Shown here one piece after another: positions 1-64,000 of a stretch of 64,000 nucleotides of DNA. Positions within the stretch are counted from its first letter, which is position 1. Every line of letters begins with the position of its first letter. Location of the stretch: IMG/VR virus record IMGVR_UViG_3300020432_000004. One strand, written 5' to 3'. A program made the translations under genes and the position numbers. A model generated the notes under the pieces. That model ran no database searches and had not been told where the DNA came from. It saw only the letters and a list, made by a program, of their open reading frames with translations. The DNA is from a virus (taxonomy: Duplodnaviria > Caudoviricetes).

Positions 1-2
1 AT

Positions 3-2045
3 AGCACTTACTACACTGATATTATTGTTCAAAATGGTATAGTAAGTCCAACTAAAGATTATGGAACATTTGATATTCCTGTTGGATTAGCAGGTGGTCT
101 AAACAATGCTGATTACTTATATGGTCTAGCATCTGGTTCATACGCTGAACTAGAGAAAGTAACCATGAATGAAGGTGAAGTTGTTCAGATTTATCAGAGA
201 TTCCGTATTGATGGTAATATTGTTGATGGTCCTTTCTTCATGAATGAAGTAGTTGAGAAACAAGGTGATAACACAGTTACTGGTGTTGTATATGGATTCT
301 TTGAAGATGATAACTTTAAGTATCTTGATGTTGCTGTAACTGGTGGAACATTCTCAGTATTAGATTATGTTGTTGGTGCAACTAACACAACAACTGCTCA
401 GATCAATGCTATTGAAGATAGAATACAGATTACTGATCTTCTAGGAGAATTTACAGATAATATTCCATTCAAAGGATATGACACAGGTGAAACTGCAATC
501 CCAACTGGATTCTTAAAAGCACAAGCTGCTGTTACAGATAATAGTGGTGGTAAATTAACTGTTGACACTGAAACACTCATAGGTACATTTGAAACCACTG
601 CTACAATATTCCCAGAACAATCTAAATTATTCCTTGATGTTGCCAGATATGATGGATTAGATACCTTAATAGGTTACAGAATATCATCTGCAGGACATAC
701 AAGAATTGGTATTTCAATTCAAAATAACAAGAACGTATTTACAGTTGGTAATAGACTTAATAAGATTACTAATGGTGTTATTGATCCTAATAACTATGGT
801 ATTATTACAGAACTTGATCTTGACAATAACATCATATACTACATTCTTGCAGCAGGTAATATTACTAATGGTGATCAAGTTGGTGACTTTGGACCTGCAC
901 CAGATCCACTCAATCCATTAGGACACGCAGTAATTAACACTAAGTTAGATGTTGCAGGTGCTGCTACTGCATTGATTCAAGATATTAAAGAGGTTGGTGT
1001 TAATAAGAGATTCTATCTAACAGATGTTCGTGGAACATTTAGTGGTAGAGATGGAATCTTCAGTAAAGATGGTTACAAGGCAGCGATCATAACTAAGACT
1101 GATCTTAAGGGACGTGTAGAACGTGCATTTAGAGGATTTGATGGAGTTCAAACTAACTTTAAGTTAACTATTGAGAATGGAACTAAGTACTTCCCTGATC
1201 CTGCAGGACATATGTTGATCTTTATCAATGGTGTTCTACAACCACCAGGTTCAGCAAATGCTTATACAGCATTCTCAGATAACATCCAGTTTACTGAAGC
1301 ACCTGATCTTGGAGCATCATTTACAGGATTCTATGTTGGTAAACTAAGACAGTTAGATGATATATCATTTGAGTTTGATTCATTACGTCAGTCATTCAAC
1401 TTGAAACGTGACGATGTGTTCTACTCATTGACACTGACTGATGGTGTTCAATCTTCTACAATCTTACCAGAAAATAATATCATTGTTTCACTCAATGGTG
1501 TTATACAGGAACCAGGCGTTGGTTTTGAATTGGTTGGTTCTAGAATTATATTCTCTGAAATTCCTCGTGTTGGATCAACCTTCGTTGCCTTCTCCTACGT
1601 TGGTTCTGAAGCGGACGTAGACGCTGCTGAGGTTGTACCTCCAATCGAAGTTGGTGACTTTATTGATATACAAGGTGAGACTGAAGATAGACAGGTTGCT
1701 GTTATCGAATCTTCTAACTCCTTGATTACATTCGACTATCTTGGATCTGTATTTGGACAGAATGCAAAAGCATCTGCCACACTAACATCTGGAACTATTG
1801 ATAGAGTTCAAGTTACAGCAGGTGGATCTGGTTACACAACTAGACCAAATGTAAGGGTTGACTCTATATCTGGATTTGATGGAAACATTCGTGCACTCGT
1901 CGGGGTTGCAGGTGTTGAAGTCAGTAACGTTGGTTCTGGATATCAAAACCCTGTAGTTTCTGTTGAAACTGTAGTCCCCGATGACTGGACTCCTCCTGAC
2001 TTAAGTCTATACGGAGAAGAACCAGTTGACCCCGAAACCCCATAA
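3..2045 (+). CDS. C-terminal part of a large baseplate structural protein (gp7-like wedge initiator); 5' end lies outside the window
   Basis: The frame is open from position 3 (STYYTDIIVQNG...) into the 165 ATG. It has repeated 'IFINGVLQPPG..YT...IQFTEAP' / 'VSLNGVIQEPG..F...IIFSEIP' motifs and GSGY motifs typical of cyanophage baseplate proteins, and lies directly upstream of gp9. Confidence 0.6.
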   Translation, partial: STYYTDIIVQNGIVSPTKDYGTFDIPVGLAGGLNNADYLYGLASGSYAELEKVTMNEGEVVQIYQRFRIDGNIVDGPFFMNEVVEKQGDNTVTGVVYGFFEDDNFKYLDVAVTGGTFSVLDYVVGATNTTTAQINAIEDRIQITDLLGEFTDNIPFKGYDTGETAIPTGFLKAQAAVTDNSGGKLTVDTETLIGTFETTATIFPEQSKLFLDVARYDGLDTLIGYRISSAGHTRIGISIQNNKNVFTVGNRLNKITNGVIDPNNYGIITELDLDNNIIYYILAAGNITNGDQVGDFGPAPDPLNPLGHAVINTKLDVAGAATALIQDIKEVGVNKRFYLTDVRGTFSGRDGIFSKDGYKAAIITKTDLKGRVERAFRGFDGVQTNFKLTIENGTKYFPDPAGHMLIFINGVLQPPGSANAYTAFSDNIQFTEAPDLGASFTGFYVGKLRQLDDISFEFDSLRQSFNLKRDDVFYSLTLTDGVQSSTILPENNIIVSLNGVIQEPGVGFELVGSRIIFSEIPRVGSTFVAFSYVGSEADVDAAEVVPPIEVGDFIDIQGETEDRQVAVIESSNSLITFDYLGSVFGQNAKASATLTSGTIDRVQVTAGGSGYTTRPNVRVDSISGFDGNIRALVGVAGVEVSNVGSGYQNPVVSVETVVPDDWTPPDLSLYGEEPVDPETP

Positions 2046-2048
2046 ATA
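2041..2048 (+). promoter_or_regulatory. T4-type late promoter CATAAATA
   Basis: NATAAATA 18 nt upstream of the gp9 ATG. Confidence 0.75.
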
Positions 2049-2066
2049 ACTAAAAAATAGCGAACA

Positions 2067-3293
2067 ATGGCTAAACAAGTAATCGGTCTTGGATCTGCTG
2101 CTAATGATAACACAGGTGATACTCTTCGTGCAGGTGGTGATAAGGTTAACGACAATTTCAGTGAAGTTTATACTGCTTTAGGTAATGGAACAGACCTAAC
2201 GATAACTCTTGCCAATCCTGGCGTTAATCAGGTGTTACGTTATAATGGATCTACTTTTACTCCTTCAGATTATAGTACTCTGACTTCTTCATTAGATGTA
2301 AATGGTAATACAATAATTTCTACATCAAACGGTAATATCCCTATTGCTCCAAATGGAACTGGTAATGTTACCATTGCTGCAGGTGGTGTAACCAATACTT
2401 TTAACGGAACTACTGGTAATGTTGATTTCCCAACTTCTATTGCATATAAGAATGAGTATACAGCAATAGGATCAGCACCTTCTGCCTCATCATATACAGG
2501 TTATTTCTTTACAGTTGATGGTGATGATAATCCATATGTAAATATCAATATTACTGCAGGTGGTGTTGGAGATACAAGAGCAAAAATTTTAACAGAGTAC
2601 TCTAGTCTTGGACAAGTTGGAGATGTAGATACAACAACAAATGCTCCTACTAATGGACAATTATTAAAGTGGAATACATCAGATGGTAAATGGGCACCTG
2701 CTGATGATCTAGCTGGTGCAGGATCTCAGAATTTATGGGAATCTATTGTTGCCGATACAGGAACAGCAACTGCTGATTCTGCAACTGATTCATTAACAAT
2801 AGCAGGTGGAACTGATATAGGAACTAGCATAACTGGTGATACAGTAACTATCAATTATACTGGAACTCCTGTAACTTCATTTGCTGCATTGACTGATACA
2901 GACCTTTCTGGAATAGTAAAGGGTGACTCAGTTTATTGGAATAATACTGATTGGGTTGTAGCTAGAAGTCCTGTTATTTGGTGGAACTTAAACTCTGTTG
3001 GTGGATCTGATTATACTTTCTCTGGTCCTGGTTTTACTGGTGCTGTGAATGACCCAACTCTTTATGTTTATAGAGGGTTTACTTATATCTTTGATAACTC
3101 AGTTCAAGGTGGTGCTCATCCATTTAGGATTCAAAGCACACAGGGTTTAACTGGAACTCCATATACTGCAGGTCAGTCAGGTAGTGGATCTAATATTTTA
3201 TATTGGACAGTTCCGTTGGATGCTCCTGCGGTTTTATATTATCAGTGTACACTTCATTCTGCCATGCAAGGCACAATTAACGTAGCGGTATAG
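2067..3293 (+). CDS. gp9: Baseplate wedge tail-fibre connector (gp9-like) with C-terminal cupredoxin-like domain
   Basis: N-terminus MAKQVIGLGSAANDNTGDTLRAGGDKVNDNFSEVY matches the T4 gp9/gp10 N-terminal motif; C-terminus has HPF...YYQCTLHSAM. Confidence 0.8.
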   Translation: MAKQVIGLGSAANDNTGDTLRAGGDKVNDNFSEVYTALGNGTDLTITLANPGVNQVLRYNGSTFTPSDYSTLTSSLDVNGNTIISTSNGNIPIAPNGTGNVTIAAGGVTNTFNGTTGNVDFPTSIAYKNEYTAIGSAPSASSYTGYFFTVDGDDNPYVNINITAGGVGDTRAKILTEYSSLGQVGDVDTTTNAPTNGQLLKWNTSDGKWAPADDLAGAGSQNLWESIVADTGTATADSATDSLTIAGGTDIGTSITGDTVTINYTGTPVTSFAALTDTDLSGIVKGDSVYWNNTDWVVARSPVIWWNLNSVGGSDYTFSGPGFTGAVNDPTLYVYRGFTYIFDNSVQGGAHPFRIQSTQGLTGTPYTAGQSGSGSNILYWTVPLDAPAVLYYQCTLHSAMQGTINVAV

Positions 3294-3296
3294 TAA

Positions 3297-6200
3297 ATGA
3301 CAAGAACAGTTCCTGGTTCTGGTGCCGTCATTGAACCAATATTTGATGAGATTTTTGGAGTTCGTGCGGTAGAAGTTTTAGATGGTGGTAGTGGATACAC
3401 AACATCCGATCCCCCTCGTCTTACTATAACTGGTTGTGGAACTCCAGATGTAGAAGCATTGTTGTATCCAATTATTGATAATGAGTCAGGAAGAATTATA
3501 CACGTTAGAGTTCTTAGTAGAGGTAGAGGATATGATCCATTAAGATTACAGATCATTCCAGAACAAGAAACTCCTAATGTTGTAACGTCATTTGATATAA
3601 AAAGAATATTTCAATCACATCCTAATAGTCCTACTACAGCAGCATTTACAGATGATAGACTCAGAATAGTATCTGATAATCATCCTAAACCATCTCAACA
3701 TTTCTTGACTGAAAGAGAACCAGGTGGTTCTGATACAATAGTTGATAGATCCTTTGATCAGACTTTTATCTATAGAGGTGGTAAAGATGTTCCTCATCCA
3801 GACGCTGCTAATAGACAATATCAAGGTGATAAAGCCATGGGTATCATGGCAAATGGTGTTTTACTTCATACACCTGAGTGGGGACAAGATGGAAATCCAC
3901 CACCAGGATTTACTATTGATGCTGTAAAATATCCTTACATAAAAAATAATAATGCTTATGATGCTGTACTAGATAATCAAGTTTATTATTATAAAACAAA
4001 TAAACTTATAAACGAATGGAATTTAGATAATGGTGTATTTGATTGGGGTAGAATAAGACAGTTTGTTTGGCAAGTTAAAACAGAACATGATAATGTTTTA
4101 ATAGACTTAACGAGTTTAGATCAGACTATAGGTTCAGTTGAAGTAGGTAGAGTTGTTGATTGTATTACTTCTACTGCAAAAGGTGAAGTAGCAAAAATTG
4201 TTAAAGATAATTTAGGTAATCCTACAAAAATATATTTAAGAAATCTTACTGGTGTTCCTTTCCAAGAAAATGATGTATGTTTAGGTGCTAATGGATTCCA
4301 GTTTAGAGTATCAGGTATTCCTAGAACATTTGAGACTGGTATATTCTATATTGAGTTTGGAGAAGAAGCACATGAATTTGGTCCTTTCTCACCTGGCACA
4401 TTTTATTTTGCTCCAGAAGGAATCAAAGTTCAAAGAAATTATTTAATTATTTGGGATCAAAGTCATCCATCTAACGGTGGACAAGGTGGAATGCCACACC
4501 CAATGAGATTCAGTACAACTGCTGATGGAACTCTTAATGGTGGAACTTTATATTATAACAGCACTGGTGTTACACAAGCACCTGCTGCTGATTACGAGGA
4601 TGAATATAAAGCATTATTCTTAATGAATGCTGATGAGAATAATAAAATTTATTATCATTGTGCATTCCATCGTTATATGTCTGGATATCTTGGTGATGAA
4701 GGTTACATGGAACTTGCATCAGATGTAGATCCTGACCCAATGGTTAATACTTATTATTTTAAAGAGTATTATCAAAGTAATACAAGTGATCCTAATACCA
4801 TTGATTATAGTAGACATCCTGATGGACACTCTAAAATATTGGGTATGTCTTTTGATGGATATCCCATCTATGGTGCTTGGGGTTATAATTCAACTGGAGC
4901 TACTGCTAGAGAAGTCTCAGGATATAGATTAAAAACAACTGCTGAGTTACCAGGTAATCGTCCTGATGTTAATACAGTTTCTACTGTAACATATACTGTA
5001 ACTGTATCAAACGGAAAATTTCAATTTGATGGAAGTAGACCTTCATTTTTAACATTAGAAAGAGGTAAGACATATATCTTTAATCAAAATGATGCATCAA
5101 ACGATAGTAGTCATATATTTGTCGGTACATCTGATGATGGATGGCATGTAGGTGCACCTCCTATTATTGGAGATACATCATATCTTTTACCAGGCACTCA
5201 TGTAACTTACTGGATTGATGGTGCTCAAACTACTTACAATACTTACATCTCTGCTTTTAATACTGCAACAACAAGAGAAACTAGATTCCATGTTCCTGTT
5301 GATGCACCTATAGCATTATATTTGTTTGGATACTCTGTAGCAGATACAGGAATAAGATGTGTTATTGAGGGTTATGTACTTGGTGATTTAACTGAAGATT
5401 ATATACATGATTCAAGTGTTGGAACTCTTGATGCTTATAATGGTAAGTTCGGTCCTACTCCAGAATATCCTAACGGAACCTATGCATATTATATGACAGA
5501 AGATAGTTCTTCTGTTCCTACGTATCCTTATGCTATAGGTAATAGATTTTATGGAACTCCATTATTTGAAGGTGATAATGTTCCTGCACAAGTAGATACA
5601 TTCCCTGCAGGTGCTGCAGGTGATGTTGTTCTAAACGCTAGTGGACAAATAGCATACATTAGAATGACAAAGTTTGGTGATAATTATTTCGGTCCTGCAC
5701 AAGCAAAAATATTAGGTGGAGAAGGAACTGGTGCATTGGCAAGTCCTATTGTACAAACAGTTACTGGTTTATCATTATTAAATTCTGGTAGAGAGTATGC
5801 TACACCTCCAACACTTATATTTGAAGGAGGTGGAGGTGGTGTTGGTGCTGAAGGTGCTGCTGAGATTGATACCTTCGGTAAAGTTACTTCTATTAATATT
5901 GTTGATGAAGGTGAGTTCTATCAGGAACCTCCTTATGTGTTAATTACAGGTGGTGGAGGTATTGGTGCTAAAGCGGTTGCTAGAATTGATCAGGGTGTAA
6001 TTGTAGGAATTGATGTTACAGATTCTGGTTCTGGATATATCAATCCACCAAATATTGTATTTACTAAACTTGTTAATTTAAAACGTAAGACAAGAGCAAG
6101 ACAGTCTTATAACTCTCAAGCAATTTACTTAACTGGTCTCGTAAAAGATTTAGCTGCATCAGATACAGAAATATTTGTTGATACTACTACAGGTTTTCCT

Positions 6201-7469
6201 GGTTCTGGAGAACTGATTGTAAACACTGAAACGATTACTTATACTGGTAAAGCAACTGGTAAGTTCTTTGGTTTGACAAGAGGTGTAAACTTTAACTATG
6301 ACCAGAGAATTATATTAGATGCAACTCAGAACAACCAACAGGATATATCAACATACCAGTTTAATGTTGGTGATAGAGTTATTCGTAGAATTGATAATGC
6401 AAATAATAAAGTTGCAAAGGTATATGACTGGAATCCTCAAACTAGAGAACTATTAGTAACATTTGAAGTTGATGAATTGGCATTCATTGATGGTGGTATT
6501 CCATCAACTTTAGATGCTATTGTACAGTTTGATGCAGGTGTTGCTGCTAGTGCAAGTAATGCTTTTGATCCTCATCAAATTACTTTTGCTGCAAATGAAG
6601 ATATTATAACTTTGACTGATCCTATAGGTAGAATTTTAGATACTAAATTTGTTGATGTTGCAGAAAATGCAGGAGCTGGTGACGGTATTCCAGATTTATT
6701 TAATACAGGTACTGATTATGAAAACCAGATAGCACTAGATGGTGGTATTTACAATTCATTATATGGTATTGAAGAAACTCAAGGTGGAACTAATACTACT
6801 CTATTTGCAGTTGCTGATCAGGTCAAAGATGGTTCTATACCATTTAAGTATGCAACTGTAGAAACTGCAGGAACACTAACTGATGGTGTAGATCATTCTG
6901 CAAGATTAAATGTATATGTAGATCTAAATCAAGGTAATGGACAAAATTATGTTGTCAATGATCTAGTGACAGGTGATATATCTGGTGTAAGAGGAACTGT
7001 TCTTGGATGGGATCCTACTACTGGATTACTAGAAGTTGGTAATGTAACTCCATTCAATACTGGTAATATCAATATAGGTATTGCAGGTTACTTCTATGAG
7101 TTCTCTGCTAGAGAAACAGTGATTGATTTCATTGTTCAAAATCCAGGTACTAACTATACTGCACCTCCTTCGGTAACAGTAGAGAACATTGGTGATATAC
7201 AAGCAACAGCAAGTGTTAACATGACTGCTGCAGGTGACCAAGTTGCTTCACTAACAATCACAAATGGTGGTTATGGTATTGCACAAAATATTGATGAAAG
7301 TTTTGTAACACATCCGACAGTTACATTTACTAATAATGCTAGTGATAGCACAGGATCTGGTGCTGTTGCTCAAGCAGTTCTTGGTGGAGAACGCATTGCA
7401 GGTAATACTGGTGCGAGTTATAGGATCAAGAGAATTGAATATCAAGCACAACTCCAGTCTAAGGAGTAG
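3297..7469 (+). CDS. Virion structural protein with split YHYH domain and cupredoxin-like inserts
   Basis: GIMANGVLL, HPDGHSKILGMSFDGYPIYG and LDAYNGKFGPTPEYPNGTYAYY are YHYH-domain motifs; GxGY/PP repeats; located in the baseplate module. Confidence 0.7.
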   Translation: MTRTVPGSGAVIEPIFDEIFGVRAVEVLDGGSGYTTSDPPRLTITGCGTPDVEALLYPIIDNESGRIIHVRVLSRGRGYDPLRLQIIPEQETPNVVTSFDIKRIFQSHPNSPTTAAFTDDRLRIVSDNHPKPSQHFLTEREPGGSDTIVDRSFDQTFIYRGGKDVPHPDAANRQYQGDKAMGIMANGVLLHTPEWGQDGNPPPGFTIDAVKYPYIKNNNAYDAVLDNQVYYYKTNKLINEWNLDNGVFDWGRIRQFVWQVKTEHDNVLIDLTSLDQTIGSVEVGRVVDCITSTAKGEVAKIVKDNLGNPTKIYLRNLTGVPFQENDVCLGANGFQFRVSGIPRTFETGIFYIEFGEEAHEFGPFSPGTFYFAPEGIKVQRNYLIIWDQSHPSNGGQGGMPHPMRFSTTADGTLNGGTLYYNSTGVTQAPAADYEDEYKALFLMNADENNKIYYHCAFHRYMSGYLGDEGYMELASDVDPDPMVNTYYFKEYYQSNTSDPNTIDYSRHPDGHSKILGMSFDGYPIYGAWGYNSTGATAREVSGYRLKTTAELPGNRPDVNTVSTVTYTVTVSNGKFQFDGSRPSFLTLERGKTYIFNQNDASNDSSHIFVGTSDDGWHVGAPPIIGDTSYLLPGTHVTYWIDGAQTTYNTYISAFNTATTRETRFHVPVDAPIALYLFGYSVADTGIRCVIEGYVLGDLTEDYIHDSSVGTLDAYNGKFGPTPEYPNGTYAYYMTEDSSSVPTYPYAIGNRFYGTPLFEGDNVPAQVDTFPAGAAGDVVLNASGQIAYIRMTKFGDNYFGPAQAKILGGEGTGALASPIVQTVTGLSLLNSGREYATPPTLIFEGGGGGVGAEGAAEIDTFGKVTSINIVDEGEFYQEPPYVLITGGGGIGAKAVARIDQGVIVGIDVTDSGSGYINPPNIVFTKLVNLKRKTRARQSYNSQAIYLTGLVKDLAASDTEIFVDTTTGFPGSGELIVNTETITYTGKATGKFFGLTRGVNFNYDQRIILDATQNNQQDISTYQFNVGDRVIRRIDNANNKVAKVYDWNPQTRELLVTFEVDELAFIDGGIPSTLDAIVQFDAGVAASASNAFDPHQITFAANEDIITLTDPIGRILDTKFVDVAENAGAGDGIPDLFNTGTDYENQIALDGGIYNSLYGIEETQGGTNTTLFAVADQVKDGSIPFKYATVETAGTLTDGVDHSARLNVYVDLNQGNGQNYVVNDLVTGDISGVRGTVLGWDPTTGLLEVGNVTPFNTGNINIGIAGYFYEFSARETVIDFIVQNPGTNYTAPPSVTVENIGDIQATASVNMTAAGDQVASLTITNGGYGIAQNIDESFVTHPTVTFTNNASDSTGSGAVAQAVLGGERIAGNTGASYRIKRIEYQAQLQSKE

Positions 7470-7479
7470 TCGGAATCCG

Positions 7480-7487
7480 CATAAATA
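7480..7487 (+). promoter_or_regulatory. Late promoter CATAAATA
   Basis: Upstream of AGGAGG and the gp8 start. Confidence 0.75.
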
Positions 7488-7512
7488 AACAGGAGGACAA
7501 TAGTCTTAGAAA

Positions 7513-9045
7513 ATGGCAGCTCTATTAACTGATCAATTTAGAATTTTTTCAGCACAAAAATTTATTAAGGCTCTTGAAGGTCCCGTTGCAACTCAAAGTG
7601 ATGATGATGCAGGGGCTACGAGGGACAGGTTATATCTTTTCATAGGTAGACCACAAAGTTGGGATAATGAAAACTCACCACCACAGGCAGTGGATTCATT
7701 TGCCGAATTTTCTGGTGCATATGATGATATGGTTTCAATGAAGCGTGTGCTGGCTTCCGATACTGTGCAGGTTGTTCGTAGAATTGACTGGGTTTCCCCA
7801 GAACAAACTACTGGTGGATTAGGTTTTACCTATGACATGTATCGTCACGACTATTCTCCAAGTAAAACTGCTGCCTCTGGTGCTACTAAATTATATGATT
7901 CTGATTTTTACGTTGTAAACTCTCAGTATCAAGTATATAAGTGCATCTATAATGGAACTTCACCCTCAGATCCAAATGGAAAACCTTCTACAGTGGAACC
8001 TACAGGTACTTCTACTTCAATTATCACTACTGGTGATTCTTATCGTTGGAAATACATGTATACCATCCCAGTAGCATCGGTTCTTAAGTTCTTCTCGAAC
8101 GATTATATGCCTGTATTCACAAATGCTGCTGTAAAAACAAACGCAGTTGCAGGTGAAATTGATACTGTTGTTATCAATGCTGCAGGTTCTGGTTATAACA
8201 ATGGAACTTATGATAACGTTGCTATTAATGGTGATGGAACTGGTGGTCGTGTTTCACTAGTTGTAGATGGTGGTAAAATTATTTCTGCTACTGTTACATC
8301 TGGAGGAACAGGATATACCTTTGGTAAAATTTCTGTTGATAACGTTACTGGTATTGGAACAGGAACTGGTGCTCAAGTGGATGTCATAATTCCACCACCA
8401 GGCGGTCACGGTGCTGATTCTGTTGTAGAACTTGGTGCTTTCCGAGTTATGATTAATGCTAAACTTTCATACGATGAAGGTGCAGGTGACTTCCCAGTTG
8501 ACAACGACTATCGTCGTATTGGTTTAATAACAAACCCTTTAAAATTTGGAACCGAGGAATTAATTTCAGACTTGACTGTATCTGCTACTAAGGCAGTTAT
8601 ATTCTCACCTACATTCCAAGGTAACTACGTTCCTGATGAAATTATTACACAAACAAGAGTTGTTGGAGGATCTAACGTTACTGCTCGTGCTCGTGTTATT
8701 TCATGGAATGCAACTACAAAACTATTAAAGTACTATCAGAATGCTGTAGATGGTATCTTCCCAGAAGTTACAGGAACACAGAATGAATTTGATGGTTCAA
8801 ACGTGATTAATGGTGCTACATCTGGTGCTGCAGGGCAACCCGATGTTAACTTCCCCGCCATCCCAAACTCTTCTTCTAGAACAATTAACAATACTGAGTA
8901 TGACTTAGGTATGAAGTTTAACAATGGTTATGCTAAACCCGAAGTTTCCTCAAGTAGCGGTGACGTTGTTTACATAGATAATAGAAGATCCATCAGTCGT
9001 GCAAACGACCAAGTAGAAGATATTAAAATCGTAATCGAGTTCTAA
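7513..9045 (+). CDS. gp8: Baseplate wedge subunit gp8
   Basis: LYLFIGRPQSW, VVRRIDW, FYVVNSQYQVYKC, DSYRWKYMYTI, YIDNRRSISRANDQVEDIKIVIEF: T4 gp8 family. Confidence 0.92.
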   Translation: MAALLTDQFRIFSAQKFIKALEGPVATQSDDDAGATRDRLYLFIGRPQSWDNENSPPQAVDSFAEFSGAYDDMVSMKRVLASDTVQVVRRIDWVSPEQTTGGLGFTYDMYRHDYSPSKTAASGATKLYDSDFYVVNSQYQVYKCIYNGTSPSDPNGKPSTVEPTGTSTSIITTGDSYRWKYMYTIPVASVLKFFSNDYMPVFTNAAVKTNAVAGEIDTVVINAAGSGYNNGTYDNVAINGDGTGGRVSLVVDGGKIISATVTSGGTGYTFGKISVDNVTGIGTGTGAQVDVIIPPPGGHGADSVVELGAFRVMINAKLSYDEGAGDFPVDNDYRRIGLITNPLKFGTEELISDLTVSATKAVIFSPTFQGNYVPDEIITQTRVVGGSNVTARARVISWNATTKLLKYYQNAVDGIFPEVTGTQNEFDGSNVINGATSGAAGQPDVNFPAIPNSSSRTINNTEYDLGMKFNNGYAKPEVSSSSGDVVYIDNRRSISRANDQVEDIKIVIEF

Positions 9046-12000
9046 TGGCACAAAATACTAATCTAAACGTAACACCGTATTACGACGACTTTGATAAAGC
9101 AAAGAACTTTTATCGAGTATTGTTTCGTCCTGGTTTTCCAATACAGGCAAGAGAACTAACACAGTCTCAATCAATTCTACAAAATCAAATTGAGAATATG
9201 GGAACCCATCTATTTAAAGATGGTTCTATGGTTATACCTGGTCAAGTTGGTTATGACTTGAATGTAGATGCCATAATGGTTCAAGAGTCTTTCTTAGGTG
9301 CAGACGTAGAGAGTTATAGAAATCAGATTACAGGAAAAATTATTACAGGTTTGACATCAGGTGTTAAAGCAAAAGTGCTTTATAGTATTTCATCTGCTCA
9401 GTCAGACAAAGGATATATTACACTGTATATTAAGTACATTGAATCAGGTGGAGAAGAAAATAATCAAACTACATTTACTAATAATGAACAGTTAATTACA
9501 GATACAGAAATAACTTTTGGAACCACTCTTATTGAAGTAGGATCACCATTTGCACAATTACTACCTACAGCAGCAACACAAGTTGGATCTGTAGCATATG
9601 TGCAGGAAGGTGTTTACTTTATTAGAGGTTTCTTTGTAGACGTTCCTTATCAGTACATTCTCCTTGATCAATATGGAAGTAACCCCAAATACAGAATCGG
9701 ACTTGAGATCCTTGAATCAATCATCACCCCAGAAGATGACTTATCACTCAATGATAACGCTGCAGGAACATCTAATTATGCTGCTCCTGGTTCTCACAGG
9801 TTCAGAATAACAACTAACCTTGTCAAGAAATTACTTACAGACGAGGCAGATAAAGACTTTATTGAATTACTACGTATCAATGGTAATAAAATTGAGAAAT
9901 TAGTTGATCGTAGTGCATATGATGAACTAGAAAAATCTCTTGCAACTAGAACTTACGAAGAATCTGGTGACTATGTTGTTAGTGATTTCCAAATTAATAT
10001 GAGAGAGAACCTAAATGATGGGTTCAATAATGGTGTTTATGAATCAGGTGATACAACTGCTCAAGGTAATAGTGCTGCAGAAAGCATGTATGCTATTGAG
10101 TTTGGTCCTGGTACTGCATATGTTAGAGGATATAGACTTAAAACTTTATCTCCAACTTATGTTGACTTAGCAAAACCAAGAGATACAGAAGCTGCTCAGA
10201 ACACAATTATACCATTTACATTAGGTAACTACTCTAAGATTCAAAATCTATATGGATTTGTTAATACAGCAGGTTCTACTATTGGTAATGCATATCAGAC
10301 AGTAGAATTACATGATAGATTTACAGCAACACCAGGTGATGCTGTTGGTAATTTAATTGGATATGCACGTGTAGCATCTCTAGAATTTTTACAAGATCCT
10401 GATAGTAATTTTGGTGATGCTGATGACAAATATAATATGCATTTGTTTGATGTTCAAATGTTCACTGTATTACATTTGGCAAGTGCACAAACAATTAGTA
10501 CTGGTGCTGCTGATCAAAGAGGAACTTTAGTTGTTGGTAAATCATCAGGTGCAAGAGGATATCTAATTGATAACGTTGCTTCTGCTACTCACTTAAATCT
10601 TTATCAAGTTGAAGGAAACTTCCAGAAAGGTGAGATGGTAACTGTAGATGGTTTGAACTTAGATACTATCACTAACATGCACCAATATGTGTATTCAGAT
10701 ACTAGACAGGTTCTTGCTAGAGATGAAAATACACAAGCTGTTGAATTTACTGCAGATATTATATTAGAAGATCTTAAGTTTGTTCAAGGTGCTACATTCA
10801 CTTATGATGCTACAAGTAGTAATGAAAAAATTACTGGTTTAAATTCAAACTTTGCTGCTGATTTAAGACCTGGCGATAGATTATATTTCTCTGAAACAAA
10901 ATATGTTGATGTAGATTTTGTTGATCCTACAAACTTAGCATCATCTAATAATTCAACAATCTTTACTTACTCTACTCAAGTAGTAAACGTTACACCTGGT
11001 GCAGGTTCTGCAGGTCCTACTGGAGGAACTTATAATACAATCCTACGTTATAGAGCAAAACTTTGGGAAACAGAGAAGGCAACACTTCTTAAGCAAATGC
11101 CTAAACCATATGTTAAGAGCATCTCTGATGAATCTATGGTTGTTAGAAGAACTTTTGATAACCAAACTGTTGCTGCAAACGCTATATCAATTACTCTACC
11201 TGAGAATGAACAGTTCCAAGCAATTACAAACTCTGCATATTCATTCACAGTTATGGGTAGTACATCATCTGCATATCCTGTAGGTGCACAAATTCCTATT
11301 GACACTGTAAATACTGGTGCTATTGGTTATACAACATTTACATCTGCTGATAGAACTACAATTCAGATAACAAACTTAGATGTAACAGGTGATGCAGGTG
11401 CAATTACATCTGTTAAAGTTACAGCATCTGTTTCTAAGAACGTTACTGCTAAGAAAACAAAATCACCTTATAACATGTTTGTATTGAAGGTGAATCAAAC
11501 TGTTTCTAATTTAGATAAGCAAAATTATGGTCTTACATATTCTGGAGTATACGGAACTAGAATTGAAGATGTAGATCTATCATTAGGTATAACAGACGTA
11601 TTTAATATACATGCTGTATATGAGTCACTAGATGACGCTGATCCTATTCTTCCATCTATTACTTTAGTTGAACCAACATTCTTTGAAACTAAGAGTATTG
11701 TTACAGGTAAAACATCTGGTGCGAGAGCAAGAGTTGTTGACTTTAACTCAAGTACTTTAAAACTATCCATAGTTTATTTGAGTGGACAATTCATATCTGG
11801 TGAAACAGTTGATGGATTTAATAGTAGTAATATTGCTATTCAAGGTATTATTAATGACTCTGTAGGATCTATTGTTGCAGGATCTAAAGTTATTACAGAT
11901 CGTTATGAATTAGAAACTGGTCAAACAGGATTTATCTATGGTATATCTAAACTTGTAAGAAAGAAAGGTGTTGCAAAACCAATTAGAAAACTAAAAATTG

Positions 12001-15000
12001 TTTTAGATTACTATTCTCACGCTGCAACTGGAGATTACTTTGCAGGTCAATCATATTTGGATACACCATATGCAGACGTTCCTTATTATCAAGAGAAATT
12101 CCTACCTGATTTCTTAGACTTTAGACCAGGTGTTAAAAACTTATTTACAGGAACTGGAACAGTTTCATCTCCTGCATATGTTAATGCTGCTACACTAGAC
12201 TTTAAGCATAGAACATTCCCAACTGCAGGTAGTCCTGCTGCTACATTGTTTGACGTACCTAAAGTCAATAGTGATTTCAGATGTGACTTTGATTGGTATC
12301 TTCCTAGAGTTGATAAGTTATACTTACTACCTACTGGAGAGTTCCAAGTTGTTAAAGGTAAGTCAGAACAAAGACCTTCTCCTCCAGACGATCTACAAGA
12401 TGGTATGTTACTAGCAACGTTGCTACACGCACCATATGGTTTTGATCCTGCATCTGATGTTGTTATACAGAAATCTGATAATAGACGTTACACAATGCGT
12501 GACATTGGTAAGATAGAAAAACGTCTTGATCAAGTTGAATACTATACATCTCTTAATATGTTAGAGAGTGATACATTCAACGTTGAAATTACTGATGCAT
12601 CTGGTAAGAATCGTTTAAAGAATGGATTTATTGTAGATGATTTTACAGATCATTCTAAGTCAAGTACAACTAACCCAGATTTTGCTGCTGCATTAAGTTA
12701 CTCTGATGGAACAGCACAACCTTCACACTATACTACAAATACAGCATTATTAATAAATGAGTCTTTATCTCAAGGTTATAGAAAAACAGGACCTCTGATT
12801 ACATTACCATATGAAGAAATACCATTAATTACACAATCATATGCATCTCGTGTTGAGAACGTTAACCCATTCAACGTATTTACATACATTGGACGTATTG
12901 ACCTAACACCTGCTAGTGATGACTGGGTAGATACAAATCGTCTTCCTGTTAATGTCATTGACGTTGAAGGTGATTTTGAAGCAACTAGCAGAGCGATGAA
13001 TGTAGATCAATCTGGTTTTGCTCCTATTCAATGGGGTTCATGGAATACTAACTGGAGTGGAGAATCCACAGGTGCATGGAGTAGATGGAGAGAACATACA
13101 TTTGCTAACTTTGTTCGTGGTAGAGGTCGTCGTGTTATGGGATCAAGAACCATTACGACTACAACTAACCAGACTAGAAGAGGTATTAGAAGTAGAGTAG
13201 TTCCTAGGATTGATCGTCAATCTATGGGTGATAGAACTGTATCTTCAACTTCTATTCCTTGGATACGTTCTAGAAATATTGATGTAACTGTTGCTAGAAT
13301 GAAACCAAGAACTACATTCTATTCATTCTTTGATGGAACTAAGATTGGTGATTATATGATGCCAAAAGTTCTTGAAGTTATTAAAGATCCTTCTACAGAT
13401 AGTAGAACAAACTCAACACCATTTGTGATTGGTGAAACAGTTAGAGGTCTAACAAGTGGTGCTAGATTTAGAGTTTCTGCACCTAACGACTTCTTTACAT
13501 GGAATCCATATGATGATACTGATATGCCTTCATCATATTCTTCAACTACAAACTTTATTAATGTTGATACAGACTCTCTTGCTGCACAGGCAGTTGGACA
13601 ATATTACGGTAATATTCAAGTAGGTGAAGTACTAGTTGGAACATCAGGTGCACGAGCAGTTGTGCGTGATCGTAGATTAATGACTGATAGATTAGGACAA
13701 TGGAAAGGTTCACTATTCATTCCTCCTCCTCAAATTAGTACAAATCCACGTTGGCAAACTGGTAGTAGATTATTAAGGTTAACAACACATCCAGAAGATG
13801 CTAGAACTGGTGGAGCAGTTGCTTCTGCTGCACAAACAGAATACGCTGCAAAAGGAACTTTAAATACATTACAAGAAAACGTTCTTGCTATTAGAAACGC
13901 AGACATTGTTCAAGATACAGTAACACAAGATAGAACAGTACAAACAACTAGAACTGAGACACGTCAGGTTGGTTGGTGGGATCCACTTGCTCAATCATTC
14001 TTGGTTGATGAAGAAGGTGGTGTATTCTTAACTTCTGTTGATGTTTACTTTAACTCTAAAGATGGCAACATTCCTATCTCAATGCAGATTAGAACAATGT
14101 CAAATGGTTATCCAACAACATCTATTCTTCCTTTCTCTGATGTTACAGTAACTCCTGATACTATCCAGACATCTGAAACTGGTGCTATAGCAACTAAGTT
14201 TACGTTCCAAGCACCTGTTTATATTCCACAGTCTATTGAGCATTGCTTTGTTCTATTCTCAGACTCTAATGAATATCAGGTTTGGATTTCTAGAATGGGT
14301 GAATTAGATATTACTGGAGACAGAACTATATCTGAGCAACCATATGCAGGTGTGTTATTCAAATCACAAAACGCATCTACTTGGACTGCTGACCAGTATG
14401 AAGATCTTAAATTTATTATTTACAAAGCGGTATTCGATACTAATACTGTAAGTCAATTAACGTTGAACAATGCTCCTCTAGACTTAGGTAATGGTGGTAA
14501 GATTGTATTAAGAACTGATCCAGTACAAACATATCAACCAGAGTTACAACTAGTAATGAATGCTGTAAACAGTGTTTTACCTTATACAGTTGGTGCTCGT
14601 GTGTATCAGAAAACAACTCTTGCACAAGGAACAGTTAAGGAAGTTACAGACAGTAATGCAGGTGTTCTTCTAACTATCAATGATATATCAGGAACATGGC
14701 AAGCAGGTTCATCAACTGGTGGAACAATTATTAATAGATTAGTATCTTCCAAGACTACTGCTACTATGACAGTAAGTAGTGCATCTGGTGACTTTACAGT
14801 TGGAGAAACTATTACAGGTAACAGTGCTGCTGCTCCAACTGCAGAGGTTGTTAGTTGGACAGATAATGGTGGAGGAAATGGATCGTTAACACTTAAGTAT
14901 GTGTCAACAACCTTTACTACAACTACAGAACAAATTAGTGGTGGAACATCTGGTAAAACTGCTACTGTTGCAAGTATCAGTTATGCAGGTGATAACGTAT

Positions 15001-16274
15001 CTTCTTCAACTGTTCAAGATGCTTTCCCAAGTAGCACACCAACATACACAACATCACAAAGAAGAGTAACAGTACAACATTCACATCATGGTATGCATGA
15101 TACTGATAACAATGTTGTTATTGAGGGTGTTAAATCTGAAGTATCACCAACATACTTGACATCATCTATATCTGATTCAGATACAACTATACAAGTTAAT
15201 GATGCTACTGCGTTCCACACTGTTATTAATGGTGCAAACGTAGGTTCTCTAAACTTAGGTTATATTAAGATTGAAGATGAGATTATGTCTTACACAGGAA
15301 TTAGTGGAACTGGTAAAACTATTACTATTAATGAAAGAGGATTAGCAGGAACTACTGCTGTAAGTCACGCTGATGAAACAGATGTAGAATGCTATAACTT
15401 AGATGGTATTCCTCTAATTGAAATTAATAAGACTCATAATAATATTATGAATCCTACCTTAGATAGTTACGATCTTGCAACTTCATCTATTGCTAGGTTG
15501 GGTATTAGGTCAGGTGATAACCATGTTATTGCATCACAAAATATTCAGTATGAGATCATTTCTCCTCAGATTCAGAGAATGACTCTACCTAAGACACAGA
15601 TTACTGCAAGAGTTAACACTATTACAGGTACATCTATTAATGATGGAAATGCATTATCACAAAATTCATTCAGTAATACTGGTGAGTTCTATGATGTAAA
15701 CCTAGGTGAGGACAACTACTTTGTTGCTCCACAGTTGATATGTTCTGCTATCAATGAGTCTGCTGAATTAAGTGGTGCCAAGTCATTTAGACTTGACTTA
15801 ACAATGTTCAGTGAAATGGATAACGTAACTCCTGTTGTTGATACTGACAGAATGTCTATCACTACAATCAGTAATAGAATCAATGCTCCTAGTGATACTA
15901 CCACCGCTACATTACCAGTTGGTGATGAACATAACGGTGTTTATATTACTAAGGTTGCTGATCTAACTAATCCATCATCCTCTATTAAATTAATGTTTGC
16001 GGGTTATCGTCCATCTAACACTCACATTAAACCTCTATATAGAGTATTACCCTCTGGATCTACTGATCCAATCGAAAGTTTAGGATGGCAGTATTTTGAT
16101 ACTCAAGATGCTAAGATTCCAGATACTACTGAGGAAGTAGAATTTTTCGATTATGAGTATGAAGTCACTGGTTTAGACTTCTCACAATATCAAATTAAGA
16201 TAGTGTTCGTATCTCCAAACCAAGCATACTCACCAGTCATTAGAGATCTAAGAGCAATCGCCCTTGCTGTATAA
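9045..16274 (+). CDS. Large virion structural protein (VrlC/DUF4815-like)
   Basis: N-terminus NLNVTPYYDDFD..KNFYRVLFRPG.PIQARELTQ.QSILQNQ; DPLAQSF; GVLFKSQNASTW; C-terminal RDLRAIALA. Confidence 0.85.
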   Translation: MAQNTNLNVTPYYDDFDKAKNFYRVLFRPGFPIQARELTQSQSILQNQIENMGTHLFKDGSMVIPGQVGYDLNVDAIMVQESFLGADVESYRNQITGKIITGLTSGVKAKVLYSISSAQSDKGYITLYIKYIESGGEENNQTTFTNNEQLITDTEITFGTTLIEVGSPFAQLLPTAATQVGSVAYVQEGVYFIRGFFVDVPYQYILLDQYGSNPKYRIGLEILESIITPEDDLSLNDNAAGTSNYAAPGSHRFRITTNLVKKLLTDEADKDFIELLRINGNKIEKLVDRSAYDELEKSLATRTYEESGDYVVSDFQINMRENLNDGFNNGVYESGDTTAQGNSAAESMYAIEFGPGTAYVRGYRLKTLSPTYVDLAKPRDTEAAQNTIIPFTLGNYSKIQNLYGFVNTAGSTIGNAYQTVELHDRFTATPGDAVGNLIGYARVASLEFLQDPDSNFGDADDKYNMHLFDVQMFTVLHLASAQTISTGAADQRGTLVVGKSSGARGYLIDNVASATHLNLYQVEGNFQKGEMVTVDGLNLDTITNMHQYVYSDTRQVLARDENTQAVEFTADIILEDLKFVQGATFTYDATSSNEKITGLNSNFAADLRPGDRLYFSETKYVDVDFVDPTNLASSNNSTIFTYSTQVVNVTPGAGSAGPTGGTYNTILRYRAKLWETEKATLLKQMPKPYVKSISDESMVVRRTFDNQTVAANAISITLPENEQFQAITNSAYSFTVMGSTSSAYPVGAQIPIDTVNTGAIGYTTFTSADRTTIQITNLDVTGDAGAITSVKVTASVSKNVTAKKTKSPYNMFVLKVNQTVSNLDKQNYGLTYSGVYGTRIEDVDLSLGITDVFNIHAVYESLDDADPILPSITLVEPTFFETKSIVTGKTSGARARVVDFNSSTLKLSIVYLSGQFISGETVDGFNSSNIAIQGIINDSVGSIVAGSKVITDRYELETGQTGFIYGISKLVRKKGVAKPIRKLKIVLDYYSHAATGDYFAGQSYLDTPYADVPYYQEKFLPDFLDFRPGVKNLFTGTGTVSSPAYVNAATLDFKHRTFPTAGSPAATLFDVPKVNSDFRCDFDWYLPRVDKLYLLPTGEFQVVKGKSEQRPSPPDDLQDGMLLATLLHAPYGFDPASDVVIQKSDNRRYTMRDIGKIEKRLDQVEYYTSLNMLESDTFNVEITDASGKNRLKNGFIVDDFTDHSKSSTTNPDFAAALSYSDGTAQPSHYTTNTALLINESLSQGYRKTGPLITLPYEEIPLITQSYASRVENVNPFNVFTYIGRIDLTPASDDWVDTNRLPVNVIDVEGDFEATSRAMNVDQSGFAPIQWGSWNTNWSGESTGAWSRWREHTFANFVRGRGRRVMGSRTITTTTNQTRRGIRSRVVPRIDRQSMGDRTVSSTSIPWIRSRNIDVTVARMKPRTTFYSFFDGTKIGDYMMPKVLEVIKDPSTDSRTNSTPFVIGETVRGLTSGARFRVSAPNDFFTWNPYDDTDMPSSYSSTTNFINVDTDSLAAQAVGQYYGNIQVGEVLVGTSGARAVVRDRRLMTDRLGQWKGSLFIPPPQISTNPRWQTGSRLLRLTTHPEDARTGGAVASAAQTEYAAKGTLNTLQENVLAIRNADIVQDTVTQDRTVQTTRTETRQVGWWDPLAQSFLVDEEGGVFLTSVDVYFNSKDGNIPISMQIRTMSNGYPTTSILPFSDVTVTPDTIQTSETGAIATKFTFQAPVYIPQSIEHCFVLFSDSNEYQVWISRMGELDITGDRTISEQPYAGVLFKSQNASTWTADQYEDLKFIIYKAVFDTNTVSQLTLNNAPLDLGNGGKIVLRTDPVQTYQPELQLVMNAVNSVLPYTVGARVYQKTTLAQGTVKEVTDSNAGVLLTINDISGTWQAGSSTGGTIINRLVSSKTTATMTVSSASGDFTVGETITGNSAAAPTAEVVSWTDNGGGNGSLTLKYVSTTFTTTTEQISGGTSGKTATVASISYAGDNVSSSTVQDAFPSSTPTYTTSQRRVTVQHSHHGMHDTDNNVVIEGVKSEVSPTYLTSSISDSDTTIQVNDATAFHTVINGANVGSLNLGYIKIEDEIMSYTGISGTGKTITINERGLAGTTAVSHADETDVECYNLDGIPLIEINKTHNNIMNPTLDSYDLATSSIARLGIRSGDNHVIASQNIQYEIISPQIQRMTLPKTQITARVNTITGTSINDGNALSQNSFSNTGEFYDVNLGEDNYFVAPQLICSAINESAELSGAKSFRLDLTMFSEMDNVTPVVDTDRMSITTISNRINAPSDTTTATLPVGDEHNGVYITKVADLTNPSSSIKLMFAGYRPSNTHIKPLYRVLPSGSTDPIESLGWQYFDTQDAKIPDTTEEVEFFDYEYEVTGLDFSQYQIKIVFVSPNQAYSPVIRDLRAIALAV

Positions 16275-16507
16275 TGAAAATCCCGATTAAAGACGGAGAG
16301 AAAAGACTCGAAGGATGGTACAAGGATGATAGAACTGGAGCAATCCAGTGTTCTGACAAAGCGAAGTATGAACAATACATGAAGCAATATAGAGCAGAAC
16401 AAAAGAAAGAACTTGATTTAGCCACTTTACAAAATGATGTTTCTGGTCTAAAATCAGAGTTAGATGAGATTAAATCTCTTCTGTTAACGTTAACAAAACA
16501 ATCCTGA
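16274..16507 (+). CDS. Small coiled-coil hypothetical protein
   Basis: Translationally coupled (TAATG) to the VrlC-like gene; heptad C-terminus. Confidence 0.7.
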   Translation: MKIPIKDGEKRLEGWYKDDRTGAIQCSDKAKYEQYMKQYRAEQKKELDLATLQNDVSGLKSELDEIKSLLLTLTKQS

Positions 16508-16509
16508 TT

Positions 16510-16746
16510 ATGGAAAAAATAGGTCAAGACCAAATGTTGTCTCAATTTAAAGAGAGATATACAGGTCTGATAAATGAAAATCAGCAACTTGCTGAAAAAA
16601 TTAAACAAAATGAAGTGCAAGCACTAAAGCTTCAAGGTGCTATCGAAGCATTGGAGTATTACAATCCTCCCGAAGAGACTCCAGAATCACCCCCAGAAAT
16701 ACCTGCGGATGATATAGCTGATGAGTCTCCTGGTTTAACTGATTAA
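16510..16746 (+). CDS. Small coiled-coil hypothetical protein
   Basis: ORF with LKLQGAIEALE coiled coil and acidic tail, followed by a terminator. Confidence 0.7.
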   Translation: MEKIGQDQMLSQFKERYTGLINENQQLAEKIKQNEVQALKLQGAIEALEYYNPPEETPESPPEIPADDIADESPGLTD

Positions 16747-16755
16747 TGATTTTTT

Positions 16756-16781
16756 AAGGGGGACACGAGTTCCCCTTTTTT
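16756..16781 (+). terminator. Intrinsic terminator
   Basis: AAGGGGGAC-ACGA-GTTCCCCTT hairpin followed by a T-run. Confidence 0.8.
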
Positions 16782-16786
16782 AGTGA

Positions 16787-16794
16787 CATAAATA
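16787..16794 (+). promoter_or_regulatory. Late promoter CATAAATA
   Basis: Between the terminator and the tail fibre gene. Confidence 0.75.
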
Positions 16795-16833
16795 ACTTGG
16801 AAGCATGTTCTCATAAGGTTGTCCTAAAATAAA

Positions 16834-19800
16834 ATGGCAAATAGAATACAATTAAGAAGGGGTGGTGCTCAGGAATGGGCAAACGCAAACCCTACTCTTG
16901 CTCAAGGTGAATTGGGTATTGAGTTAGATACTGGTCGATTTAAGATAGGTGATGGTGTATCAGCATGGAATACCTTGCGATATGAAAGACCTGTTGAATC
17001 TATATCTAACACTGCAAACACTCTTGTACAAAGGGATGCTGATGGTAATTTTGCTGCAGGTGTTATAACTGCAACGTTGATTGGTAACGCTTCTACTGCT
17101 GCAAGACTTTCATCAACTAGACAGATAACTTTATCTGACGACCTAAGTGCTACAGGAACATTTGACGGATCACAAAACTTAAACCTTGCTGCAGAACTTT
17201 CTTTAGTTTCAACACTCCCTCATTATGATGGAACATCTTCTTCATCTGGAACTTATAACAAAGTAACTGTAGACGCAAAAGGTAGAATTACTGCTGCACA
17301 AGACTTTACTACAAGTAACAATGGAACCCTTGCTGATTACGGTCTAGATGGGACTGTAGAGGGTGCTTCTGCTCAACCTTATGATTTAGACCTAGTTGCT
17401 GTTGCAGGTCTTACAACGACTGGTATTATCGCTAGAACTAGTGGTGGTGCTATGTCAACCAGAACCGTTACTGGAACTGCAGGAAAGATACAAATTAATA
17501 ATGGTGCAGGTGTAAACGGTAACCCAACAATTAATTTAATTACTACAACTGTAGTACCTGGTGATTATAATACAGAGTCTTTGACATCTGTAAGTGCTGT
17601 AGGAAGTAATAGCGAACCATTTGGAACTGAGACTGTAAACGCAGTTAAGTTTACTGTTGACGAAGATGGTAGATTACAGTCATCTACAAACGTTCCTATT
17701 GCAACTGCTACAGAAGGTAGTAAGTATGGTGCATTTAATGGTGCTACCAATTATGTAAGATATAATATAATTGAAACAGGAGGTAAGGTATATCAAGCAA
17801 TTCAAGATATTAGTTCTGGAGGAGTTGCACCAACTCATGTAGATAGTTCTGATGCTAATGGTTGGAGATATCTCGCTGCTGCTGCAGTAGAACAAAAAGG
17901 ATTAGCATCATTTGCTCAAGAAGATTTTGATGTAGATTCAAATGGTCATGTTACTATTGCTCCTGCAGGTGTAGATAATACACAGATGCAAAATAATAGA
18001 ATAGGTTTTGCAGATGGTAATACAGTAGAGAATTTTGAATTAGATCAAGAATTAACTGCAACAACTGGTTATAGAGGATTTAACTATCTTAATTATGTTA
18101 AGGTAAACAATACTTCTGGTAGTCTATTATTTGGTGCAAACAATACAGGAGATAGTGGAAACGGAGAAGTTGATATTAATGTAAGAACTGTATTCAGTGA
18201 TCCTGATTTCATGTTCGATGGTGCAGGTACACAACAGATTGATAAAACTGGTGATGGTGATTTCAACATAGAACTCACACAAAACACTGCAGTAGATAGA
18301 AACCTAACTGTATCTTCTACTAACGCAGGTTCTGGAACTAGCACATTAACATTATCTGCAGAAGATGTAGTAGATATTGATGCCACTGCTGCAACTGGAA
18401 AGGTACATATAGAAACAATGAGATTCCAAGCAGACCATATTGGTGCTGTTGGAGACATTTTAATTGACCCTAATGACGACAGAGATGTTAGTGGTCTAGT
18501 AACAATTAGAGGAAACTTACAAGTAGATGGAACGACTACAACAGTTAATTCAACAGTCACAACGTTGGATGATCCAATCATTACTCTTGGCGGTGACACT
18601 GCTCCTGCTAGTGATGATGGTAAGGATAGGGGAGTTGAGTTCAGATATTATGACTCTCAAGCAAGACTTGGATTCTTCGGTTACGACGATTCGTATGCAG
18701 ATCTCGGAGGACACTCAGGGGGATTCCGTTTTCTATATGATGCCACAAATATTGGAGAGGTATTTACAGGAACAGATGCAGGGGTCATTGCAGGAAATCT
18801 AAAACTTACAACTAATACTAATTCAACATCTAATACTACAGGAGATTTGGTAGTAGCAGGTGGTGTAGGTATAGGTGATGATGTTAATATTGGTGGAACA
18901 GTTGATATTGATACTAACTTAAGAACTCGTGGAACTACTAGATTTGATGACGAGGTAGTTATTCAAGGTGCTTCTAAGAACTTCATTATGAAGAACGGAA
19001 GTGGAACTGCAAAAATTACTGCAGGATCTACAACTGGTAACATTACTATGGAAGGCATCCTTGCTGTTACAGGCAATGTAGATGTAAACACTGACAAGTT
19101 TAATATAACAGCATCCTCTGGTAATACTGCTATTGCAGGTACTCTAGTAGTAAGTGATGCAACTACTATAAAGGCAGACAATAAGTTCTTCAAGATTCAA
19201 ACTGCTGCAGCTGCAGATAAATTTACAGTTGATACAGACAACGGTAATACAGTTATATCTGGTGAGTTGAATGTTAACTCAGCTGTTGATCTTGATACAA
19301 CATTAAACGTAGATGGTGGTGCTACATTCCAAGACAATGTAACTATCAACGCTGATAACAAGATGTTTAAGATCCAGACAAATGGATCTGTTGATAAGTT
19401 TACAGTAGATAGTGATAATGGTAATACAGTTATTGCAGGTCAGTTAAATGTAAACTCAGCTGTTGATTTAGATAGCACTTTAAATGTTGATAACGCTTCT
19501 ACATTCCAACACAATGTAACTATCAATGCTGACAATAAGATGTTCAAGATACAGAACAACTCAAACAGCGATAAGTTTACAGTAGATACTGACAACGGAA
19601 ATACAACTATACAAGGAACCGTTGATATTGTTGGTAACACAACTCTCACAAATAACTTTACAGTTAATGGTTCTCAAACAACTATTGGTAATGCTAATAG
19701 CGATGTTCTAACTGTTAATGCAGACGCAACATTTACAGATGATCTTACAGTAAATGCAACCGTTGACTTTGATTCAACTCTAAATGTTGATGGTCAAGCA

Positions 19801-22800
19801 ACCTTCCAAGACAATATCATCTTGAACGCTGACAATAAGATGTTCAAGATACAGACTAATGGTTCTGTAGATAAATTTACAGTTGATTCTGATAATGGTA
19901 ATACAGATATACAAGGAACATTAATAGTACAGGGTCAAACTAGTATTATTGATTCACTTGTAATCAATGCTTCTAATGAGAACTTCTTAATTCAGAATGG
20001 TTCTGGTGTTAATAAGTTTACAGTTGATACAGACAATGGTAATACTAACATTGTTGGAACAATAACTGTTGGAAGTGCATCACAAATTAATTCTACTCTT
20101 GGTGTTACTGGAGTTACAAGTCTAACAAATGCTGCAGACCAAACAATTACAGGAACATATGGTGCAGATGGTGGTGTAAGAATTAGCGGTGGTGTTGGAA
20201 TTACTAAGAGACTTGCTGTAGGATCTGATGCAAGAGTATATGGTAATACCACATTATCAGGAACTGTAGATATTGATAATAATACTGATGTATCTGGTAA
20301 GTTTAATATTAGTAATACTCAAGATGCCACAAGTTTTGCAGATAATTCTGTAGCATTTACTAATGATGGTGGTGCAAGAATTACTAAGAACACTTACATT
20401 GGTGGTGATCTTGTTGTTTATGACAACACTAACACAAGAGCTGCATTTACTGTTACTAATTTAACAGGAGATGGCGAGTTCCATAATGATCTTACAGTTG
20501 GAGGTAACTTAATAGTCAATGGAGCAACAACTACTGTCAACAGCACGGTCACAACTCTCGATGACCCTGTTATTACTTTGGGTGGTGACACAGCACCAGT
20601 CTCTAACGATGCTAAGGATCGTGGTGTTGAGTTCCGTTACTACGACGGCTCTGCTAAAGTTGGGTACTTCGGATTAGATAGATCATCCTTAGAATTTGCA
20701 TTCTTAACAGACGCTACTAATAATTCAGAGATATTTACAGGAACTGACGGTGCATTAAGAGTTGGTTCTATTCATGTTACAGGTGCAGGACAATCTGTTG
20801 ACATTGATTCAAATGCAAACATAGATGGAACTCTAACTGTAGATGGTCAAATTACATCTCAGGTATCATCAGGACCTGCTCTTGTTATTCCAACAACTGA
20901 TAAGATTAATAATCTAAACGCAGACCTATTGGATAGCATGACAACTGCGACTGCAAACACTGCATCTACAGTTGTTAATCGTGACTCATCTGGTGACTTT
21001 GCTGCTAATATTATCACTGTTGCATCTGGAACTGGATCAGGTGCAGGTATTCAAGGTAACGCAATTACTGCTGACGAATGGAAGACTGCTAGAACATTAA
21101 CAGTTAATGGTGTTGTAAACGGAAGTATAAGCATTAATGGTGGTTCAGATATTACACTTACAACAACATTTGATGATCCTGATATAACTGGATTATCTGG
21201 AATGACTGGTACTGGTTATGTTGTAAGAACTGCTGCTAATACTTTTGCACAAAGAACCTTACAAGTTACAGGAAGCTCAGGTATAACACTTACCAATGCT
21301 GATGGTGTTCAAGGAGACACAACTATTAACGTTGCTTCTACACCTAACAATGCATCTGACAACTTAGTCTTACGTGATGGATCTGGTAACTTCTCTGCAG
21401 GAGAAATAACTGCAGATCTAAGTGGTAACTTAATTGCTAATTCCAGTACAGCAAAAACAATAATTCCTGTTACTGATTCTGCTTGGAATCTAGGATCTAA
21501 CTCTGCTAGATGGTTACACATTTATGGTGATAATATTACTGCAACTGATGCAACTATTACTAATATTAGTGGTGATTTAACTGGTAACTTAGTTGCATCA
21601 TCTTCCACAACTAAAACTATAGTTCCTTCACAGGCTTCTCAATGGTCTATAGGACATACTACTAACAGATACTCATACGTTTATTCAGATAACTTTATTG
21701 GAACTACAGCACAAGTAGATGTAAATGGTGATCTAACTGGTAATTTAGTTGCATCTTCTAGTACTGCAAAAACAGTAGTTCCTGCTGCTAATTCTACTTG
21801 GAATCTAGGAGCAACTGCAAACAGATGGGCATATGTGTATGCAGATACTTTCACAGGAACTACTGGAAATATTGATCAGGTAAATGGTAATCTAAGTGGT
21901 AACTTAGTTGCATCAAATTCCTCAACTAAAAATATAATTCCTGCTACTGATAGCACTTGGAATATAGGATCTTCCACAAACAGATATGCATACATTTATG
22001 GAGATAGCCTTGTTGCTACTTCTGCAACTATTGATCAAGTAAATGGTGATCTAAGTGGTAACTTAGTTGGTAATTCTTCCACAACTAAAACTGTAGTTCC
22101 TGTTACTGATTCTACTTACAACCTAGGATCAACTTCAAACAGATATGCATATGCTTATGCAGATAGCTTTGTTGGTGATACTGCAAATATTGGTCAAGTA
22201 AATGGTGATCTAGGTGGTAATTTAACTAATAACTCATCTAGTGCAAAAACTATAGTTCCTGCTGCTACTTCTACTTGGAATCTAGGATCAACTACAAACA
22301 GATGGGCATATACTTACTCAAATAGTTTTGTTGGTACTTCCGCAACTATTGATAGTATTAATGGTGATCTAGGTGGTAACTTAACTAATAACTCATCTAC
22401 TGCCAAGACATTTGTTCCTGTTCAAGACAACACTTGGAATCTAGGATCTACCACAAATAAATGGGCATATGGATATATCAATACAGTAAATGGAGTTACA
22501 GGAACATTCACTACATTGTCTGGTGATCTAGGTGGTAACTTAACTAATAATTCATCTACTGCAAAAACTATAGTTCCTGTCACAGGTTCTACTTGGAATC
22601 TAGGATCTGGCACAAATAGATGGGCATATCTATATGTTGATACTATCAATGTTGCAAATGCTATTAGTGCTAACGTAACTGGTGACCTAACAGGTAATGC
22701 TGATACTGCAACTGCCTTACAGACTGCAAGAACTATCGGTGGCACAACCTTTGACGGAACTGCTGATATTACTCCTGCTACTGCAACACAGGCAACAAAC

Positions 22801-24348
22801 CTTAACAACCATGATACTGATAGTTTATCAGAAGGTGCTTCAAATCTATACTACACAGAAACAAGAGTACAAAACAAACTTGATAATGCGTTTGCACAGT
22901 TACAAGCAATGTTGAATAATCTTGCTACTACAACTACATTGAAACTTAATCTATCAGGAGATCCAACACCTGGTGCTGTTGTATCTCTTGGATCTATTAC
23001 AGCAAGTGGTCTTGGAGGATTTACTGCAGGAACTGACGTTGCAACTTCTGGATCAGCAACTGGAACTGGATTAACAGTTGATACAACTGTAGTTGATGGT
23101 GCAATTACTGCTGTTGCCTTAAACCAAGGTGGAACAGATTACTTAATCGGAGATACTTTAACAATCACAAATGCTAATGCAGGTGGTGTTGCTACATTGA
23201 ACCTTGGATCATTAGTAACTGGAACTGGTGGATTCAGTAATGCAACTGCTGTTGCAACAACTGGTGGATCAGGAACAGGATTAACTCTTGATACTACAGT
23301 AGATGCATCTGGAGCACTCACAAACCTTACAGTGAACGCTGCAGGAACTGGTTATGCAAATGGTGAAACAATTACACTTACAAATCCTAATGCAGGTGGA
23401 GTAGCTACAACAGATACTCTTGTCGTTGGAACTGGTTATATTGACGGAACTGGACTTGCAACGACTGGTGGTGGGGGAAGCGGTTTGACAGTTGATGTTA
23501 CTACATCAGGTGGTCAAGTAACTGGAGTTACAGTGAACGCTGCAGGAACAGGATATGCTGTTGATGACACCATTACCATAACCAACCCTAATGGTGGTGG
23601 AGTACAAACACTAGGATCTATTGCTACTGCAGGAACAGGATATGCTGATGGAACTGGTATCGCAGTTGTTGGAGGAGGTGGAACTGGATTAACAGTTGAT
23701 CTCACTACATCAGCAGGAGTAGTTACTGGTGTTGCAATCAATGCAGATGGATCTGGTTATGCAGCATCTGACGTTGTTACTATTGTAAATGCTAATGGAT
23801 CAGGTGCTAAGACTCTTGGTTCTATTACAACAGCAGGAACTGGATACTCAGCAGGAACTGGAGTTGCAACAACTTCAGCTGGATCAGGAACTGGTCTAAC
23901 AGTTGATACTACAGTTGATGAAAATGGAGCAATAACTGCTGTTACAATCAATGATGATGGATCTGGTTATGCAGCATCTGAAGTTATAACTATTGCAGGG
24001 GGTAGTGGAACTGCTCAATTTACTGTGTCAGAAATACATGGTAATGGTTGTACAATTCCTATATCTGCTGTATTTGGCAATGATGCAACCTTTGATGTTG
24101 CAAGTGTATTTGTTGATGGTTCTATCAACATTGCTACTGTATTCACAGATGCAACATTCTCACTCGCTGACATCACAGCGATGGAAGTCGGTGCAACTCT
24201 AACAGGAGCAACTAGTGGAACTGTTGGAACTATTACTGCTATGGATAGCAGTTCTGTTACTGTTGATAATGTAGATGGATTCTTCAAAGTAGGAGAAACC
24301 GTTGGTGCTAATGATGTTACTAACTTGACTATTAATTCATTCGGATAA
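16834..24348 (+). CDS. Long tail fibre protein (Mtd-type N-terminal anchor, several repeat blocks)
   Basis: N-terminus RIQLRRG...W...NPTLAQGELGIELDTGRFKIGDG..AWN.L.Y; VTVDAKGRIT and GNADTATALQTARTIGG fibre motifs; G/T/N-rich. Confidence 0.88.
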   Translation: MANRIQLRRGGAQEWANANPTLAQGELGIELDTGRFKIGDGVSAWNTLRYERPVESISNTANTLVQRDADGNFAAGVITATLIGNASTAARLSSTRQITLSDDLSATGTFDGSQNLNLAAELSLVSTLPHYDGTSSSSGTYNKVTVDAKGRITAAQDFTTSNNGTLADYGLDGTVEGASAQPYDLDLVAVAGLTTTGIIARTSGGAMSTRTVTGTAGKIQINNGAGVNGNPTINLITTTVVPGDYNTESLTSVSAVGSNSEPFGTETVNAVKFTVDEDGRLQSSTNVPIATATEGSKYGAFNGATNYVRYNIIETGGKVYQAIQDISSGGVAPTHVDSSDANGWRYLAAAAVEQKGLASFAQEDFDVDSNGHVTIAPAGVDNTQMQNNRIGFADGNTVENFELDQELTATTGYRGFNYLNYVKVNNTSGSLLFGANNTGDSGNGEVDINVRTVFSDPDFMFDGAGTQQIDKTGDGDFNIELTQNTAVDRNLTVSSTNAGSGTSTLTLSAEDVVDIDATAATGKVHIETMRFQADHIGAVGDILIDPNDDRDVSGLVTIRGNLQVDGTTTTVNSTVTTLDDPIITLGGDTAPASDDGKDRGVEFRYYDSQARLGFFGYDDSYADLGGHSGGFRFLYDATNIGEVFTGTDAGVIAGNLKLTTNTNSTSNTTGDLVVAGGVGIGDDVNIGGTVDIDTNLRTRGTTRFDDEVVIQGASKNFIMKNGSGTAKITAGSTTGNITMEGILAVTGNVDVNTDKFNITASSGNTAIAGTLVVSDATTIKADNKFFKIQTAAAADKFTVDTDNGNTVISGELNVNSAVDLDTTLNVDGGATFQDNVTINADNKMFKIQTNGSVDKFTVDSDNGNTVIAGQLNVNSAVDLDSTLNVDNASTFQHNVTINADNKMFKIQNNSNSDKFTVDTDNGNTTIQGTVDIVGNTTLTNNFTVNGSQTTIGNANSDVLTVNADATFTDDLTVNATVDFDSTLNVDGQATFQDNIILNADNKMFKIQTNGSVDKFTVDSDNGNTDIQGTLIVQGQTSIIDSLVINASNENFLIQNGSGVNKFTVDTDNGNTNIVGTITVGSASQINSTLGVTGVTSLTNAADQTITGTYGADGGVRISGGVGITKRLAVGSDARVYGNTTLSGTVDIDNNTDVSGKFNISNTQDATSFADNSVAFTNDGGARITKNTYIGGDLVVYDNTNTRAAFTVTNLTGDGEFHNDLTVGGNLIVNGATTTVNSTVTTLDDPVITLGGDTAPVSNDAKDRGVEFRYYDGSAKVGYFGLDRSSLEFAFLTDATNNSEIFTGTDGALRVGSIHVTGAGQSVDIDSNANIDGTLTVDGQITSQVSSGPALVIPTTDKINNLNADLLDSMTTATANTASTVVNRDSSGDFAANIITVASGTGSGAGIQGNAITADEWKTARTLTVNGVVNGSISINGGSDITLTTTFDDPDITGLSGMTGTGYVVRTAANTFAQRTLQVTGSSGITLTNADGVQGDTTINVASTPNNASDNLVLRDGSGNFSAGEITADLSGNLIANSSTAKTIIPVTDSAWNLGSNSARWLHIYGDNITATDATITNISGDLTGNLVASSSTTKTIVPSQASQWSIGHTTNRYSYVYSDNFIGTTAQVDVNGDLTGNLVASSSTAKTVVPAANSTWNLGATANRWAYVYADTFTGTTGNIDQVNGNLSGNLVASNSSTKNIIPATDSTWNIGSSTNRYAYIYGDSLVATSATIDQVNGDLSGNLVGNSSTTKTVVPVTDSTYNLGSTSNRYAYAYADSFVGDTANIGQVNGDLGGNLTNNSSSAKTIVPAATSTWNLGSTTNRWAYTYSNSFVGTSATIDSINGDLGGNLTNNSSTAKTFVPVQDNTWNLGSTTNKWAYGYINTVNGVTGTFTTLSGDLGGNLTNNSSTAKTIVPVTGSTWNLGSGTNRWAYLYVDTINVANAISANVTGDLTGNADTATALQTARTIGGTTFDGTADITPATATQATNLNNHDTDSLSEGASNLYYTETRVQNKLDNAFAQLQAMLNNLATTTTLKLNLSGDPTPGAVVSLGSITASGLGGFTAGTDVATSGSATGTGLTVDTTVVDGAITAVALNQGGTDYLIGDTLTITNANAGGVATLNLGSLVTGTGGFSNATAVATTGGSGTGLTLDTTVDASGALTNLTVNAAGTGYANGETITLTNPNAGGVATTDTLVVGTGYIDGTGLATTGGGGSGLTVDVTTSGGQVTGVTVNAAGTGYAVDDTITITNPNGGGVQTLGSIATAGTGYADGTGIAVVGGGGTGLTVDLTTSAGVVTGVAINADGSGYAASDVVTIVNANGSGAKTLGSITTAGTGYSAGTGVATTSAGSGTGLTVDTTVDENGAITAVTINDDGSGYAASEVITIAGGSGTAQFTVSEIHGNGCTIPISAVFGNDATFDVASVFVDGSINIATVFTDATFSLADITAMEVGATLTGATSGTVGTITAMDSSSVTVDNVDGFFKVGETVGANDVTNLTINSFG
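19165..20060 (+). repeat. Five ADNK.FKIQ....DKFTVD.DNGNT repeats in the tail fibre (first three at 177-nt period)
   Basis: ADNK codons at 19174, 19351, 19528 and 19828; a degenerate copy near 19969. Confidence 0.85.
21415..22686 (+). repeat. Eight tandem ~53-aa (159-nt) repeats DL.GNL...SS..K...P.....W.LG....RW.Y.Y in the tail fibre
   Basis: GGTGATCTAGGTGGTAA recurs at 22204, 22363 and 22522 (period 159). Confidence 0.9.
22970..24060 (+). repeat. About five G.G.GLTVD.T...G..T.V..N..G.GY repeats in the tail fibre C-terminal region
   Basis: Repeated GTGLTVDTT / NAAGTGYA / DGSGYAAS motifs in the translation. Confidence 0.8.
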
Positions 24349-24354
24349 TAACAA

Positions 24355-25161
24355 ATGTCTGCTACTAGACCCTCAAGTAAAACTGAATTAAAAGACTATG
24401 CCCTTCGTAGATTAGGTTATCCTACGATTGACATAAACGTCGCTACTGAGCAGTTAGATGACTTAGTAGAAGAAGCTATTGATTACTACCAAGAATATCA
24501 TTATAACGGAAGTTATAAAGCATTTCTTAGAATAGAAGTAACCGAAGCAATAAAAAATAATGCACAAGCATACTCTCAAGAAGGTTCTAGTGCATGGTAT
24601 GGAATTAATAATTATGTTGATACTGCACCTGGCACATTAGGTATCAATCATGTATATACAAGTATTGGTGCATCTAGTATAGTACCAGGAAATATTTTTA
24701 ATATTAAATATCAGATATTTTTGAATGACATCTATGCTATGACGCATGGACATATTTTACACTACTTCTTAACCTCACAATATCTTGAAACTCTTGATTG
24801 GATTACTAACTCACAGGCAAATCGTAGAGTAAAATGGAACGAACATCAAGGTAGATTATATCTTGATATGGATTGGAGTGACTTTGAAGTTGGTGACTAC
24901 ATACTAGTAGACTGCACAATGAGGCAAGATCCAGATACATATACAGGAATGTATAATGATAACTGGTTAAAGGATTACGTTGAAGCACTATTCCAACAAC
25001 AGTGGGGTAGGAACTTAAGTAAGTATGATGGGATTCAAATGCTAGGTGGTGTTACCTTAAATGGTAGACAGATCCTAGAAGATGGATCAACTTTCAAATC
25101 AGATCTTGAAAAAGAACTTCGTGATCGTTACGAAATTCCACCTATGGATATAGTGGGGTAA
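24355..25161 (+). CDS. gp13: Neck protein gp13
   Basis: LKDYALRRLGYPTIDINV..EQLDD; QQWGRNLSKYDGIQMLGGVTLNG. Confidence 0.95.
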   Translation: MSATRPSSKTELKDYALRRLGYPTIDINVATEQLDDLVEEAIDYYQEYHYNGSYKAFLRIEVTEAIKNNAQAYSQEGSSAWYGINNYVDTAPGTLGINHVYTSIGASSIVPGNIFNIKYQIFLNDIYAMTHGHILHYFLTSQYLETLDWITNSQANRRVKWNEHQGRLYLDMDWSDFEVGDYILVDCTMRQDPDTYTGMYNDNWLKDYVEALFQQQWGRNLSKYDGIQMLGGVTLNGRQILEDGSTFKSDLEKELRDRYEIPPMDIVG

Positions 25162-25165
25162 TTAA

Positions 25166-26092
25166 ATGGCTATCTCAAACACACCTGCACAAGATTACGT
25201 ACAGTCTGATTATTCTCATAGTGCACGTTTTAAAGCAAACGGTTCTGCACAAGAGCAAAAGTTCATTGAAAACCTAGTAGTAGAAAGCATTGAAATCTAT
25301 GGTCAAGACATATATTATGTTCCGAGGACTATTGTCAACCGCGACACAGTTTTCGGAGAAGATTCTGACGGAAAGTTTGAATCAGCTAAACCAATCAGAG
25401 CCTACGTCAATAATGTCGAAGGATGGGAAGGACAAGGTGAGTTACTTACAAAATTTGGAATACGTATCGAAGATAAGACGACGTTTATATTCTCCCGTGA
25501 AAAGTTTAAAGAAAAAGTGGACGACTCTACAACACTTAATGTCGAAGGACGACCAAACGAAGGGGATCTAATATGGTTTCCTATAACTAAACATTTATTT
25601 GAAATACAATTTGTAGAAGTAGAAAGACCATTCTATCAGTTAGGTAGAAACTTTGTATGGGAATGTCAGTGTGAACTCTTCGAGTACAGTGACGAAGCGA
25701 TTGATACAGGCATTGCAGAACTAGATGCTATCGAAACTGCATTTGCAAATGCTATTACAGTAGGTCTTGCTACTGGTGGTAGCGGTGACTTTACAGCAGG
25801 TGAGACTGTTACAGGTGGTTCATCTAATGTAACTGCTGAAGTTAAGTCTTGGGATTCTGCTACTAGAACTCTTATTGTTATAAATCGTTCTGGAACATTT
25901 ACTGTTCCCGAAACCATTACTGGTGGAACATCTAGTGCGTCTTGGACAACCGCATCTTATAATACTATAGATAATAAGAACATCGAGTACGATCAAAACA
26001 TGGAGTTTGAGACTGCTGATGATGATATTATTGACTTCTCCGAATCTAATCCATTTGGAACTGTTGGAAACACTACTGACTTGACAATCTAA
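25166..26092 (+). CDS. gp14: Neck protein gp14
   Basis: ESIEIYGQDIYYVPR, RPNEGDLIWFP, PFYQLG, DFSESNPFG. Confidence 0.95.
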   Translation: MAISNTPAQDYVQSDYSHSARFKANGSAQEQKFIENLVVESIEIYGQDIYYVPRTIVNRDTVFGEDSDGKFESAKPIRAYVNNVEGWEGQGELLTKFGIRIEDKTTFIFSREKFKEKVDDSTTLNVEGRPNEGDLIWFPITKHLFEIQFVEVERPFYQLGRNFVWECQCELFEYSDEAIDTGIAELDAIETAFANAITVGLATGGSGDFTAGETVTGGSSNVTAEVKSWDSATRTLIVINRSGTFTVPETITGGTSSASWTTASYNTIDNKNIEYDQNMEFETADDDIIDFSESNPFGTVGNTTDLTI

Positions 26093-27123
26093 TGCTAGGA
26101 ACATACGCTTACCACGAAATATTCAGAAAGACCATTGTTGGTTTTGGAACTCTCTTCAATAATATTGAATTGAGAAGACAGAATGAGGTTATGAAAGTTC
26201 CTCTTGCATATGGTCCTAAACAAAAATTCTTAGCACGTTTAGATCAAAACCCTGATCCTACAAATAAAAGAGTACAAATAACATTACCTAGAATTTCTTT
26301 TGAAATTGCAGGTATGAGTTACGATCCTACAAGAAAAGTATCTCCTACTCAAAAGATAAAGATATCAAAAGACGTAGATGAAAATTATAATACTTACATG
26401 CCAGTTCCATATAATTTAGATTTTGAACTAGCAATTATTTCTAAGAACCAAGATGATGGTCTACAAATTTTAGAACAGGTATTACCTATATTCCAACCTC
26501 ATTATAATCTACCAGTCAAGTTATTGTCTGCAATGAAAGAGATAAAGGATGTTCCTGTAGTTCTACAATCTATAGACTATGAAGATGATTATGAGTCAGA
26601 CTTTACTTCTCGTAGAGCAATCATCTATACACTAAGGTTTACTGCAAAAACATATCTATACGGTCCTGTTACAGAACACAAGATCGTCAGAAAGGCAAAA
26701 GTCGATTACTATTCATCTACAAATACAACTACAGCACCAAGACAGGTTCGTTATACTACTACACCAGAGGCATGGACTGATAAGGATGGAACTGTAGTAA
26801 CTACCTTGTCTGCTAATATTACTGCTGCAACTACTAACATTCCAGTTGCAAGTGCAACAGGTGTTGCTAAGTGGGATGATCTTTATATTGGTAGTGAGCA
26901 GATGAAAGTTACTGGTATAACAGGTAATACTGTTCATGTACAAAGAGGTCGAAATGGAACTGTAGCAGCAACTGCAGTAGGTGGAGCAAACGTATTTAAA
27001 CTTGATGCAGCTGATGACGCATTAGTCACTGCTGATGATGATTTTGGTTTCAATGAAACTACATCATTCTTCCAAGACATGAAGAAATACAACCCTGTGA
27101 GTGGTCAAGATGAATCCATTTGA
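26092..27123 (+). CDS. gp15: Tail sheath stabiliser/terminator gp15
   Basis: FGTLFNNI, VPLAYGPKQKFLAR, TLPRISFE, PVPYN, QILEQVLPIFQP. Confidence 0.95.
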   Translation: MLGTYAYHEIFRKTIVGFGTLFNNIELRRQNEVMKVPLAYGPKQKFLARLDQNPDPTNKRVQITLPRISFEIAGMSYDPTRKVSPTQKIKISKDVDENYNTYMPVPYNLDFELAIISKNQDDGLQILEQVLPIFQPHYNLPVKLLSAMKEIKDVPVVLQSIDYEDDYESDFTSRRAIIYTLRFTAKTYLYGPVTEHKIVRKAKVDYYSSTNTTTAPRQVRYTTTPEAWTDKDGTVVTTLSANITAATTNIPVASATGVAKWDDLYIGSEQMKVTGITGNTVHVQRGRNGTVAATAVGGANVFKLDAADDALVTADDDFGFNETTSFFQDMKKYNPVSGQDESI

Positions 27124-27538
27124 AGGACTAGATAAGACTTTCGGAACTGAACCTTCCGAACTTAAAAAACATGTAGAAAAGGTAAAACCATCACTAAAGA
27201 AAAGTGAGCAAGAGGACATAGTAAAAGACTATGAAGCATCTCGTGCTCAACTACATAACTTAGTGATGAAAGGACAGGAGGCAGTCGATGGAATACTTGA
27301 CGTGGCAAGAGCGTCAGATCATCCTAGAGCTTATGAAGTGGCAGGTCAACTTATTAAAAATGTAGGTGATGTTGCTGATAAGTTAATTGATCTTCAATTA
27401 AAAATAAAAGAATTAGATAAAGAGGAGAAGAAAGGACCTACGAATGTTACTAATGCCATGTTTGTAGGTAGCACATCGGATCTTCAAAAAATGTTAAAGG
27501 CACAAAAGAACATAAATAAAGATACTGAAACAACATAG
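27110..27538 (+). CDS. gp16: Terminase small subunit gp16
   Basis: DYE..RAQL..L..KGQEA, SDHPRAYEVAGQLIK, FVGSTSDLQKML; probable start is the ATG at 27110. Confidence 0.93.
   Translation: MNPFEGLDKTFGTEPSELKKHVEKVKPSLKKSEQEDIVKDYEASRAQLHNLVMKGQEAVDGILDVARASDHPRAYEVAGQLIKNVGDVADKLIDLQLKIKELDKEEKKGPTNVTNAMFVGSTSDLQKMLKAQKNINKDTETT
27511..27518 (+). promoter_or_regulatory. Late promoter CATAAATA inside the gp16 3' end
   Basis: NATAAATA upstream of the 27547 ORF. Confidence 0.7.
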
Positions 27539-27546
27539 ACACGACA

Positions 27547-28083
27547 ATGACAGTACTTAATGTATTAAGCACTAACACTATAGCAGCAGGAGCAACTGAA
27601 TATCAGGTGATCCAGACTGGATTCTATAGAGTTGGTTCCACTGCAGGTGCAGCAACTGTAACCTTTGGTAGTGGTCCTGCAATCACACTTGTGCAGAATG
27701 AGTTCATTCTTGTAAAAGGTGGTAAGCCAGGTCAAGCACAAATTATAAAGGCAGTCTCAGATTCTACTGGAGATTACTTTGTTGGACAACATCTACAAGA
27801 TAGTTCTGCCAACCATCCATTCTCTGTAGGAGATTTTATCGCTGTTGTAGATAACGGTACTAGTCCTTCCATAGACAGTAACTTCTTATCAGCAGGAACG
27901 GCAGGTAAAAAAATAACTGCTGCAAATAATGTTAATATGTTAAGCACAGATATTGATTCATCAAGTGCGTCTGCTGATTATACATATTCATCAGGCAATA
28001 AAGCACTAGTTCAACGCTGCGTAAAAATCGCTGCTGCTACCAGTGCGGTTATCGTAGAAGAAGTGCAAGTAGTTGGTGGGTAA
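27547..28083 (+). CDS. Hypothetical protein, probably virion structural
   Basis: Late promoter upstream; beta-rich A/T/G composition. Confidence 0.6.
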   Translation: MTVLNVLSTNTIAAGATEYQVIQTGFYRVGSTAGAATVTFGSGPAITLVQNEFILVKGGKPGQAQIIKAVSDSTGDYFVGQHLQDSSANHPFSVGDFIAVVDNGTSPSIDSNFLSAGTAGKKITAANNVNMLSTDIDSSSASADYTYSSGNKALVQRCVKIAAATSAVIVEEVQVVGG

Positions 28084-28916
28084 TGGAAACCTGTAAAAAG
28101 GGACAATACTATTGTAACACTGATAAAAAGTGTAAACCTATTCCTGATGGACATACAGTTCGTGAAGATGGGTTTCTAGTGAAAGAGGCGAAGAAGTACT
28201 ACGGTGGTAAGAACACTAAACCTAAAGGGTTTGGAACTGACCAACGAGGACCTATCAATCAAGAAGCGGAACGTATTGTTCGTGGTATGAAAGCGAAGAG
28301 TGCAGGTCGTTTTAAAAAATTATATGGGAAACGTGATAAGGAAGTAATGTATGCTACCGCTAACAAGTTGGCACAAAAAGAACAATTAAAAGTTATGTAT
28401 TATCAGGATTTCATCAAATTAGTAGAAGGTAATCCTACAACACGTATGTTAACTAAGTCTAAGACAAAACAGACTGGTAATATAAGTGCTGATAGGGGAT
28501 CTGATGAGAAAACAAATCGAGAAAAACGCAAAGGTCTCGAAAAAGATTTAAAGAAAAAAGGCATTGGTTACAAAAAAGGTGTAGGAGAGTATAAATACAA
28601 ATCCGATGATGGCAAAGAAGGTACAGGTCGTGAGGTTACATACCAAACAAGTCCTGGCAAAGGAATGTCAAAACGTAGATTCGGAAAAGTAATGCGTCGT
28701 TTAGGACGCAAGCATGGTCAAGAGTCAGTCATTACAAAAGACAAAGACAAACCTGCAAGACTACACGATACACAAAGTAAAAAACCAGGCAAATCTGCAA
28801 ATCTAGGGAAATCCAATCCAGGTAAAAATCCAAAGGGCGAAGGCGAGACATCAGGAACCAAAATTAGAAGTGGAAAATTACCAAAAACAAACAAAAAAGC
28901 GTATCACTACAATTAA
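28083..28916 (+). CDS. Lys-rich protein with C-terminal SAM-lyase-like domain
   Basis: ISADRG...N.....L..DL....GVGEY...REVTY...RLGRKHGQESVI pattern; N-terminal CKKGQYYCNTDKKC motif. Confidence 0.5.
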   Translation: METCKKGQYYCNTDKKCKPIPDGHTVREDGFLVKEAKKYYGGKNTKPKGFGTDQRGPINQEAERIVRGMKAKSAGRFKKLYGKRDKEVMYATANKLAQKEQLKVMYYQDFIKLVEGNPTTRMLTKSKTKQTGNISADRGSDEKTNREKRKGLEKDLKKKGIGYKKGVGEYKYKSDDGKEGTGREVTYQTSPGKGMSKRRFGKVMRRLGRKHGQESVITKDKDKPARLHDTQSKKPGKSANLGKSNPGKNPKGEGETSGTKIRSGKLPKTNKKAYHYN

Positions 28917-29001
28917 GAACGCTATAGAAGACCTACAAAAAGAACATGATGAAGGCTGTTGTAAGCAACCGTCTTCAAAGCAAAACAACAAAACCATTTA
29001 G
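28870..29001 (+). CDS. Possible 43-aa hypothetical protein (not in ORF track)
   Basis: GTG start, MENYQKQTKKRITTIKNAIEDLQKEHDEGCC..., fills an otherwise empty gap. Confidence 0.35.
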   Translation: MENYQKQTKKRITTIKNAIEDLQKEHDEGCCKQPSSKQNNKTI

Positions 29002-29012
29002 GTATTTTTGCT

Positions 29013-29020
29013 TATAAATA
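29013..29020 (+). promoter_or_regulatory. Late promoter TATAAATA
   Basis: Exact T4 consensus upstream of the 29046 ORF and the PTOX cluster. Confidence 0.8.
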
Positions 29021-29045
29021 ATTGTGTAATGGAGTTGAAACTATC

Positions 29046-29267
29046 ATGTCCCACTACACGGTTGGTTACCATAATAACCTAAATCAGCATTTTGAAATAT
29101 GCGAGTACGCCGATACCGCATATGACGCAATAGAACACAGTAAAGAGGATGTCTCGTATCTACACGAGCATCCTTCTTTTATTGATTATTGCAAACAAAT
29201 TCCAATCCGAACAGAGGTAGATAACGTCTTCCTTTCTAGGGCATGTGGAATACCAATGGGGTGTTAA
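29046..29267 (+). CDS. Conserved-looking small hypothetical protein (MSHYTVGYH...)
   Basis: GGAG SD upstream of ATG 29046; downstream of the late promoter. Confidence 0.7.
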   Translation: MSHYTVGYHNNLNQHFEICEYADTAYDAIEHSKEDVSYLHEHPSFIDYCKQIPIRTEVDNVFLSRACGIPMGC

Positions 29268-29269
29268 CT

Positions 29270-29374
29270 ATGAAAAATTTACCAATAACATCCTCGTTAA
29301 TTATCTTTGTAACTATAGGCACAGCACTATGGTTTTATCCCCAATACGCTTGGGCACATCCTATATTAGTATGA
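29270..29374 (+). CDS. 34-aa membrane peptide (not in ORF track)
   Basis: MKNLPITSSLIIFVTIGTALWFYPQYAWAHPILV; its stop overlaps the PTOX start (ATGA). Confidence 0.6.
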   Translation: MKNLPITSSLIIFVTIGTALWFYPQYAWAHPILV

Positions 29375-29871
29375 AAAAATTTAATACATGGGTCTTGGAT
29401 ACTACAATCTATATCCTTGACTTTCTCTACAGAGGTAGAGACTTCCAGAGGTTCTGGGTTCTAGAGGTGATAGCAAGAGCACCTTACTTTTCATTTATCA
29501 GTGTGTTACATTTTCGTGAATCATTAGGACTTAGAGGAGAAGAACACATATACTTAATGAAGGAGCACTTCTATCAAGCATTAAATGAGACCGAGCATCT
29601 GGAGGAAATGGAGACTAGGGAGGGCAATAAGTACTGGATTGATCGGTTCTTTGCCAAGCACCTTGTTCTGGTTTATTATTGGATCATGGTTGGGTATTAT
29701 CTCATTGATCCTGTTAACGCTTATGACATCAACATGAAGATAGAGAAACATGCATACGAGACATATACAAAATATAGTGCATGGCATCCAGAAGATAAGA
29801 AGATAGCAGAGATAGCAGAAGACGAATTGAAGCATGCAAAAGAACTACACCACGCAATGTCAATGATATGA
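29371..29871 (+). CDS. ptox: Plastoquinol terminal oxidase (AOX/PTOX di-iron family)
   Basis: RFWVLEVIARAPYFSFISVLH, NETEHL, EKHAYETY, EDELKH; real start is most likely ATG 29371, not 29245. Confidence 0.95.
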   Translation: MKKFNTWVLDTTIYILDFLYRGRDFQRFWVLEVIARAPYFSFISVLHFRESLGLRGEEHIYLMKEHFYQALNETEHLEEMETREGNKYWIDRFFAKHLVLVYYWIMVGYYLIDPVNAYDINMKIEKHAYETYTKYSAWHPEDKKIAEIAEDELKHAKELHHAMSMI

Positions 29872-29972
29872 TCGTCTGGAGTATTGTATGGATGATTGCA
29901 ATACTTGTCATTTGTGTGAGTGTTGTGATATACTACATATTAAGATTCGATCATTTCTGGCCAAATGAATAA
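29868..29972 (+). CDS. 34-aa single-TM peptide (not in ORF track)
   Basis: MIVWSIVWMIAILVICVSVVIYYILRFDHFWPNE; ATGA overlap with the PTOX stop. Confidence 0.6.
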   Translation: MIVWSIVWMIAILVICVSVVIYYILRFDHFWPNE

Positions 29973-30237
29973 GATTTTCATTACATGTATTGTTGGTGCA
30001 ATAGCATGGTGTGCTGCAGCATCAGCAGGAACTCTTATTGATATTGATCGTGAACAATTTTATGATGATCTTTGGGAAGGATATAGAAAGGCAGTCATAG
30101 AAAAAAATATGGAAAATGCCACCCCTGTTGAAGATTCTATAAATAGTGCACTAGAGGATTTTTGGGAGCAAGAACATGGGAGCAATGGTTCCACCAAGTC
30201 GGAAGAGTTGTTACAACTTCCGAGTAGTGTCGATTGA
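29965..30237 (+). CDS. Hypothetical protein with N-terminal signal/TM segment
   Basis: MNKIFITCIVGAIAWCAAASA; overlaps the nuclease gene by 62 nt. Confidence 0.55.
   Translation: MNKIFITCIVGAIAWCAAASAGTLIDIDREQFYDDLWEGYRKAVIEKNMENATPVEDSINSALEDFWEQEHGSNGSTKSEELLQLPSSVD
30138..30145 (+). promoter_or_regulatory. Late promoter TATAAATA for the nuclease and gp17
   Basis: Exact consensus 30 nt upstream of ATG 30176. Confidence 0.7.
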
Positions 30238-30640
30238 TAGAGTTGTTGATGGTGATACCATTGATGTTTCAATAGACTTAGGATTTGATCTTATTAAAAA
30301 AGAAAGAGTACGCGTAGCAGGTGTTGATACTCCTGAGAAGAGAACTAGAGACTTAGAAGAAAAAGCATTAGGTATTGATGCTACTAACTGGATGAAGAAA
30401 AACTTAGAGGAAACTTTAGATGGAGATGAGGAACTTACTATCAGAACCGAACTCGTCGGTGGCATGGGTAAGTATGGTAGGCTTCTTGGTTGGTTATATG
30501 TCGGGGATGATGATGTATCACTTAATGAAAAAATGATTGATGAAGGATATGCATGGGCATATGATGGTGGTACAAAACAGAAAAATTTTGAAGAGTTGAG
30601 AGAGATAAGAAGATCAAAAGGAACTTTACTTGAGGGATAA
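30176..30640 (+). CDS. SNase/thermonuclease-family endonuclease
   Basis: RVVDGDTIDV, RVRVAGVDTPE, GKYGRLLG, LN..MIDEGYA. Confidence 0.9.
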   Translation: MGAMVPPSRKSCYNFRVVSIDRVVDGDTIDVSIDLGFDLIKKERVRVAGVDTPEKRTRDLEEKALGIDATNWMKKNLEETLDGDEELTIRTELVGGMGKYGRLLGWLYVGDDDVSLNEKMIDEGYAWAYDGGTKQKNFEELREIRRSKGTLLEG

Positions 30641-32289
30641 TGGCACAACAGGAAGTATACTTAGGTAATCCTAATCTTAAAAAAGCAAACGTTTCTCAGA
30701 ATTTTACTAAGAAACAAGTTGCTGAGTATTTGAAATGTGTAGAAGATCCTATCTACTTTATTAGAACATATATTAAAATCGTTTCACTAGACGAGGGTAT
30801 CATACCATTTAAGATGTATGATTTCCAAGAGAGTATGGTAGGTAAGTTTCATAAACATAGATTTAATATTGCTAAGTTACCTCGTCAGTCTGGTAAATCA
30901 ACAATCGTTACAGCATATCTATTATGGTATGTGCTATTCAATGATAATGTAAATGTCGCAATCCTCGCAAACAAAGCCCCAACTGCAAGAGAAATGTTGG
31001 GACGCTTACAATTATCTTACGAGAATCTTCCTAGATGGTTGCAACAAGGTATCTTGGGGTGGAACAAAGGAAGCTTGGAGTTGGAGAACGGAAGTAAGAT
31101 CCTCGCTTCAAGTACTAGTGCTTCTGCTGTTCGCGGTATGTCCTTTAACATTATATTTCTGGACGAGTTCGCGTTCGTTCCGAATCATATTGCTGAACAG
31201 TTCTTTGCTAGTGTGTATCCTACTATATCTTCTGGTAAAAAAACAAAAGTTATTATTATTTCTACACCTCATGGGATGAACCAATACTATAAGTTATGGC
31301 ACGATGCTGAACGTGGTGCTAATAACTATGTTGCAACTGAGGTTCATTGGTCTCAAGTACCTGGCAGAGATGCTAAATGGAAACAACAAACTATTGAGAA
31401 TACATCTGAAGCACAGTTCAGAGTTGAGTTTGACTGTGAGTTCTTAGGATCTGTTGATACTCTTATATCTCCTAGTAAATTAGGTGCTATGCCATATGAT
31501 GATCCTATTAAACAAAACAGAGGTCTAGCAATATATGAAGAAAGAATAGAAGATCATAATTATATTGTAACTGTTGATGTATCTCGTGGTATTGGTGGTG
31601 ACTACTCAGCATTCTGTGTTGTAGATACTACAACCATACCTTACAAATTAGTTGCTAGATATAAAAACAATGAAATAAAACCAATAGTCTTACCTAATAT
31701 TATTGTTGATGTATGTAAACATTATAATAATGCATATGTTCTATGTGAGGTAAATGATATAGGTGGACAGGTAGCAGACATCATTCAATATGATTTGGAA
31801 TATGAGAATCTATTAATGGCTGCTATGCGTGGTAGAGCAGGTCAACAACTAGGACAAGGTTTCTCTGGTAAGAAAACACAACTTGGTGTGAAGATGAGTA
31901 CTGCAGTTAAACAAGTTGGTTGTTCTAATCTTAAGGCATTAATAGAAGATGATAAATTATTAGTTACAGATTATGACACTATATCTGAACTGACTACATT
32001 TATTCAGAAAGGTCAATCATTCCAAGCAGAAGATGGATGTCATGATGATCTTGCTATGTGTCTTGTTATTTTTGGATGGATGGCAATGCAAGAATACTTT
32101 AAAGAGATGCATGATAATGATGTCAGAGCAAGAATATATGCGGATCAAAGAGATGCTATAGAACAAGATATGGCTCCATTTGGATTTATTAATGACGGAT
32201 TAGAAGATGATGTTATTGTTGATGCACAGGGAGAAAGATGGGAACTCGCGGAATATGGTGATGTTCAACACATGCTTGACTTTAGGTGA
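30640..32289 (+). CDS. gp17: Terminase large subunit gp17
   Basis: YLGNPNLK, PRQSGKST (Walker A), IFLDEFAF (Walker B), IISTPHG, DVSRG, HDDLAM. Confidence 0.97.
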   Translation: MAQQEVYLGNPNLKKANVSQNFTKKQVAEYLKCVEDPIYFIRTYIKIVSLDEGIIPFKMYDFQESMVGKFHKHRFNIAKLPRQSGKSTIVTAYLLWYVLFNDNVNVAILANKAPTAREMLGRLQLSYENLPRWLQQGILGWNKGSLELENGSKILASSTSASAVRGMSFNIIFLDEFAFVPNHIAEQFFASVYPTISSGKKTKVIIISTPHGMNQYYKLWHDAERGANNYVATEVHWSQVPGRDAKWKQQTIENTSEAQFRVEFDCEFLGSVDTLISPSKLGAMPYDDPIKQNRGLAIYEERIEDHNYIVTVDVSRGIGGDYSAFCVVDTTTIPYKLVARYKNNEIKPIVLPNIIVDVCKHYNNAYVLCEVNDIGGQVADIIQYDLEYENLLMAAMRGRAGQQLGQGFSGKKTQLGVKMSTAVKQVGCSNLKALIEDDKLLVTDYDTISELTTFIQKGQSFQAEDGCHDDLAMCLVIFGWMAMQEYFKEMHDNDVRARIYADQRDAIEQDMAPFGFINDGLEDDVIVDAQGERWELAEYGDVQHMLDFR

Positions 32290-32300
32290 CGTTTCAAAAA

Positions 32301-32308
32301 TATAAATA
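32301..32308 (+). promoter_or_regulatory. Late promoter TATAAATA
   Basis: Upstream of gp18. Confidence 0.8.
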
Positions 32309-32349
32309 ATCTTAGACAACCGCTAATGGCATTCTAGGAGTATATAAAC

Positions 32350-34602
32350 ATGGCAGCGAATCAATCATCGCCAGGTGTAGTAGTACAAGAGAGAGATCTG
32401 ACAACTGTCTCTACAGTATCAACTGCGAATATTGGTGTAATGGCAGCCCCCTTTGAGTTGGGACCTGTAGAAGAAATCGTTGAGGTCTCAAGTGAGAGAC
32501 AATTAGCAGAACAGTTTGGTGAACCAAATGACTACAACTATGAGTATTGGTTTACTGCTGCACAGTATCTTGCATACGGAGGTACACTTAAGACAGTCCG
32601 TGTTGCATCATCAACCTTAAAGAACGCAGTTGACACAGGAACTGCACCTTTAATTAAAAATTTACAAGATTACGAAACAACTTTTGAAACTGCAAACAAC
32701 ACATTTACATGGGTTGCAAGGACTGCAGGTGCTAAAGGTAATTCAATCGGTGTATTTGTAACAGACGCAGGTGCTGATCAAATCGCTGTTATTCCTGCTC
32801 CTGGTTCTGGTAACGACCCTGAGTTCGTTGCAGACGCTGCTATAAGTGCATCTTCTGGTGCTGCAGGTAAAGTATTCAAGTATTCCATAGTCTTAACAGT
32901 TGAGTCAGTTGTTGGTGATTTTACACCTGGTGCAACAACAACAATTAGCATTTCTGGTTCTAACGAAACAGTTAATGTTCTATCATATGACCCAACAAAC
33001 CTTAAACTAGAAATCGGATTACCTGGTGGCGGTGTTACAGGTATTATTGCTGCAGGTCAGACAATTACTCAAGGAACAAATACTTGTGATATTGCAACAA
33101 ACGGAATTGAAAGACGTTTGTATATTGCAAGTGATAAAGGAACTGTTGCTTTCGCTGCTGCTGACAGTATTCAAGATACAAACTCTACAGCATTCTCTAT
33201 TACATCTGTAAGAAATGAGTATGCAGAGCGTGAGTATCTACCAGGCGTTAAGTGGATCAACGTTGCTCCACGTCCTGAGACTTCACAGTTTGCATCACAG
33301 AATGGTGGATTCAGAGATGAAATGCATGTTCTTGTGGTTGACATTGATGGTAAGATCACAGGTACTGTTGGTGCATTACTTGAGAGATTTACTGGTCTAT
33401 CAAAAGCATCAGACGCTAAGACTTCTGTAGGAGAAACAAACTACTATCCAGAAGTTATTAAACAGCAATCACAATACATCTTCTGGGGTGAGCACGAATC
33501 TACAACATTCGCTGCTACTGGAACTGCTTCAGATGGTGTTTGGGGACAGAGTGCTCAAACACGTCAGTTCAACCTATTGCGTTCAGCAGCTGGTTCAACT
33601 GATTACCCTGCAGGTAGAACTACCGTGGGTTCTAAAAACAATTCCACTTACTACTACAGATTCATTAACGGTGCTGATTACGGTACTTCTGGTGGATCAT
33701 ATACAGTATCTAACACAGATGTTGCTACAGCATATCAGTTAGTCGAGGATCCTGAGTCACAGACCATTGACTTTATTCTCGCTGGTCCTTCTGGTCCTGA
33801 TGACGCAAGTGCAATCGCTAAGATTACTTCACTAACAAATATTGTTGAAGAGCGTAGAGACTGTATGTTATTTGTATCACCAAGACGTGCAAACGTTGTG
33901 GGTGTAAGTAGTGGAACGACTGTTACCACAAATATAATCAACTTCTTTAAGCAACTACCAAGTAGTTCTTATATGGTATTTGATTCTGGATACAAATATA
34001 TTTACGACAAGTATAACGACGTTTATAGATATATCCCTTGTAACGGTGACGTAGCAGGTCTATGTTTACAGACAACTGAGACATCAGAAGCATGGTTCTC
34101 ACCTGCAGGATTCCAACGTGGTGTTTTAAGAAATGCTATTAAACTAGCATATACACCAACTAAAACTCAACGTGATAACTTATACGCTAACAGAGTTAAC
34201 CCAGTAGTATCATTCCCAGGACAGGGTGTAGTACTATTCGGTGATAAGACTGCTCTTGGATTTGCCAGTGCATTTGACAGAATTAACATTCGTCGTTTGT
34301 TCTTGGTTGTTGAGAGAGTTATCTCTGGTGCTGCTAAGGCACAACTCTTTGAACAGAATGATGAGTCACAAAGATCACTCTTTGTTAACATCATCGAACC
34401 ATATCTAAGAGATGTTCAAGGACGTAGAGGAGTTACAGACTTTATTGTTAAGTGTGATTCTTCTAACAATACTCCAGAGGCAGTTGACCGTGGTGAGTTT
34501 TATGCGGAGATATACTTGAAACCAACCCGTACAATCAATTACATCACTCTAACATTCGTTGCAACACGGACTGGTGTTAGTTTCGGTGAGGTCGCAAGCT
34601 AG
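32350..34602 (+). CDS. gp18: Tail sheath protein gp18
   Basis: SPGVVVQERDLT, WFSPAGFQRG, FDRINIRRLF, FEQND, KPTRTINYITLTFVA. Confidence 0.97.
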   Translation: MAANQSSPGVVVQERDLTTVSTVSTANIGVMAAPFELGPVEEIVEVSSERQLAEQFGEPNDYNYEYWFTAAQYLAYGGTLKTVRVASSTLKNAVDTGTAPLIKNLQDYETTFETANNTFTWVARTAGAKGNSIGVFVTDAGADQIAVIPAPGSGNDPEFVADAAISASSGAAGKVFKYSIVLTVESVVGDFTPGATTTISISGSNETVNVLSYDPTNLKLEIGLPGGGVTGIIAAGQTITQGTNTCDIATNGIERRLYIASDKGTVAFAAADSIQDTNSTAFSITSVRNEYAEREYLPGVKWINVAPRPETSQFASQNGGFRDEMHVLVVDIDGKITGTVGALLERFTGLSKASDAKTSVGETNYYPEVIKQQSQYIFWGEHESTTFAATGTASDGVWGQSAQTRQFNLLRSAAGSTDYPAGRTTVGSKNNSTYYYRFINGADYGTSGGSYTVSNTDVATAYQLVEDPESQTIDFILAGPSGPDDASAIAKITSLTNIVEERRDCMLFVSPRRANVVGVSSGTTVTTNIINFFKQLPSSSYMVFDSGYKYIYDKYNDVYRYIPCNGDVAGLCLQTTETSEAWFSPAGFQRGVLRNAIKLAYTPTKTQRDNLYANRVNPVVSFPGQGVVLFGDKTALGFASAFDRINIRRLFLVVERVISGAAKAQLFEQNDESQRSLFVNIIEPYLRDVQGRRGVTDFIVKCDSSNNTPEAVDRGEFYAEIYLKPTRTINYITLTFVATRTGVSFGEVAS

Positions 34603-34618
34603 ACCTACGATTATAACT

Positions 34619-34643
34619 AAGACCCCTTCGGGGGTCTTTTTTT
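34619..34643 (+). terminator. Intrinsic terminator
   Basis: AAGACCCC-TTCG-GGGGTCTT plus T-run. Confidence 0.9.
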
Positions 34644-34664
34644 ATGCTCGAAAATTTTAGTTTG

Positions 34665-34672
34665 TCTAAATA
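34665..34672 (+). promoter_or_regulatory. Late promoter variant TCTAAATA
   Basis: After the terminator and upstream of gp19; the same CTAAATA variant occurs at 35287, 36932/36939 and 62874. Confidence 0.65.
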
Positions 34673-34700
34673 CTACTGACGGAAATTCTTTATATCACCA

Positions 34701-35282
34701 ATGGCAGAAAGAGGAACTATTGACGATTTTAAAGCGAAGGTCACCTCAGACTTCGCACGTCCTAATCTATTCCAAGTTGATCTAGCCTTCCCTAATGATA
34801 TACTTCAAGGAGCTGACCTCATAGATCTTGGTAAGTTTACTGTGAGAGCAGCTAATTTGCCTTCATCTCAGGTTGGTGTAATTGAAGTTCCATTTAGAGG
34901 ACGAGTGCTTAAGATCGCGGGAGACAGGACATTTGAACCTTGGACTATTACTGTTATGAATGACAGTGGGTTCAAAGTTAGAACCGCATTTGAATTGTGG
35001 GCAAGTAGCATTCAAGCTTACAATGAGAACTTTACTTCAGCAGCAGGTCTTGGTGACAAGTCTGATAGTACTGGTTACTTCGCTGATATGAAAGTTCATC
35101 AGTTAGCAAGAGATCTAAAAGCAGGGGATCAACCTAAGATACTTAAATCTTACAAGTTCTATAACGTATTCCCAAGTAATATCGCAGCGATAGATCTTGA
35201 CTTTGGAAACAATGATGCAGTTGAAGAGTTCACTGTTGAGTTACAAGTCCAATACTGGATGCCAGAATCGAGCCAGGACTAA
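34701..35282 (+). CDS. gp19: Tail tube protein gp19
   Basis: ARPNLFQV, AANLPSS..G.IEVPFRGR.LKIAGDRTFEPWTITVMND. Confidence 0.96.
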   Translation: MAERGTIDDFKAKVTSDFARPNLFQVDLAFPNDILQGADLIDLGKFTVRAANLPSSQVGVIEVPFRGRVLKIAGDRTFEPWTITVMNDSGFKVRTAFELWASSIQAYNENFTSAAGLGDKSDSTGYFADMKVHQLARDLKAGDQPKILKSYKFYNVFPSNIAAIDLDFGNNDAVEEFTVELQVQYWMPESSQD

Positions 35283-35318
35283 CCTCCTAAATATAACAGG
35301 AACAATCATTAAAATATA

Positions 35319-36935
35319 ATGGCACAACAGCTCTTCGGTTTTTCACTAGAGAGAGCAAAGAAGGTTCCCAAGGGACCTTCTTTTGTTCAAAAGGATAGTT
35401 TAGATGGATCACAACCTGTAGTGGGTGGTGGTTACTATGGCTATTCTGTTGACTTTGATGGACAAATCCGTAATGAATATGAACTCATCACTCGTTATAG
35501 AGAGATGGTTCTACAACCAGAATGTGATAGTGCAGTTGACGATGTAGTTAACGAAACTATCTGTGGTAACTTTGACGACGTACCTGTAGAATTAGAACTA
35601 TCTAATCTTAAGGTATCCGAAAAAATTAAAAAACTAATGAGAGAAGAGTTCCAAGAGATTCTTCGTTTATTAGATTTTGATAATAGATCCTATGAGATCT
35701 TCCGTAGATGGTATGTCGATGGAAGATTGTTCTATCATAAGGTTATAGATCCTAAAAAACCACGTAACGGTTTAGTCGAATTAAGATACATCGACCCTAG
35801 AAAGATTCGTAAGGTTACTGAATACGAGCAGAAGAAACCTGGCGAATTGAGAAATGCAGACCTTAATACTCAGTTGACTCAGAAGAGTGCTGAGTATTTT
35901 CTGTACAATCCAAAGGGACTTAGAAATTCTACTAATCAAGGACTGAAAATTGCACCAGATTCAATTACATATTGTCACTCTGGTATTCAAGACCTTAATA
36001 AAAACATGGTCTTGTCACACTTACATAAAGCAATCAAGGCAGTTAATCAACTGCGAATGATTGAAGATAGTCTTGTAATCTATCGTTTATCAAGAGCACC
36101 AGAACGTAGAATATTCTATATCGACGTTGGTAACTTACCTAAGAACAAAGCGGAGCAATACCTTCGTGAAGTTATGGGTAGGTATAGAAACAAACTTGTA
36201 TACGATGCAAACACAGGAGAGATAAAAGATGACAAGAAATTCATGTCAATGCTCGAAGACTTCTGGTTACCCAGAAGAGAAGGGGGACGAGGTACTGAAA
36301 TCTCTACGTTGCCAGGTGGACAAAATCTTGGAGAACTTGAGGATGTCAAGTACTTCCAAAAGAAACTTTACAAATCGCTCAACGTTCCGAACTCAAGGTT
36401 AGAGACTGAGACTACATTTAACATAGGACGTGCTGCTGAAATCACACGTGACGAAGTTAAATTCCAAAAGTTTGTCGCACGTCTACGTAAACGTTTCGGT
36501 GAACTATTCACAGACCTTCTTAAAACACAACTCATTCTTAAGGGAATCATCTCTATTGAAGAATGGGAAGTGATGAAAGAGCACATTCAGTTTGACTACA
36601 TTGCTGACAATTACTTTACAGAACTCAAAGAGATTGAAATCCGCAATGAAAGAATGAATGAAGTTAATCAAATGGATCCTTACGTTGGTAAGTACTTCTC
36701 GATTGAACACATTCGTCGTCAAATATTGAAACAAACTGATGTCGAGATAAAAGAGATCGACAAACAGATTGAAGCTGAAACGGAAGCAGGTTTAATCCTG
36801 TCTCCAGAAGACCAGATGGCAGCAGAGATGGGCATGATGCCAGGCGAAGAAGGAGGAGCACCTGCAGAAGGAGGAGCACCCCAAGACCCAAAGTCCGTAA
36901 TTGATCCTGCGGATCAGAAGCGGGGAGAGTTCTAA
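35319..36935 (+). CDS. gp20: Portal vertex protein gp20
   Basis: WYVDGRLFYHK, YRLSRAPERRIFYIDVGNLPK.KAEQY, MLEDFWLPRREGGRGTEI.TLPGG. Confidence 0.98.
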   Translation: MAQQLFGFSLERAKKVPKGPSFVQKDSLDGSQPVVGGGYYGYSVDFDGQIRNEYELITRYREMVLQPECDSAVDDVVNETICGNFDDVPVELELSNLKVSEKIKKLMREEFQEILRLLDFDNRSYEIFRRWYVDGRLFYHKVIDPKKPRNGLVELRYIDPRKIRKVTEYEQKKPGELRNADLNTQLTQKSAEYFLYNPKGLRNSTNQGLKIAPDSITYCHSGIQDLNKNMVLSHLHKAIKAVNQLRMIEDSLVIYRLSRAPERRIFYIDVGNLPKNKAEQYLREVMGRYRNKLVYDANTGEIKDDKKFMSMLEDFWLPRREGGRGTEISTLPGGQNLGELEDVKYFQKKLYKSLNVPNSRLETETTFNIGRAAEITRDEVKFQKFVARLRKRFGELFTDLLKTQLILKGIISIEEWEVMKEHIQFDYIADNYFTELKEIEIRNERMNEVNQMDPYVGKYFSIEHIRRQILKQTDVEIKEIDKQIEAETEAGLILSPEDQMAAEMGMMPGEEGGAPAEGGAPQDPKSVIDPADQKRGEF

Positions 36936-36967
36936 ATACTAAATATATAATGTAGGTAACTATTATT

Positions 36968-37303
36968 ATGCCAAGCGAAATAGCACAAGGAATCGTCGAT
37001 CATATATTTGGCGATGAAAAAGCAAAAGCGGTAGATGCATTTAACGATGCAATGGCTGCTACAGCTTATGATGCAATACAAGCTCAGAAAAAAGAGTTTG
37101 CACAAAAAATGGGTTTTGAACTAGATCAAACTGCACAATCTGCAGCTGATGAACTAGAAGATAAGTTAGTAGATGACGGATCTGGTGAAACTAAGGTTGA
37201 ACCTGTCTTACCTGACAGACTACCACATGAACCACCTGTTGATGCTACACCTGCATCTGTAGAAGAACCAATAGAGGAACCAAAAAATGAGACTGATAGC
37301 TGA
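36968..37303 (+). CDS. Acidic small protein, probable prohead core component (gp67/68 position)
   Basis: Between gp20 and gp21; acidic; CTAAATA upstream. Confidence 0.55.
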   Translation: MPSEIAQGIVDHIFGDEKAKAVDAFNDAMAATAYDAIQAQKKEFAQKMGFELDQTAQSAADELEDKLVDDGSGETKVEPVLPDRLPHEPPVDATPASVEEPIEEPKNETDS

Positions 37304-37931
37304 AGAGATCACTCAAGTTGATTTCCTAACTGAGGAAAAGAACGGAAAGAAGTCACACTTCATAGAAGGTATTTTCTTACAATCAGAGATCACTAATAAG
37401 AATGGAAGGATGTATCCTTTCAAAACACTTCAGAGAGAAGTCGCTAAGTACGAAGAGTCACAGATCAGAAAAGGTCGTGCACTTGGAGAACTTGGACATC
37501 CAGATGGTCCTTCAATCAACCTAGATAGGGTATCCCATAAGATAGAATCTTTGAGAGAAGATGGAAATAATTTCGTCGGTAGAGCAAAGATACTTGACAC
37601 ACCTATGGGTAACATTGCATCATCACTACTAAGTGAAGGTGTAAAGTTAGGAGTTTCTTCAAGAGGAATGGGTTCTCTGAAGAAAGAATCTAATTGCAAC
37701 ATAGTCCAAGATGACTTTATGCTTGCAACTGCTGCTGATATAGTAGCAGATCCTTCAGCACCAGACGCATTTGTGAATGGTATCATGGAAGGAAAAGAAT
37801 GGGTATGGGACAATGGAGTTATTAAAGAAGCAAGAATAGCGGAAATTAAGAACGAAATTGATCATGCAACCCTTATAAATTTACAGGAAAAGAAGCTTTC
37901 CGCATTCGAGAAGTTTCTTAAGAGTCTGTGA
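37287..37931 (+). CDS. gp21: Prohead protease gp21
   Basis: NKNGRMYP, ALGELGHP, GVSSRGMGS, DIVADPSAPDAFV. Confidence 0.97.
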   Translation: MRLIAEEITQVDFLTEEKNGKKSHFIEGIFLQSEITNKNGRMYPFKTLQREVAKYEESQIRKGRALGELGHPDGPSINLDRVSHKIESLREDGNNFVGRAKILDTPMGNIASSLLSEGVKLGVSSRGMGSLKKESNCNIVQDDFMLATAADIVADPSAPDAFVNGIMEGKEWVWDNGVIKEARIAEIKNEIDHATLINLQEKKLSAFEKFLKSL

Positions 37932-37933
37932 TT

Positions 37934-37941
37934 TATAAATA
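37934..37941 (+). promoter_or_regulatory. Late promoter TATAAATA
   Basis: Upstream of gp22-gp23. Confidence 0.8.
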
Positions 37942-37978
37942 AAACTGTATATAACGCTAATGTAATCGGAGTTAAACA

Positions 37979-39079
37979 ATGTCTGAGACCTCTAATAAAG
38001 AGTTAGATAACATGGAGCAAGTGAAAGAAGACGCAGCAACTGGAACAGCAGCTATCACTAAAGGTGCGACTTCTGGAGAAAAGATTGATACTTCTCAAGG
38101 TAAGTACACTGATATCGGTGGTTCTGATAGTAAATCATCAGAAGGTGCTAAGGGAACTGAAAATCTAGGAAGCAAAGCTGCAGCCCCTGTAGGAGTAGAA
38201 GGTGATAAGTCTATCAAGACTAAACCATCAGCTGCAGGAACATCTAACGTAAGTGCAGGTCTTAGTGGTAAGATCTTCGATGACGTGGAGAACAAAGATG
38301 AAGAAACAATCCAAGAACAAGAAACAGAGACAGCAGATGAAGCCAAGTACGACTTTACTGCGGATGTTGACGCTCTTGTCGGAGGTGAAGAACTATCAGA
38401 AGAGTTCAGAGACAAAGCAGTAACCATCTTTGAAGCCGCAGTCACCTCAAGAGTAAATGAGGAAACTAAAGCGTTAACTGAAGCATTTGAATCTACTCTG
38501 ACTGAGGAAGTCGAGAAGATCAAAACAGAATTGGCTGAAAAAGTCGATGACTATCTATCTTATGCTGCTGAACAGTGGATCAAGGAAAATTCACTCGCTG
38601 TTGAGCACGGTATAAAGACTGAGATGGCAGAGTCATTCTTTAACGGTCTAAAAGGTCTCTTCGTAGAGCATAACTTTAATGTTCCCGAAGAAAAATACAA
38701 TCTCCTAGACGGAATGTCAGGGGAACTTGATGAAATGGAGAAAAAACTCAATGAGCAAATCGACGCTAACGTATCTTTGAACAAGAGAATTGGCGAATTT
38801 GTTAAAATGGAAATCGTGAACGAATGTGCTGCAGGTCTCGCAGAGACACAAAAGGAGAAACTAGTTTCTCTTGCAGAGGGTGTTGAGTTTGAGAATGAAG
38901 AAGACTATCGCAAGAGAGTCGAAACAATTAAGGAATCATATTTCACTAGGAAGGCTGAAGTTGCTGCAGAATCTGCAAAAACTGAACCCACCGAAGAAAG
39001 TTCAGAACCCTTAGTTGAAAGTACAGCAAGCGGAACTATGTCGAAATACGTAGATGCAATCGCTCGTTGGTCCAAATAA
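37979..39079 (+). CDS. gp22: Prohead core scaffold gp22
   Basis: LSEEF..KA.TIFEAAV, KVDDYL.Y..EQW..EN, L.ETQKEKL.SLAEGVEF. Confidence 0.95.
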   Translation: MSETSNKELDNMEQVKEDAATGTAAITKGATSGEKIDTSQGKYTDIGGSDSKSSEGAKGTENLGSKAAAPVGVEGDKSIKTKPSAAGTSNVSAGLSGKIFDDVENKDEETIQEQETETADEAKYDFTADVDALVGGEELSEEFRDKAVTIFEAAVTSRVNEETKALTEAFESTLTEEVEKIKTELAEKVDDYLSYAAEQWIKENSLAVEHGIKTEMAESFFNGLKGLFVEHNFNVPEEKYNLLDGMSGELDEMEKKLNEQIDANVSLNKRIGEFVKMEIVNECAAGLAETQKEKLVSLAEGVEFENEEDYRKRVETIKESYFTRKAEVAAESAKTEPTEESSEPLVESTASGTMSKYVDAIARWSK

Positions 39080-39107
39080 TTAATAAACTACTTAACAAGG
39101 AGACATA

Positions 39108-40505
39108 ATGTCACTACAATCACTCCAAGAAAAGTGGGCACCCGTTCTAAATCACGAAGCTCTTCCAGGCATCGAGGATACTTACAAGAAAGGCGTAGTC
39201 GCACAACTTCTTGAGAACCAAGAAATAGCATTAAAAGAAGAGGGTAACGTTCTTAACGAAACTCTTCAGACAGTTGGAACAGGTGGATTCGGTGCAGGTG
39301 CAACTGCAACAGGTCCAGTCGCAGGTTTCGACCCAGTATTAATTTCATTGATCAGAAGATCAATGCCTATGTTGATCGCTTACGATATCGCAGGTGTTCA
39401 ACCAATGACAGGTCCTACAGGACTTATCTTTGCAATGAGAACTGCTTACGGAGATGAGAGAAGTCCTGCTTCCTCAGACTTCAGAGAAGCATTCTTCAAT
39501 GAGCCTAACGCAGGTTTCTCTGGTGCAGGTGGAACAGGTCTATCAAACTATGACCCAACAGCATCAGGTTCTGCAGTTAACGACGCTGAAGGAGCAAATC
39601 CAGGTGTTCTTAATGACTCATCACCAGGTACCTACGAGGTAACAGGCGATGCAACAGGCATGAACACAACTACTGCTGAAGCATTAGATGACTCAAGTGC
39701 ATCTACAGCATTCAGAGAGATGGGTTTCTCAATCGAGAAAGTAACTGTTACAGCGAAATCTCGTGCTTTGAAAGCTGAGTACAGTATTGAGCTTGCTCAA
39801 GACTTGAAAGCAATTCATGGTCTAGATGCCGAGCAAGAGTTAAGCAACATTCTCTCAACAGAGATCCTTGCTGAAATCAACAGAGAAGTTGTTAGAACTA
39901 TCTACACTAACGCTGTTGCAGGTGCTCAAAACAATACTGCTAACGCAGGTATCTTCGACCTTGACGTTGACTCAAATGGAAGATGGTCAGTTGAGAAGTT
40001 CAAAGGACTTCTATTCCAGATCGAACGAGATGCTAACGCTATCGGTCAGCAAACTCGTCGCGGGAAGGGCAACATCCTAATCTGTTCTGCAGATGTGGCT
40101 TCTGCTCTTGGTATGGCAGGTGTTCTAGATTACGCTCCTGCTCTTAATGGTAACAACGCATTAACAGGTGTAGACGATACTTCCTCTACTCTAGTTGGAA
40201 CATTAAACGGACGCATTAAGGTCTATGTTGATCCTTACTCTGCTAACGTTGCTGACAAGCACTTCTATGTTTCTGGATACAAAGGTACTTCACCTTATGA
40301 CGCAGGATTATTCTACTGCCCATACGTTCCATTACAGCAAGTCAGAGCAATCAACCCAAATACCTTCCAGCCCAAGATTGGCTTTAAGACAAGATACGGT
40401 ATGGTTTCTAACCCATTCGCACAAGGTCTTACACAAGGTAGTGGTGCTCTTACAGCGAACACAAACAAGTACTACAGAAGAGTACAAGTTGCAAACATCA
40501 TGTAA
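39108..40505 (+). CDS. gp23: Major capsid protein gp23
   Basis: FDPVLISLIRRSMP, GVQPMTGPTGLIFAMR, SRALKAEYSIELAQDLKAIHGLDAE, FQPKIGFKTRYG. Confidence 0.99.
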   Translation: MSLQSLQEKWAPVLNHEALPGIEDTYKKGVVAQLLENQEIALKEEGNVLNETLQTVGTGGFGAGATATGPVAGFDPVLISLIRRSMPMLIAYDIAGVQPMTGPTGLIFAMRTAYGDERSPASSDFREAFFNEPNAGFSGAGGTGLSNYDPTASGSAVNDAEGANPGVLNDSSPGTYEVTGDATGMNTTTAEALDDSSASTAFREMGFSIEKVTVTAKSRALKAEYSIELAQDLKAIHGLDAEQELSNILSTEILAEINREVVRTIYTNAVAGAQNNTANAGIFDLDVDSNGRWSVEKFKGLLFQIERDANAIGQQTRRGKGNILICSADVASALGMAGVLDYAPALNGNNALTGVDDTSSTLVGTLNGRIKVYVDPYSANVADKHFYVSGYKGTSPYDAGLFYCPYVPLQQVRAINPNTFQPKIGFKTRYGMVSNPFAQGLTQGSGALTANTNKYYRRVQVANIM

Positions 40506-40523
40506 TTCAAATTACATATTTCC

Positions 40524-40548
40524 AAAGAGACCTTCGGGTCTCTTTTTT
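40524..40548 (+). terminator. Intrinsic terminator after gp23
   Basis: AAAGAGACC-TTCG-GGTCTCTTT plus T-run. Confidence 0.9.
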
Positions 40549-40554
40549 ATTGTT

Positions 40555-40562
40555 CATAAATA
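40555..40562 (+). promoter_or_regulatory. Late promoter CATAAATA
   Basis: Upstream of gp3. Confidence 0.75.
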
Positions 40563-40575
40563 ATTAAAAAGTTTA

Positions 40576-41124
40576 ATGGCAAACTGGTATAAAGAACAGC
40601 TTACGAACAAGAACTTTTTGTCTCCAATAGGATTTGTATTTCTATTAGATAAGGCAAGGAAGACTTCTTTCCTATGTCAGAAAGCAAACCTACCTACAAT
40701 GGTATTAGGTGATGTCAATATTCCTACAGCAGGTTTCGTTCCTATTCCTGTAGAAGGTAATATACAGTATCAAGATTTAAGTATTGAGTTTATAGTTGAC
40801 GAAGATTTAAGAAATTATATGGAACTCCATAACTGGATGAGAGCATTAGGAACACCTCAAAGTCGTGGAGAAAGAAATCAATGGCAAGTACAATGGGAAG
40901 ATCATCCTACAGAAGATGGTAGATTCTCAGATGCTACTCTACAGGTATTGAACAATAACAACCTTGCTAATTTTGATATAGTATTTAAGTCACTATTTCC
41001 TACATCATTAAGTTCTCTACCATTTGATGTCACATCTGGTGACAATAACTACCTAACTGCTACCGCAACATTTAGATACATATTATATGAAATCAGAAAT
41101 GTCAACACCACCGACAGACGTTGA
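40576..41124 (+). CDS. gp3: Tail completion protein gp3
   Basis: NKNFLSPIGF, FIVDEDLRNYMELHNWM, SDATL, FPTSLS. Confidence 0.9.
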   Translation: MANWYKEQLTNKNFLSPIGFVFLLDKARKTSFLCQKANLPTMVLGDVNIPTAGFVPIPVEGNIQYQDLSIEFIVDEDLRNYMELHNWMRALGTPQSRGERNQWQVQWEDHPTEDGRFSDATLQVLNNNNLANFDIVFKSLFPTSLSSLPFDVTSGDNNYLTATATFRYILYEIRNVNTTDRR

Positions 41125-41543
41125 TGCCCAAAATAAAGTTTGAAAAAACATTGCTTATCGGATCAGGTAAAATTACTTGGTATCAGAAGGCAGAAAGGTG
41201 GGTAAGAAGAAAATTTAAGAATCCTTTTACGCAGCATCTCCTATTAGGTATTATCAAATACTTGCAAACGCAATGGATTAATGCTAAGATATATAATACT
41301 ATGAAGGATGTCGATGCAGACATTGAAAAAATCCAATCCCAATGGGAAGAAAATGACCAACAAACAAGACACAACATCGTGGAGACAGGAGTATTTGGAG
41401 ATGAAAACTGGTCTATCCAAATTACAAACCCAGTTGTTGAAAGAGGGTCCGAAGCAACTAGCACAGGCATGGTTACTGGGAGCGATGCATCAGGACTACG
41501 ACAGGATGAAGGGGATCAAGAGGAATTACCCGAAAGAAAATAA
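41124..41543 (+). CDS. Hypothetical protein
   Basis: ATG overlaps the gp3 stop (TGATG); its 3' half overlaps the next ORF. Confidence 0.55.
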   Translation: MPKIKFEKTLLIGSGKITWYQKAERWVRRKFKNPFTQHLLLGIIKYLQTQWINAKIYNTMKDVDADIEKIQSQWEENDQQTRHNIVETGVFGDENWSIQITNPVVERGSEATSTGMVTGSDASGLRQDEGDQEELPERK

Positions 41544-41604
41544 AGGACAAATGCAATCCTCATTGAAGGAATATCTACAAAGTCAAAAAGATCAAGGCAT
41601 TTAA
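41353..41604 (+). CDS. Small helical hypothetical protein (WRQEYLEMK...GPKQLAQAWLLGAMH)
   Basis: Protein-like sequence recalled from cyanophage/picocyanobacterial hypotheticals; ends 2 nt before uvsY. Confidence 0.65.
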   Translation: MTNKQDTTSWRQEYLEMKTGLSKLQTQLLKEGPKQLAQAWLLGAMHQDYDRMKGIKRNYPKENKGQMQSSLKEYLQSQKDQGI

Positions 41605-41606
41605 TT

Positions 41607-42035
41607 ATGAATCTAGAGGCATTACAGGAACAGTGGAAATCTGATTCTGTTATTGATCCTGAGAAATATGGTGAGGAGTCTACTAGGATTCCTCAACTTC
41701 ACTTGCGGTACATGGAAATATACAACACGTATGCCTTGATGAAGAAAGAAAGACAGAGTGAATATAGAAAGATGGTAAGGGAAAAATGGATATACTATAA
41801 AGGTAAAGCACCTGCACAAAAATATAAAGAACTTCCTTTTGACTTTAAACTTATGACTAAGGAGGAAGTCAATATGTTCATCGAGTCTGACGATGACATA
41901 CAAAAATTACAATTAAAAATAGACTATATAGATCAAGTGCTCTTCTTTTTAGATGGTGTCTTGAAGCAAATTGGAAGTCGTAACTTTCAAATCAAAAATG
42001 CTATTGAGTGGGAGAGGTTTCAAAGTGGCATGTGA
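41607..42035 (+). CDS. uvsY: Recombination mediator UvsY
   Basis: W..DS.ID, IPQLH..Y, YYKGKA, R.FQIKNAIEW.RF..G. Confidence 0.92.
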   Translation: MNLEALQEQWKSDSVIDPEKYGEESTRIPQLHLRYMEIYNTYALMKKERQSEYRKMVREKWIYYKGKAPAQKYKELPFDFKLMTKEEVNMFIESDDDIQKLQLKIDYIDQVLFFLDGVLKQIGSRNFQIKNAIEWERFQSGM

Positions 42036-42038
42036 TCT

Positions 42039-43493
42039 ATGGATCTTACAATCCGAAAGAAGAATGAAGTATATTTAAAAGTTGACGCTGAACCATCTAC
42101 CCATCAAGAACTAGCAGATTTTTTTACCTTTGAGGTTGACAATGCAAAGTATATGCAGAAGAACCGAAGGTATAAAGGTTGGGATGGGAAAGTAAGATTA
42201 TATTCTCCTGCTACTGGGGAGATATACTGCGGTCTATATTCATATCTAATAGATTGGTGTCAGAAAAAGAAGTATTCATATCATACTGAAAAGCACGAAC
42301 ATTTTGGTCTCCCTTTGGAAGAGAACGATCTAATAACTCCTGAGGCTGTAACTGGCTTCGTTCGGGCACTTTCTCTTCCTGTAAAAGTACGCGATTACCA
42401 ACTGAAAGCAATATACGAATGCCTGAGATACAACAGACGAGTCCTATTGTCGCCAACTGCCAGTGGGAAATCCTTGATGATCTATTCATTGGTTAGGTTT
42501 CATGTAAATGTTGATCGTCCAGTTCTTATTGTAGTTCCTACTACTTCTCTTGTAGAACAAATGTATAAAGACTTTGAGGAGTATGGATGGAAAGCATCAG
42601 CATACTGTCATAAGATATACGGTGGAGAAGAAAAATATACAGATAAACCAGTTGTAATTACTACTTGGCAATCCATATACAAGGAACCACGTAAATGGTT
42701 TGAACGCTTTGATGTTATTATAGGCGATGAAGCACATTTATTCAAGGCTAAATCTCTAACAAGATTAATGTCTAAGTTACATGACTGTAAGTATAGGTAT
42801 GGTTTTACTGGGACACTGGATGGAACTAACGTAAATCAATTAGTATTAGAAGGTGTTTTTGGTAAATGTTCTAAAGTAACTAAGACTGAAACACTGATGA
42901 AGAAAGGACATCTTGCTCAGTTAAAAATAAAAATTTTATTGTTGAAACATGAAGAGAAACTATTTGAAGGATATCAAGATGAGATAGAGTACCTGACCGA
43001 ACATGAAAACCGTAATAAATTTATCCGAAATCTAGCGTGTGACCTAGAAGGTAATACACTAGTGCTCTTTAATTACGTAGAAAAACATGGTCTACCTTTA
43101 CATGAATTGATAAATAGCTATACAGATAAGTCTGTATACTTAGTTCATGGTGGTGTTGAGACAGAAGATAGAGAAGAGATTAGATGGTTGACTGAAAGGT
43201 CTAGCAATTCTATTATCGTTGCATCGTTAGGAACATTCTCTACTGGTATCAATATCAAAAACCTACACAATGTTATTTTTGCATCACCTTCTAAATCAAG
43301 AATACGTAACCTTCAGTCGATAGGTCGTGTATTGAGGAAGGGAGAGAATAAATCGAAAGCAACTCTTTATGATATAGCTGATGACATTTCTACGGATACA
43401 GGAAAGAACTATACTCTCCGACATCTATATGAAAGGATCAAAATATATAATGAAGAGAACTTTAATTATGAAGTTGTAGAAATTACTATCTAA
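42039..43493 (+). CDS. uvsW: SF2 DNA helicase UvsW
   Basis: WDGKVRL, RDYQ, SPTASGKS, GDEAH, GFTGT, FSTGINI, QSIGRVLR. Confidence 0.96.
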   Translation: MDLTIRKKNEVYLKVDAEPSTHQELADFFTFEVDNAKYMQKNRRYKGWDGKVRLYSPATGEIYCGLYSYLIDWCQKKKYSYHTEKHEHFGLPLEENDLITPEAVTGFVRALSLPVKVRDYQLKAIYECLRYNRRVLLSPTASGKSLMIYSLVRFHVNVDRPVLIVVPTTSLVEQMYKDFEEYGWKASAYCHKIYGGEEKYTDKPVVITTWQSIYKEPRKWFERFDVIIGDEAHLFKAKSLTRLMSKLHDCKYRYGFTGTLDGTNVNQLVLEGVFGKCSKVTKTETLMKKGHLAQLKIKILLLKHEEKLFEGYQDEIEYLTEHENRNKFIRNLACDLEGNTLVLFNYVEKHGLPLHELINSYTDKSVYLVHGGVETEDREEIRWLTERSSNSIIVASLGTFSTGINIKNLHNVIFASPSKSRIRNLQSIGRVLRKGENKSKATLYDIADDISTDTGKNYTLRHLYERIKIYNEENFNYEVVEITI

Positions 43494-43494
43494 C

Positions 43495-43938
43495 ATGGCA
43501 ATCAATTACGCAAAGCATGAAGAGGAGTTCTACGGAGTTTTCAAACTCGTGAGTGGAGAGGAAGTACTTGGTCGAGCAGTTTTAACAGAAGATCAAGGAG
43601 AGTCTCTAGTTTTTATTCAAGAACCAGTTTGTATACAATTCATAGACAAAGAAATAAATGAAAAGAAACTAGCACGTGCTATTGGGTTTTCCAAATGGCA
43701 ACAGTTATCTGATGAAGATTTTTATATTATAAGAGAGAAAGATATTATTACTGTTTCATCTATGAATAAAGAAGTTATTTTCATGTATGAAGCATACGTC
43801 CACGGTGCCGACGGTTTTGGGAAACCTAGACCACAAATGAAAACAGACCTCAGTAAAACTTCTGGTTACGTAGGTAGGATTGATGAGGCAAGAAAGAAGT
43901 TTGAAAAGATCTTTAAAGACTCTACAGAATCCCCTTGA
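43495..43938 (+). CDS. Conserved T4-like phage hypothetical protein (Sm-like fold suspected)
   Basis: KLVSGEEVLG motif; usual position between uvsW and gp55. Confidence 0.6.
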   Translation: MAINYAKHEEEFYGVFKLVSGEEVLGRAVLTEDQGESLVFIQEPVCIQFIDKEINEKKLARAIGFSKWQQLSDEDFYIIREKDIITVSSMNKEVIFMYEAYVHGADGFGKPRPQMKTDLSKTSGYVGRIDEARKKFEKIFKDSTESP

Positions 43939-43952
43939 ACCCTTACATGGTT

Positions 43953-43981
43953 ATTGTAGTGGTATTTGACACCTTTGTCAA
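43953..43981 (-). promoter_or_regulatory. Overlapping antisense sigma70 promoter
   Basis: Minus strand TTGACA(43981-76)-17 nt-TACAAT(43958-53). Confidence 0.6.
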
Positions 43982-43994
43982 GCCCTGCTATAAT
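43966..43994 (+). promoter_or_regulatory. Consensus sigma70 promoter of gp55
   Basis: TTGACA(43966-71)-17 nt-TATAAT(43989-94). Confidence 0.85.
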
Positions 43995-44017
43995 AAATCT
44001 ATTGTCGGAGGACAAAT

Positions 44018-44491
44018 ATGAGGAAGGCGAATCCCAAAAAGAAGCAGCACTACGTTGATAACGCTGAGTTTTTAAACCAGATTATCAAATATAAAAGAAA
44101 AGTCAAGGAAGCGGAAGAATCTGGCAAAGCCAAACCCCGCGTGAACAATTATATAGGAGGGTGTTTTTTAAAGATAGCTACCCACCTATCGTACAGACCG
44201 AACTTCATCAACTACATGTATAAAGATGACATGGTATGTGATGGGATAGAGAACTGTATCCAATACATTGATAACTTTGATCCAGAAAAATCTAGAAATC
44301 CTTTTGCCTATTTTACACAGATAGTTTACTATGCCTTCCTTCGTAGAATTGCCAAAGAGAAAAGACAGATGGATATAAAGGAAAAGATATTAGAGAAGTC
44401 TGGTTACGAACATGTATTCTCAGTTGACGGAGAAGCAAGTGCAGACTATAATCAAATTAAGTCTCGTGTGGAGATGAATACTAAACGATGA
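44018..44491 (+). CDS. gp55: Late-transcription sigma factor gp55
   Basis: HYVDN.EFL, YIGGCFLKIATHLSYRPNFINY, NPFAYFTQIVYYAFLRRI.KEK. Confidence 0.97.
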   Translation: MRKANPKKKQHYVDNAEFLNQIIKYKRKVKEAEESGKAKPRVNNYIGGCFLKIATHLSYRPNFINYMYKDDMVCDGIENCIQYIDNFDPEKSRNPFAYFTQIVYYAFLRRIAKEKRQMDIKEKILEKSGYEHVFSVDGEASADYNQIKSRVEMNTKR

Positions 44492-45522
44492 AGATATTAT
44501 TAATAACTGATCAACACTTTGGTGTTCGTAATGACAACGTGTACTTTATAGAACATTATAAAAAATTCTATGGTCAAATAGTCATACCATTTATAGAAAA
44601 ACTTGGTATCAAAGAGATTATTAATCTAGGTGACACGTTTGATAAACGTAGATCAATAAACTATATGTCTCTTGATGAAGCAAAGTCAATGTGGTTTGAT
44701 CCTATTACAGAACTAGGATGTCATATGACTAGTCTAGTAGGTAACCATGACATATATTATAAGAATACACTTAGGATAAATGCTCCAACAGAACTATTAG
44801 GAGAGTACGAAAACTTTGATACAGTAGATAAACCAACTACTCTTAACTATGATGGGTTAGATATCCTTATGCTACCTTGGATATGTGAAGATAACTATGA
44901 TAAAACTCTTAGAGTAATTACTGAGAGTGAAGCACCTGTGTGTATGGGTCATCTAGAACTCAATGGTTTTGAAGCACATCCTGGTCATGTAATGCAGACA
45001 GGAACTGACATGTATATATTCCAGAAATTTAAAAAGGTATTTTCTGGACACTATCATACTAAATCTAATATGGATAATTGTTATTATCTTGGCAACCCTT
45101 ACCAATTATACTGGAGTGATTATGGAGCAAGAAGAGGATTCCATGTCTTCGACACAGAAACTTTACGAACTACTTTTTACAGAAATCCCTTTGACACTTT
45201 TCATAAGTTGTATTATAATAATAAATTGGAGCCATTGGATGAGAAAAGTCTGGAAGGAACATTCGTCAAACTCATAGTAGAAGACAAAGGTGACTATGCT
45301 AGATTCGATTACAATGTGCGAAAACTTCAAGATATAGGTCTTGCAGATCTTAAAATTGTAGAAGACCTTAGTGTCAATCTTGAGGAAGGTGATGCTACCA
45401 TAGAAACTGAAGACACTTTAACTTTACTTGATAACTACATAGATGAAATAGATATCAAAGTAAATAAAGATAATGTCAAATCAGTTATGAGATCACTTTA
45501 CATGGAGGCAGCAGAACTATAG
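44488..45522 (+). CDS. gp47: Recombination endonuclease gp47 (Mre11/SbcD-like)
   Basis: TDQHFG, LGDTFD, GNHD, GHLELNGF, SGHYH, YLGNP. Confidence 0.96.
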   Translation: MKILLITDQHFGVRNDNVYFIEHYKKFYGQIVIPFIEKLGIKEIINLGDTFDKRRSINYMSLDEAKSMWFDPITELGCHMTSLVGNHDIYYKNTLRINAPTELLGEYENFDTVDKPTTLNYDGLDILMLPWICEDNYDKTLRVITESEAPVCMGHLELNGFEAHPGHVMQTGTDMYIFQKFKKVFSGHYHTKSNMDNCYYLGNPYQLYWSDYGARRGFHVFDTETLRTTFYRNPFDTFHKLYYNNKLEPLDEKSLEGTFVKLIVEDKGDYARFDYNVRKLQDIGLADLKIVEDLSVNLEEGDATIETEDTLTLLDNYIDEIDIKVNKDNVKSVMRSLYMEAAEL

Positions 45523-45773
45523 TGTTCGTATTGACAACTGGAAAAAAAGGTGGTGTATGGTCTGTTATGAATGACAAGAACAAAAAGACTGTACATTGTT
45601 TTGAAGAAAGAGAAGATGCTGAAAGGTATCTCTATCTTCTTGAAGCAGATGACGTTACAGACTTAACAGTCATGGAAGTTGATCCAGATATAGTTGCCCT
45701 AAACTGTGACAATTTTGGTTATAATTATACTATTGTCACTCCAGATGATTTTATAGTTCCCCCTAAAAAATGA
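45522..45773 (+). CDS. DUF3110-like small protein
   Basis: FEEREDAERY..LLEADD ... DFIVPP. Confidence 0.65.
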   Translation: MFVLTTGKKGGVWSVMNDKNKKTVHCFEEREDAERYLYLLEADDVTDLTVMEVDPDIVALNCDNFGYNYTIVTPDDFIVPPKK

Positions 45774-47491
45774 TTACATTTGAAACTTTGAAGTGGAAGA
45801 ACTTTCTTTCCACAGGTGATCAGTGGATTGAGATGAACCTCAATACAACTACATCTACATTAATCGTAGGTGCAAATGGTGCAGGTAAATCTACTATGTT
45901 AGATGCATTGACATTTGCTTTGTTTAACAAACCGTTTAGGAAAATTTCTAAAGGTCAACTGGTAAATAGTATCAACGAAAAAGGAACTAAAGTCGAACTG
46001 ACATTTACTATAGGGAGGGATGAGTACCGTGTATTCAGAGGAATTAAACCTACTACGTTCGAGGTTTATAGGAACAATAAGTCACTTGATCAGGATGCTG
46101 CAACTAAAGACATGCAGAAATACCTCGAACAAAGCATTCTCAAACTCAACTTCAAGTCCTTTACACAAGTCGTCATCTTGGGTTCATCCACATTTGTCCC
46201 CTTCATGCAACTCAAAGCACCTCACAGGAGAGAAGTTATCGAAGATCTACTCGACATCCAGATCTTCTCACAAATGAATCAACTCCTTAAGGATAGAGTT
46301 CGTGCTGCTAATATAAAAGATAAAGACTGCACACATATGGTAATGTTGGCAGAAGAGAAAGTAACATCACAAGAGAAGTTAATAGACTCATTGAAAGAAG
46401 TTAATGATGAATTAAAAGAAACTCAACTAAAAAAATTAAATACAAAGAACCTCCAGATCTTAGATATATGCAAGGACAAAGAGGAGATTGAAAAACAATT
46501 AGAAACATCAAAGGACGTATTAAAAGACTTTGATAGTCATAAGAAATCACTACAAGAGTTAAGGTCTACTGAATCTGATATCAAATCAGAACTAAGGAGA
46601 GTCACTAAAGAAACAAAATTCTTTAAGAACAATGATACATGCCCTACATGTACTCAGGTTATCAATCCAGATTTTAAAAAGGATAAGGTAGATATTCTAA
46701 CAAAGGATGGTGTATCTCTTACAAAGAAAACAAACGAATTTAAAGAACAGATTTCTACTCTTGTAGAAACTATACAGGAACTAGAAACTATATCTGAAGA
46801 GGTATATCAACTTCGTAGTCAGGTATCATCTTATGATAGAGACATTATTCGTTTAGAAAAAGATGTACTTACTATTGAAAAGGAATTAGATAAGTTAGCA
46901 CATGATACTCCTAACATTGATAAGGAGAATCATATACTAAAGTCTCTTGAATCAGATCTAGAAGATGTCAGAGACAAGTGTGGTAAGGTATCAGAAGAAC
47001 TAGATGAGTTCAAAGTCGTTGCTAATTTACTGAGAGACTCTGGTATCAAAGCAAAAATTATTAGAAAGTATGTGCCTGTATTCAATACATTGATTAATAA
47101 ATATCTGCACAGTATGGATACCTACTTTAACTTTACTCTTGATGAAGAGTTTAATGAAGTTATTAAGAGTAGGTTTAGAGATGAGTTTAGTTACTCATCA
47201 TTCTCAGAAGGTGAGAAACAAAAGATTGACTTAGCACTTCTCTTTACTTGGAGAGAGGTAGCACGTATGAAGAACTCAGCAGCAACTAATCTGTTGATTC
47301 TTGATGAAGTATTTGATAGTTCTCTTGATGCTGCTGCAACAAATGATCTAATCAGTATACTTTTAAAACTAGGTGCTGACACAAATTTATTTGTGATATC
47401 ACATAAAGGTGAAATTCTTATGGATAAATTCAAACGAACTTTATCCTTTGAAAAGATAAATGATTTTAGTAAAATGGTGGATGATGCTTAA
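45770..47491 (+). CDS. gp46: Recombination ATPase gp46 (Rad50/SbcC-like)
   Basis: WKNFLSTG, GANGAGKST, CPTC zinc hook, FSEGEK, LILDEVFDSSLD, ISH. Confidence 0.97.
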   Translation: MITFETLKWKNFLSTGDQWIEMNLNTTTSTLIVGANGAGKSTMLDALTFALFNKPFRKISKGQLVNSINEKGTKVELTFTIGRDEYRVFRGIKPTTFEVYRNNKSLDQDAATKDMQKYLEQSILKLNFKSFTQVVILGSSTFVPFMQLKAPHRREVIEDLLDIQIFSQMNQLLKDRVRAANIKDKDCTHMVMLAEEKVTSQEKLIDSLKEVNDELKETQLKKLNTKNLQILDICKDKEEIEKQLETSKDVLKDFDSHKKSLQELRSTESDIKSELRRVTKETKFFKNNDTCPTCTQVINPDFKKDKVDILTKDGVSLTKKTNEFKEQISTLVETIQELETISEEVYQLRSQVSSYDRDIIRLEKDVLTIEKELDKLAHDTPNIDKENHILKSLESDLEDVRDKCGKVSEELDEFKVVANLLRDSGIKAKIIRKYVPVFNTLINKYLHSMDTYFNFTLDEEFNEVIKSRFRDEFSYSSFSEGEKQKIDLALLFTWREVARMKNSAATNLLILDEVFDSSLDAAATNDLISILLKLGADTNLFVISHKGEILMDKFKRTLSFEKINDFSKMVDDA

Positions 47492-47726
47492 AGTTTGGAA
47501 AATATGGAAGTACTCATTAGGATCTTTTAATGATGAAACAACGAAGGAATATGATAATGCTGTGGTCGTTGTTCGATCTGTTATCTGTGCTTGTTATCTC
47601 ATTACTAATTGTTTTATTGTATCAGGGGTGATACGACATTGGAATGCCAATCAGAAAAGTGGCACACAAGTGGTCGCACCTGTTGACAGTTCCGCTATAA
47701 TAAAGACATCTAAGGAACAGCAATGA
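47481..47726 (+). CDS. Small membrane hypothetical protein
   Basis: WKIWKYSLGSF.D...YDN...TN.FIVSGVIRHW; one TM segment. Confidence 0.65.
   Translation: MMLKVWKIWKYSLGSFNDETTKEYDNAVVVVRSVICACYLITNCFIVSGVIRHWNANQKSGTQVVAPVDSSAIIKTSKEQQ
47645..47701 (+). promoter_or_regulatory. Early-type promoter with upstream inverted repeat
   Basis: TGCCAATCAGAAAAGTGGCA palindrome; TATAAT at 47696-47701; -35 is weak. Confidence 0.6.
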
Positions 47727-49885
47727 ACATCAATCAAGAAGTCAAAGGAACACTCGCTAGACTACTAGCAACAGAAAACCTTACAGTAGAGCATCGTAAG
47801 GTAAGCACAGCATACTTCGATACAGAGAAGCGTCTACTATGTCTTCCTATCTGGAAGAATGCTTCTAACACAGTATACGATCTTCTAGTAGGTCATGAGG
47901 TAGGACATGCATTATACACACCTAACGAAAGACCAGAGAATGTTAACAAGTCATTCCTTAATGTTCTAGAGGATGTAAGAATCGAGAAGTTGATGAGAGC
48001 AGCATATCCAGGTCTTAAGAAAACTTTCTTCAATGGATATGCAGAGTTATGGAAGGATGACTTCTTTGGTGTTGCTAACGAAGATGTAAATGAGATTGCT
48101 TTTATTGATCGTATCAATCTATTCTACAAAGGTTGCTATGACATGGAGTTCACTGATGAAGAGAGAGTATATGTAGAACGTGCAGGTGCAACAAAAACTT
48201 TTGATGAAGTTGTAGAACTAGCAATCGAACTATATGGTTTGATGGAAGAGAAAGATCTAGAGAAACTTGCATCATTACCTAACGAAGGAAATGACATGGA
48301 CTTTGATCTAGATGACTTTGAATTGACTCCATCTCAATCAGACAATCAAGGTGAAGAGCAGAGAATTGACTCTAAGAAACCTGCTCAGTCAGACTCTAAT
48401 CCAGAAGATGAGGGAGATGAAGATGAGCAAGATGCACCACTACCTTCTACTATGGGTGGAGATACAGGTACTGTTGAGACAGAAGCAAAAACAGATGCAG
48501 CATTTATAGAAGCATTAGATTCATTAATTGATGAGGATGCTAAAGAGTGGGTTTACTTAGACTTACCAAAGATCGACTTAGACAAATTCATCATACCTTC
48601 TAAGCAAATTACAGAGACACTATACTATCACTTCAACGGTAGAGCAATGTCTTCAAGCGACGAATATAACTGGTATATGGAGCAACTTAACTATGGAATC
48701 AAAAAGTATCTTGATTTCAAAAAGTCAGCATCTAAAACTGTAAACTATCTTGTAAAACAGTTTGAAATGAAGAAGTCTGCAGAGAACTACAAGAGACAGG
48801 CAACTTCTAAGACAGGTGTTATCAATACAAATGCACTTCACAAGTACAAGTTAACAGATGATATCTTTAAGAAAATCACTGTTGTTCCAGATGGTAAGAA
48901 TCATGGTCTTGTAATGTATCTTGACTGGTCTGGTTCTATGTCTTGGACTATCCTTGATACACTTAAGCAAGTATACAATCTAGTTTGGTTCTGCAAAAAA
49001 GTAAACATTCCATTCAGAGTATACGGATTTGCTAGTGGTTTCAAAGGTGGTAGAGGTTACTACTATCATGGTAATGATCATACTCATCCATGCATGACAC
49101 CAAAAGAAAATCAGTTAGCGATTGGTGATGATGTAGATTTACTAGAGTTCTTATCTTCTAGACAACGCACTAGAGATCTTGAAGAGTCAATGAAGTATCT
49201 CTTCCTACAGTGCCAAAGTTTCCATAACTCACAGTTAGGATATTGTCATGAGTATAGTTTAGGTGGAACTCCATTAGCAGAAGCACTATATGCTTCACGT
49301 CAAATTGTTGACAGACTAAAGAGAGAAGAGAAAGTATCTAAAGTAAATGTTATCTGTCTAACTGATGGCGAAGCACAACCAATGAACTTCACTGCTAAGT
49401 CAACTTATGAGCACAACGAAGGTCAGTGGTATGCAAAGAGTCTAGCAACTACTTATGGTAAAGTTTACTTCTTACGTGATAGAACAACTGGTTACACTAA
49501 GAAAATAGATACTTGCTCAAGTGCTACTACATCAGGTATCGTAGGTTTCCTTAGAGAAATTACTGATTACAACTGGGTAGGTATTCGTCTATGCAACAAA
49601 GGTGATGCAAATCGTATGTTCAGACAGTACGCTATGGCAGACTATGAGAAACTAGATAAGCAATGGAGAAAAGAAAGATGGGCATCTATCAAGAATGACT
49701 GTGGATTTACTGAAGCATTCTTTATGCCTGACAGAGGTAACGGAGAAGGAACTCAGGATATCGAAGTCAAGCAAAAGAGTGAGGTTGCTACTAAGGCAGA
49801 ACTACAACGTGCATTCAAAAAGCACATGGGTTCTAAGATGACTAACAAGACAATCCTCAACGCATTCATCAATCAAATAGCATGA
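47723..49885 (+). CDS. CobT-like protein: N-terminal HEXXH metallopeptidase-like domain, acidic linker, VWA domain
   Basis: HEVGHAL, NVLEDVRIE, MIDAS DWSGSM...GGTPL...LTDG. Confidence 0.85.
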   Translation: MNINQEVKGTLARLLATENLTVEHRKVSTAYFDTEKRLLCLPIWKNASNTVYDLLVGHEVGHALYTPNERPENVNKSFLNVLEDVRIEKLMRAAYPGLKKTFFNGYAELWKDDFFGVANEDVNEIAFIDRINLFYKGCYDMEFTDEERVYVERAGATKTFDEVVELAIELYGLMEEKDLEKLASLPNEGNDMDFDLDDFELTPSQSDNQGEEQRIDSKKPAQSDSNPEDEGDEDEQDAPLPSTMGGDTGTVETEAKTDAAFIEALDSLIDEDAKEWVYLDLPKIDLDKFIIPSKQITETLYYHFNGRAMSSSDEYNWYMEQLNYGIKKYLDFKKSASKTVNYLVKQFEMKKSAENYKRQATSKTGVINTNALHKYKLTDDIFKKITVVPDGKNHGLVMYLDWSGSMSWTILDTLKQVYNLVWFCKKVNIPFRVYGFASGFKGGRGYYYHGNDHTHPCMTPKENQLAIGDDVDLLEFLSSRQRTRDLEESMKYLFLQCQSFHNSQLGYCHEYSLGGTPLAEALYASRQIVDRLKREEKVSKVNVICLTDGEAQPMNFTAKSTYEHNEGQWYAKSLATTYGKVYFLRDRTTGYTKKIDTCSSATTSGIVGFLREITDYNWVGIRLCNKGDANRMFRQYAMADYEKLDKQWRKERWASIKNDCGFTEAFFMPDRGNGEGTQDIEVKQKSEVATKAELQRAFKKHMGSKMTNKTILNAFINQIA

Positions 49886-50505
49886 GTCTCTGGAAAAATT
49901 ATCAGGAAGCGGTTTTTGAAACGTTTCCTGATTTGACATTTGAAAAACAACATGTTCACTGGATCAATGACAGGGGAGTAAACCTCACTGCTGACTTGTA
50001 TTCTGGTAAACATTTTATTAAGTCTAGGCATGTTGATATATGGGATGACAAACTAAACATTCATAACAATGTAATCTATCCTAAGACAGGACATAACCTT
50101 CCCTGTTTTGGTATGGATCTCATGGGGTTCTTTGAAAAGAAAGTCATCATAGTATTTGACTTCCAACATCCTGTAGAAAAATATCTAATGTCTGTACCTG
50201 AGTTACCAAAAGCAGAAGGAACATATAGATTCTTTGAACCTGGTAATCATTTCTCTGAAAATATATTTGTTAGGTATTGCACTATGTCTGAGGTAGATGA
50301 TTATCTTCCTGACTTTAAAAAATATCTATCGGTATATAAAAGTATGTTAGATGAAGCACAACCCACAGGAGAGGATACTAGTTGCTATAATGATTTTGAT
50401 AAGTATATGATAAGACTTGACCCTATCTCAGGATATCTAGGTAGTGCCTTTGGTAAAGAAGAATCAGATAAACTAATCAAGGAGTTCTTTTTCAGTTATG
50501 CATAA
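49882..50505 (+). CDS. pebS: Phycoerythrobilin synthase (ferredoxin-dependent bilin reductase)
   Basis: IHNNVIYPKTGHNLPCFGMDLM, IIVFDFQHP, RFFEPGNHFS, LDPISGYL (both catalytic Asp motifs present). Confidence 0.9.
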   Translation: MSLWKNYQEAVFETFPDLTFEKQHVHWINDRGVNLTADLYSGKHFIKSRHVDIWDDKLNIHNNVIYPKTGHNLPCFGMDLMGFFEKKVIIVFDFQHPVEKYLMSVPELPKAEGTYRFFEPGNHFSENIFVRYCTMSEVDDYLPDFKKYLSVYKSMLDEAQPTGEDTSCYNDFDKYMIRLDPISGYLGSAFGKEESDKLIKEFFFSYA

Positions 50506-51178
50506 TATTAATCAGGACATAGCAGTTCTATTAGCATACTGTATGCAGGACTTTGAGGGTGTAGAACCATTAGAGTGTCCTATGCCAGAAGTTAAAAGGG
50601 AAGATCTTGTCATTAGAAATACAATGTACAAGACACCTAAACTTAGGAAGATACATTTAGAACTAGCAGAACTAAAAGGATTAAAGATATTACACTGTGT
50701 ATTTTTTCCAGACCCTAATTATAATTTACCTATCTTTGGATGTGATATAGTTGCTAACGATAAGATTGTTAGTGCTGCTATTGTTGACGTATCACCAGTA
50801 AAAGGATTTGAAGAGTGGGATAAGATTAGAGATATTAGTAATGCTTTTGACTTTAGTGAGAAGAGACATATACCTGCATGGGGTGATGATGTATTTTCTC
50901 CTTATGCTAAGTTTATGCGTTTAAGTAATGACAAAGACATATCAAACTTCTATGTTCTTGTAGTAAACTACTTAAAAACATATTGTGATCTAGTAGATTC
51001 TGCTGAAAAGGATGACAACTGGATCATGACTATGCTAAGATATGATGACCAGATTCATTATTGTAAACAACAAAAAAAGAATGACAAAACACGTGCCATT
51101 CTTGTAAATTTATTTGATGAAACTTGGGCAAATAATTACATAGATAATGTACTATTTGACCTTCCTAGGATTAAATAG
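50498..51178 (+). CDS. pcyA: Phycocyanobilin:ferredoxin oxidoreductase
   Basis: RKIHLELA, ILHCVFFPDP.YNLPIFGCDIV, SAAIVDVSP, QQKKNDKTR (E/H/D catalytic set). Confidence 0.92.
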   Translation: MHNINQDIAVLLAYCMQDFEGVEPLECPMPEVKREDLVIRNTMYKTPKLRKIHLELAELKGLKILHCVFFPDPNYNLPIFGCDIVANDKIVSAAIVDVSPVKGFEEWDKIRDISNAFDFSEKRHIPAWGDDVFSPYAKFMRLSNDKDISNFYVLVVNYLKTYCDLVDSAEKDDNWIMTMLRYDDQIHYCKQQKKNDKTRAILVNLFDETWANNYIDNVLFDLPRIK

Positions 51179-51328
51179 ATTCCAGTTCTTATTGAAGATT
51201 ACATCTATGTAAACCCATTTTGCATAGTGAACTCCACGATAACACAGCAGGGCAAAGACCTTCTCTGGATTATGAATTTCTGGATCGTATTCTGGAACAT
51301 CTGGTATCTTCCAATTAATTTGTAACAT
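51152..51328 (-). CDS. 58-aa peptide with YRG motif (DUF4278-like), not in ORF track
   Basis: AGGAGG SD and CTAAATA promoter on the minus strand; MLQINWKIPDVPEYDPEIHNPEKVFALLCYRGVHYAKWVYIDVIFNKNWNLFNPRKVK. Confidence 0.7.
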   Translation of the reverse strand: MLQINWKIPDVPEYDPEIHNPEKVFALLCYRGVHYAKWVYIDVIFNKNWNLFNPRKVK

Positions 51329-51397
51329 TTGTCTTTACCTCCTGTAATATTTAGTGTTCGGAGATCCTAACAAAAAAGTTCAAGCAAGCACATTTTT

Positions 51398-51562
51398 ATG
51401 AAAACTACCAAATGGTCTGCCTACATTCTATTACAATCTAATAGATTAACTAAAGTAGAATTTACAACCGAATCAAATTTAAGAGAAGATGCTGAACAAC
51501 GTTGTAAAGCGATGTATGGAGTAAGTGATATCAGACAGCTTAAAAGAGAGTGGACAGTTTAA
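51398..51562 (+). CDS. 54-aa hypothetical protein (not in ORF track)
   Basis: MKTTKWSAYILLQSNRLTKVEFTTESNLREDAEQRCKAMYGVSDIRQLKREWTV. Confidence 0.6.
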   Translation: MKTTKWSAYILLQSNRLTKVEFTTESNLREDAEQRCKAMYGVSDIRQLKREWTV

Positions 51563-51621
51563 TTAGTGTACCACGTGGCTTGCAAATGGTATCGTTTACT
51601 ATTATAATAAATGTATAAATA
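51552..51621 (+). promoter_or_regulatory. Composite cobS promoter: upstream IR, sigma70 box and late box
   Basis: GGACAGTTTAATTAGTGTACCA; TTGCAA(51580-85)-17-TATAAT(51603-08); TATAAATA(51614-21). Confidence 0.7.
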
Positions 51622-51639
51622 AATGATTCCGATTACATC

Positions 51640-52710
51640 ATGACTTTCCAACCAATCTTTACTAAAGACGATCTCCTTAACTTCTTTCAAGCAGGAGACA
51701 TAGACACAGAACAAGTAAAAGCATTCGCTACAAAATACAATGTTCAGATTCAAAGTGTCACCAAGAGAATGAACAAACTTCCACAGTTCCAGAAACTAGG
51801 TCGTGGTCGTTGGAATCTTACTGCACAAGAGATTCATAAGGCATTTGTTGCACCTTCTGCACAACCTGCTGTTGAGACATCTTACATTCCTGATAAGGAC
51901 AACACCTATGTTCCTTTCGGTAACTACAATAGTCTCAAGAAGATTATACAGTCTAAGATGTTCTATCCTGCGTTCATCACTGGTCTATCTGGTAACGGAA
52001 AGACTTTCTCTGTTGAGCAAGCATGTGCTGCTCTAGGACGTGAGTTGATCAGAGTCAACATTACTATCGAGACAGATGAAGATGATCTTATCGGTGGTTT
52101 CCGTCTTAACGATGGGTCAACTGTATGGCATAACGGTCCTGTTATTGAAGCACTCGAAAGAGGTGCAGTACTTCTCCTAGACGAGATCGACCTAGCATCT
52201 AACAAGATTCTATGTTTACAATCTATCCTTGAAGGTAAGGGTGTATTCCTTAAGAAAATTGGAAGATTTGTAAAACCTGCTGCAGGTTTCACGATTATAG
52301 CCACCGCTAATACAAAAGGAAAAGGTTCTGACGATGGTAGATTCATAGGAACTAATGTTCTTAACGAAGCATTCCTTGAGAGATTCCCTATCACTTTTGA
52401 GCAAGAGTATCCATCTGCATCTATTGAGAATAAGATTCTAGCAAATCAAGGATGTGATAAAGAGTTCGCAGACAACCTAGTCAAGTGGGCAAGTATCATC
52501 CGTAAGACATTCTTTGATGGTGGTGTTGATGAAGTGATTACAACACGTAGACTTGTTCACATTGTTCAAGCATTCAACATCTTCAACAACAGATTGACTG
52601 CTATCACTCATTGTGTTAACCGTTTCGATGATGACACTAAGCAATCATTCCTTGATCTTTATACTAAAGTTGACGCAGGGGAAGAAACAGAGTATAATGA
52701 AGGGGAATAA
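51640..52710 (+). CDS. cobS: CobS-like MoxR-family AAA+ ATPase
   Basis: GLSGNGKT, ETDEDDLIGG, LLLDEID, TANTKGKG, NEAFLERF, TRRLV. Confidence 0.92.
   Translation: MTFQPIFTKDDLLNFFQAGDIDTEQVKAFATKYNVQIQSVTKRMNKLPQFQKLGRGRWNLTAQEIHKAFVAPSAQPAVETSYIPDKDNTYVPFGNYNSLKKIIQSKMFYPAFITGLSGNGKTFSVEQACAALGRELIRVNITIETDEDDLIGGFRLNDGSTVWHNGPVIEALERGAVLLLDEIDLASNKILCLQSILEGKGVFLKKIGRFVKPAAGFTIIATANTKGKGSDDGRFIGTNVLNEAFLERFPITFEQEYPSASIENKILANQGCDKEFADNLVKWASIIRKTFFDGGVDEVITTRRLVHIVQAFNIFNNRLTAITHCVNRFDDDTKQSFLDLYTKVDAGEETEYNEGE
52670..52698 (+). promoter_or_regulatory. Sigma70 promoter inside the cobS 3' end
   Basis: TTGACG(52670-75)-17-TATAAT(52693-98). Confidence 0.75.
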
Positions 52711-52722
52711 TAACCCTTCATT

Positions 52723-53037
52723 ATGAGGAAATACAATGAGGATGGATATCTAAAAGAGATTTCCGAATACATTGCTAATACATACCGAGGTCATTATTCT
52801 GTAGGAAACGTACAGACTCTTGACCTCATTGACTCTGTTGGTGATGCTGAAGCATTCTGTAGAAGTAATGTTCTAAAGTATGCATCACGTTATGATAGGA
52901 AAGGGACAGCAAGAAAGGACATTCTAAAGATTGTTCACTATGGTCTACTCCTCCTACACTTCAACGACAAACGCGAAAAAGCAAATCAAACTAATGCAGG
53001 AACTCCTTCTGCCTTTACTGTAGATTACGACAAATGA
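52723..53037 (+). CDS. DUF3310-like conserved phage protein
   Basis: TYRGHY, FCRSNVLKYASRYDRKG..RKDILKIVHY. Confidence 0.75.
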   Translation: MRKYNEDGYLKEISEYIANTYRGHYSVGNVQTLDLIDSVGDAEAFCRSNVLKYASRYDRKGTARKDILKIVHYGLLLLHFNDKREKANQTNAGTPSAFTVDYDK

Positions 53038-53693
53038 TTATGATTACCAAACCCACTATTGAAATTCTAAAGAACTTTTGTTCTATCAACAAGTCTCTTG
53101 TTATTAAACCTGGCAATAGGTTAAGTACATTAAGTATCAATAAAAATATTCTTGCCTATGCTGATGTTGAGGAACAGTTTGATTCACAGATGTCTATCTA
53201 TGATCTCTCAACATTTTTAGGTGGGTTATCTTTATTTGAGAAACCATCTATTGATACATCAAAAGATAATTATGTAACTGTTAGTGATGCTGCAGGACGT
53301 TCTAAAACTAGATTCTTCTATGCCGATCCTGATATTATTACACAACCTCCAGAAAAGGAAATTACTCTTCCTAGTCAGGATGTTAGTTTCCATCTTGATG
53401 CTAATGTTCTTCAGCAACTTCAACGTGCTGCTTCAGTATATCAACTACCAGACTTATGTCTTTATGGTGACAGTGAAGTAATGAACTTGACTGTATGTGA
53501 TAAGAAGAATGATACATCAAACAGTTATTCAGTTGAAGTAGGATCTACAGATGCTGAGTTCTGCTATTGTTTTAGAGTTGAGAATTTAAAACTATTACCT
53601 GGTGCATATGATGTGTCAATAAGTAAAACTAACGTTGCACTCTTCCAAGGTAATGGGATAAAATATTTTATAGCACTAGAACCAAACACATGA
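53034..53693 (+). CDS. gp45: Sliding clamp gp45
   Basis: TIEILKNFCSINKS, IYDL..FL, ENLKLLPG.Y.V.IS, YFIALEP. Confidence 0.94.
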   Translation: MIMITKPTIEILKNFCSINKSLVIKPGNRLSTLSINKNILAYADVEEQFDSQMSIYDLSTFLGGLSLFEKPSIDTSKDNYVTVSDAAGRSKTRFFYADPDIITQPPEKEITLPSQDVSFHLDANVLQQLQRAASVYQLPDLCLYGDSEVMNLTVCDKKNDTSNSYSVEVGSTDAEFCYCFRVENLKLLPGAYDVSISKTNVALFQGNGIKYFIALEPNT

Positions 53694-54187
53694 ACATCTT
53701 TGTGACTGACCCAGACCCCATTAAATCAGCACAAGTCTTACCAGACAAACACATAGTAAAGATGCCATTAGAGACATGTCAAATGCTTTCTATTGTTGCA
53801 TCAGAGAAATGGGGTCATGGATTCGGTGTTCTACCTAAAGTAGATGGAGCACCATACAAAACAGATAAGGGTGCATTTCGTAATCACCCTTGTACTATCT
53901 GGGCACAGAATAACTTTCGTTGGTTGATAGAACATGGTCTTGCATTGTGTGCAGAATATACACACAGATATAACAAGACACATAGTTGTCAATACACCAT
54001 AGAGTGTGCGGATATTATTTTCCCAGATTGCCCACCACCAACATCATTTGTATTTGCAGGTCCTGATCAATTCAAGTATGATACTAGCATTGACATCTTT
54101 ACTGCATACAAAAGATATGTTGCATTTAAACCTTGGGTCGCCACTAATTACTTACGTGACCCATCTCGCAAACCAAATTGGGTATGA
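53690..54187 (+). CDS. Pyrimidine-dimer DNA glycosylase/endonuclease V-like protein
   Basis: MNIFVTD.DP..SA..LPDKHIVKMPLETCQMLS, NHPCTIW, LCAEYTHRYNKTH. Confidence 0.75.
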   Translation: MNIFVTDPDPIKSAQVLPDKHIVKMPLETCQMLSIVASEKWGHGFGVLPKVDGAPYKTDKGAFRNHPCTIWAQNNFRWLIEHGLALCAEYTHRYNKTHSCQYTIECADIIFPDCPPPTSFVFAGPDQFKYDTSIDIFTAYKRYVAFKPWVATNYLRDPSRKPNWV

Positions 54188-55125
54188 ATGATTTTTTATG
54201 GGTGGAGAAATACAGACCAAAAAAGATTGAGCACTGTATTCTTCCATCAAATGTGAAAGAGACTTTTACTAGTTTCGTAAAGCAAGGAGAGATACCAAAT
54301 CTCTTGTTGTCAGGAACAGCAGGAGTCGGTAAAACAACTATTGCAAAAGCATTATGCAATGAATTAGGAGCAGACTTCTATGTTATTAATGGGTCTGATG
54401 AGGGTAGATTCTTGGACACTGTACGCAATCAGGCAAAGACCTTTGCTGCTACTGTTTCTCTTACATCTGAATCTCGTCATAAAATTCTCATTATTGATGA
54501 AGCGGACAATACGACACCCGACGTACAATTACTCTTACGTGCCTCAATCGAGGAGTTCCAGAAAAACTGTCGGTTCATCTTCACGTGTAATTTTAAGAAT
54601 AAAATAATTGAACCTCTACACTCTAGAACAACTGTTATTGATTTTAATGTTCGTGGAAAAACAAAACAAGAACTCGCTAGTAAATTCTTTGAACGGTGTC
54701 GTGGGATTCTTGTTGCAGAAGATATACAATACACTGATTCTGTGGTCGCTCAAGTCGTCCAGAAATACTTCCCAGACTTTAGAAGAACACTCAACGAATT
54801 ACAGAGATACGCATCTACAGGAAAAATAGATACTGGTATCTTGGCAACCCTTGGTGATGCTAAGATAGATCCACTTGTAGCATCATTAAAGAACAAGAAA
54901 TTTAATGATGTTAAGAAGTGGGTTCAACAAAATATAGATAACGATCCTATATCTATCATGCGTAAACTGTATGATAGTTTACCTACAACAGTAGATAGTC
55001 CTAGTGTTGCTGCAGCAGTTTTAATAATTGCTGAGTATCAATACAAGGCAGCATTTGTTGTAGACCAAGAGATAAACTTATTAGCTTGTCTTACTCAAAT
55101 TATGTTGGAGTGTAACTTTAAATGA
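54184..55125 (+). CDS. gp44: Clamp loader large subunit gp44
   Basis: LWVEKYRP, GTAGVGKTT, IIDEAD, PLHSR, FPDFRR; ATGA overlap gives start 54184. Confidence 0.96.
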   Translation: MNDFLWVEKYRPKKIEHCILPSNVKETFTSFVKQGEIPNLLLSGTAGVGKTTIAKALCNELGADFYVINGSDEGRFLDTVRNQAKTFAATVSLTSESRHKILIIDEADNTTPDVQLLLRASIEEFQKNCRFIFTCNFKNKIIEPLHSRTTVIDFNVRGKTKQELASKFFERCRGILVAEDIQYTDSVVAQVVQKYFPDFRRTLNELQRYASTGKIDTGILATLGDAKIDPLVASLKNKKFNDVKKWVQQNIDNDPISIMRKLYDSLPTTVDSPSVAAAVLIIAEYQYKAAFVVDQEINLLACLTQIMLECNFK

Positions 55126-55388
55126 CTAACAGATTTATGAAAAAACGTGAGAAGATCAGGGCACAAATGAAGTCCAGATTCTATTATTTGTTCTGGGGTG
55201 CTATGGCAGGTGCTGTTGTAGGTGGACAAATTTATGTTGGTACATCTTATCGTTTTATGGCAAAATCAATGAACAGATGGTTTGATGAAACTGTTCAGAT
55301 ATTGCAACAACCAATAAAACCTAGAACAATGGTTCCTATCCCAATGCCTACTCCAGATTACTATGACAATCCTATGATAATCAGATGA
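55122..55388 (+). CDS. Hypothetical single-TM protein
   Basis: Basic N-terminus followed by a hydrophobic segment. Confidence 0.6.
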   Translation: MTNRFMKKREKIRAQMKSRFYYLFWGAMAGAVVGGQIYVGTSYRFMAKSMNRWFDETVQILQQPIKPRTMVPIPMPTPDYYDNPMIIR

Positions 55389-56005
55389 AAAAGATAGGAA
55401 TATTTCCAACAAATATCTTTGAGTTTCAATTACATGATCTCCAACTTCGGGATGATGTCTATAGTTATATTGACACTCTTAAGATGAGTCGGTTTAACTT
55501 TCCACATAGAGTCATGAGTTCTCATGGTGATCTTCATAAACACGAAGAACTTAAACCATTGTATGATTGGTTTCATCAGTGTTTAGAAGAGGCAAGAGTA
55601 GCAGAAGGATTACAATGTGAAAGTTTAAAGATATCATTGTCATGGGCAAACTGGGCACCTAAACAATCTGGTGCAGGTCACCCAATGCATAGACATAACT
55701 ATGCGTACTACTCTGCTGTATATTATCTTACAGAAGGATCACCTACAGTCTTTTTAGATCCTGTAGATATTAGAGGGTTAGATACTCTTGAAATATTACA
55801 GGGAGATAGAGAGAGTGTTCCTAATGAAAAAGAAATAGTTGCAGAACCTGGTAAACTAATTCTATTTCCTGGTTGGTTAAGACATTGTTCAGCACCACAT
55901 CATCAGGACTTTAATAGATTTACTATATCATTCAACAGTCTTCCTGATGGTGCCATTAACGGTGGTCCTGGTGGAGTTCCAGTTGCAACCTTGAAAATAT
56001 TATGA
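55385..56005 (+). CDS. Putative 2OG-Fe(II) oxygenase (TIGR02466-like)
   Basis: W.N...HPMHRH..SAVYY, LILFPGWLRH, RFTISFN. Confidence 0.8.
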   Translation: MKKIGIFPTNIFEFQLHDLQLRDDVYSYIDTLKMSRFNFPHRVMSSHGDLHKHEELKPLYDWFHQCLEEARVAEGLQCESLKISLSWANWAPKQSGAGHPMHRHNYAYYSAVYYLTEGSPTVFLDPVDIRGLDTLEILQGDRESVPNEKEIVAEPGKLILFPGWLRHCSAPHHQDFNRFTISFNSLPDGAINGGPGGVPVATLKIL

Positions 56006-56826
56006 TGAAAACTCCATTGCGTTATCCTGGTGGCAAATCTCGTGCCACAAAAAAGATAGCACAATTTCTTCCAGATCTTACAAAGTATAAATCATATCAT
56101 GAACCATTCTTAGGAGGTGGGTCTGTTGCATTATACATTGCTCAAACTTATCCTCACCTAGACATCTGGGTGAATGATCTATATACACCATTAATAGAAT
56201 TTTGGCAAACCCTAGCATCCAAAGGAGATGAACTCTACAATGAACTTATTCAACTTAAATACAGGCACTGTGAACCTGGGTCTGCTAAACAACTTTTTCT
56301 CGAAGCTAAAGAGTATCTCGATAGAGAAACCTCAACCACATTTGATCGCTCCGTTAGTTTTTATATTGTTAATAAGTGTAGCTTTAGTGGTCTCACAGAA
56401 TCGTCCTCCTTCTCCCCTCAAGCCTCAGACAACAACTTCACAGTTAGAGGCATTGAAAAATTAAAATACTATAGGAGTATCATTGAAACTTGGAAAATCA
56501 CCAACACGACGTACGAGGAACTATACACTGATAGTGTGGGCACTTTTACTTACCTTGACCCACCTTATGAAATCAGATCTTCATTGTACGGAAAGCGAGG
56601 TAGGATGCACAAAGGATTCGATCACGATAAATTCTATGAAAACTGTGATCACTCCTGTGGACACATGATGGTATCATATAATAGTTCTCAGTTAATTAAA
56701 GATAGATTTGTAGACTGGGATGCACAAGAGTACGATCACACCTACACTATGAGATCAGTAGGTGACTACATGAAAGATCAACAAGACAGAAAAGAATTAC
56801 TTTTATTAAATTATGGCATACGATGA
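56002..56826 (+). CDS. dam: DNA adenine methyltransferase (D12/Dam class)
   Basis: PLRYPGGKS, EPFLGGGSV, VND, YLDPPY. Confidence 0.92.
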   Translation: MMKTPLRYPGGKSRATKKIAQFLPDLTKYKSYHEPFLGGGSVALYIAQTYPHLDIWVNDLYTPLIEFWQTLASKGDELYNELIQLKYRHCEPGSAKQLFLEAKEYLDRETSTTFDRSVSFYIVNKCSFSGLTESSSFSPQASDNNFTVRGIEKLKYYRSIIETWKITNTTYEELYTDSVGTFTYLDPPYEIRSSLYGKRGRMHKGFDHDKFYENCDHSCGHMMVSYNSSQLIKDRFVDWDAQEYDHTYTMRSVGDYMKDQQDRKELLLLNYGIR

Positions 56827-57211
56827 TCGTTATCCTCTAAAGGATTATTTGAATAGTATTAATTACACTAAGGATTACCTCATGGAAGAGGATCCAGACT
56901 GGGAAAAGAATTACCCAACTTATGTTATTAATAAGTGTATGTCACATCATATGGATACTATTGTCTTTGCTAATGAAATGAATAGATATCCTAATTTAGA
57001 TAAACGTTTGCAATATGATTTTTATATACATACTGTTAGACCCAAAAGAAGATTTTCTCCTTGGGCAAAGAAACAGCAAGTGAAAGATCTTGACCTTGTG
57101 AAAAAATACTATGGTTATAGTAGTGAAAAAGCAAATCAAGCCTTACGGATCTTAACTCCTGACCAACTTAACTACATTAGACAAAAACTGAGCAAGGGAG
57201 GCAAGAAATGA
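56813..57211 (+). CDS. gp62: Clamp loader small subunit gp62
   Basis: LKDYLNSIN, ANEMN, QYDF....RPKRRFSPWAK, YYGYS.EKA. Confidence 0.92.
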   Translation: MAYDDRYPLKDYLNSINYTKDYLMEEDPDWEKNYPTYVINKCMSHHMDTIVFANEMNRYPNLDKRLQYDFYIHTVRPKRRFSPWAKKQQVKDLDLVKKYYGYSSEKANQALRILTPDQLNYIRQKLSKGGKK

Positions 57212-57624
57212 ATGATGTGGATTGGACTAAAGATGATATGGTTGAAGTCACTCTTAAAGAACCAGATGACTTCTTAAAAATAAGAGAGACTCTTACTCGT
57301 ATAGGTGTAGCATCTAGAAAAGAAAGAAAGTTATATCAGTCATGTCATATTCTTCATAAGAAAGGACAGTATTACATAGTACATTTCAAAGAGTTATTTG
57401 CATTAGACGGTAAGAAAGCAAATCTTTCAGAGAATGATTTACAACGCAGGAATAGAATTATTAAACTACTGTCTGATTGGGGACTAGTAGAGATTGTTAA
57501 GGTATCAGATGTGGTAGATGTAGCACCACTAAGTCAGATAAAGGTAATAGCATACAGGGAAAAGGGAGAGTGGATCCTTGAGTCCAAGTATAACATCGGT
57601 AAAAAGAGACAAGTATCAGAATGA
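57208..57624 (+). CDS. regA: Translational repressor RegA
   Basis: PDDFLKIRETLTRIGVAS, LYQSCHILHK.GQYYIVHFKELF, LL.DWGL. Confidence 0.97.
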   Translation: MNDVDWTKDDMVEVTLKEPDDFLKIRETLTRIGVASRKERKLYQSCHILHKKGQYYIVHFKELFALDGKKANLSENDLQRRNRIIKLLSDWGLVEIVKVSDVVDVAPLSQIKVIAYREKGEWILESKYNIGKKRQVSE

Positions 57625-57650
57625 TATATAGAGTAGGTAAACTCTAAATC

Positions 57651-58061
57651 ATGACAGAAGCAGTTAAAAAAGAAGAACCTAAGAAGAAAGGTATCCTAGG
57701 TAAGCTTAAAGAAGCAGCAGACGATAAAGAAGAGCAACTCGCTATTCTTTCTACATTCGTAAGATTGGCAGTGCTTGTGTGGTCCGCAGGGATCTTGACG
57801 TTAGCATATGTTAAATTGCCAGCTGCATTTAAAATACCAGAACAAAAACTGGATCCAACTTTCATAGCTTCGGTCTTTACTGGTACGCTAGCTACTTTTG
57901 GCGTACAAGCGGCTGGTAAGAAAAAGAATGGTGATAATGGTGGAGGAGCAAGCATATCTAAAAAAGATATGGAGTTCCTTATTGCTAAAGCATCAGAGAC
58001 TGCACCTGCTCAAACTATAAGAATTGAGTCAGCACCTGTCAAAATTGTCCCTGATAAATAA
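57651..58061 (+). CDS. Two-TM membrane protein
   Basis: VRLAVLVWSAGILTLAYV and DPTFIASVFTGTLATFGV, with charged termini. Confidence 0.7.
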   Translation: MTEAVKKEEPKKKGILGKLKEAADDKEEQLAILSTFVRLAVLVWSAGILTLAYVKLPAAFKIPEQKLDPTFIASVFTGTLATFGVQAAGKKKNGDNGGGASISKKDMEFLIAKASETAPAQTIRIESAPVKIVPDK

Positions 58062-58065
58062 GATC

Positions 58066-58302
58066 ATGCAAAAAATTATTAATGTACTTGCTATTGCGTC
58101 TACTGTTGTATCTGCTACCGTTGTTGGTGGTGGTATATACGTATACCTCAATAGGGCATCCATCATTGATGGAGTTAAATCTAAAGTTATGGAATCAGTT
58201 ATGCCATCTGTACCAGGTATTAATGGATTGGGTTCTGGAACTACACCAGAGGTAGGACTTCCTGAGTTACCTGTGGCAGATGTAGAAGTTCCTAGTTTTT
58301 AA
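58066..58302 (+). CDS. N-terminally anchored small protein
   Basis: MQKIINVLAIASTVVSATVVGGGIYVY; GATAAATA late box at 58053-60. Confidence 0.65.
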   Translation: MQKIINVLAIASTVVSATVVGGGIYVYLNRASIIDGVKSKVMESVMPSVPGINGLGSGTTPEVGLPELPVADVEVPSF

Positions 58303-58311
58303 GAGGTAATT

Positions 58312-58905
58312 ATGAATAAATGGATAGGTATTAGTCTGGGAGGAATCTTAGGCATAACACATATAGGTATGATTGGTATGATTGCTACTCAGAAAGGTAG
58401 TAAATTACCTAAGATTGATATACCTCATGGTGACTATACTTCTTATGTTATCTCAGCAAGCGAAGAAGGATATAAAATAAGTTATTCAGCAAACGATCCC
58501 AAGACAGCATACATTACTAAAGATATTAAAGAGAAAGGTGGATTCCTAGGACTTGCAAATAATACTACTAAGGTTACAGAAGAGTACTTCATGGATGGTC
58601 AGATCAATCAGGGAGGACCTGTATCTAACAATAGGTCTTGGATAGATATGCCACCTGGTTTGACTGCAGCTCAGGCAGCTGCAATAGATGAGATCAGAAA
58701 AAGTGAAGCATGTATCGAAGCAGTCGGTGCAGCAAAAGGAACTGGGAGACTGGTTGGGACTAGCATTGGTGCTGCTGCTGCTCCTAGTCTTTCCTCTATT
58801 CCCTTTGTTGGTTGGGTTGCTGCAGGTTGGGTAGCAATGTTTGGTGGAGATCAAGGTGCAGATATAGGTGGTAACATGGCAGAAGATTTAAACAAGAACT
58901 GCTAA
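58312..58905 (+). CDS. Membrane protein with C-terminal glycine-zipper hairpin
   Basis: N-terminal TM; GRLVGTSIGAAAA..IPFVGWVAAGWVAMFGG..GADIGG; two Cys. Confidence 0.7.
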   Translation: MNKWIGISLGGILGITHIGMIGMIATQKGSKLPKIDIPHGDYTSYVISASEEGYKISYSANDPKTAYITKDIKEKGGFLGLANNTTKVTEEYFMDGQINQGGPVSNNRSWIDMPPGLTAAQAAAIDEIRKSEACIEAVGAAKGTGRLVGTSIGAAAAPSLSSIPFVGWVAAGWVAMFGGDQGADIGGNMAEDLNKNC

Positions 58906-59387
58906 TGCAGACTGTTGATAATTTTTTAAGTGCTGAAGAGTTCAATGATTTGGAGTCTCGCATACTAGGAGACCATATTGATTGGTATTGGAATGATGGT
59001 ATTACTCATGAGGGTGATGGGTTATTCCAATTTACTCATACTATATTTGATGCACCTAAAGATCAGAAGAGTCCTTTGTTCTATCATTGCAAATCAGTAT
59101 TAAATAAACTAGGTGGTGCTGTCTATAGAATAAAAGCAAACCTAACTATTAAAACTGAATCACATACATACACTGGTTATCATACAGATTTTACTGAAGA
59201 GGAATTTGTAGGACAGACTGGTGTTTTTTATATGAATACTAACAATGGATGGACTGAGTTTAAATCTGGTATAAAGGTAAATAGTATTGCAAACCGCATG
59301 TTAATATTTGATTCTAAGTACGAACATGTAGGTGTAACATCTACTGACAGTAATCGTAGAGTCGTTCTAAATTTTAATTTTAAGTAA
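58905..59387 (+). CDS. 2OG-Fe(II) oxygenase
   Basis: RIKANL, YHTD, NTNNG.T.F, NRMLIFD...EH.G, RVVLNFN. Confidence 0.8.
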   Translation: MQTVDNFLSAEEFNDLESRILGDHIDWYWNDGITHEGDGLFQFTHTIFDAPKDQKSPLFYHCKSVLNKLGGAVYRIKANLTIKTESHTYTGYHTDFTEEEFVGQTGVFYMNTNNGWTEFKSGIKVNSIANRMLIFDSKYEHVGVTSTDSNRRVVLNFNFK

Positions 59388-59629
59388 TGGATTTTCAAAA
59401 AATAACTACAGGAGTAACAGCAGCAGCAGTTGTAGGAACTGGTGCAGTAGTTGGTGGTGGTCAAATTATTGACAATATGAATGACGGTCCTGCCAGAAGA
59501 CAAGAAGCACAATTAGAAGAGATAAGAAAAGTTATCAGAGAAGAGATTTATATACAACTAGTAGAGAACTGGCCAAAGACTTCAGGTCCTGTGAAAGGTT
59601 ATCAAGTTAATCCTATACCTAAGAAGTAG
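59387..59629 (+). CDS. N-terminally anchored small protein
   Basis: TAAAVVGTGAVVGGG segment followed by a coiled coil. Confidence 0.65.
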   Translation: MDFQKITTGVTAAAVVGTGAVVGGGQIIDNMNDGPARRQEAQLEEIRKVIREEIYIQLVENWPKTSGPVKGYQVNPIPKK

Positions 59630-60449
59630 GTTTTCTAGGAGGCAATCCTTTTTTCTTACGATACTCATCCGTTATAATATCTTGACGAGTGGGTTTCGTA
59701 ACTTTTTTGCCAAATTTTTTCTTAAAGAAGTCTGTTGCTTTTTTAATTATAGGTTTTATTACTCTTAATAATAATGGTGTTGCAGCTGCAGACGCAGTTG
59801 CAATTACTGCTATTGCTGCTGTTGTGCTGACTTGACCTGCACTAGGTACAAACTGTTCTACTGTTGGAACTGGTTCCCAAATCGTTTCACATATCAATCC
59901 ATCAGGTGTTAGTTTATATTCTTTAACTTGCTCATCACCTTTCTGGTTTCTATCACCTATACGTCTAGCATTAGGTGGAGGACACTCTACTTCTTTCTTA
60001 TTATCGCCAGGTGTTTTTGGTGGTTCAACATCTGGTGAAGGAGGTGTTAAAGGTTCACCTGTATCAATACCCTCTGCCTCTTCTGGTTCAACGTATACTG
60101 TTTGCCAAGACAATTCTCTAGCATCATACTCAGGTGGTTCATAGTATGGCATACCACCATCACATAACACTACGTTCTGTTTAGGATCATCATTTACTAG
60201 TTGTTTATTTTTATTAGCAGGATTCTTTGCGTTCTCTTTATTGACTTTTACACAACCTGGCATGTTTACAATAGGAGTTCCTATCAATGTTGTTACTGGA
60301 ACTTCTATTGGTAAAGCACTGTACGGTGAGTAGACCCAATTATGTTGAATGGGTCTAACACCTATGTAATTATTTCCAACAGGACGAATGGTAATATTAG
60401 GTATACCCGCATTATTTAATTGTATATTTTGTATTTCATTTATCGGCAT
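59619..60449 (-). CDS. Cys/Pro-rich protein with C-terminal membrane anchor and basic tail
   Basis: Four Cys, Pro-rich linker, TTAAIAVIATASAAATPLLLRVIKP...KKK; AGGTGA SD before ATG 60449. Confidence 0.75.
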   Translation of the reverse strand: MPINEIQNIQLNNAGIPNITIRPVGNNYIGVRPIQHNWVYSPYSALPIEVPVTTLIGTPIVNMPGCVKVNKENAKNPANKNKQLVNDDPKQNVVLCDGGMPYYEPPEYDARELSWQTVYVEPEEAEGIDTGEPLTPPSPDVEPPKTPGDNKKEVECPPPNARRIGDRNQKGDEQVKEYKLTPDGLICETIWEPVPTVEQFVPSAGQVSTTAAIAVIATASAAATPLLLRVIKPIIKKATDFFKKKFGKKVTKPTRQDIITDEYRKKKGLPPRKPTS

Positions 60450-61599
60450 TGATATCACCTATTGACATTTCAAAGTCTTTGGGATCATTGCTATTAGGTT
60501 GTTTCCACTTAGGTTGTGGTGTTATATGTTGATGTGGTACTACCTGACCACCAGGAGCTGTTACTACTACGTCAGCACATATGGTATGGTAAGGAGATTT
60601 AGGATGAAAAAATATTCCACTCTTTTTTAATTCACCACAGTTTTTTAATCTTGCTAATTCAAAGTCTAATCTCTTATTAGCTACGTTTTGATTAGACAAA
60701 TCTATCTGAGCCTGTGCTGCATCATGGCATTGTTTAGTTAACTTCTTATTCATAGGTATTGATAGGGTAGCAGACAATCCTATGTTAAATGATTGGTTTG
60801 CTTTCATATCAGTCCGAATAGGTTTTCTCCATAAAACTTGACCAGGATTATCAGGTCTACCGTCAGGTCCGTCTACATCAACTCTGATATCCATGTCAGC
60901 ACCATCTTCAAACCATCTACTACCGTCATCTTTGGTTCGGGTATCATACCATGTTTCCCAAGGGTAGTTCTTAACCGTAATAGTTTGTGTGGTTGTCCGA
61001 CCTGTAAAGTCAGTAGCATCATATTGTGGTTCGTAATATACGTCCTCCCAAGGATCCTTTCTTGAATCTGCAAATTGAATGTATGGTGTAACGTTAAGTG
61101 TACTACCTTGACACTGAACACCATTACCATAGGTATTAGTTATATACGGTCCCTGTAAAACTTGTATAGCTTGATTGGTCACTGAGCCACTGGAATTTGC
61201 TATTGGATTCGCTGTGGCAGATACACCTCCGACACTTTCTGCTAGTACTACTGTTGGAGATAAAATACTAGTTATGGTCGCTATTGCGTAAACGTACTTG
61301 TTGTATCTGTGACACTTTGGATAGTGGTGGTACGCTGTATTATTGTCTGGTTGGTCATCCCTGGGCCTTGATAGCTCTGAGTGAATTGGAATGCTTCGCC
61401 TGGTGTTGATATGGTGAAGTTGTTCGCTTGACTGAAGTCTAAACTGTCGAAGGAACTTGTTACAGTTCCTGATACGTTTACTCCACTTGCTGAAGTTGCT
61501 GATTGTGAAGGAGTCACTGTCACTGTGGAAGTGTTCACTGGTGGGTTGAGTGCTTCTCCATTGTTTGAAACCCCTACCCCTGTTACTGAGTATTCCCAT
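60436..61599 (-). CDS. Probable exported protein (start uncertain), beta-hairpin plus coiled coil
   Basis: Signal-like KYVYAIATITSILSPTVVLA-ES, NIGLSATLSIPM, CxxAAQAQ..LDFELARLKNC; the only canonical start is 319 nt inside the upstream gene. Confidence 0.65.
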   Translation of the reverse strand: MGILSNRGRGFKQWRSTQPTSEHFHSDSDSFTISNFSKWSKRIRNCNKFLRQFRLQSSEQLHHINTRRSIPIHSELSRPRDDQPDNNTAYHHYPKCHRYNKYVYAIATITSILSPTVVLAESVGGVSATANPIANSSGSVTNQAIQVLQGPYITNTYGNGVQCQGSTLNVTPYIQFADSRKDPWEDVYYEPQYDATDFTGRTTTQTITVKNYPWETWYDTRTKDDGSRWFEDGADMDIRVDVDGPDGRPDNPGQVLWRKPIRTDMKANQSFNIGLSATLSIPMNKKLTKQCHDAAQAQIDLSNQNVANKRLDFELARLKNCGELKKSGIFFHPKSPYHTICADVVVTAPGGQVVPHQHITPQPKWKQPNSNDPKDFEMSIGDINADK

Positions 61600-61760
61600 C
61601 CTGTACGATAATCTATTGAAAATATGGTCTCCTGGACCGTGGATTCAGTTTCCGTGTGGCTCGTCATGGAACCCTGTTGGAAATTTGGTACGACTGGAAC
61701 CGCAAGGGTTCTCAGTGGTATACCCATGAAACATATCACTAGTAGTACTATACGTTTCAT
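61281..61760 (-). CDS. Secreted Thr/Ser-rich beta protein (VPVVPNF)
   Basis: Signal peptide MKRIVLLVICFMGIPLRTLA, then alternating T/S strands. Confidence 0.8.
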   Translation of the reverse strand: MKRIVLLVICFMGIPLRTLAVPVVPNFQQGSMTSHTETESTVQETIFSIDYRTGWEYSVTGVGVSNNGEALNPPVNTSTVTVTPSQSATSASGVNVSGTVTSSFDSLDFSQANNFTISTPGEAFQFTQSYQGPGMTNQTIIQRTTTIQSVTDTTSTFTQ

Positions 61761-61777
61761 AATATTATATAGTTGCT

Positions 61778-62290
61778 TTATCGGATTGTGATTTCTGTGA
61801 CTAGTTGTCCAGTTGCTGAAGTTCCAGATCCACCTGCTGTTAGTGCCATTGCTCCAGAAGTTGCAATAGTACCAGCAAGACTTCCTGCAGTACCAGGTGC
61901 TGTAGAAACTATGTTACTGTAACCTAATACATCACCTACATCAGCAGCAGTAGTAACAATAGCATCACCAGTTGTTATGTTCTGAGTGAAACTATATGAA
62001 TTTCCTTGGGTTGACTGTGCTACATCAGGAAGTGCAAAAGTTGCTACACCTGCAGTGCTTACAGCAGAGATACCACCTAAGTTACTAGCAGCACTACCAC
62101 CAGACGGTGTAATAGTTGTGTCAACACCAGATCCACTAGTGCTGTAAGAGTTACCCGCCCTTGAAACTGAAGTATAGCCTGCATCAACCTGTAGTTGAAC
62201 AGAGCTAGTCAGTCTATGAGTAAGGTCTGCTCTCGCTGCCATTGGACTCATCAAACCAATCATACCGAAAAAGATTAATGCTTTTTTCAT
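61778..62290 (-). CDS. Secreted Ala/Gly/Thr-rich beta protein
   Basis: Signal peptide MKKALIFFGMIGLMSPMAARA-D. Confidence 0.8.
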   Translation of the reverse strand: MKKALIFFGMIGLMSPMAARADLTHRLTSSVQLQVDAGYTSVSRAGNSYSTSGSGVDTTITPSGGSAASNLGGISAVSTAGVATFALPDVAQSTQGNSYSFTQNITTGDAIVTTAADVGDVLGYSNIVSTAPGTAGSLAGTIATSGAMALTAGGSGTSATGQLVTEITIR

Positions 62291-62397
62291 TTTCTTCTAA
62301 GTAGATATAACTATCTGATCTATATAGGTGTCGAGAACCCCCTAGAAATGTTCGGGATGTACCGTTTGCTTATACCTGAGTCTATGGTTAAATAGTA

Positions 62398-62451
62398 TTG
62401 TCGCCTTCGGGGACACAATTTACACTCGCTTACTTAAGGAGAACCATTATG
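62398..62451 (+). promoter_or_regulatory. Structured hsp20 5' UTR; ROSE-like RNA thermometer candidate
   Basis: TGTC(G)CC-TTCG-GG-GACA hairpin, then CTC(G)CTT-ACTT-AAGGAG hairpin masking the SD; GTTAAATA late-like box at 62387-94. Confidence 0.6.
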
Positions 62452-62877
62452 GAAAAAATAGAAAGGTATCGCTCTACCGATTTACCAGATCTTTTAGATA
62501 AGATTTCAAGAAACAGTATTGGACTAGACAACTACTTCGATCAGTTTTTTAATATTCCTTCTTCCAACTATCCACCTTATAATTTAATTAACTTGAATAA
62601 TCATGAGTCTAGACTAGAGATTGCTCTAGCAGGATTCAAAAAGGAAGAGGTAAAAGTCTACACAGAATATGGAAAACTAGTAGTAGAAGGAACTAAACCA
62701 GAAGAGAAACAAACCACAGAGTACTTCCACAGAGGACTAGCACGTAGAAACTTTAACAAATCTTGGACACTATCTGAAGACTGTGTAGTTGATGACGTTA
62801 CATTTGAGAACGGATTACTTACAATAGAGCTAAAGAAAATTGTTCCAGAAAAACATGCACGTAAAGATTACATCTAA
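62449..62877 (+). CDS. hsp20: Small heat shock protein (Hsp20/IbpA-like)
   Basis: NYPPYN, LEIALAGF, HRGLARRNF..SWTL, FENGLLTI.L..IVPE; start at ATG 62449 after AAGGAG. Confidence 0.95.
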   Translation: MEKIERYRSTDLPDLLDKISRNSIGLDNYFDQFFNIPSSNYPPYNLINLNNHESRLEIALAGFKKEEVKVYTEYGKLVVEGTKPEEKQTTEYFHRGLARRNFNKSWTLSEDCVVDDVTFENGLLTIELKKIVPEKHARKDYI

Positions 62878-62885
62878 ATAGGTGT

Positions 62886-63524
62886 ATGGAATTACATCAT
62901 GAAGAAAACTACTGGTGGGATCTGTTTAGTTGGAAAGAACTAGAACTCCTCATCAACTTAAGACCACTCATGTCTACCGACAGGGTGGTTCTTTTGCATT
63001 CAAAAAAAGGATATAAATGGAATTTAGATACTTGGTCTACACAAGATTCAGTTCCTGCTTCAGTTATTAAAGAAGTATTGGAGACTGGGTTTCTGTATAT
63101 CAAAGAAGCATCTAGGTTTACCAGAAAGATTAATGAACTAGCAAAGGAAATAGAAAAAGAATATGGGTATCAAACTGATGCTCACATCTATGCAACTCTA
63201 AACCCAGACTTACCCCATCCTCTAGGTGCTCACATAGATGACAATGATAATGTTATAGTACAATGTGAAGGTGCAACTAACTGGAAGGTATGGGATAAGA
63301 TGGATGTTATACCTGATAGTAGAAAGGATTGGGTAAATCTAGATTTGGATAAACCTCCTGCACTAGATGTAACGTTACTACCAGGTGATGCTGTGTGGAT
63401 TCCAAAATACTATCCGCATCTTGCAACTTCTGAAGATGATAGACTATCAGTAAGTTTTCCTTCAAGGGGTGTTAAAGGTGTTACATTTCAAGACAGAAAA
63501 TGGTTAACTTTAAACAAAATGTAG
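62886..63524 (+). CDS. JmjC/cupin-family 2OG oxygenase
   Basis: GAHID.ND..IVQCEG...W, L.PGDAVWIP....H, RLSVSF; TCTAAATA 5 nt before the ATG suggests a leaderless late mRNA. Confidence 0.75.
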   Translation: MELHHEENYWWDLFSWKELELLINLRPLMSTDRVVLLHSKKGYKWNLDTWSTQDSVPASVIKEVLETGFLYIKEASRFTRKINELAKEIEKEYGYQTDAHIYATLNPDLPHPLGAHIDDNDNVIVQCEGATNWKVWDKMDVIPDSRKDWVNLDLDKPPALDVTLLPGDAVWIPKYYPHLATSEDDRLSVSFPSRGVKGVTFQDRKWLTLNKM

Positions 63525-63535
63525 TTTAAGATACA
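63520..63535. promoter_or_regulatory. NtcA-like palindrome TGTA-N8-TACA
   Basis: TGTAGTTTAAGATACA, 40 nt upstream of ATG 63576. Confidence 0.4.
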
Positions 63536-63575
63536 GTTAAAGATTAATAGATAAGTTGGTTTATCTAGAAAACTC

Positions 63576-63932
63576 ATGAAAGCATTCGCAGTTGCCCTGC
63601 TCGGTTTAGGATTCATTCCTTCCGCAATCGCAGGTCCGTATGTATCCACTAAAACCGAATTTAAAGGTAACGAAGATGGATACTCTAAGATGGTTAACCA
63701 AGCAAGAATTGGTACAACCTTTAAAGTAGGATCATTAAAACCATACATCGAAGCTGGTGGTGGTATTGTATCTCCAGATGGTAAAGATGCAGAAGGATTC
63801 CAAGTAATTGAATTAGGTACAAAGTTTAAACTTACTGACTCACTTGCTGCAAAAGCAAAGTTTGAGCATAAGTGGGAACCAGACTCAGAAAGAGACTGGA
63901 AATTTGAAGTCGGCACTAAGTACAAATTCTAA
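63576..63932 (+). CDS. Small outer-membrane beta-barrel-type protein
   Basis: Signal peptide, amphipathic strands, C-terminal GTKYKF (aromatic-x-Phe OMP signature). Confidence 0.7.
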   Translation: MKAFAVALLGLGFIPSAIAGPYVSTKTEFKGNEDGYSKMVNQARIGTTFKVGSLKPYIEAGGGIVSPDGKDAEGFQVIELGTKFKLTDSLAAKAKFEHKWEPDSERDWKFEVGTKYKF

Positions 63933-63934
63933 TC

Positions 63935-64000
63935 ATGAAAAAAGCACTACTAATTGCAGCAGCATTATTAACTGCTGCCTCACCAACACTAGCATCTACC
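63935..64000 (+). CDS. Start of a secreted protein (truncated by window end)
   Basis: MKKALLIAAALLTAASPTLAST signal peptide. Confidence 0.55.
   Translation, partial: MKKALLIAAALLTAASPTLAST

Follow-up and report, generated by a model that had tools for sequence, protein, structure and literature searches.

Does a phage enzyme that destroys S-adenosylmethionine (SAM) travel inside the head of a T4-like virus, ready to act when the DNA enters a new host? In T3-like podoviruses, SAM lyases are early-expressed counter-defence enzymes, and slow genome entry gives T3 the time to express its enzyme. T4-like phages deliver the whole genome quickly, so that a ready-made enzyme in the head would be an equivalent solution, and T4 itself carries IPI* in its head to counter a type IV nuclease. 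The question is raised by an ORF in the 64,000-nucleotide stretch of viral DNA analysed here (the window), which a reading made from the sequence alone had interpreted as a SAM-lyase-like, internal-head-protein-like gene whose product is packaged, processed and ejected to deplete SAM on entry.

The ORF at 28083..28916 (plus strand) is genuine and encodes 277 aa plus a stop. It falls within the gp16-gp17 interval of a T4-like cyanomyovirus, in the same orientation as the gp13-gp16 cluster, and its neighbours include PTOX and a nuclease. The full product contains 19.5% Lys and has a pI of 10.1, in keeping with its earlier description as very Lys-rich, and is best explained as a basic modular precursor in four parts (Table 1). 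The N-terminal module carries C4, C11, C17 and H24; residues 1-57 are 59% identical to ORFs of MED4-213 and P-HM1 (tblastn) and are modelled by AlphaFold with a pLDDT of 45-70. This Cys-rich module is absent from the P-SSM4 orthologue. A single long helix is predicted for residues 58-103, which are followed by a short motif resembling the T4 capsid targeting sequence (CTS) and by the SAM lyase domain. A close orthologue is PSSM4_093 of P-SSM4, which is 90% identical over residues 58-277; other cultured carriers are P-RSM4, S-TIM4, S-SSM5 and P-SSM2.

Table 1. Features of the SAM lyase locus and its partners in the window.
Feature	Position	Strand	Evidence or property
Late-promoter-like motif CATAAATA	27511..27518	+	29 nt 5' of the preceding gene's ATG (27547)
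Upstream neighbour DUF7243 (T4-GC403)	27547..28083	+	PF23891, E 3e-67
Cys-rich N-terminal module and low-confidence linker, residues 1-57	28083..28253	+	phrog_30733, E 8e-11
Conserved basic 46-aa module, residues 58-103	28254..28391	+	78% identity to SSM1_115 N-terminus
CTS-like motif VMYYQDFIKLVE, residues 104-115	28392..28427	+	Aligned to P-SSM2_114 N-terminus
T3-type SAM lyase domain, residues 116-277	28428..28913	+	Predicted mature cargo, 17.9 kDa, pI 10.3
Active-site span, G168 to S215 region	28584..28727	+	Family alignment and alignment to T3
gp21 prohead core serine protease	37287..37931	+	PF03420 Peptidase_S77, E 2.5e-34
gp22 scaffolding core protein	37979..39079	+	PF25623, E 8e-83
D12-class N6-adenine DNA methyltransferase (Dam)	56002..56826	+	PF02086, E 7e-28

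Residues 116-277 are very probably a genuine member of the SAM lyase family, an identification that combines a profile match, a profile-to-PDB match, the predicted fold and conserved ligand and catalytic residues. PF23780 (S-AdoMet_lyase) matches residues 134-246 (E 1.3e-6), with a whole-protein score of 28.8 bits that is just marginally higher than the gathering cutoff of 28 bits and rises to 30.2 bits with the domain alone; the same profile is matched by all 42 of the 42 aligned homologues (best E 1e-19). In the comparison with known structures that the sequence-only reading had proposed, the family profile placed the T3 SAM lyase on top of the PDB matches (E 0.014), in an alignment that pairs SA.R, N, G.Y, E and Q[DE][SC]. 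The family profile was required for this match, as a single-sequence phmmer search of the PDB sequences returned nothing meaningful. The AlphaFold model of the enzyme fold (pLDDT 89.2) has nine strands and two long helices, in agreement with the published T3 SAMase, a monomeric barrel of nine strands and two helices; the predicted structure has the fold expected of the family, a ferredoxin-like alpha-beta core in a T3-type nine-stranded barrel. A trimeric fold had earlier been taken as the mark of the family. This is invalid, because the T3 SAM lyase, the closest relative, forms a monomeric barrel in its best structure (T3 SAMase study), and we dropped it.

The ligand and catalytic residues are all present (G168, Y170, E184 and Q213-E214-S215). 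E184 is the counterpart of T3 E68 and Svi3-3 E69, and Q213-E214-S215 of T3 Q94-D95-C96 and Svi3-3 Q104-E105-S106 (residue roles in PMC7877911); the T3 E68Q/Q94A double mutant is inactive (T3 SAMase study). No variation is seen at G168, E184 or Q213 in the 42-sequence alignment, and at least 90% of the sequences keep Y170 and S215. Near-invariance in 42 diverse relatives implies selection on the active site. The string on which the domain was first recognised is real, with ISADRG at 134-139, GVGEYKY at 166-172, REVTY at 183-187 and RLGRKHGQESVI at 206-217, and the SAM-lyase-like assignment made from it is borne out by the profile matches, the predicted fold and the conserved residues. The catalytic Glu reported as absent was misplaced: it is E184 (in GREVTY), about 10 residues past G-x-Y, and is family-invariant. 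From its residues, the domain is predicted to be catalytically active, which we consider likely.

Directly before the domain lies VMYYQDFIKLVE115/G (the slash, here and below, marks a cut site, predicted in the window protein), a stretch that resembles the T4 CTS. The T4 sequence, MKTYQEFIAE, is N-terminal; targeting depends on its residues 4 and 7, processing on residues 8 and 10, and gp21 cleaves after L/I-x-E (PMC8442874, PMC9026906). In the window protein the motif residues are Y107, F110 and I111, then L113-V-E115. The motif is internal, with V where the initiator Met would stand and the Glu shifted from position 10 to 12, and this internal, degenerate form is peculiar to the window protein and close relatives, for example that of P-SSM4. 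Stand-alone relatives begin with MKTYQEFMLE, MKTFQEFMVE, MKTFNEFISE or MRTFQEFLQLCE, and VMYYQDFIKLVE/G matches the P-SSM2_114 N-terminus, MRTFQEFLQLCE/G, column by column. The motif is found in 40 of the 73 assessable family representatives, 15 times at the N-terminus and 25 times internally, directly before the domain (for example KTYREFIAE/GNRTGRM). Judged from these alignments, VMYYQDFIKLVE/G of the window protein corresponds to the leaders of its relatives. Among the long coding-strand ORFs of the window, the pattern [FY]x[EQD][FY][ILMV] is found in the SAM lyase gene only.

The boundary between motif and domain also holds the sole canonical L/I-x-E of the 277-aa protein, LVE/G (113-115/116). 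E115 is invariant in one family alignment, and the pLDDT stays below 50 from residue 101 to residue 116, as would suit an exposed linker. We give a predicted gp21 cut between E115 and G116 an even chance. Both cleavage strings named in the sequence-only reading exist, and LVE/G is the canonical one; the other, LVKE/A (32-35/36), reads V-K-E, which is non-canonical, and the N-terminal module occurs in too few relatives for conservation of the site to be judged, so that LVKE/A was rejected as a second cut. Also set aside was LSFQDFQE, an internal leader-like stretch of SSM1_115 that fits the motif poorly. The comparison with internal head proteins holds for the leader-like motif; the gene is not at the T4 internal-protein locus, and the protein otherwise has no similarity to IPI-III.

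The window encodes the partners that such a signal would call for. By analogy with T4, cleavage at L/I-x-E is expected to fall to its gp21, and its gp22 is presumed to be the docking partner for CTS-bearing cargo; gp23 is encoded as well. There are 14 L/I-x-E sites in the 366 aa of gp22 and 4 in the gp23 propeptide, a richness that is expected if the specificity of the protease is T4-like. The phage's own Dam gene is present, as had been stated. Phage-encoded Dam uses up SAM.

We found virion evidence for relatives of the protein and for other proteins with the leader. S-CREM2 gp6, annotated 'S-adenosyl-L-methionine hydrolase (virion protein)' and detected in virions (PMC10665884), is 37% identical to the window protein over 120 aa (E 2e-12) and matches PF23780 with an E of 2e-19. 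Four annotated S-CREM2 ORFs start with the leader, namely gp6, gp13, gp14 (kinase) and gp154 (cytidylyltransferase), and all four are in the published virion proteome (52 virion proteins, about 219 ORFs; p about 0.003 by a hypergeometric estimate). The S-CREM2 authors warn that virion preparations may contain co-purified soluble proteins of high abundance; they had already proposed that gp6 enters the host and shields the DNA from restriction, and their paper is silent on the leader and on the loading mechanism (PMC10665884). The N-terminus of the cytidylyltransferase T4-GC190 reads MKKFSAFLNE/A in S-SM1 and P-SSM4, and T4-GC190 was found in S-SM1 virions.

The helical module and the upstream gene lead to virion proteins as well. 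Residues 58-103 resemble the N-terminus of S-SM1 SSM1_115 (T4-GC119), which sits at the equivalent locus in S-SM1; S-SM1 virions gave 13 peptide counts for T4-GC119 (Sullivan 2010) and 60 for the T4-GC403 orthologue, an abundant virion protein (Sullivan 2010, Table S8). The SAM lyase gene is missing in all three cyanomyoviruses of that proteome study (S-SM1, S-PM2 and Syn9). Lying behind a motif like the head-loading signal of T4, the SAM lyase domain is probably injected with the DNA, and on these sequence comparisons we lean towards the window protein being carried in the virion. The packaged, processed and ejected enzyme of the sequence-only reading finds indirect support in the conserved CTS-like motif, S-CREM2 gp6, the gp21-type protease and the Dam gene.

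A possible signal for late transcription precedes the locus. The late-promoter-like motif CATAAATA on which the earlier reading relied exists, and it directly fronts the preceding gene rather than the SAM lyase ORF. The stop of that gene overlaps the SAM lyase start (TAATG), and the T4-GC403 gene and the SAM lyase ORF are probably co-transcribed, in a unit that probably starts at CATAAATA. ATAAATA has 14 matches in the window, all on the plus strand, and about 10 of the 14 fall 8-50 nt upstream of ORF starts when compared with the ORF list; this strand bias and positioning are suggestive, the promoter assignment resting on a short motif. Counts of TATAAATA were set against chance, with 6 found and 6.6 expected, and a scan for sigma-70 promoters and terminators near the gene gave nothing exceeding shuffles. 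Near-identical sequence occurs in RNA libraries from at least three studies, which cover the gene in part and from which timing, strand and start are not readable. One RNA contig begins at 27524, just past the promoter-like motif, a weak hint.

Several other explanations could accommodate parts of this evidence. The SAM lyase may be made late, stay in the cytoplasm of the producing cell and act there without ever being packaged; possible roles include shutting off host or phage methylation after Dam, stopping SAM-consuming host pathways, or feeding MTA/homoserine salvage. The motif before the domain would then belong to the enzyme itself or serve as a linker. The evidence for SAM lyase identity applies equally to this explanation, and the internal, degenerate form of the CTS-like motif agrees with it. 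Conservation of the motif before the domain would fit a structural element of the enzyme just as well, and the late/structural gp16-gp17 region of cyanophages is a hot-spot for metabolic genes, where PTOX and a nuclease adjoin the ORF. It is harder to reconcile with the unrelated, virion-detected enzymes that carry the same leader, with the presence of the homologous S-CREM2 gp6 in the virion proteome, with a gene that is fused to a module from the N-terminus of a virion protein and abuts a virion protein gene, and with a sole L/I-x-E that falls exactly at the domain boundary. We consider an unpackaged enzyme rather unlikely.

Alternatively, the protein could be packaged and catalytically dead, a DNA-condensing or structural cargo of the head or a SAM/MTA binder. 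We regard this as improbable, as G, Y, E, Q and E/D-S of Svi3-3 and T3 are all kept and are invariant or nearly so in 42 relatives, even if the extreme basicity (pI 10.3, 20% Lys) recalls the T4 internal proteins, the PF23780 score is marginal, and a small number of residues depart from the consensus, such as T186 at a position that is S in most relatives. T3 SAMase has a second activity, in which it binds and inhibits the SAM synthetase of the host (MetK); that the window protein acts mainly in this way and not by cleaving SAM appears very improbable. The T3 contacts (tail M1-N9, Q103, T104 and T106) are conserved only in close relatives with related hosts (T3 study); the profile pairs the T3 loop KSQTHTAGL with KDKDKPARL of the window protein, where the contact residues are unrecognisable, and a propeptide would remove or replace the equivalent N-terminal tail.

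We narrowly favour a packaged, gp21-trimmed and injected SAM lyase that counters host defence, and from the features computed here we infer its late expression, packaging, cut site, activity and anti-defence role. The gene would be transcribed late, jointly with the upstream virion protein gene, and the precursor would enter the prohead core via the helical module and/or the CTS-like motif. A single cut after L113-V-E115 by the gp21-type protease would leave a very basic 18-kDa SAM lyase inside the head, from which it would depart with the DNA. In the new host it would convert SAM to methylthioadenosine and homoserine lactone ahead of any phage gene expression, and the loss of SAM would starve SAM-dependent defences, among them restriction of types I and III and BREX; the phage's SAM-requiring Dam would be active afterwards. 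As to whether counter-defence is the selected function, we are evenly divided. With an assumed cell of about 0.1 fL and 100 uM SAM, the pool would amount to about 7,000 molecules, and at a turnover of about 10 per second, as for Svi3-3 (PMC7877911), a few tens of enzyme copies would remove it in seconds.

We tentatively postulate, at somewhat less than even confidence, that these proteins belong to an undescribed T4-type head-loading system in T4-like cyanophages and other marine T4-like phages, built on a portable leader, M-K-x-F-x-x-F-[LIM]-x-E. The leader would tag a SAM lyase, a cytidylyltransferase, a kinase and a nuclease-like protein for packaging and injection. Where it is internal, it would create polyprotein-like precursors from which the prohead protease frees the enzyme, and the helical module at residues 58-103 would be a second, independent head-core anchor. 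If this is true, cyanomyoviruses, among the ocean's most abundant viruses, deliver enzymes of metabolism and anti-defence into their hosts, and the T4 CTS is an address label, ancient and transferable, that reaches far past the coliphages. A simple motif could then be enough to predict which proteins uncultured marine phages inject.

Among known systems, the T4 internal proteins are likewise small and very basic, occur with a gp21-type protease, and have leader aromatics three apart followed by [ILM]-x-E. Their mature parts are dissimilar to that of the window protein, and the T4 leader is N-terminal, whereas the motif here stands behind 103 residues of other modules with its Glu two positions further on. 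T4 IPI* is a precedent for an injected anti-restriction protein, although it is a nuclease inhibitor and the cargo here is a cofactor-removing enzyme. S-CREM2 gp6 has a homologous domain and also comes from a T4-like cyanophage; it differs in its leader, MKDFDSFLEE at the extreme N-terminus, in a C-terminal extension of 240 residues, and in its gene, which lies beside Dam in an early-looking region outside the structural cluster. With Svi3-3 (PDB 6ZM9, 6ZNB) the window protein shares the ferredoxin-like core and the set Gly56, Tyr58, Glu69 and Gln104-Glu105-Ser106, the Q-E-S being retained as such. The T3 gp0.3 SAMase (PDB 7OCK, 8BB1) is about 15% identical in sequence to the window domain, and its MetK-binding residues are not recognisable here. 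In T3 the SAM lyase is the first early gene, whereas in the window the gene lies in a late virion cluster and, unlike that of T3, encodes a very basic enzyme within a precursor that carries head-targeting-like modules.

The C-terminal domain (residues 116-277) of the 277-residue ORF product is a T3-type SAM lyase. Residues 134-246 match PF23780 (S-AdoMet_lyase) with an E-value of 1.3e-6 and 28.8 bits, a thin margin over the gathering score of 28; the family is matched by 42/42 aligned relatives (best E 1e-19), and the precomputed assignments of most close relatives agree with it. A profile built from the 42 sequences found the T3 SAM lyase (7OCK, 8BB1) as its top match among solved structures (E 0.014), with the motifs SA.R, N, G.Y, E and Q[DE][SC] aligned. 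The AlphaFold2 model of the domain, calculated from the same alignment, consists of nine strands and two long helices (pLDDT 89.2, pTM 0.83), and its best seven Foldseek matches are all SAM lyases, bearing out the SAM-lyase-like domain proposed in the sequence-only reading, whose quoted string is found in the product. The trimer which that reading took as a requirement is inapplicable, because the T3 enzyme, unlike the trimeric Svi3-3, is a monomer in its published description: a nine-stranded barrel with two helices on the outside (T3 study). An exhaustive search at 50% clustering returned 128 relatives. Through its SAM lyase domain, gp6 of the T4-like cyanophage S-CREM2 matches PHROG phrog_2226 (E 2e-17); the label of that family, 'SAM-dependent methyltransferase', probably misannotates SAM lyases.

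Judged by its residues, the active site is intact. The Svi3-3 study finds strict conservation only at Gly56, Glu69 (equivalent to T3 Glu68) and Gln104, with contributions from Tyr58, Glu105 and Ser106 (PMC7877911), and the catalytically dead T3 SAM lyase is E68Q/Q94A (T3 study). In our 42-sequence alignment G168, E184 and Q213 (full-protein numbering) are invariant, with conservation of 90% or more at Y170, N145 and S215; the profile alignment places E184 on T3 E68 and Q213-E214-S215 on T3 Q94-D95-C96. The Glu of G.Y.E, earlier thought absent, is thus E184 (GREVTY), 14 residues past the Tyr, so that the doubt this had cast on activity falls away and catalysis is predicted from the retained residues.

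The gene lies in the structural-gene region of a T4-like cyanomyovirus from marine metagenomes, and DNA of near-identical sequence is present in at least 14 runs (about 10 studies). Among named phages it is closest to Prochlorococcus phages P-SSM4, P-RSM3 and P-SSM3, with which it shares 86-90% DNA identity across parts of the region. As listed, the PTOX ORF (29245-29871, GTG start, 208 aa) matches its family only from residue 43 on and overlaps upstream with small ORFs 29022-29267 and 29243-29374; its true start is probably a later codon. The P-SSM3 orthologue of the SAM lyase gene (HQ337021.1 6235-6891, homologue H24) appears as four tblastn pieces lacking an annotated CDS, and may be disrupted or reflect sequencing errors in HQ337021.1.

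Features of the window and T4-GC190 genes of cyanophages
Feature	Coordinates	Strand	Remark
gp13, gp14, gp15			upstream of gp16 in gene order
gp16, small terminase	27101-27538
DUF7243 protein (T4-GC403)	27547-28083
SAM lyase ORF	28083-28916	+	277 residues
Small ORFs, PTOX, SNase-like nuclease			between SAM lyase ORF and gp17
gp17, large terminase	30640-32289
Phage's own Dam	56002-56826		PF02086
ATAAATA sites (examples)	2042, 7481, 16788, 27512, 29014, 30139, 32302, 37935, 40556, 51615	+
T4-GC190, P-SSM2	L031:18146-19414
T4-GC190, S-SM1	148256..
T4-GC190, P-SSM4	152192..
T4-GC190, S-CREM2 gp154	L042:609-1469

Many relatives carry a leader resembling the T4 capsid targeting sequence (CTS), MKTYQEFIAE, which is removed by the prohead protease gp21 cutting after L/I-x-E, and in which targeting depends on residues 4 and 7 and processing on residues 8 and 10 (PMC8442874, PMC9026906). 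Many stand-alone relatives begin with MKTYQEFMLE, MKTFQEFMVE, MKTYQQFIFE, MKTFNEFISE or MKTFNEFLKE, and P-SSM2_114 with MRTFQEFLQLCE|G. The motif is present in 40 of the 73 representatives with enough upstream sequence for assessment, N-terminally in 15 and internally, directly before the domain, in 25 (for example KTYREFIAE|GNRTGRM and MSFKTFIAE|GNPTTRM), where up to 600 residues of unrelated N-terminal sequence precede it. The subfamily is also present in large myoviruses that infect very different hosts (homologues H81-H95: Campylobacter phage CP220, Lak megaphages, Microcystis phage Mel-JY01, Paraglaciecola GD virus 1 and Alishewanella phages); Paraglaciecola GD1 gp48 starts with MKTFSEFLGE|S, so the leader-plus-lyase unit extends beyond cyanophages.

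In the window protein the motif is internal, V104-MYYQDFIKLVE115|G116, and aligns column for column with the P-SSM2_114 N-terminus. Given this alignment, the invariance of E115 in the full-length alignment and the fact that L113-V-E115 is the sole L/I-x-E in the entire protein, the LVE|G cleavage site suspected earlier at a module boundary would be the end of the conserved leader; the domain start proposed with it (28428) is exactly G116. The window and its near relatives, P-SSM4 for one, have this signal inside the protein, in degenerate form and behind a virion-protein module, and such an internal copy may have no targeting role. The leader could also be a structural part of the SAM lyase enzyme. 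The full-length model gives residues 101-116 a pLDDT below 50; they connect a long helix (57-103) to the barrel.

That the leader probably signals packaging is suggested by three independent lines: S-CREM2, T4-GC190, and the protease with its substrates. The published S-CREM2 virion proteome comprises 52 proteins, among them gp6, annotated there as a SAM hydrolase (PMC10665884); this homologue of the window domain (37% identity, E 2e-12) matches PF23780 (E 2e-19) and begins MKDFDSFLEE. Scanning the whole S-CREM2 genome in six frames for x[KR]x[FLYW]xx[FYW][ILMV]xE gave five matches, and zero in the reversed control. Four of the five lie at annotated ORF starts (gp6, gp13, the kinase gp14 and the cytidylyltransferase gp154), and all four products are in the virion proteome, against a background of 52 of about 219 ORFs (hypergeometric estimate, p ~0.003), with the authors' own caution that abundant soluble proteins can contaminate virion preparations (PMC10665884). 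Virion-detected gp12 has LRFASFMAE|A close to its N-terminus, while the neighbours gp5, gp7, gp8 (Dam) and gp11 have neither the motif nor a place among the detected proteins. Among the S-CREM2 leader carriers gp12, gp13 and gp14 (record slice L037), all virion-detected, are a kinase and a large nuclease-like protein, besides small unknown proteins. The cytidylyltransferase T4-GC190, a cyanophage core protein detected in S-SM1 virions, begins MKKFSAFLNE|A in S-SM1, MKKFSAFLKE|A in P-SSM4 and MKSFSQFLTE in P-SSM2, with MKNFSSFLTE as another form of this leader; found repeatedly in virion proteomes, it is probably head cargo too. Besides T4-GC190, the strict motif occurs in the S-SM1, P-SSM4 and P-SSM2 genomes only at the start of PSSM2_115 (L005:4016-4276, 86 aa), which adjoins the P-SSM2 SAM lyase gene. 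The window itself encodes a gp21-type protease, the scaffolding core protein gp22 and gp23, with 14 L/I-x-E sites in gp22 and four in the first 51 residues of the gp23 propeptide, as would be expected if T4-like protease specificity were kept.

Over residues 58-103 the window protein shares 78% identity with residues 4-48 of S-SM1 SSM1_115 (T4-GC119), which occupies the same position after gp16 and T4-GC403; S-SM1 virions gave 13 peptide counts for T4-GC119 and 60 for T4-GC403, the upstream neighbour here (Sullivan 2010, Table S8). The 46-residue module is also N-terminal in proteins with other C-termini (DUF6321) in many cyanomyoviruses. Residues 1-57 form an extra Cys-rich module that the window alone adds and P-SSM4 lacks. 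This arrangement suggests that the N-terminus of a virion protein was fused to a SAM lyase gene which carried the leader and had lost its start codon. As the earlier reading had it, the protein is Lys-rich (19.5% Lys, pI 10.1). The Cys-rich module at 28083-28160 (CKKGQYYCNTDKKCKP) resembles a stretch of S-CREM2 gp15 (CPEGYKWNKKLGKCEP; L037:10344-10832), and the two may share a small knuckle motif since gp15 is also virion-detected.

The ORF start overlaps the preceding gene's stop (TAATG), and the ATG of that gene is preceded, at a distance of 29 nt, by a late-promoter-like CATAAATA (27511-27518). The window has 14 ATAAATA matches, a total below chance expectation, and every one is on the + (coding) strand; comparison with the ORF list puts about 10 of them 8-50 nt in front of ORF starts, and they resemble late promoters of the phage. 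A perfect TATAAATA inside the gene (28590-28597) falls on the E-Y-K-Y codons, including catalytic Tyr170, and may be a coding by-product or an internal late promoter that serves the small ORFs downstream. Parts of the gene occur in metatranscriptome contigs of at least three studies, which indicates presence in RNA libraries, not timing. One contig (run X16) begins at 27524, six bases past CATAAATA, which is only a hint of a transcript start because contig ends cannot prove one.

Full-text literature joining 'capsid targeting sequence' with 'cyanophage' gave a T4 review only, and therefore the leader-based loading mechanism seems undescribed in the literature searched. For the window protein, packaging is probable, and cleavage at E115, SAM lyase activity and an anti-defence effect are predicted. 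The role of SAM lyase against type I restriction and BREX is established for T3 (PMC7877911; T3 study), and a virion-associated SAM hydrolase in a T4-like cyanophage was already reported for S-CREM2, with the suggestion that the protein enters the host (PMC10665884).

Follow-up and report, generated by a model that had tools for sequence, protein, structure and literature searches.

Gene content and promoter of the minus-strand locus

Four consecutive open reading frames (A, B, C and D) occupy positions 59619-62290 on the minus strand of the window, by which we mean the whole 64,000-nucleotide stretch of DNA, from a marine T4-like cyanophage, that was analyzed. They form the only multi-gene unit on that strand, as stated in a preliminary description made from the sequence alone, the other unshadowed minus-strand reading frame (16240-16620) being single. 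The genes A, B, C and D are the cyanomyovirus clusters T4-GC237, T4-GC236, T4-GC235 and T4-GC234, corresponding to gp167-gp164 of phage Syn9. No published function for these Syn9 proteins, or for the label "OMP1" that is attached to some records of the A/B family, was found in the literature, and searches of Pfam, NCBIfam and PHROG gave no functional match for A-D, including pilin, curli, usher and chaperone families.

Gene A (61778..62290, minus strand; 170 aa, phrog_564) encodes a protein with a Sec signal peptide in residues 1-21 and a cleavage site at ARA↓DL, of which the motif ARA↓D is conserved, followed by a Ser/Thr/Gly-rich and beta-rich mature part. Gene B (61281..61760, minus strand; 159 aa, phrog_650) is a member of DUF6322 (PF19847), which it matches over the full model (1-100) with 121.8 bits against a cut-off of 30.6. 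Its Sec signal peptide ends in a conserved A-x-A↓VPVVPNF site, the mature N-terminus VPVVPNFQQGS is invariant, and there is no lipobox. The conserved cleavage motifs bear out the Sec signal peptides ascribed to A and B in the preliminary description. Both mature proteins are Cys-free, A having no Cys at all and B a single one in its signal peptide, and both are poor in hydrophobic residues and have no aromatic residue at the C-terminus. Profile comparison identified A and B as paralogs (hhalign probability 96.4%, E 1e-9); A has no direct match to DUF6322, and the Atlas clusters closest to it carry the name DUF6322 "OMP1". AF2 modeled A as all-beta, with a pLDDT of only 58, and a Foldseek search with this model gave nothing significant, with outer-membrane barrels appearing only at E above 0.6.

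The boundaries of gene C (60436..61599, minus strand; 387 aa, phrog_848/1755) were corrected to an open reading frame that begins at ATG 61599, inside B. The start of gene D (59619..60449, minus strand; 276 aa, phrog_570) was likewise corrected from GTG 60458 to ATG 60449, from which D overlaps the end of C by 14 nt. The D protein begins with a variable N-terminus and continues with conserved blocks, whose four invariant Cys flank an acidic linker rich in Pro. It ends in a hydrophobic segment (residues 213-231, Kyte-Doolittle 1.88) and a cationic tail of net charge +11, both encoded by 59622..59813, and it carries the conserved motif LPS..V.TTATIA.VAT. This matches the earlier account of D as a Cys-paired domain with a Pro-rich linker, a C-terminal transmembrane segment and a basic tail.

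Other envelope-directed genes lie close by. A plus-strand gene at 57651..58061 encodes a DUF6450 protein (PF20048, T4-GC218; Pfam E 6e-36) with two hydrophobic segments, which accompanies A-D in other phage lineages and is 57% identical to a protein of phage P-SSP10 (L098:43697-44002). It is followed on the same strand (58024..58302) by the gene for a 92-aa protein, p92, which hydropathy indicates to be N-terminally anchored and which co-occurs with D in MED4-117, Syn9 and P-SSM4. The cassette also adjoins a gene for a cyanophage OMP-like beta-barrel (PF24653). Metatranscriptome libraries from three studies contain contigs that are nearly identical to parts of A, B/C and D, which is weak support for the reading given below; these are assembled contigs, from which strand, start and level cannot be read, and bins without coverage carry no meaning.

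A T4-type late promoter box of the form CCTATATA is located at 62321..62327 on the minus strand, 31 nt upstream of the start codon of A. Among 54 distinct relatives, 52 have the pattern TA[AT]ATA at -27 to -39 from the start of A, as compared to 4.5% of background windows. It takes the form GCTAAATA, CCTATATA or TATAAATA, with an exact TATAAATA in 11 of them. The layout is thus that of a T4-type late transcription unit, in which a TATAAATA-like box precedes the first gene by a short and constant distance, and it supports late expression of A-B-C, as far as this can be read from sequence. Late-like CTATATA boxes had been noted upstream of both A and B. The box before A is credible, but the one before B lies about 5 nt from the ATG and is confined to near kin, and CTATATA as a word shows no enrichment in the window, where 10 copies were counted and 16.7 expected.

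The four-gene operon of the preliminary description is real in the sense that four minus-strand reading frames follow each other, but this form is lineage-specific, since D is on the opposite strand in 75 of 78 related loci. The conserved unit behind the late promoter consists of A-B-C only, to which D is usually convergent; the inverted D is seen in this phage, in P-SSM4 and in P-RSM4.

Dual coding of B and C and the predicted structure of C

The last 106 codons of B are also the first 106 codons of C (61281..61599, minus strand), which is read in the -1 frame. This frame relation was observed at all of 77 loci, and the ATG of C (61597-61599), which is formed by the Gly-Trp codons GGA-TGG of B, is embedded in a GGATGG that is present in 66/66 distinct sequences. 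Within the overlap, the frame of C contains 0 stops, as compared to 11.5 in the other alternative frame, and in synonymous shuffles of B it stayed open in just 0.06% of trials. Of 99 conserved fourfold sites, only 2 are invariant, and both fall in the codons that make acaggATGg. Purifying selection on the N-terminal peptide of C was considered and rejected, as fourfold diversity is not reduced (1.33 bits versus 1.37 and 1.28), and the amino acid identity of this peptide is only 0.40. Selection thus appears to preserve the open frame of C rather than its N-terminal sequence. We also considered whether C might be produced by fusion to B or by frameshifting. The 446-aa reading frame of P-SSM7, which could be taken for a B-C fusion, is a long C reading frame from the conserved ATG, and no slippery heptamer for a -1 frameshift was seen when the 3' end of B was read by eye. 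Since the ATG of C is invariant, internal initiation is the simpler reading. Cyanophages of the T4-like, TIM5-like, siphovirus-like and T7-like types all retain the overlap, which represents a well-supported case of a long, selected dual-coding region in which the downstream gene has given up a start codon of its own.

The C protein is composed of a basic, poorly conserved N-terminus of about 100 aa, a hydrophobic signal or anchor segment (residues 102-120; 61240..61296, minus strand; Kyte-Doolittle 1.64) that ends in an (A/V)-x-A site, and an exported domain of about 265 aa with four conserved Cys. The site reads VLA↓ES here, and all sequences displayed have A at -1 and A or V at -3. The homolog in phage P-SCSP1o has an ordinary short signal peptide ending in ARA↓EG and a mature part of only about 150 residues. 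Given the conserved cleavage site and the plain signal peptide in this podovirus, C is probably not membrane-anchored. The AF2 model contains amphipathic strands and a 42-residue helix (residues 285-326, or 180-221 in the 282-aa numbering; 60622..60747, minus strand), which is preceded by the amphipathic strand SFNIGLSATLSIP. The signal-like segment, the paired Cys and the strand-then-helix order described earlier are accordingly all found in C.

When residues 40-245 of C (282-aa numbering) were modeled with predict_complex as a complex of three copies, the score was 0.47, as compared to 0.00 for the best control; in calibration the mark was reached by 20 of 30 proteins with solved one-chain pairs and by 1 of 23 proteins solved as single chains, with a set-up that differed from the C run, which used its own alignment and three copies. 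The runs agreed in at least 88% of contacts, with a partner pLDDT of at least 73. In the predicted interface, which involves residues 186-236, strand 60-79 pairs with 161-179 and the helices run parallel (282-aa numbering), so that both the 42-residue helix and the strand before it fall within the interface. The AlphaFold-multimer type of check that had been proposed for C homo-oligomers thus predicts that C associates side by side with itself, through strand-to-strand pairing, in a manner that fits a ring or barrel-type oligomer.

The companion check by Foldseek identified no solved relative of C in the PDB (best E 0.37), and VIA-align 2 gave matches on the helix alone (about Z 5). Aerolysin-type toxins, FliF and LP rings appeared as weak, non-significant rows and were dismissed as fold relatives, and so was an NCBIfam match to FlgH (E 0.039, 13 bits), which is noise. 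C could not be assigned to the TolC/OEP outer-membrane channels that it had been said to recall. The C protein of the window has no OEP match in Pfam and, in searches with the whole model, no structural match, and TolC is absent from the results of the PDB profile search, Foldseek and VIA-align 2. Only one of 61 homologs (P0246, a distant one) aligned with OEP (PF02321), at 20.5 bits, which is below the gathering score of 22, and over 50 residues only (model positions 46-104). Like TolC, C has an amphipathic strand that leads through a turn with Pro into a long helix, along with the predicted association via strands and parallel helices. However, TolC has a duplicated helix-strand-strand-helix repeat in about 430-500 aa, while C has a single strand-helix unit with one long helix in about 265 mature residues. 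C matched 419 phage records, all of them from cyanophages or marine viruses, and the search for cellular homologs in species genomes retrieved only cyanophage-like contigs in MAGs and single-cell assemblies.

Distribution of the module among cyanophages

T4-GC 234-237 are near-core in cyanomyoviruses, being present in 15 of 16 genomes in the table of Sullivan et al. (2010). S-PM2 is blank there for GC218, GC219 and GC234-237, so that the distribution is all-or-none, and our own searches of S-PM2 found neither C nor the DUF6450 protein, while the positive controls matched. The module is also found in phages of other types. In S-TIM5 it comprises A-D along with hsp20, and in the siphovirus-like MED4-117 it comprises A-D along with DUF6450 and p92, next to tail-fiber genes. 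In the T7-like P-SSP10, a D-like protein, DUF6450, B and C lie between the tail-fiber and small-terminase genes, and P-SCSP1o has an identical gene set; these podoviruses retain one DUF6322 gene only. The C protein of P-SSP10 is a clear homolog of that in the window (hhalign probability 99.9%, E 3e-32). Between D and the D-like protein of P-SSP10, the alignment (hhalign probability 21%) is confined to the hydrophobic segment and does not establish homology. The earlier expectation that the genes are conserved together holds even across unrelated phage families, but membership of D in the operon varies. Among the myoviruses, the cassette of S-SSM7 follows gp9 and tail-fiber-like genes and that of P-SSM7 adjoins pstS.

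The products of T4-GC 234-237 are absent from the virion proteome table of S-SM1 and Syn9, although both phages encode them (PMC3037559, Table S8). Together with the export signals, this agrees with the view of the preliminary description that the proteins are directed to the envelope and are not parts of the virion.

A possible role in host lysis

Infection by marine cyanophages is fatal to a sizeable fraction of Prochlorococcus and Synechococcus cells. To our knowledge, the T4-like members of this group have no assigned holin, spanin or dedicated endolysin. We tentatively favor the reading, at a little under even confidence, that A-D are a non-canonical late lysis or outer-envelope cassette common to picocyanobacterial phages of different morphotypes. 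Of the functions listed in the preliminary description, outer-membrane rupture fits best because the module of the cyanopodovirus P-SSP10 occupies the slot that corresponds to T7 gene 17.5, the holin gene; adhesion or an appendage is unsupported. On the whole, that description was partly confirmed in its observations and partly supported in its interpretation. The genome position in the podovirus is circumstantial evidence for lysis. The finding of one cassette of exported proteins in myo-, sipho- and podoviruses provides a concrete set of candidate genes for the missing lysis machinery. The cassette is the best candidate for the means by which these abundant marine viruses lyse host cells.

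In such a mechanism, A-B-C would be driven by a late promoter of the gp55 type that stands alone on the opposite strand, a placement that may keep these genes silent until late in infection. The paralogous, beta-rich A and B would be exported by Sec. C would be translated from the ATG buried in B, exported and probably cleaved at the AxA site, and might then assemble side by side into an oligomer, ring-shaped or barrel-like and stabilized by disulfides, by which the outer envelope is weakened or perforated. D, with its hydrophobic segment and cationic tail, and the two-TM DUF6450 protein, a holin-like candidate, would act from the inner-membrane side as holin, regulator or anchor. The step affected would be the periplasm or outer-membrane stage of lysis. 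A more specific version is possible though doubtful, namely that C, with the help of A and B, is a new outer-membrane disruptor, a Sec-exported, disulfide-locked strand-and-helix ring that breaches the cyanobacterial outer membrane when infection ends and replaces spanins in the myo-, sipho- and podoviruses of Prochlorococcus and Synechococcus, with DUF6450 as the holin and D as an inner-membrane partner or a cationic membrane-active factor.

Comparison with holin, endolysin and spanin families gave no match to the cassette proteins, and C has no sequence or fold match to spanins. The likeness to two-component spanins (lambda Rz/Rz1, T7 gp18.5/18.7, P2 LysB/LysC) lies in late envelope genes with overlapping frames, and in the make-up of one partner, which like C has a hydrophobic segment at the N-terminal side, a helix in the periplasm and conserved Cys. 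In addition, the module of a T7-like cyanophage adjoins the terminase genes, which is the place of the lysis genes in T7, and cyanomyoviruses and cyanopodoviruses are otherwise listed as spanin-less (PMC6139136). However, the order is reversed, with the exported protein first and C starting inside B in the -1 frame. An i-spanin is a type II inner-membrane protein with an uncleaved N-terminal transmembrane domain and a periplasmic coiled coil, and here the signs are mixed: C has a basic N-terminus and a hydrophobic segment, but a conserved site for signal peptidase follows, and apart from the one 42-residue helix its exported domain is mainly beta. An o-spanin would carry a lipobox Cys at +1, while the first mature residue is D in A and V in B; with no lipobox in either, there is no canonical o-spanin or lipoprotein partner. 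The T4 holin T and antiholin RI also resemble the cassette in being late and envelope-acting, and in combining a single-pass protein that has a large Cys-containing periplasmic domain with small Sec-exported periplasmic proteins. Yet there is no sequence similarity, C is probably not membrane-anchored, and the T7-like carriers of the module are not known for lysis inhibition.

Several findings speak against lysis. S-PM2 lyses its host without the module. The topology of D would be awkward, since its acidic N-terminal region of about 205 aa, which has no signal peptide, must cross the membrane if the tail is inside. Finally, the PF24653 barrel gene next to the cassette, and pstS in relatives, would also fit transport or envelope remodeling.

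Late remodeling of the envelope, in which the proteins coat or plug the periplasm or outer membrane for superinfection exclusion or to save progeny from debris, is an unlikely alternative. In its favor are exported, late, non-virion proteins, the predicted oligomerization of C and the envelope-directed neighbors. A further point for it is that these cyanophages lack the r genes that serve T4 in superinfection and lysis inhibition (PMC2984593). The exclusion proteins that are known operate early in infection, however, whereas this operon has a late promoter, and the spread of the module over myo-, sipho- and podoviruses that differ in their tails and receptors suits a need at the host envelope, such as lysis, better than the masking of a receptor. 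The position in the podovirus, which is the lysis slot, likewise argues against remodeling.

We consider it improbable that the cassette is a conduit for nutrient uptake, for example of phosphate, with C as the channel and A and B as small outer-membrane or periplasmic partners. The adjoining barrel gene, the pstS beside the cassette in P-SSM7, the "OMP1" labels and the near-threshold OEP score of the distant C homolog point in this direction, but expression only late in infection would leave little time for a payoff, and the phages that retain the module include minimal podoviruses of 38 kb and siphoviruses with few metabolic genes. The hydrophobic-poor A and B proteins with their non-aromatic C-termini, and the lack of an OEP match for C in the window, also weigh against uptake.

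Very little credence can be given to the appendage proposed in the preliminary description, with A and B as pilin- or curli-type fiber subunits exported via a C pore and D as the anchor, for although A and B are Ser/Thr/Gly-rich beta paralogs and lateral strand contacts are predicted for C, neither A nor B matched such families or those of ushers and chaperones, the fold model of A is poor and its fold search without a significant match, podoviruses keep a single DUF6322 gene, and D is not co-transcribed in most phages. That A-D are virion or assembly proteins missed by proteomics is highly improbable as well: expression would be late, and the modules of S-SSM7, MED4-117 and P-SSP10 follow or abut tail-fiber or tail-fiber-like genes, but cleavable Sec signals would export A, B and C from the cytoplasm, the site of virion assembly in tailed phages, none was detected in S-SM1 or Syn9 particles, and the module is common to phages with unrelated tails. 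The lysis reading remains the one we favor.

Gene B is often left unannotated in the genomes that carry the cassette (as in P-SSM7, S-SSM7 and P-SSP10), because gene callers choose the long overlapping reading frame of C, and p92 is misnamed "plasmid stability" in several records.

Families and gene order of the A-D unit

The source of the window is a T4-like cyanomyovirus; its closest DNA matches are Prochlorococcus phages, and regA, hsp20 and a cyanophage outer-membrane-protein-like gene lie on either side of the A-D genes. A strand-wise ORF check confirmed the earlier statement that the four ORFs at 59619-62290 are the only multi-gene minus-strand unit of the window. The sole other minus-strand gene candidate of such size is a lone 126-aa ORF at 16240-16620, which is not covered by a longer plus-strand ORF. 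Gene A (61778-62290) belongs to PHROG 564 and T4-GC 237 (Syn9 gp167), B (61281-61760) to PHROG 650, Pfam DUF6322 and T4-GC 236 (gp166), C (60436-61599) to PHROGs 848/1755 and T4-GC 235 (gp165), and D (59619-60449) to PHROG 570 and T4-GC 234 (gp164), with the T4-GC labels taken from annotated relatives. All 419 phage records matched by C are from cyanophages or marine viruses, and the protein clusters matched number more than 7,300 at 90% identity and 399 at 50% identity. A scan of species genomes gave hits in MAGs and single-cell assemblies only, all of them on contigs of cyanophage type. A C homologue with 43% identity is located on NZ_RMVE01000006.1 (188 kb, filed as the flavobacterium Nonlabens xiamenensis), which is probably a cyanophage-like genome within that assembly, either a contamination or an unrecognised phage.

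The comparison of gene order covered 80 loci from IMG/VR as well as several phages with annotation. The four-gene operon of the preliminary description holds for A, B and C, which lie on one strand at every locus compared, but not for D, which is opposite in strand in 75 of 78 loci in the IMG/VR comparison. In that orientation D has the same direction as the small membrane-protein genes and converges with C, as also seen in P-SSM2, P-SSM7, S-SSM7 and Syn9. A co-directional D downstream of C is confined to the window, where the start codon of D (ATG 60449) gives a 14-nt overlap with the end of C, to its nearest kin (comparison loci L004-L006) and to P-SSM4 and P-RSM4, which are distant. Since closer relatives of the window (75-80% identity in C) have a convergent D and the distant P-SSM4 and P-RSM4 do not, D was probably inverted more than once, keeping its adjacency to C each time. 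At loci with the convergent arrangement, the C and D genes as annotated share about 80-220 nt at their 3' ends, one on each strand (4333-4547 in P-SSM2, 3760-3980 in P-SSM7, 2711-2790 in Syn9), and the late A-B-C transcript would then run antisense to the last part of the D mRNA. The metagenome contig L004 matches the window identically over A, B and C; its D match (3450-3959) is restricted to residues 110-279 with an open frame of 164 aa. Either D is naturally truncated there or the assembly may contain an indel.

The run of small membrane-protein genes at 57651-59629 (plus strand) encodes a DUF6450 protein with two hydrophobic segments, an N-anchored 92-aa protein, a 197-aa protein and a GC231 protein. 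The small heat-shock gene hsp20 (62398-62877, plus strand), which may be linked to the cassette, is divergent from A in the window and likewise in P-SSM7, P-SSM4, Syn9 and S-TIM5.

The late promoter and the start of C inside B

The window contains 10 copies of CTATATA as compared to 16.7 expected, which is no enrichment. Of the late-like boxes proposed upstream of A and B, the one before A is conserved in position: 52 of 54 distinct relatives carry a TA[AT]ATA box at -27 to -39 relative to the start of A, as compared to 4.5% of background windows. Its forms are GCTAAATA, CCTATATA and TATAAATA, the last being identical to the T4 late consensus. The box before B is present in near kin only and sits too near the start codon.

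In 77 of 77 loci, the frame of C is -1 relative to B and is open for 313-403 nt upstream of the B stop codon. This frame contains no stops, as compared to 11.5 on average in the other alternative frame, and it stayed open in only 0.06% of synonymous B reshuffles. The ATG of C (61597-61599) is made by the B codons GGA-TGG in all 66 distinct sequences. Only two of 99 conserved fourfold-degenerate sites in B and C are invariant, both in the codons that form acaggATGg, and apart from these two codons the synonymous diversity of the overlap is normal. The C peptide from the overlap is poorly conserved (identity 0.40) and always basic, with a mean net charge of +13. The overlap recurs in S-TIM5 and P-SSP10 with different NNA-TGG starts, while the C homologue of the podovirus P-SCSP1o has an ordinary short signal peptide that ends in ARA, followed by EG. 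An (A/V)-x-A motif is kept after the hydrophobic segment of C in the sequences examined. We read C as exported and probably cleaved, with a start codon far upstream.

B is unannotated in the GenBank records of P-SSM7, S-SSM7 and P-SSP10 (43238-43609) because gene callers picked the long overlapping C ORF, and this gap is systematic. A B-C fusion in P-SSM7 was rejected, the 446-aa ORF being the long C ORF.

Features of the proteins

Signal peptides are conserved in both A and B, which are paralogous (hhalign probability 96.4%), and no lipobox was found in either. For A, AF2 gave an unreliable all-beta model (pLDDT 58). For C, which has four conserved cysteines, the AF2 model (pLDDT 78, pTM 0.40) contains two strands of 21-22 residues and a 42-residue helix. 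PDB profile, Foldseek and VIA-align fold searches recovered no solved structure resembling the whole model, and BFVD contains relatives from cyanobacterial myo- and podoviruses. The suggested resemblance of C to TolC is at most a faint echo and not a membership, with a single OEP match in one distant homologue (20.5 bits, below the gathering score of 22).

The three-copy prediction of C scored 0.47, as compared to 0.00 for the best control, and passed the mark of the tool. Among the calibration proteins, 20 of 30 with structures solved as one-chain pairs reached this mark, as did 1 of 23 with single-chain structures; these counts are only rough for C, which was run in three copies with a custom alignment. 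Contact agreement between runs was at least 88% and partner pLDDT at least 73. In the prediction, strand 60-79 pairs with strand 161-179 of the neighbouring copy and the helices are parallel; such modelled self-association would fit, but does not prove, a ring or barrel-type oligomer. In D, an acidic N-terminal region with four cysteines (net charge -11) is followed by a hydrophobic segment (Kyte-Doolittle 1.88) and then by a tail of net charge +11. Metatranscriptome contigs of three studies include stretches almost identical to the region, a weak hint that it is expressed.

Distribution of the module and candidate functions

S-TIM5, a myovirus whose lineage falls outside the T4-like Kyanoviridae, carries hsp20, A, B and C with a convergent D. 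The annotated genes of MED4-117 (38.8 kb) lead us to class it as lambda-like. Its DUF6450, A, B and C genes converge on those for D and the 92-aa protein, which come last in the tail-fibre operon. In the T7-like P-SSP10, a D-like protein is encoded together with DUF6450, B and the overlapping C, with 57% identity to the window in DUF6450 and an hhalign probability of 99.9% for C. The set is flanked by the tail-fibre and the small-terminase genes, the position of holin gene 17.5 in T7, and the minimal podovirus P-SCSP1o carries the same set. Since DUF6450 travels with the A-D genes in MED4-117, P-SSP10 and P-SCSP1o, its product is a holin-like candidate; the 92-aa protein accompanies them in MED4-117. 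A whole-genome profile search of S-PM2, in which the positive controls matched, recovered neither C nor DUF6450, and S-PM2 is blank for GC218, 219 and 234-237 in the Sullivan table. The distribution of the module is therefore all-or-none.

We rank first a non-canonical late lysis or outer-envelope role for A-D, a reading that falls a little short of probable, because lysis cassettes are expected to follow the host envelope and to pass between phage types, these cyanophages were entered as spanin-less in a spanin survey (PMC6139136), and the T4 r genes are missing in them according to a review (PMC2984593). Against lysis count the absence of supporting family matches and of a lipoprotein among the cassette proteins, the awkward topology of D, and S-PM2, which does without the module. 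Exclusion or envelope remodelling is unlikely by comparison, and a transport conduit is more doubtful still. We give very little credence to the appendage first envisaged, with A and B as pilin- or curli-like subunits, and equally little to a place in the virion: T4-GC 234-237 are absent from the virion proteome table of S-SM1 and Syn9, both of which encode them.

A second envelope-directed gene lies close to the A-D cassette at 63576-63932 (plus strand). Its 118-aa product has a signal peptide, matches Pfam PF24653 ("Cyanophage outer membrane protein like beta barrel"; E 2e-31) and shows weak echoes of PagL and OprF.
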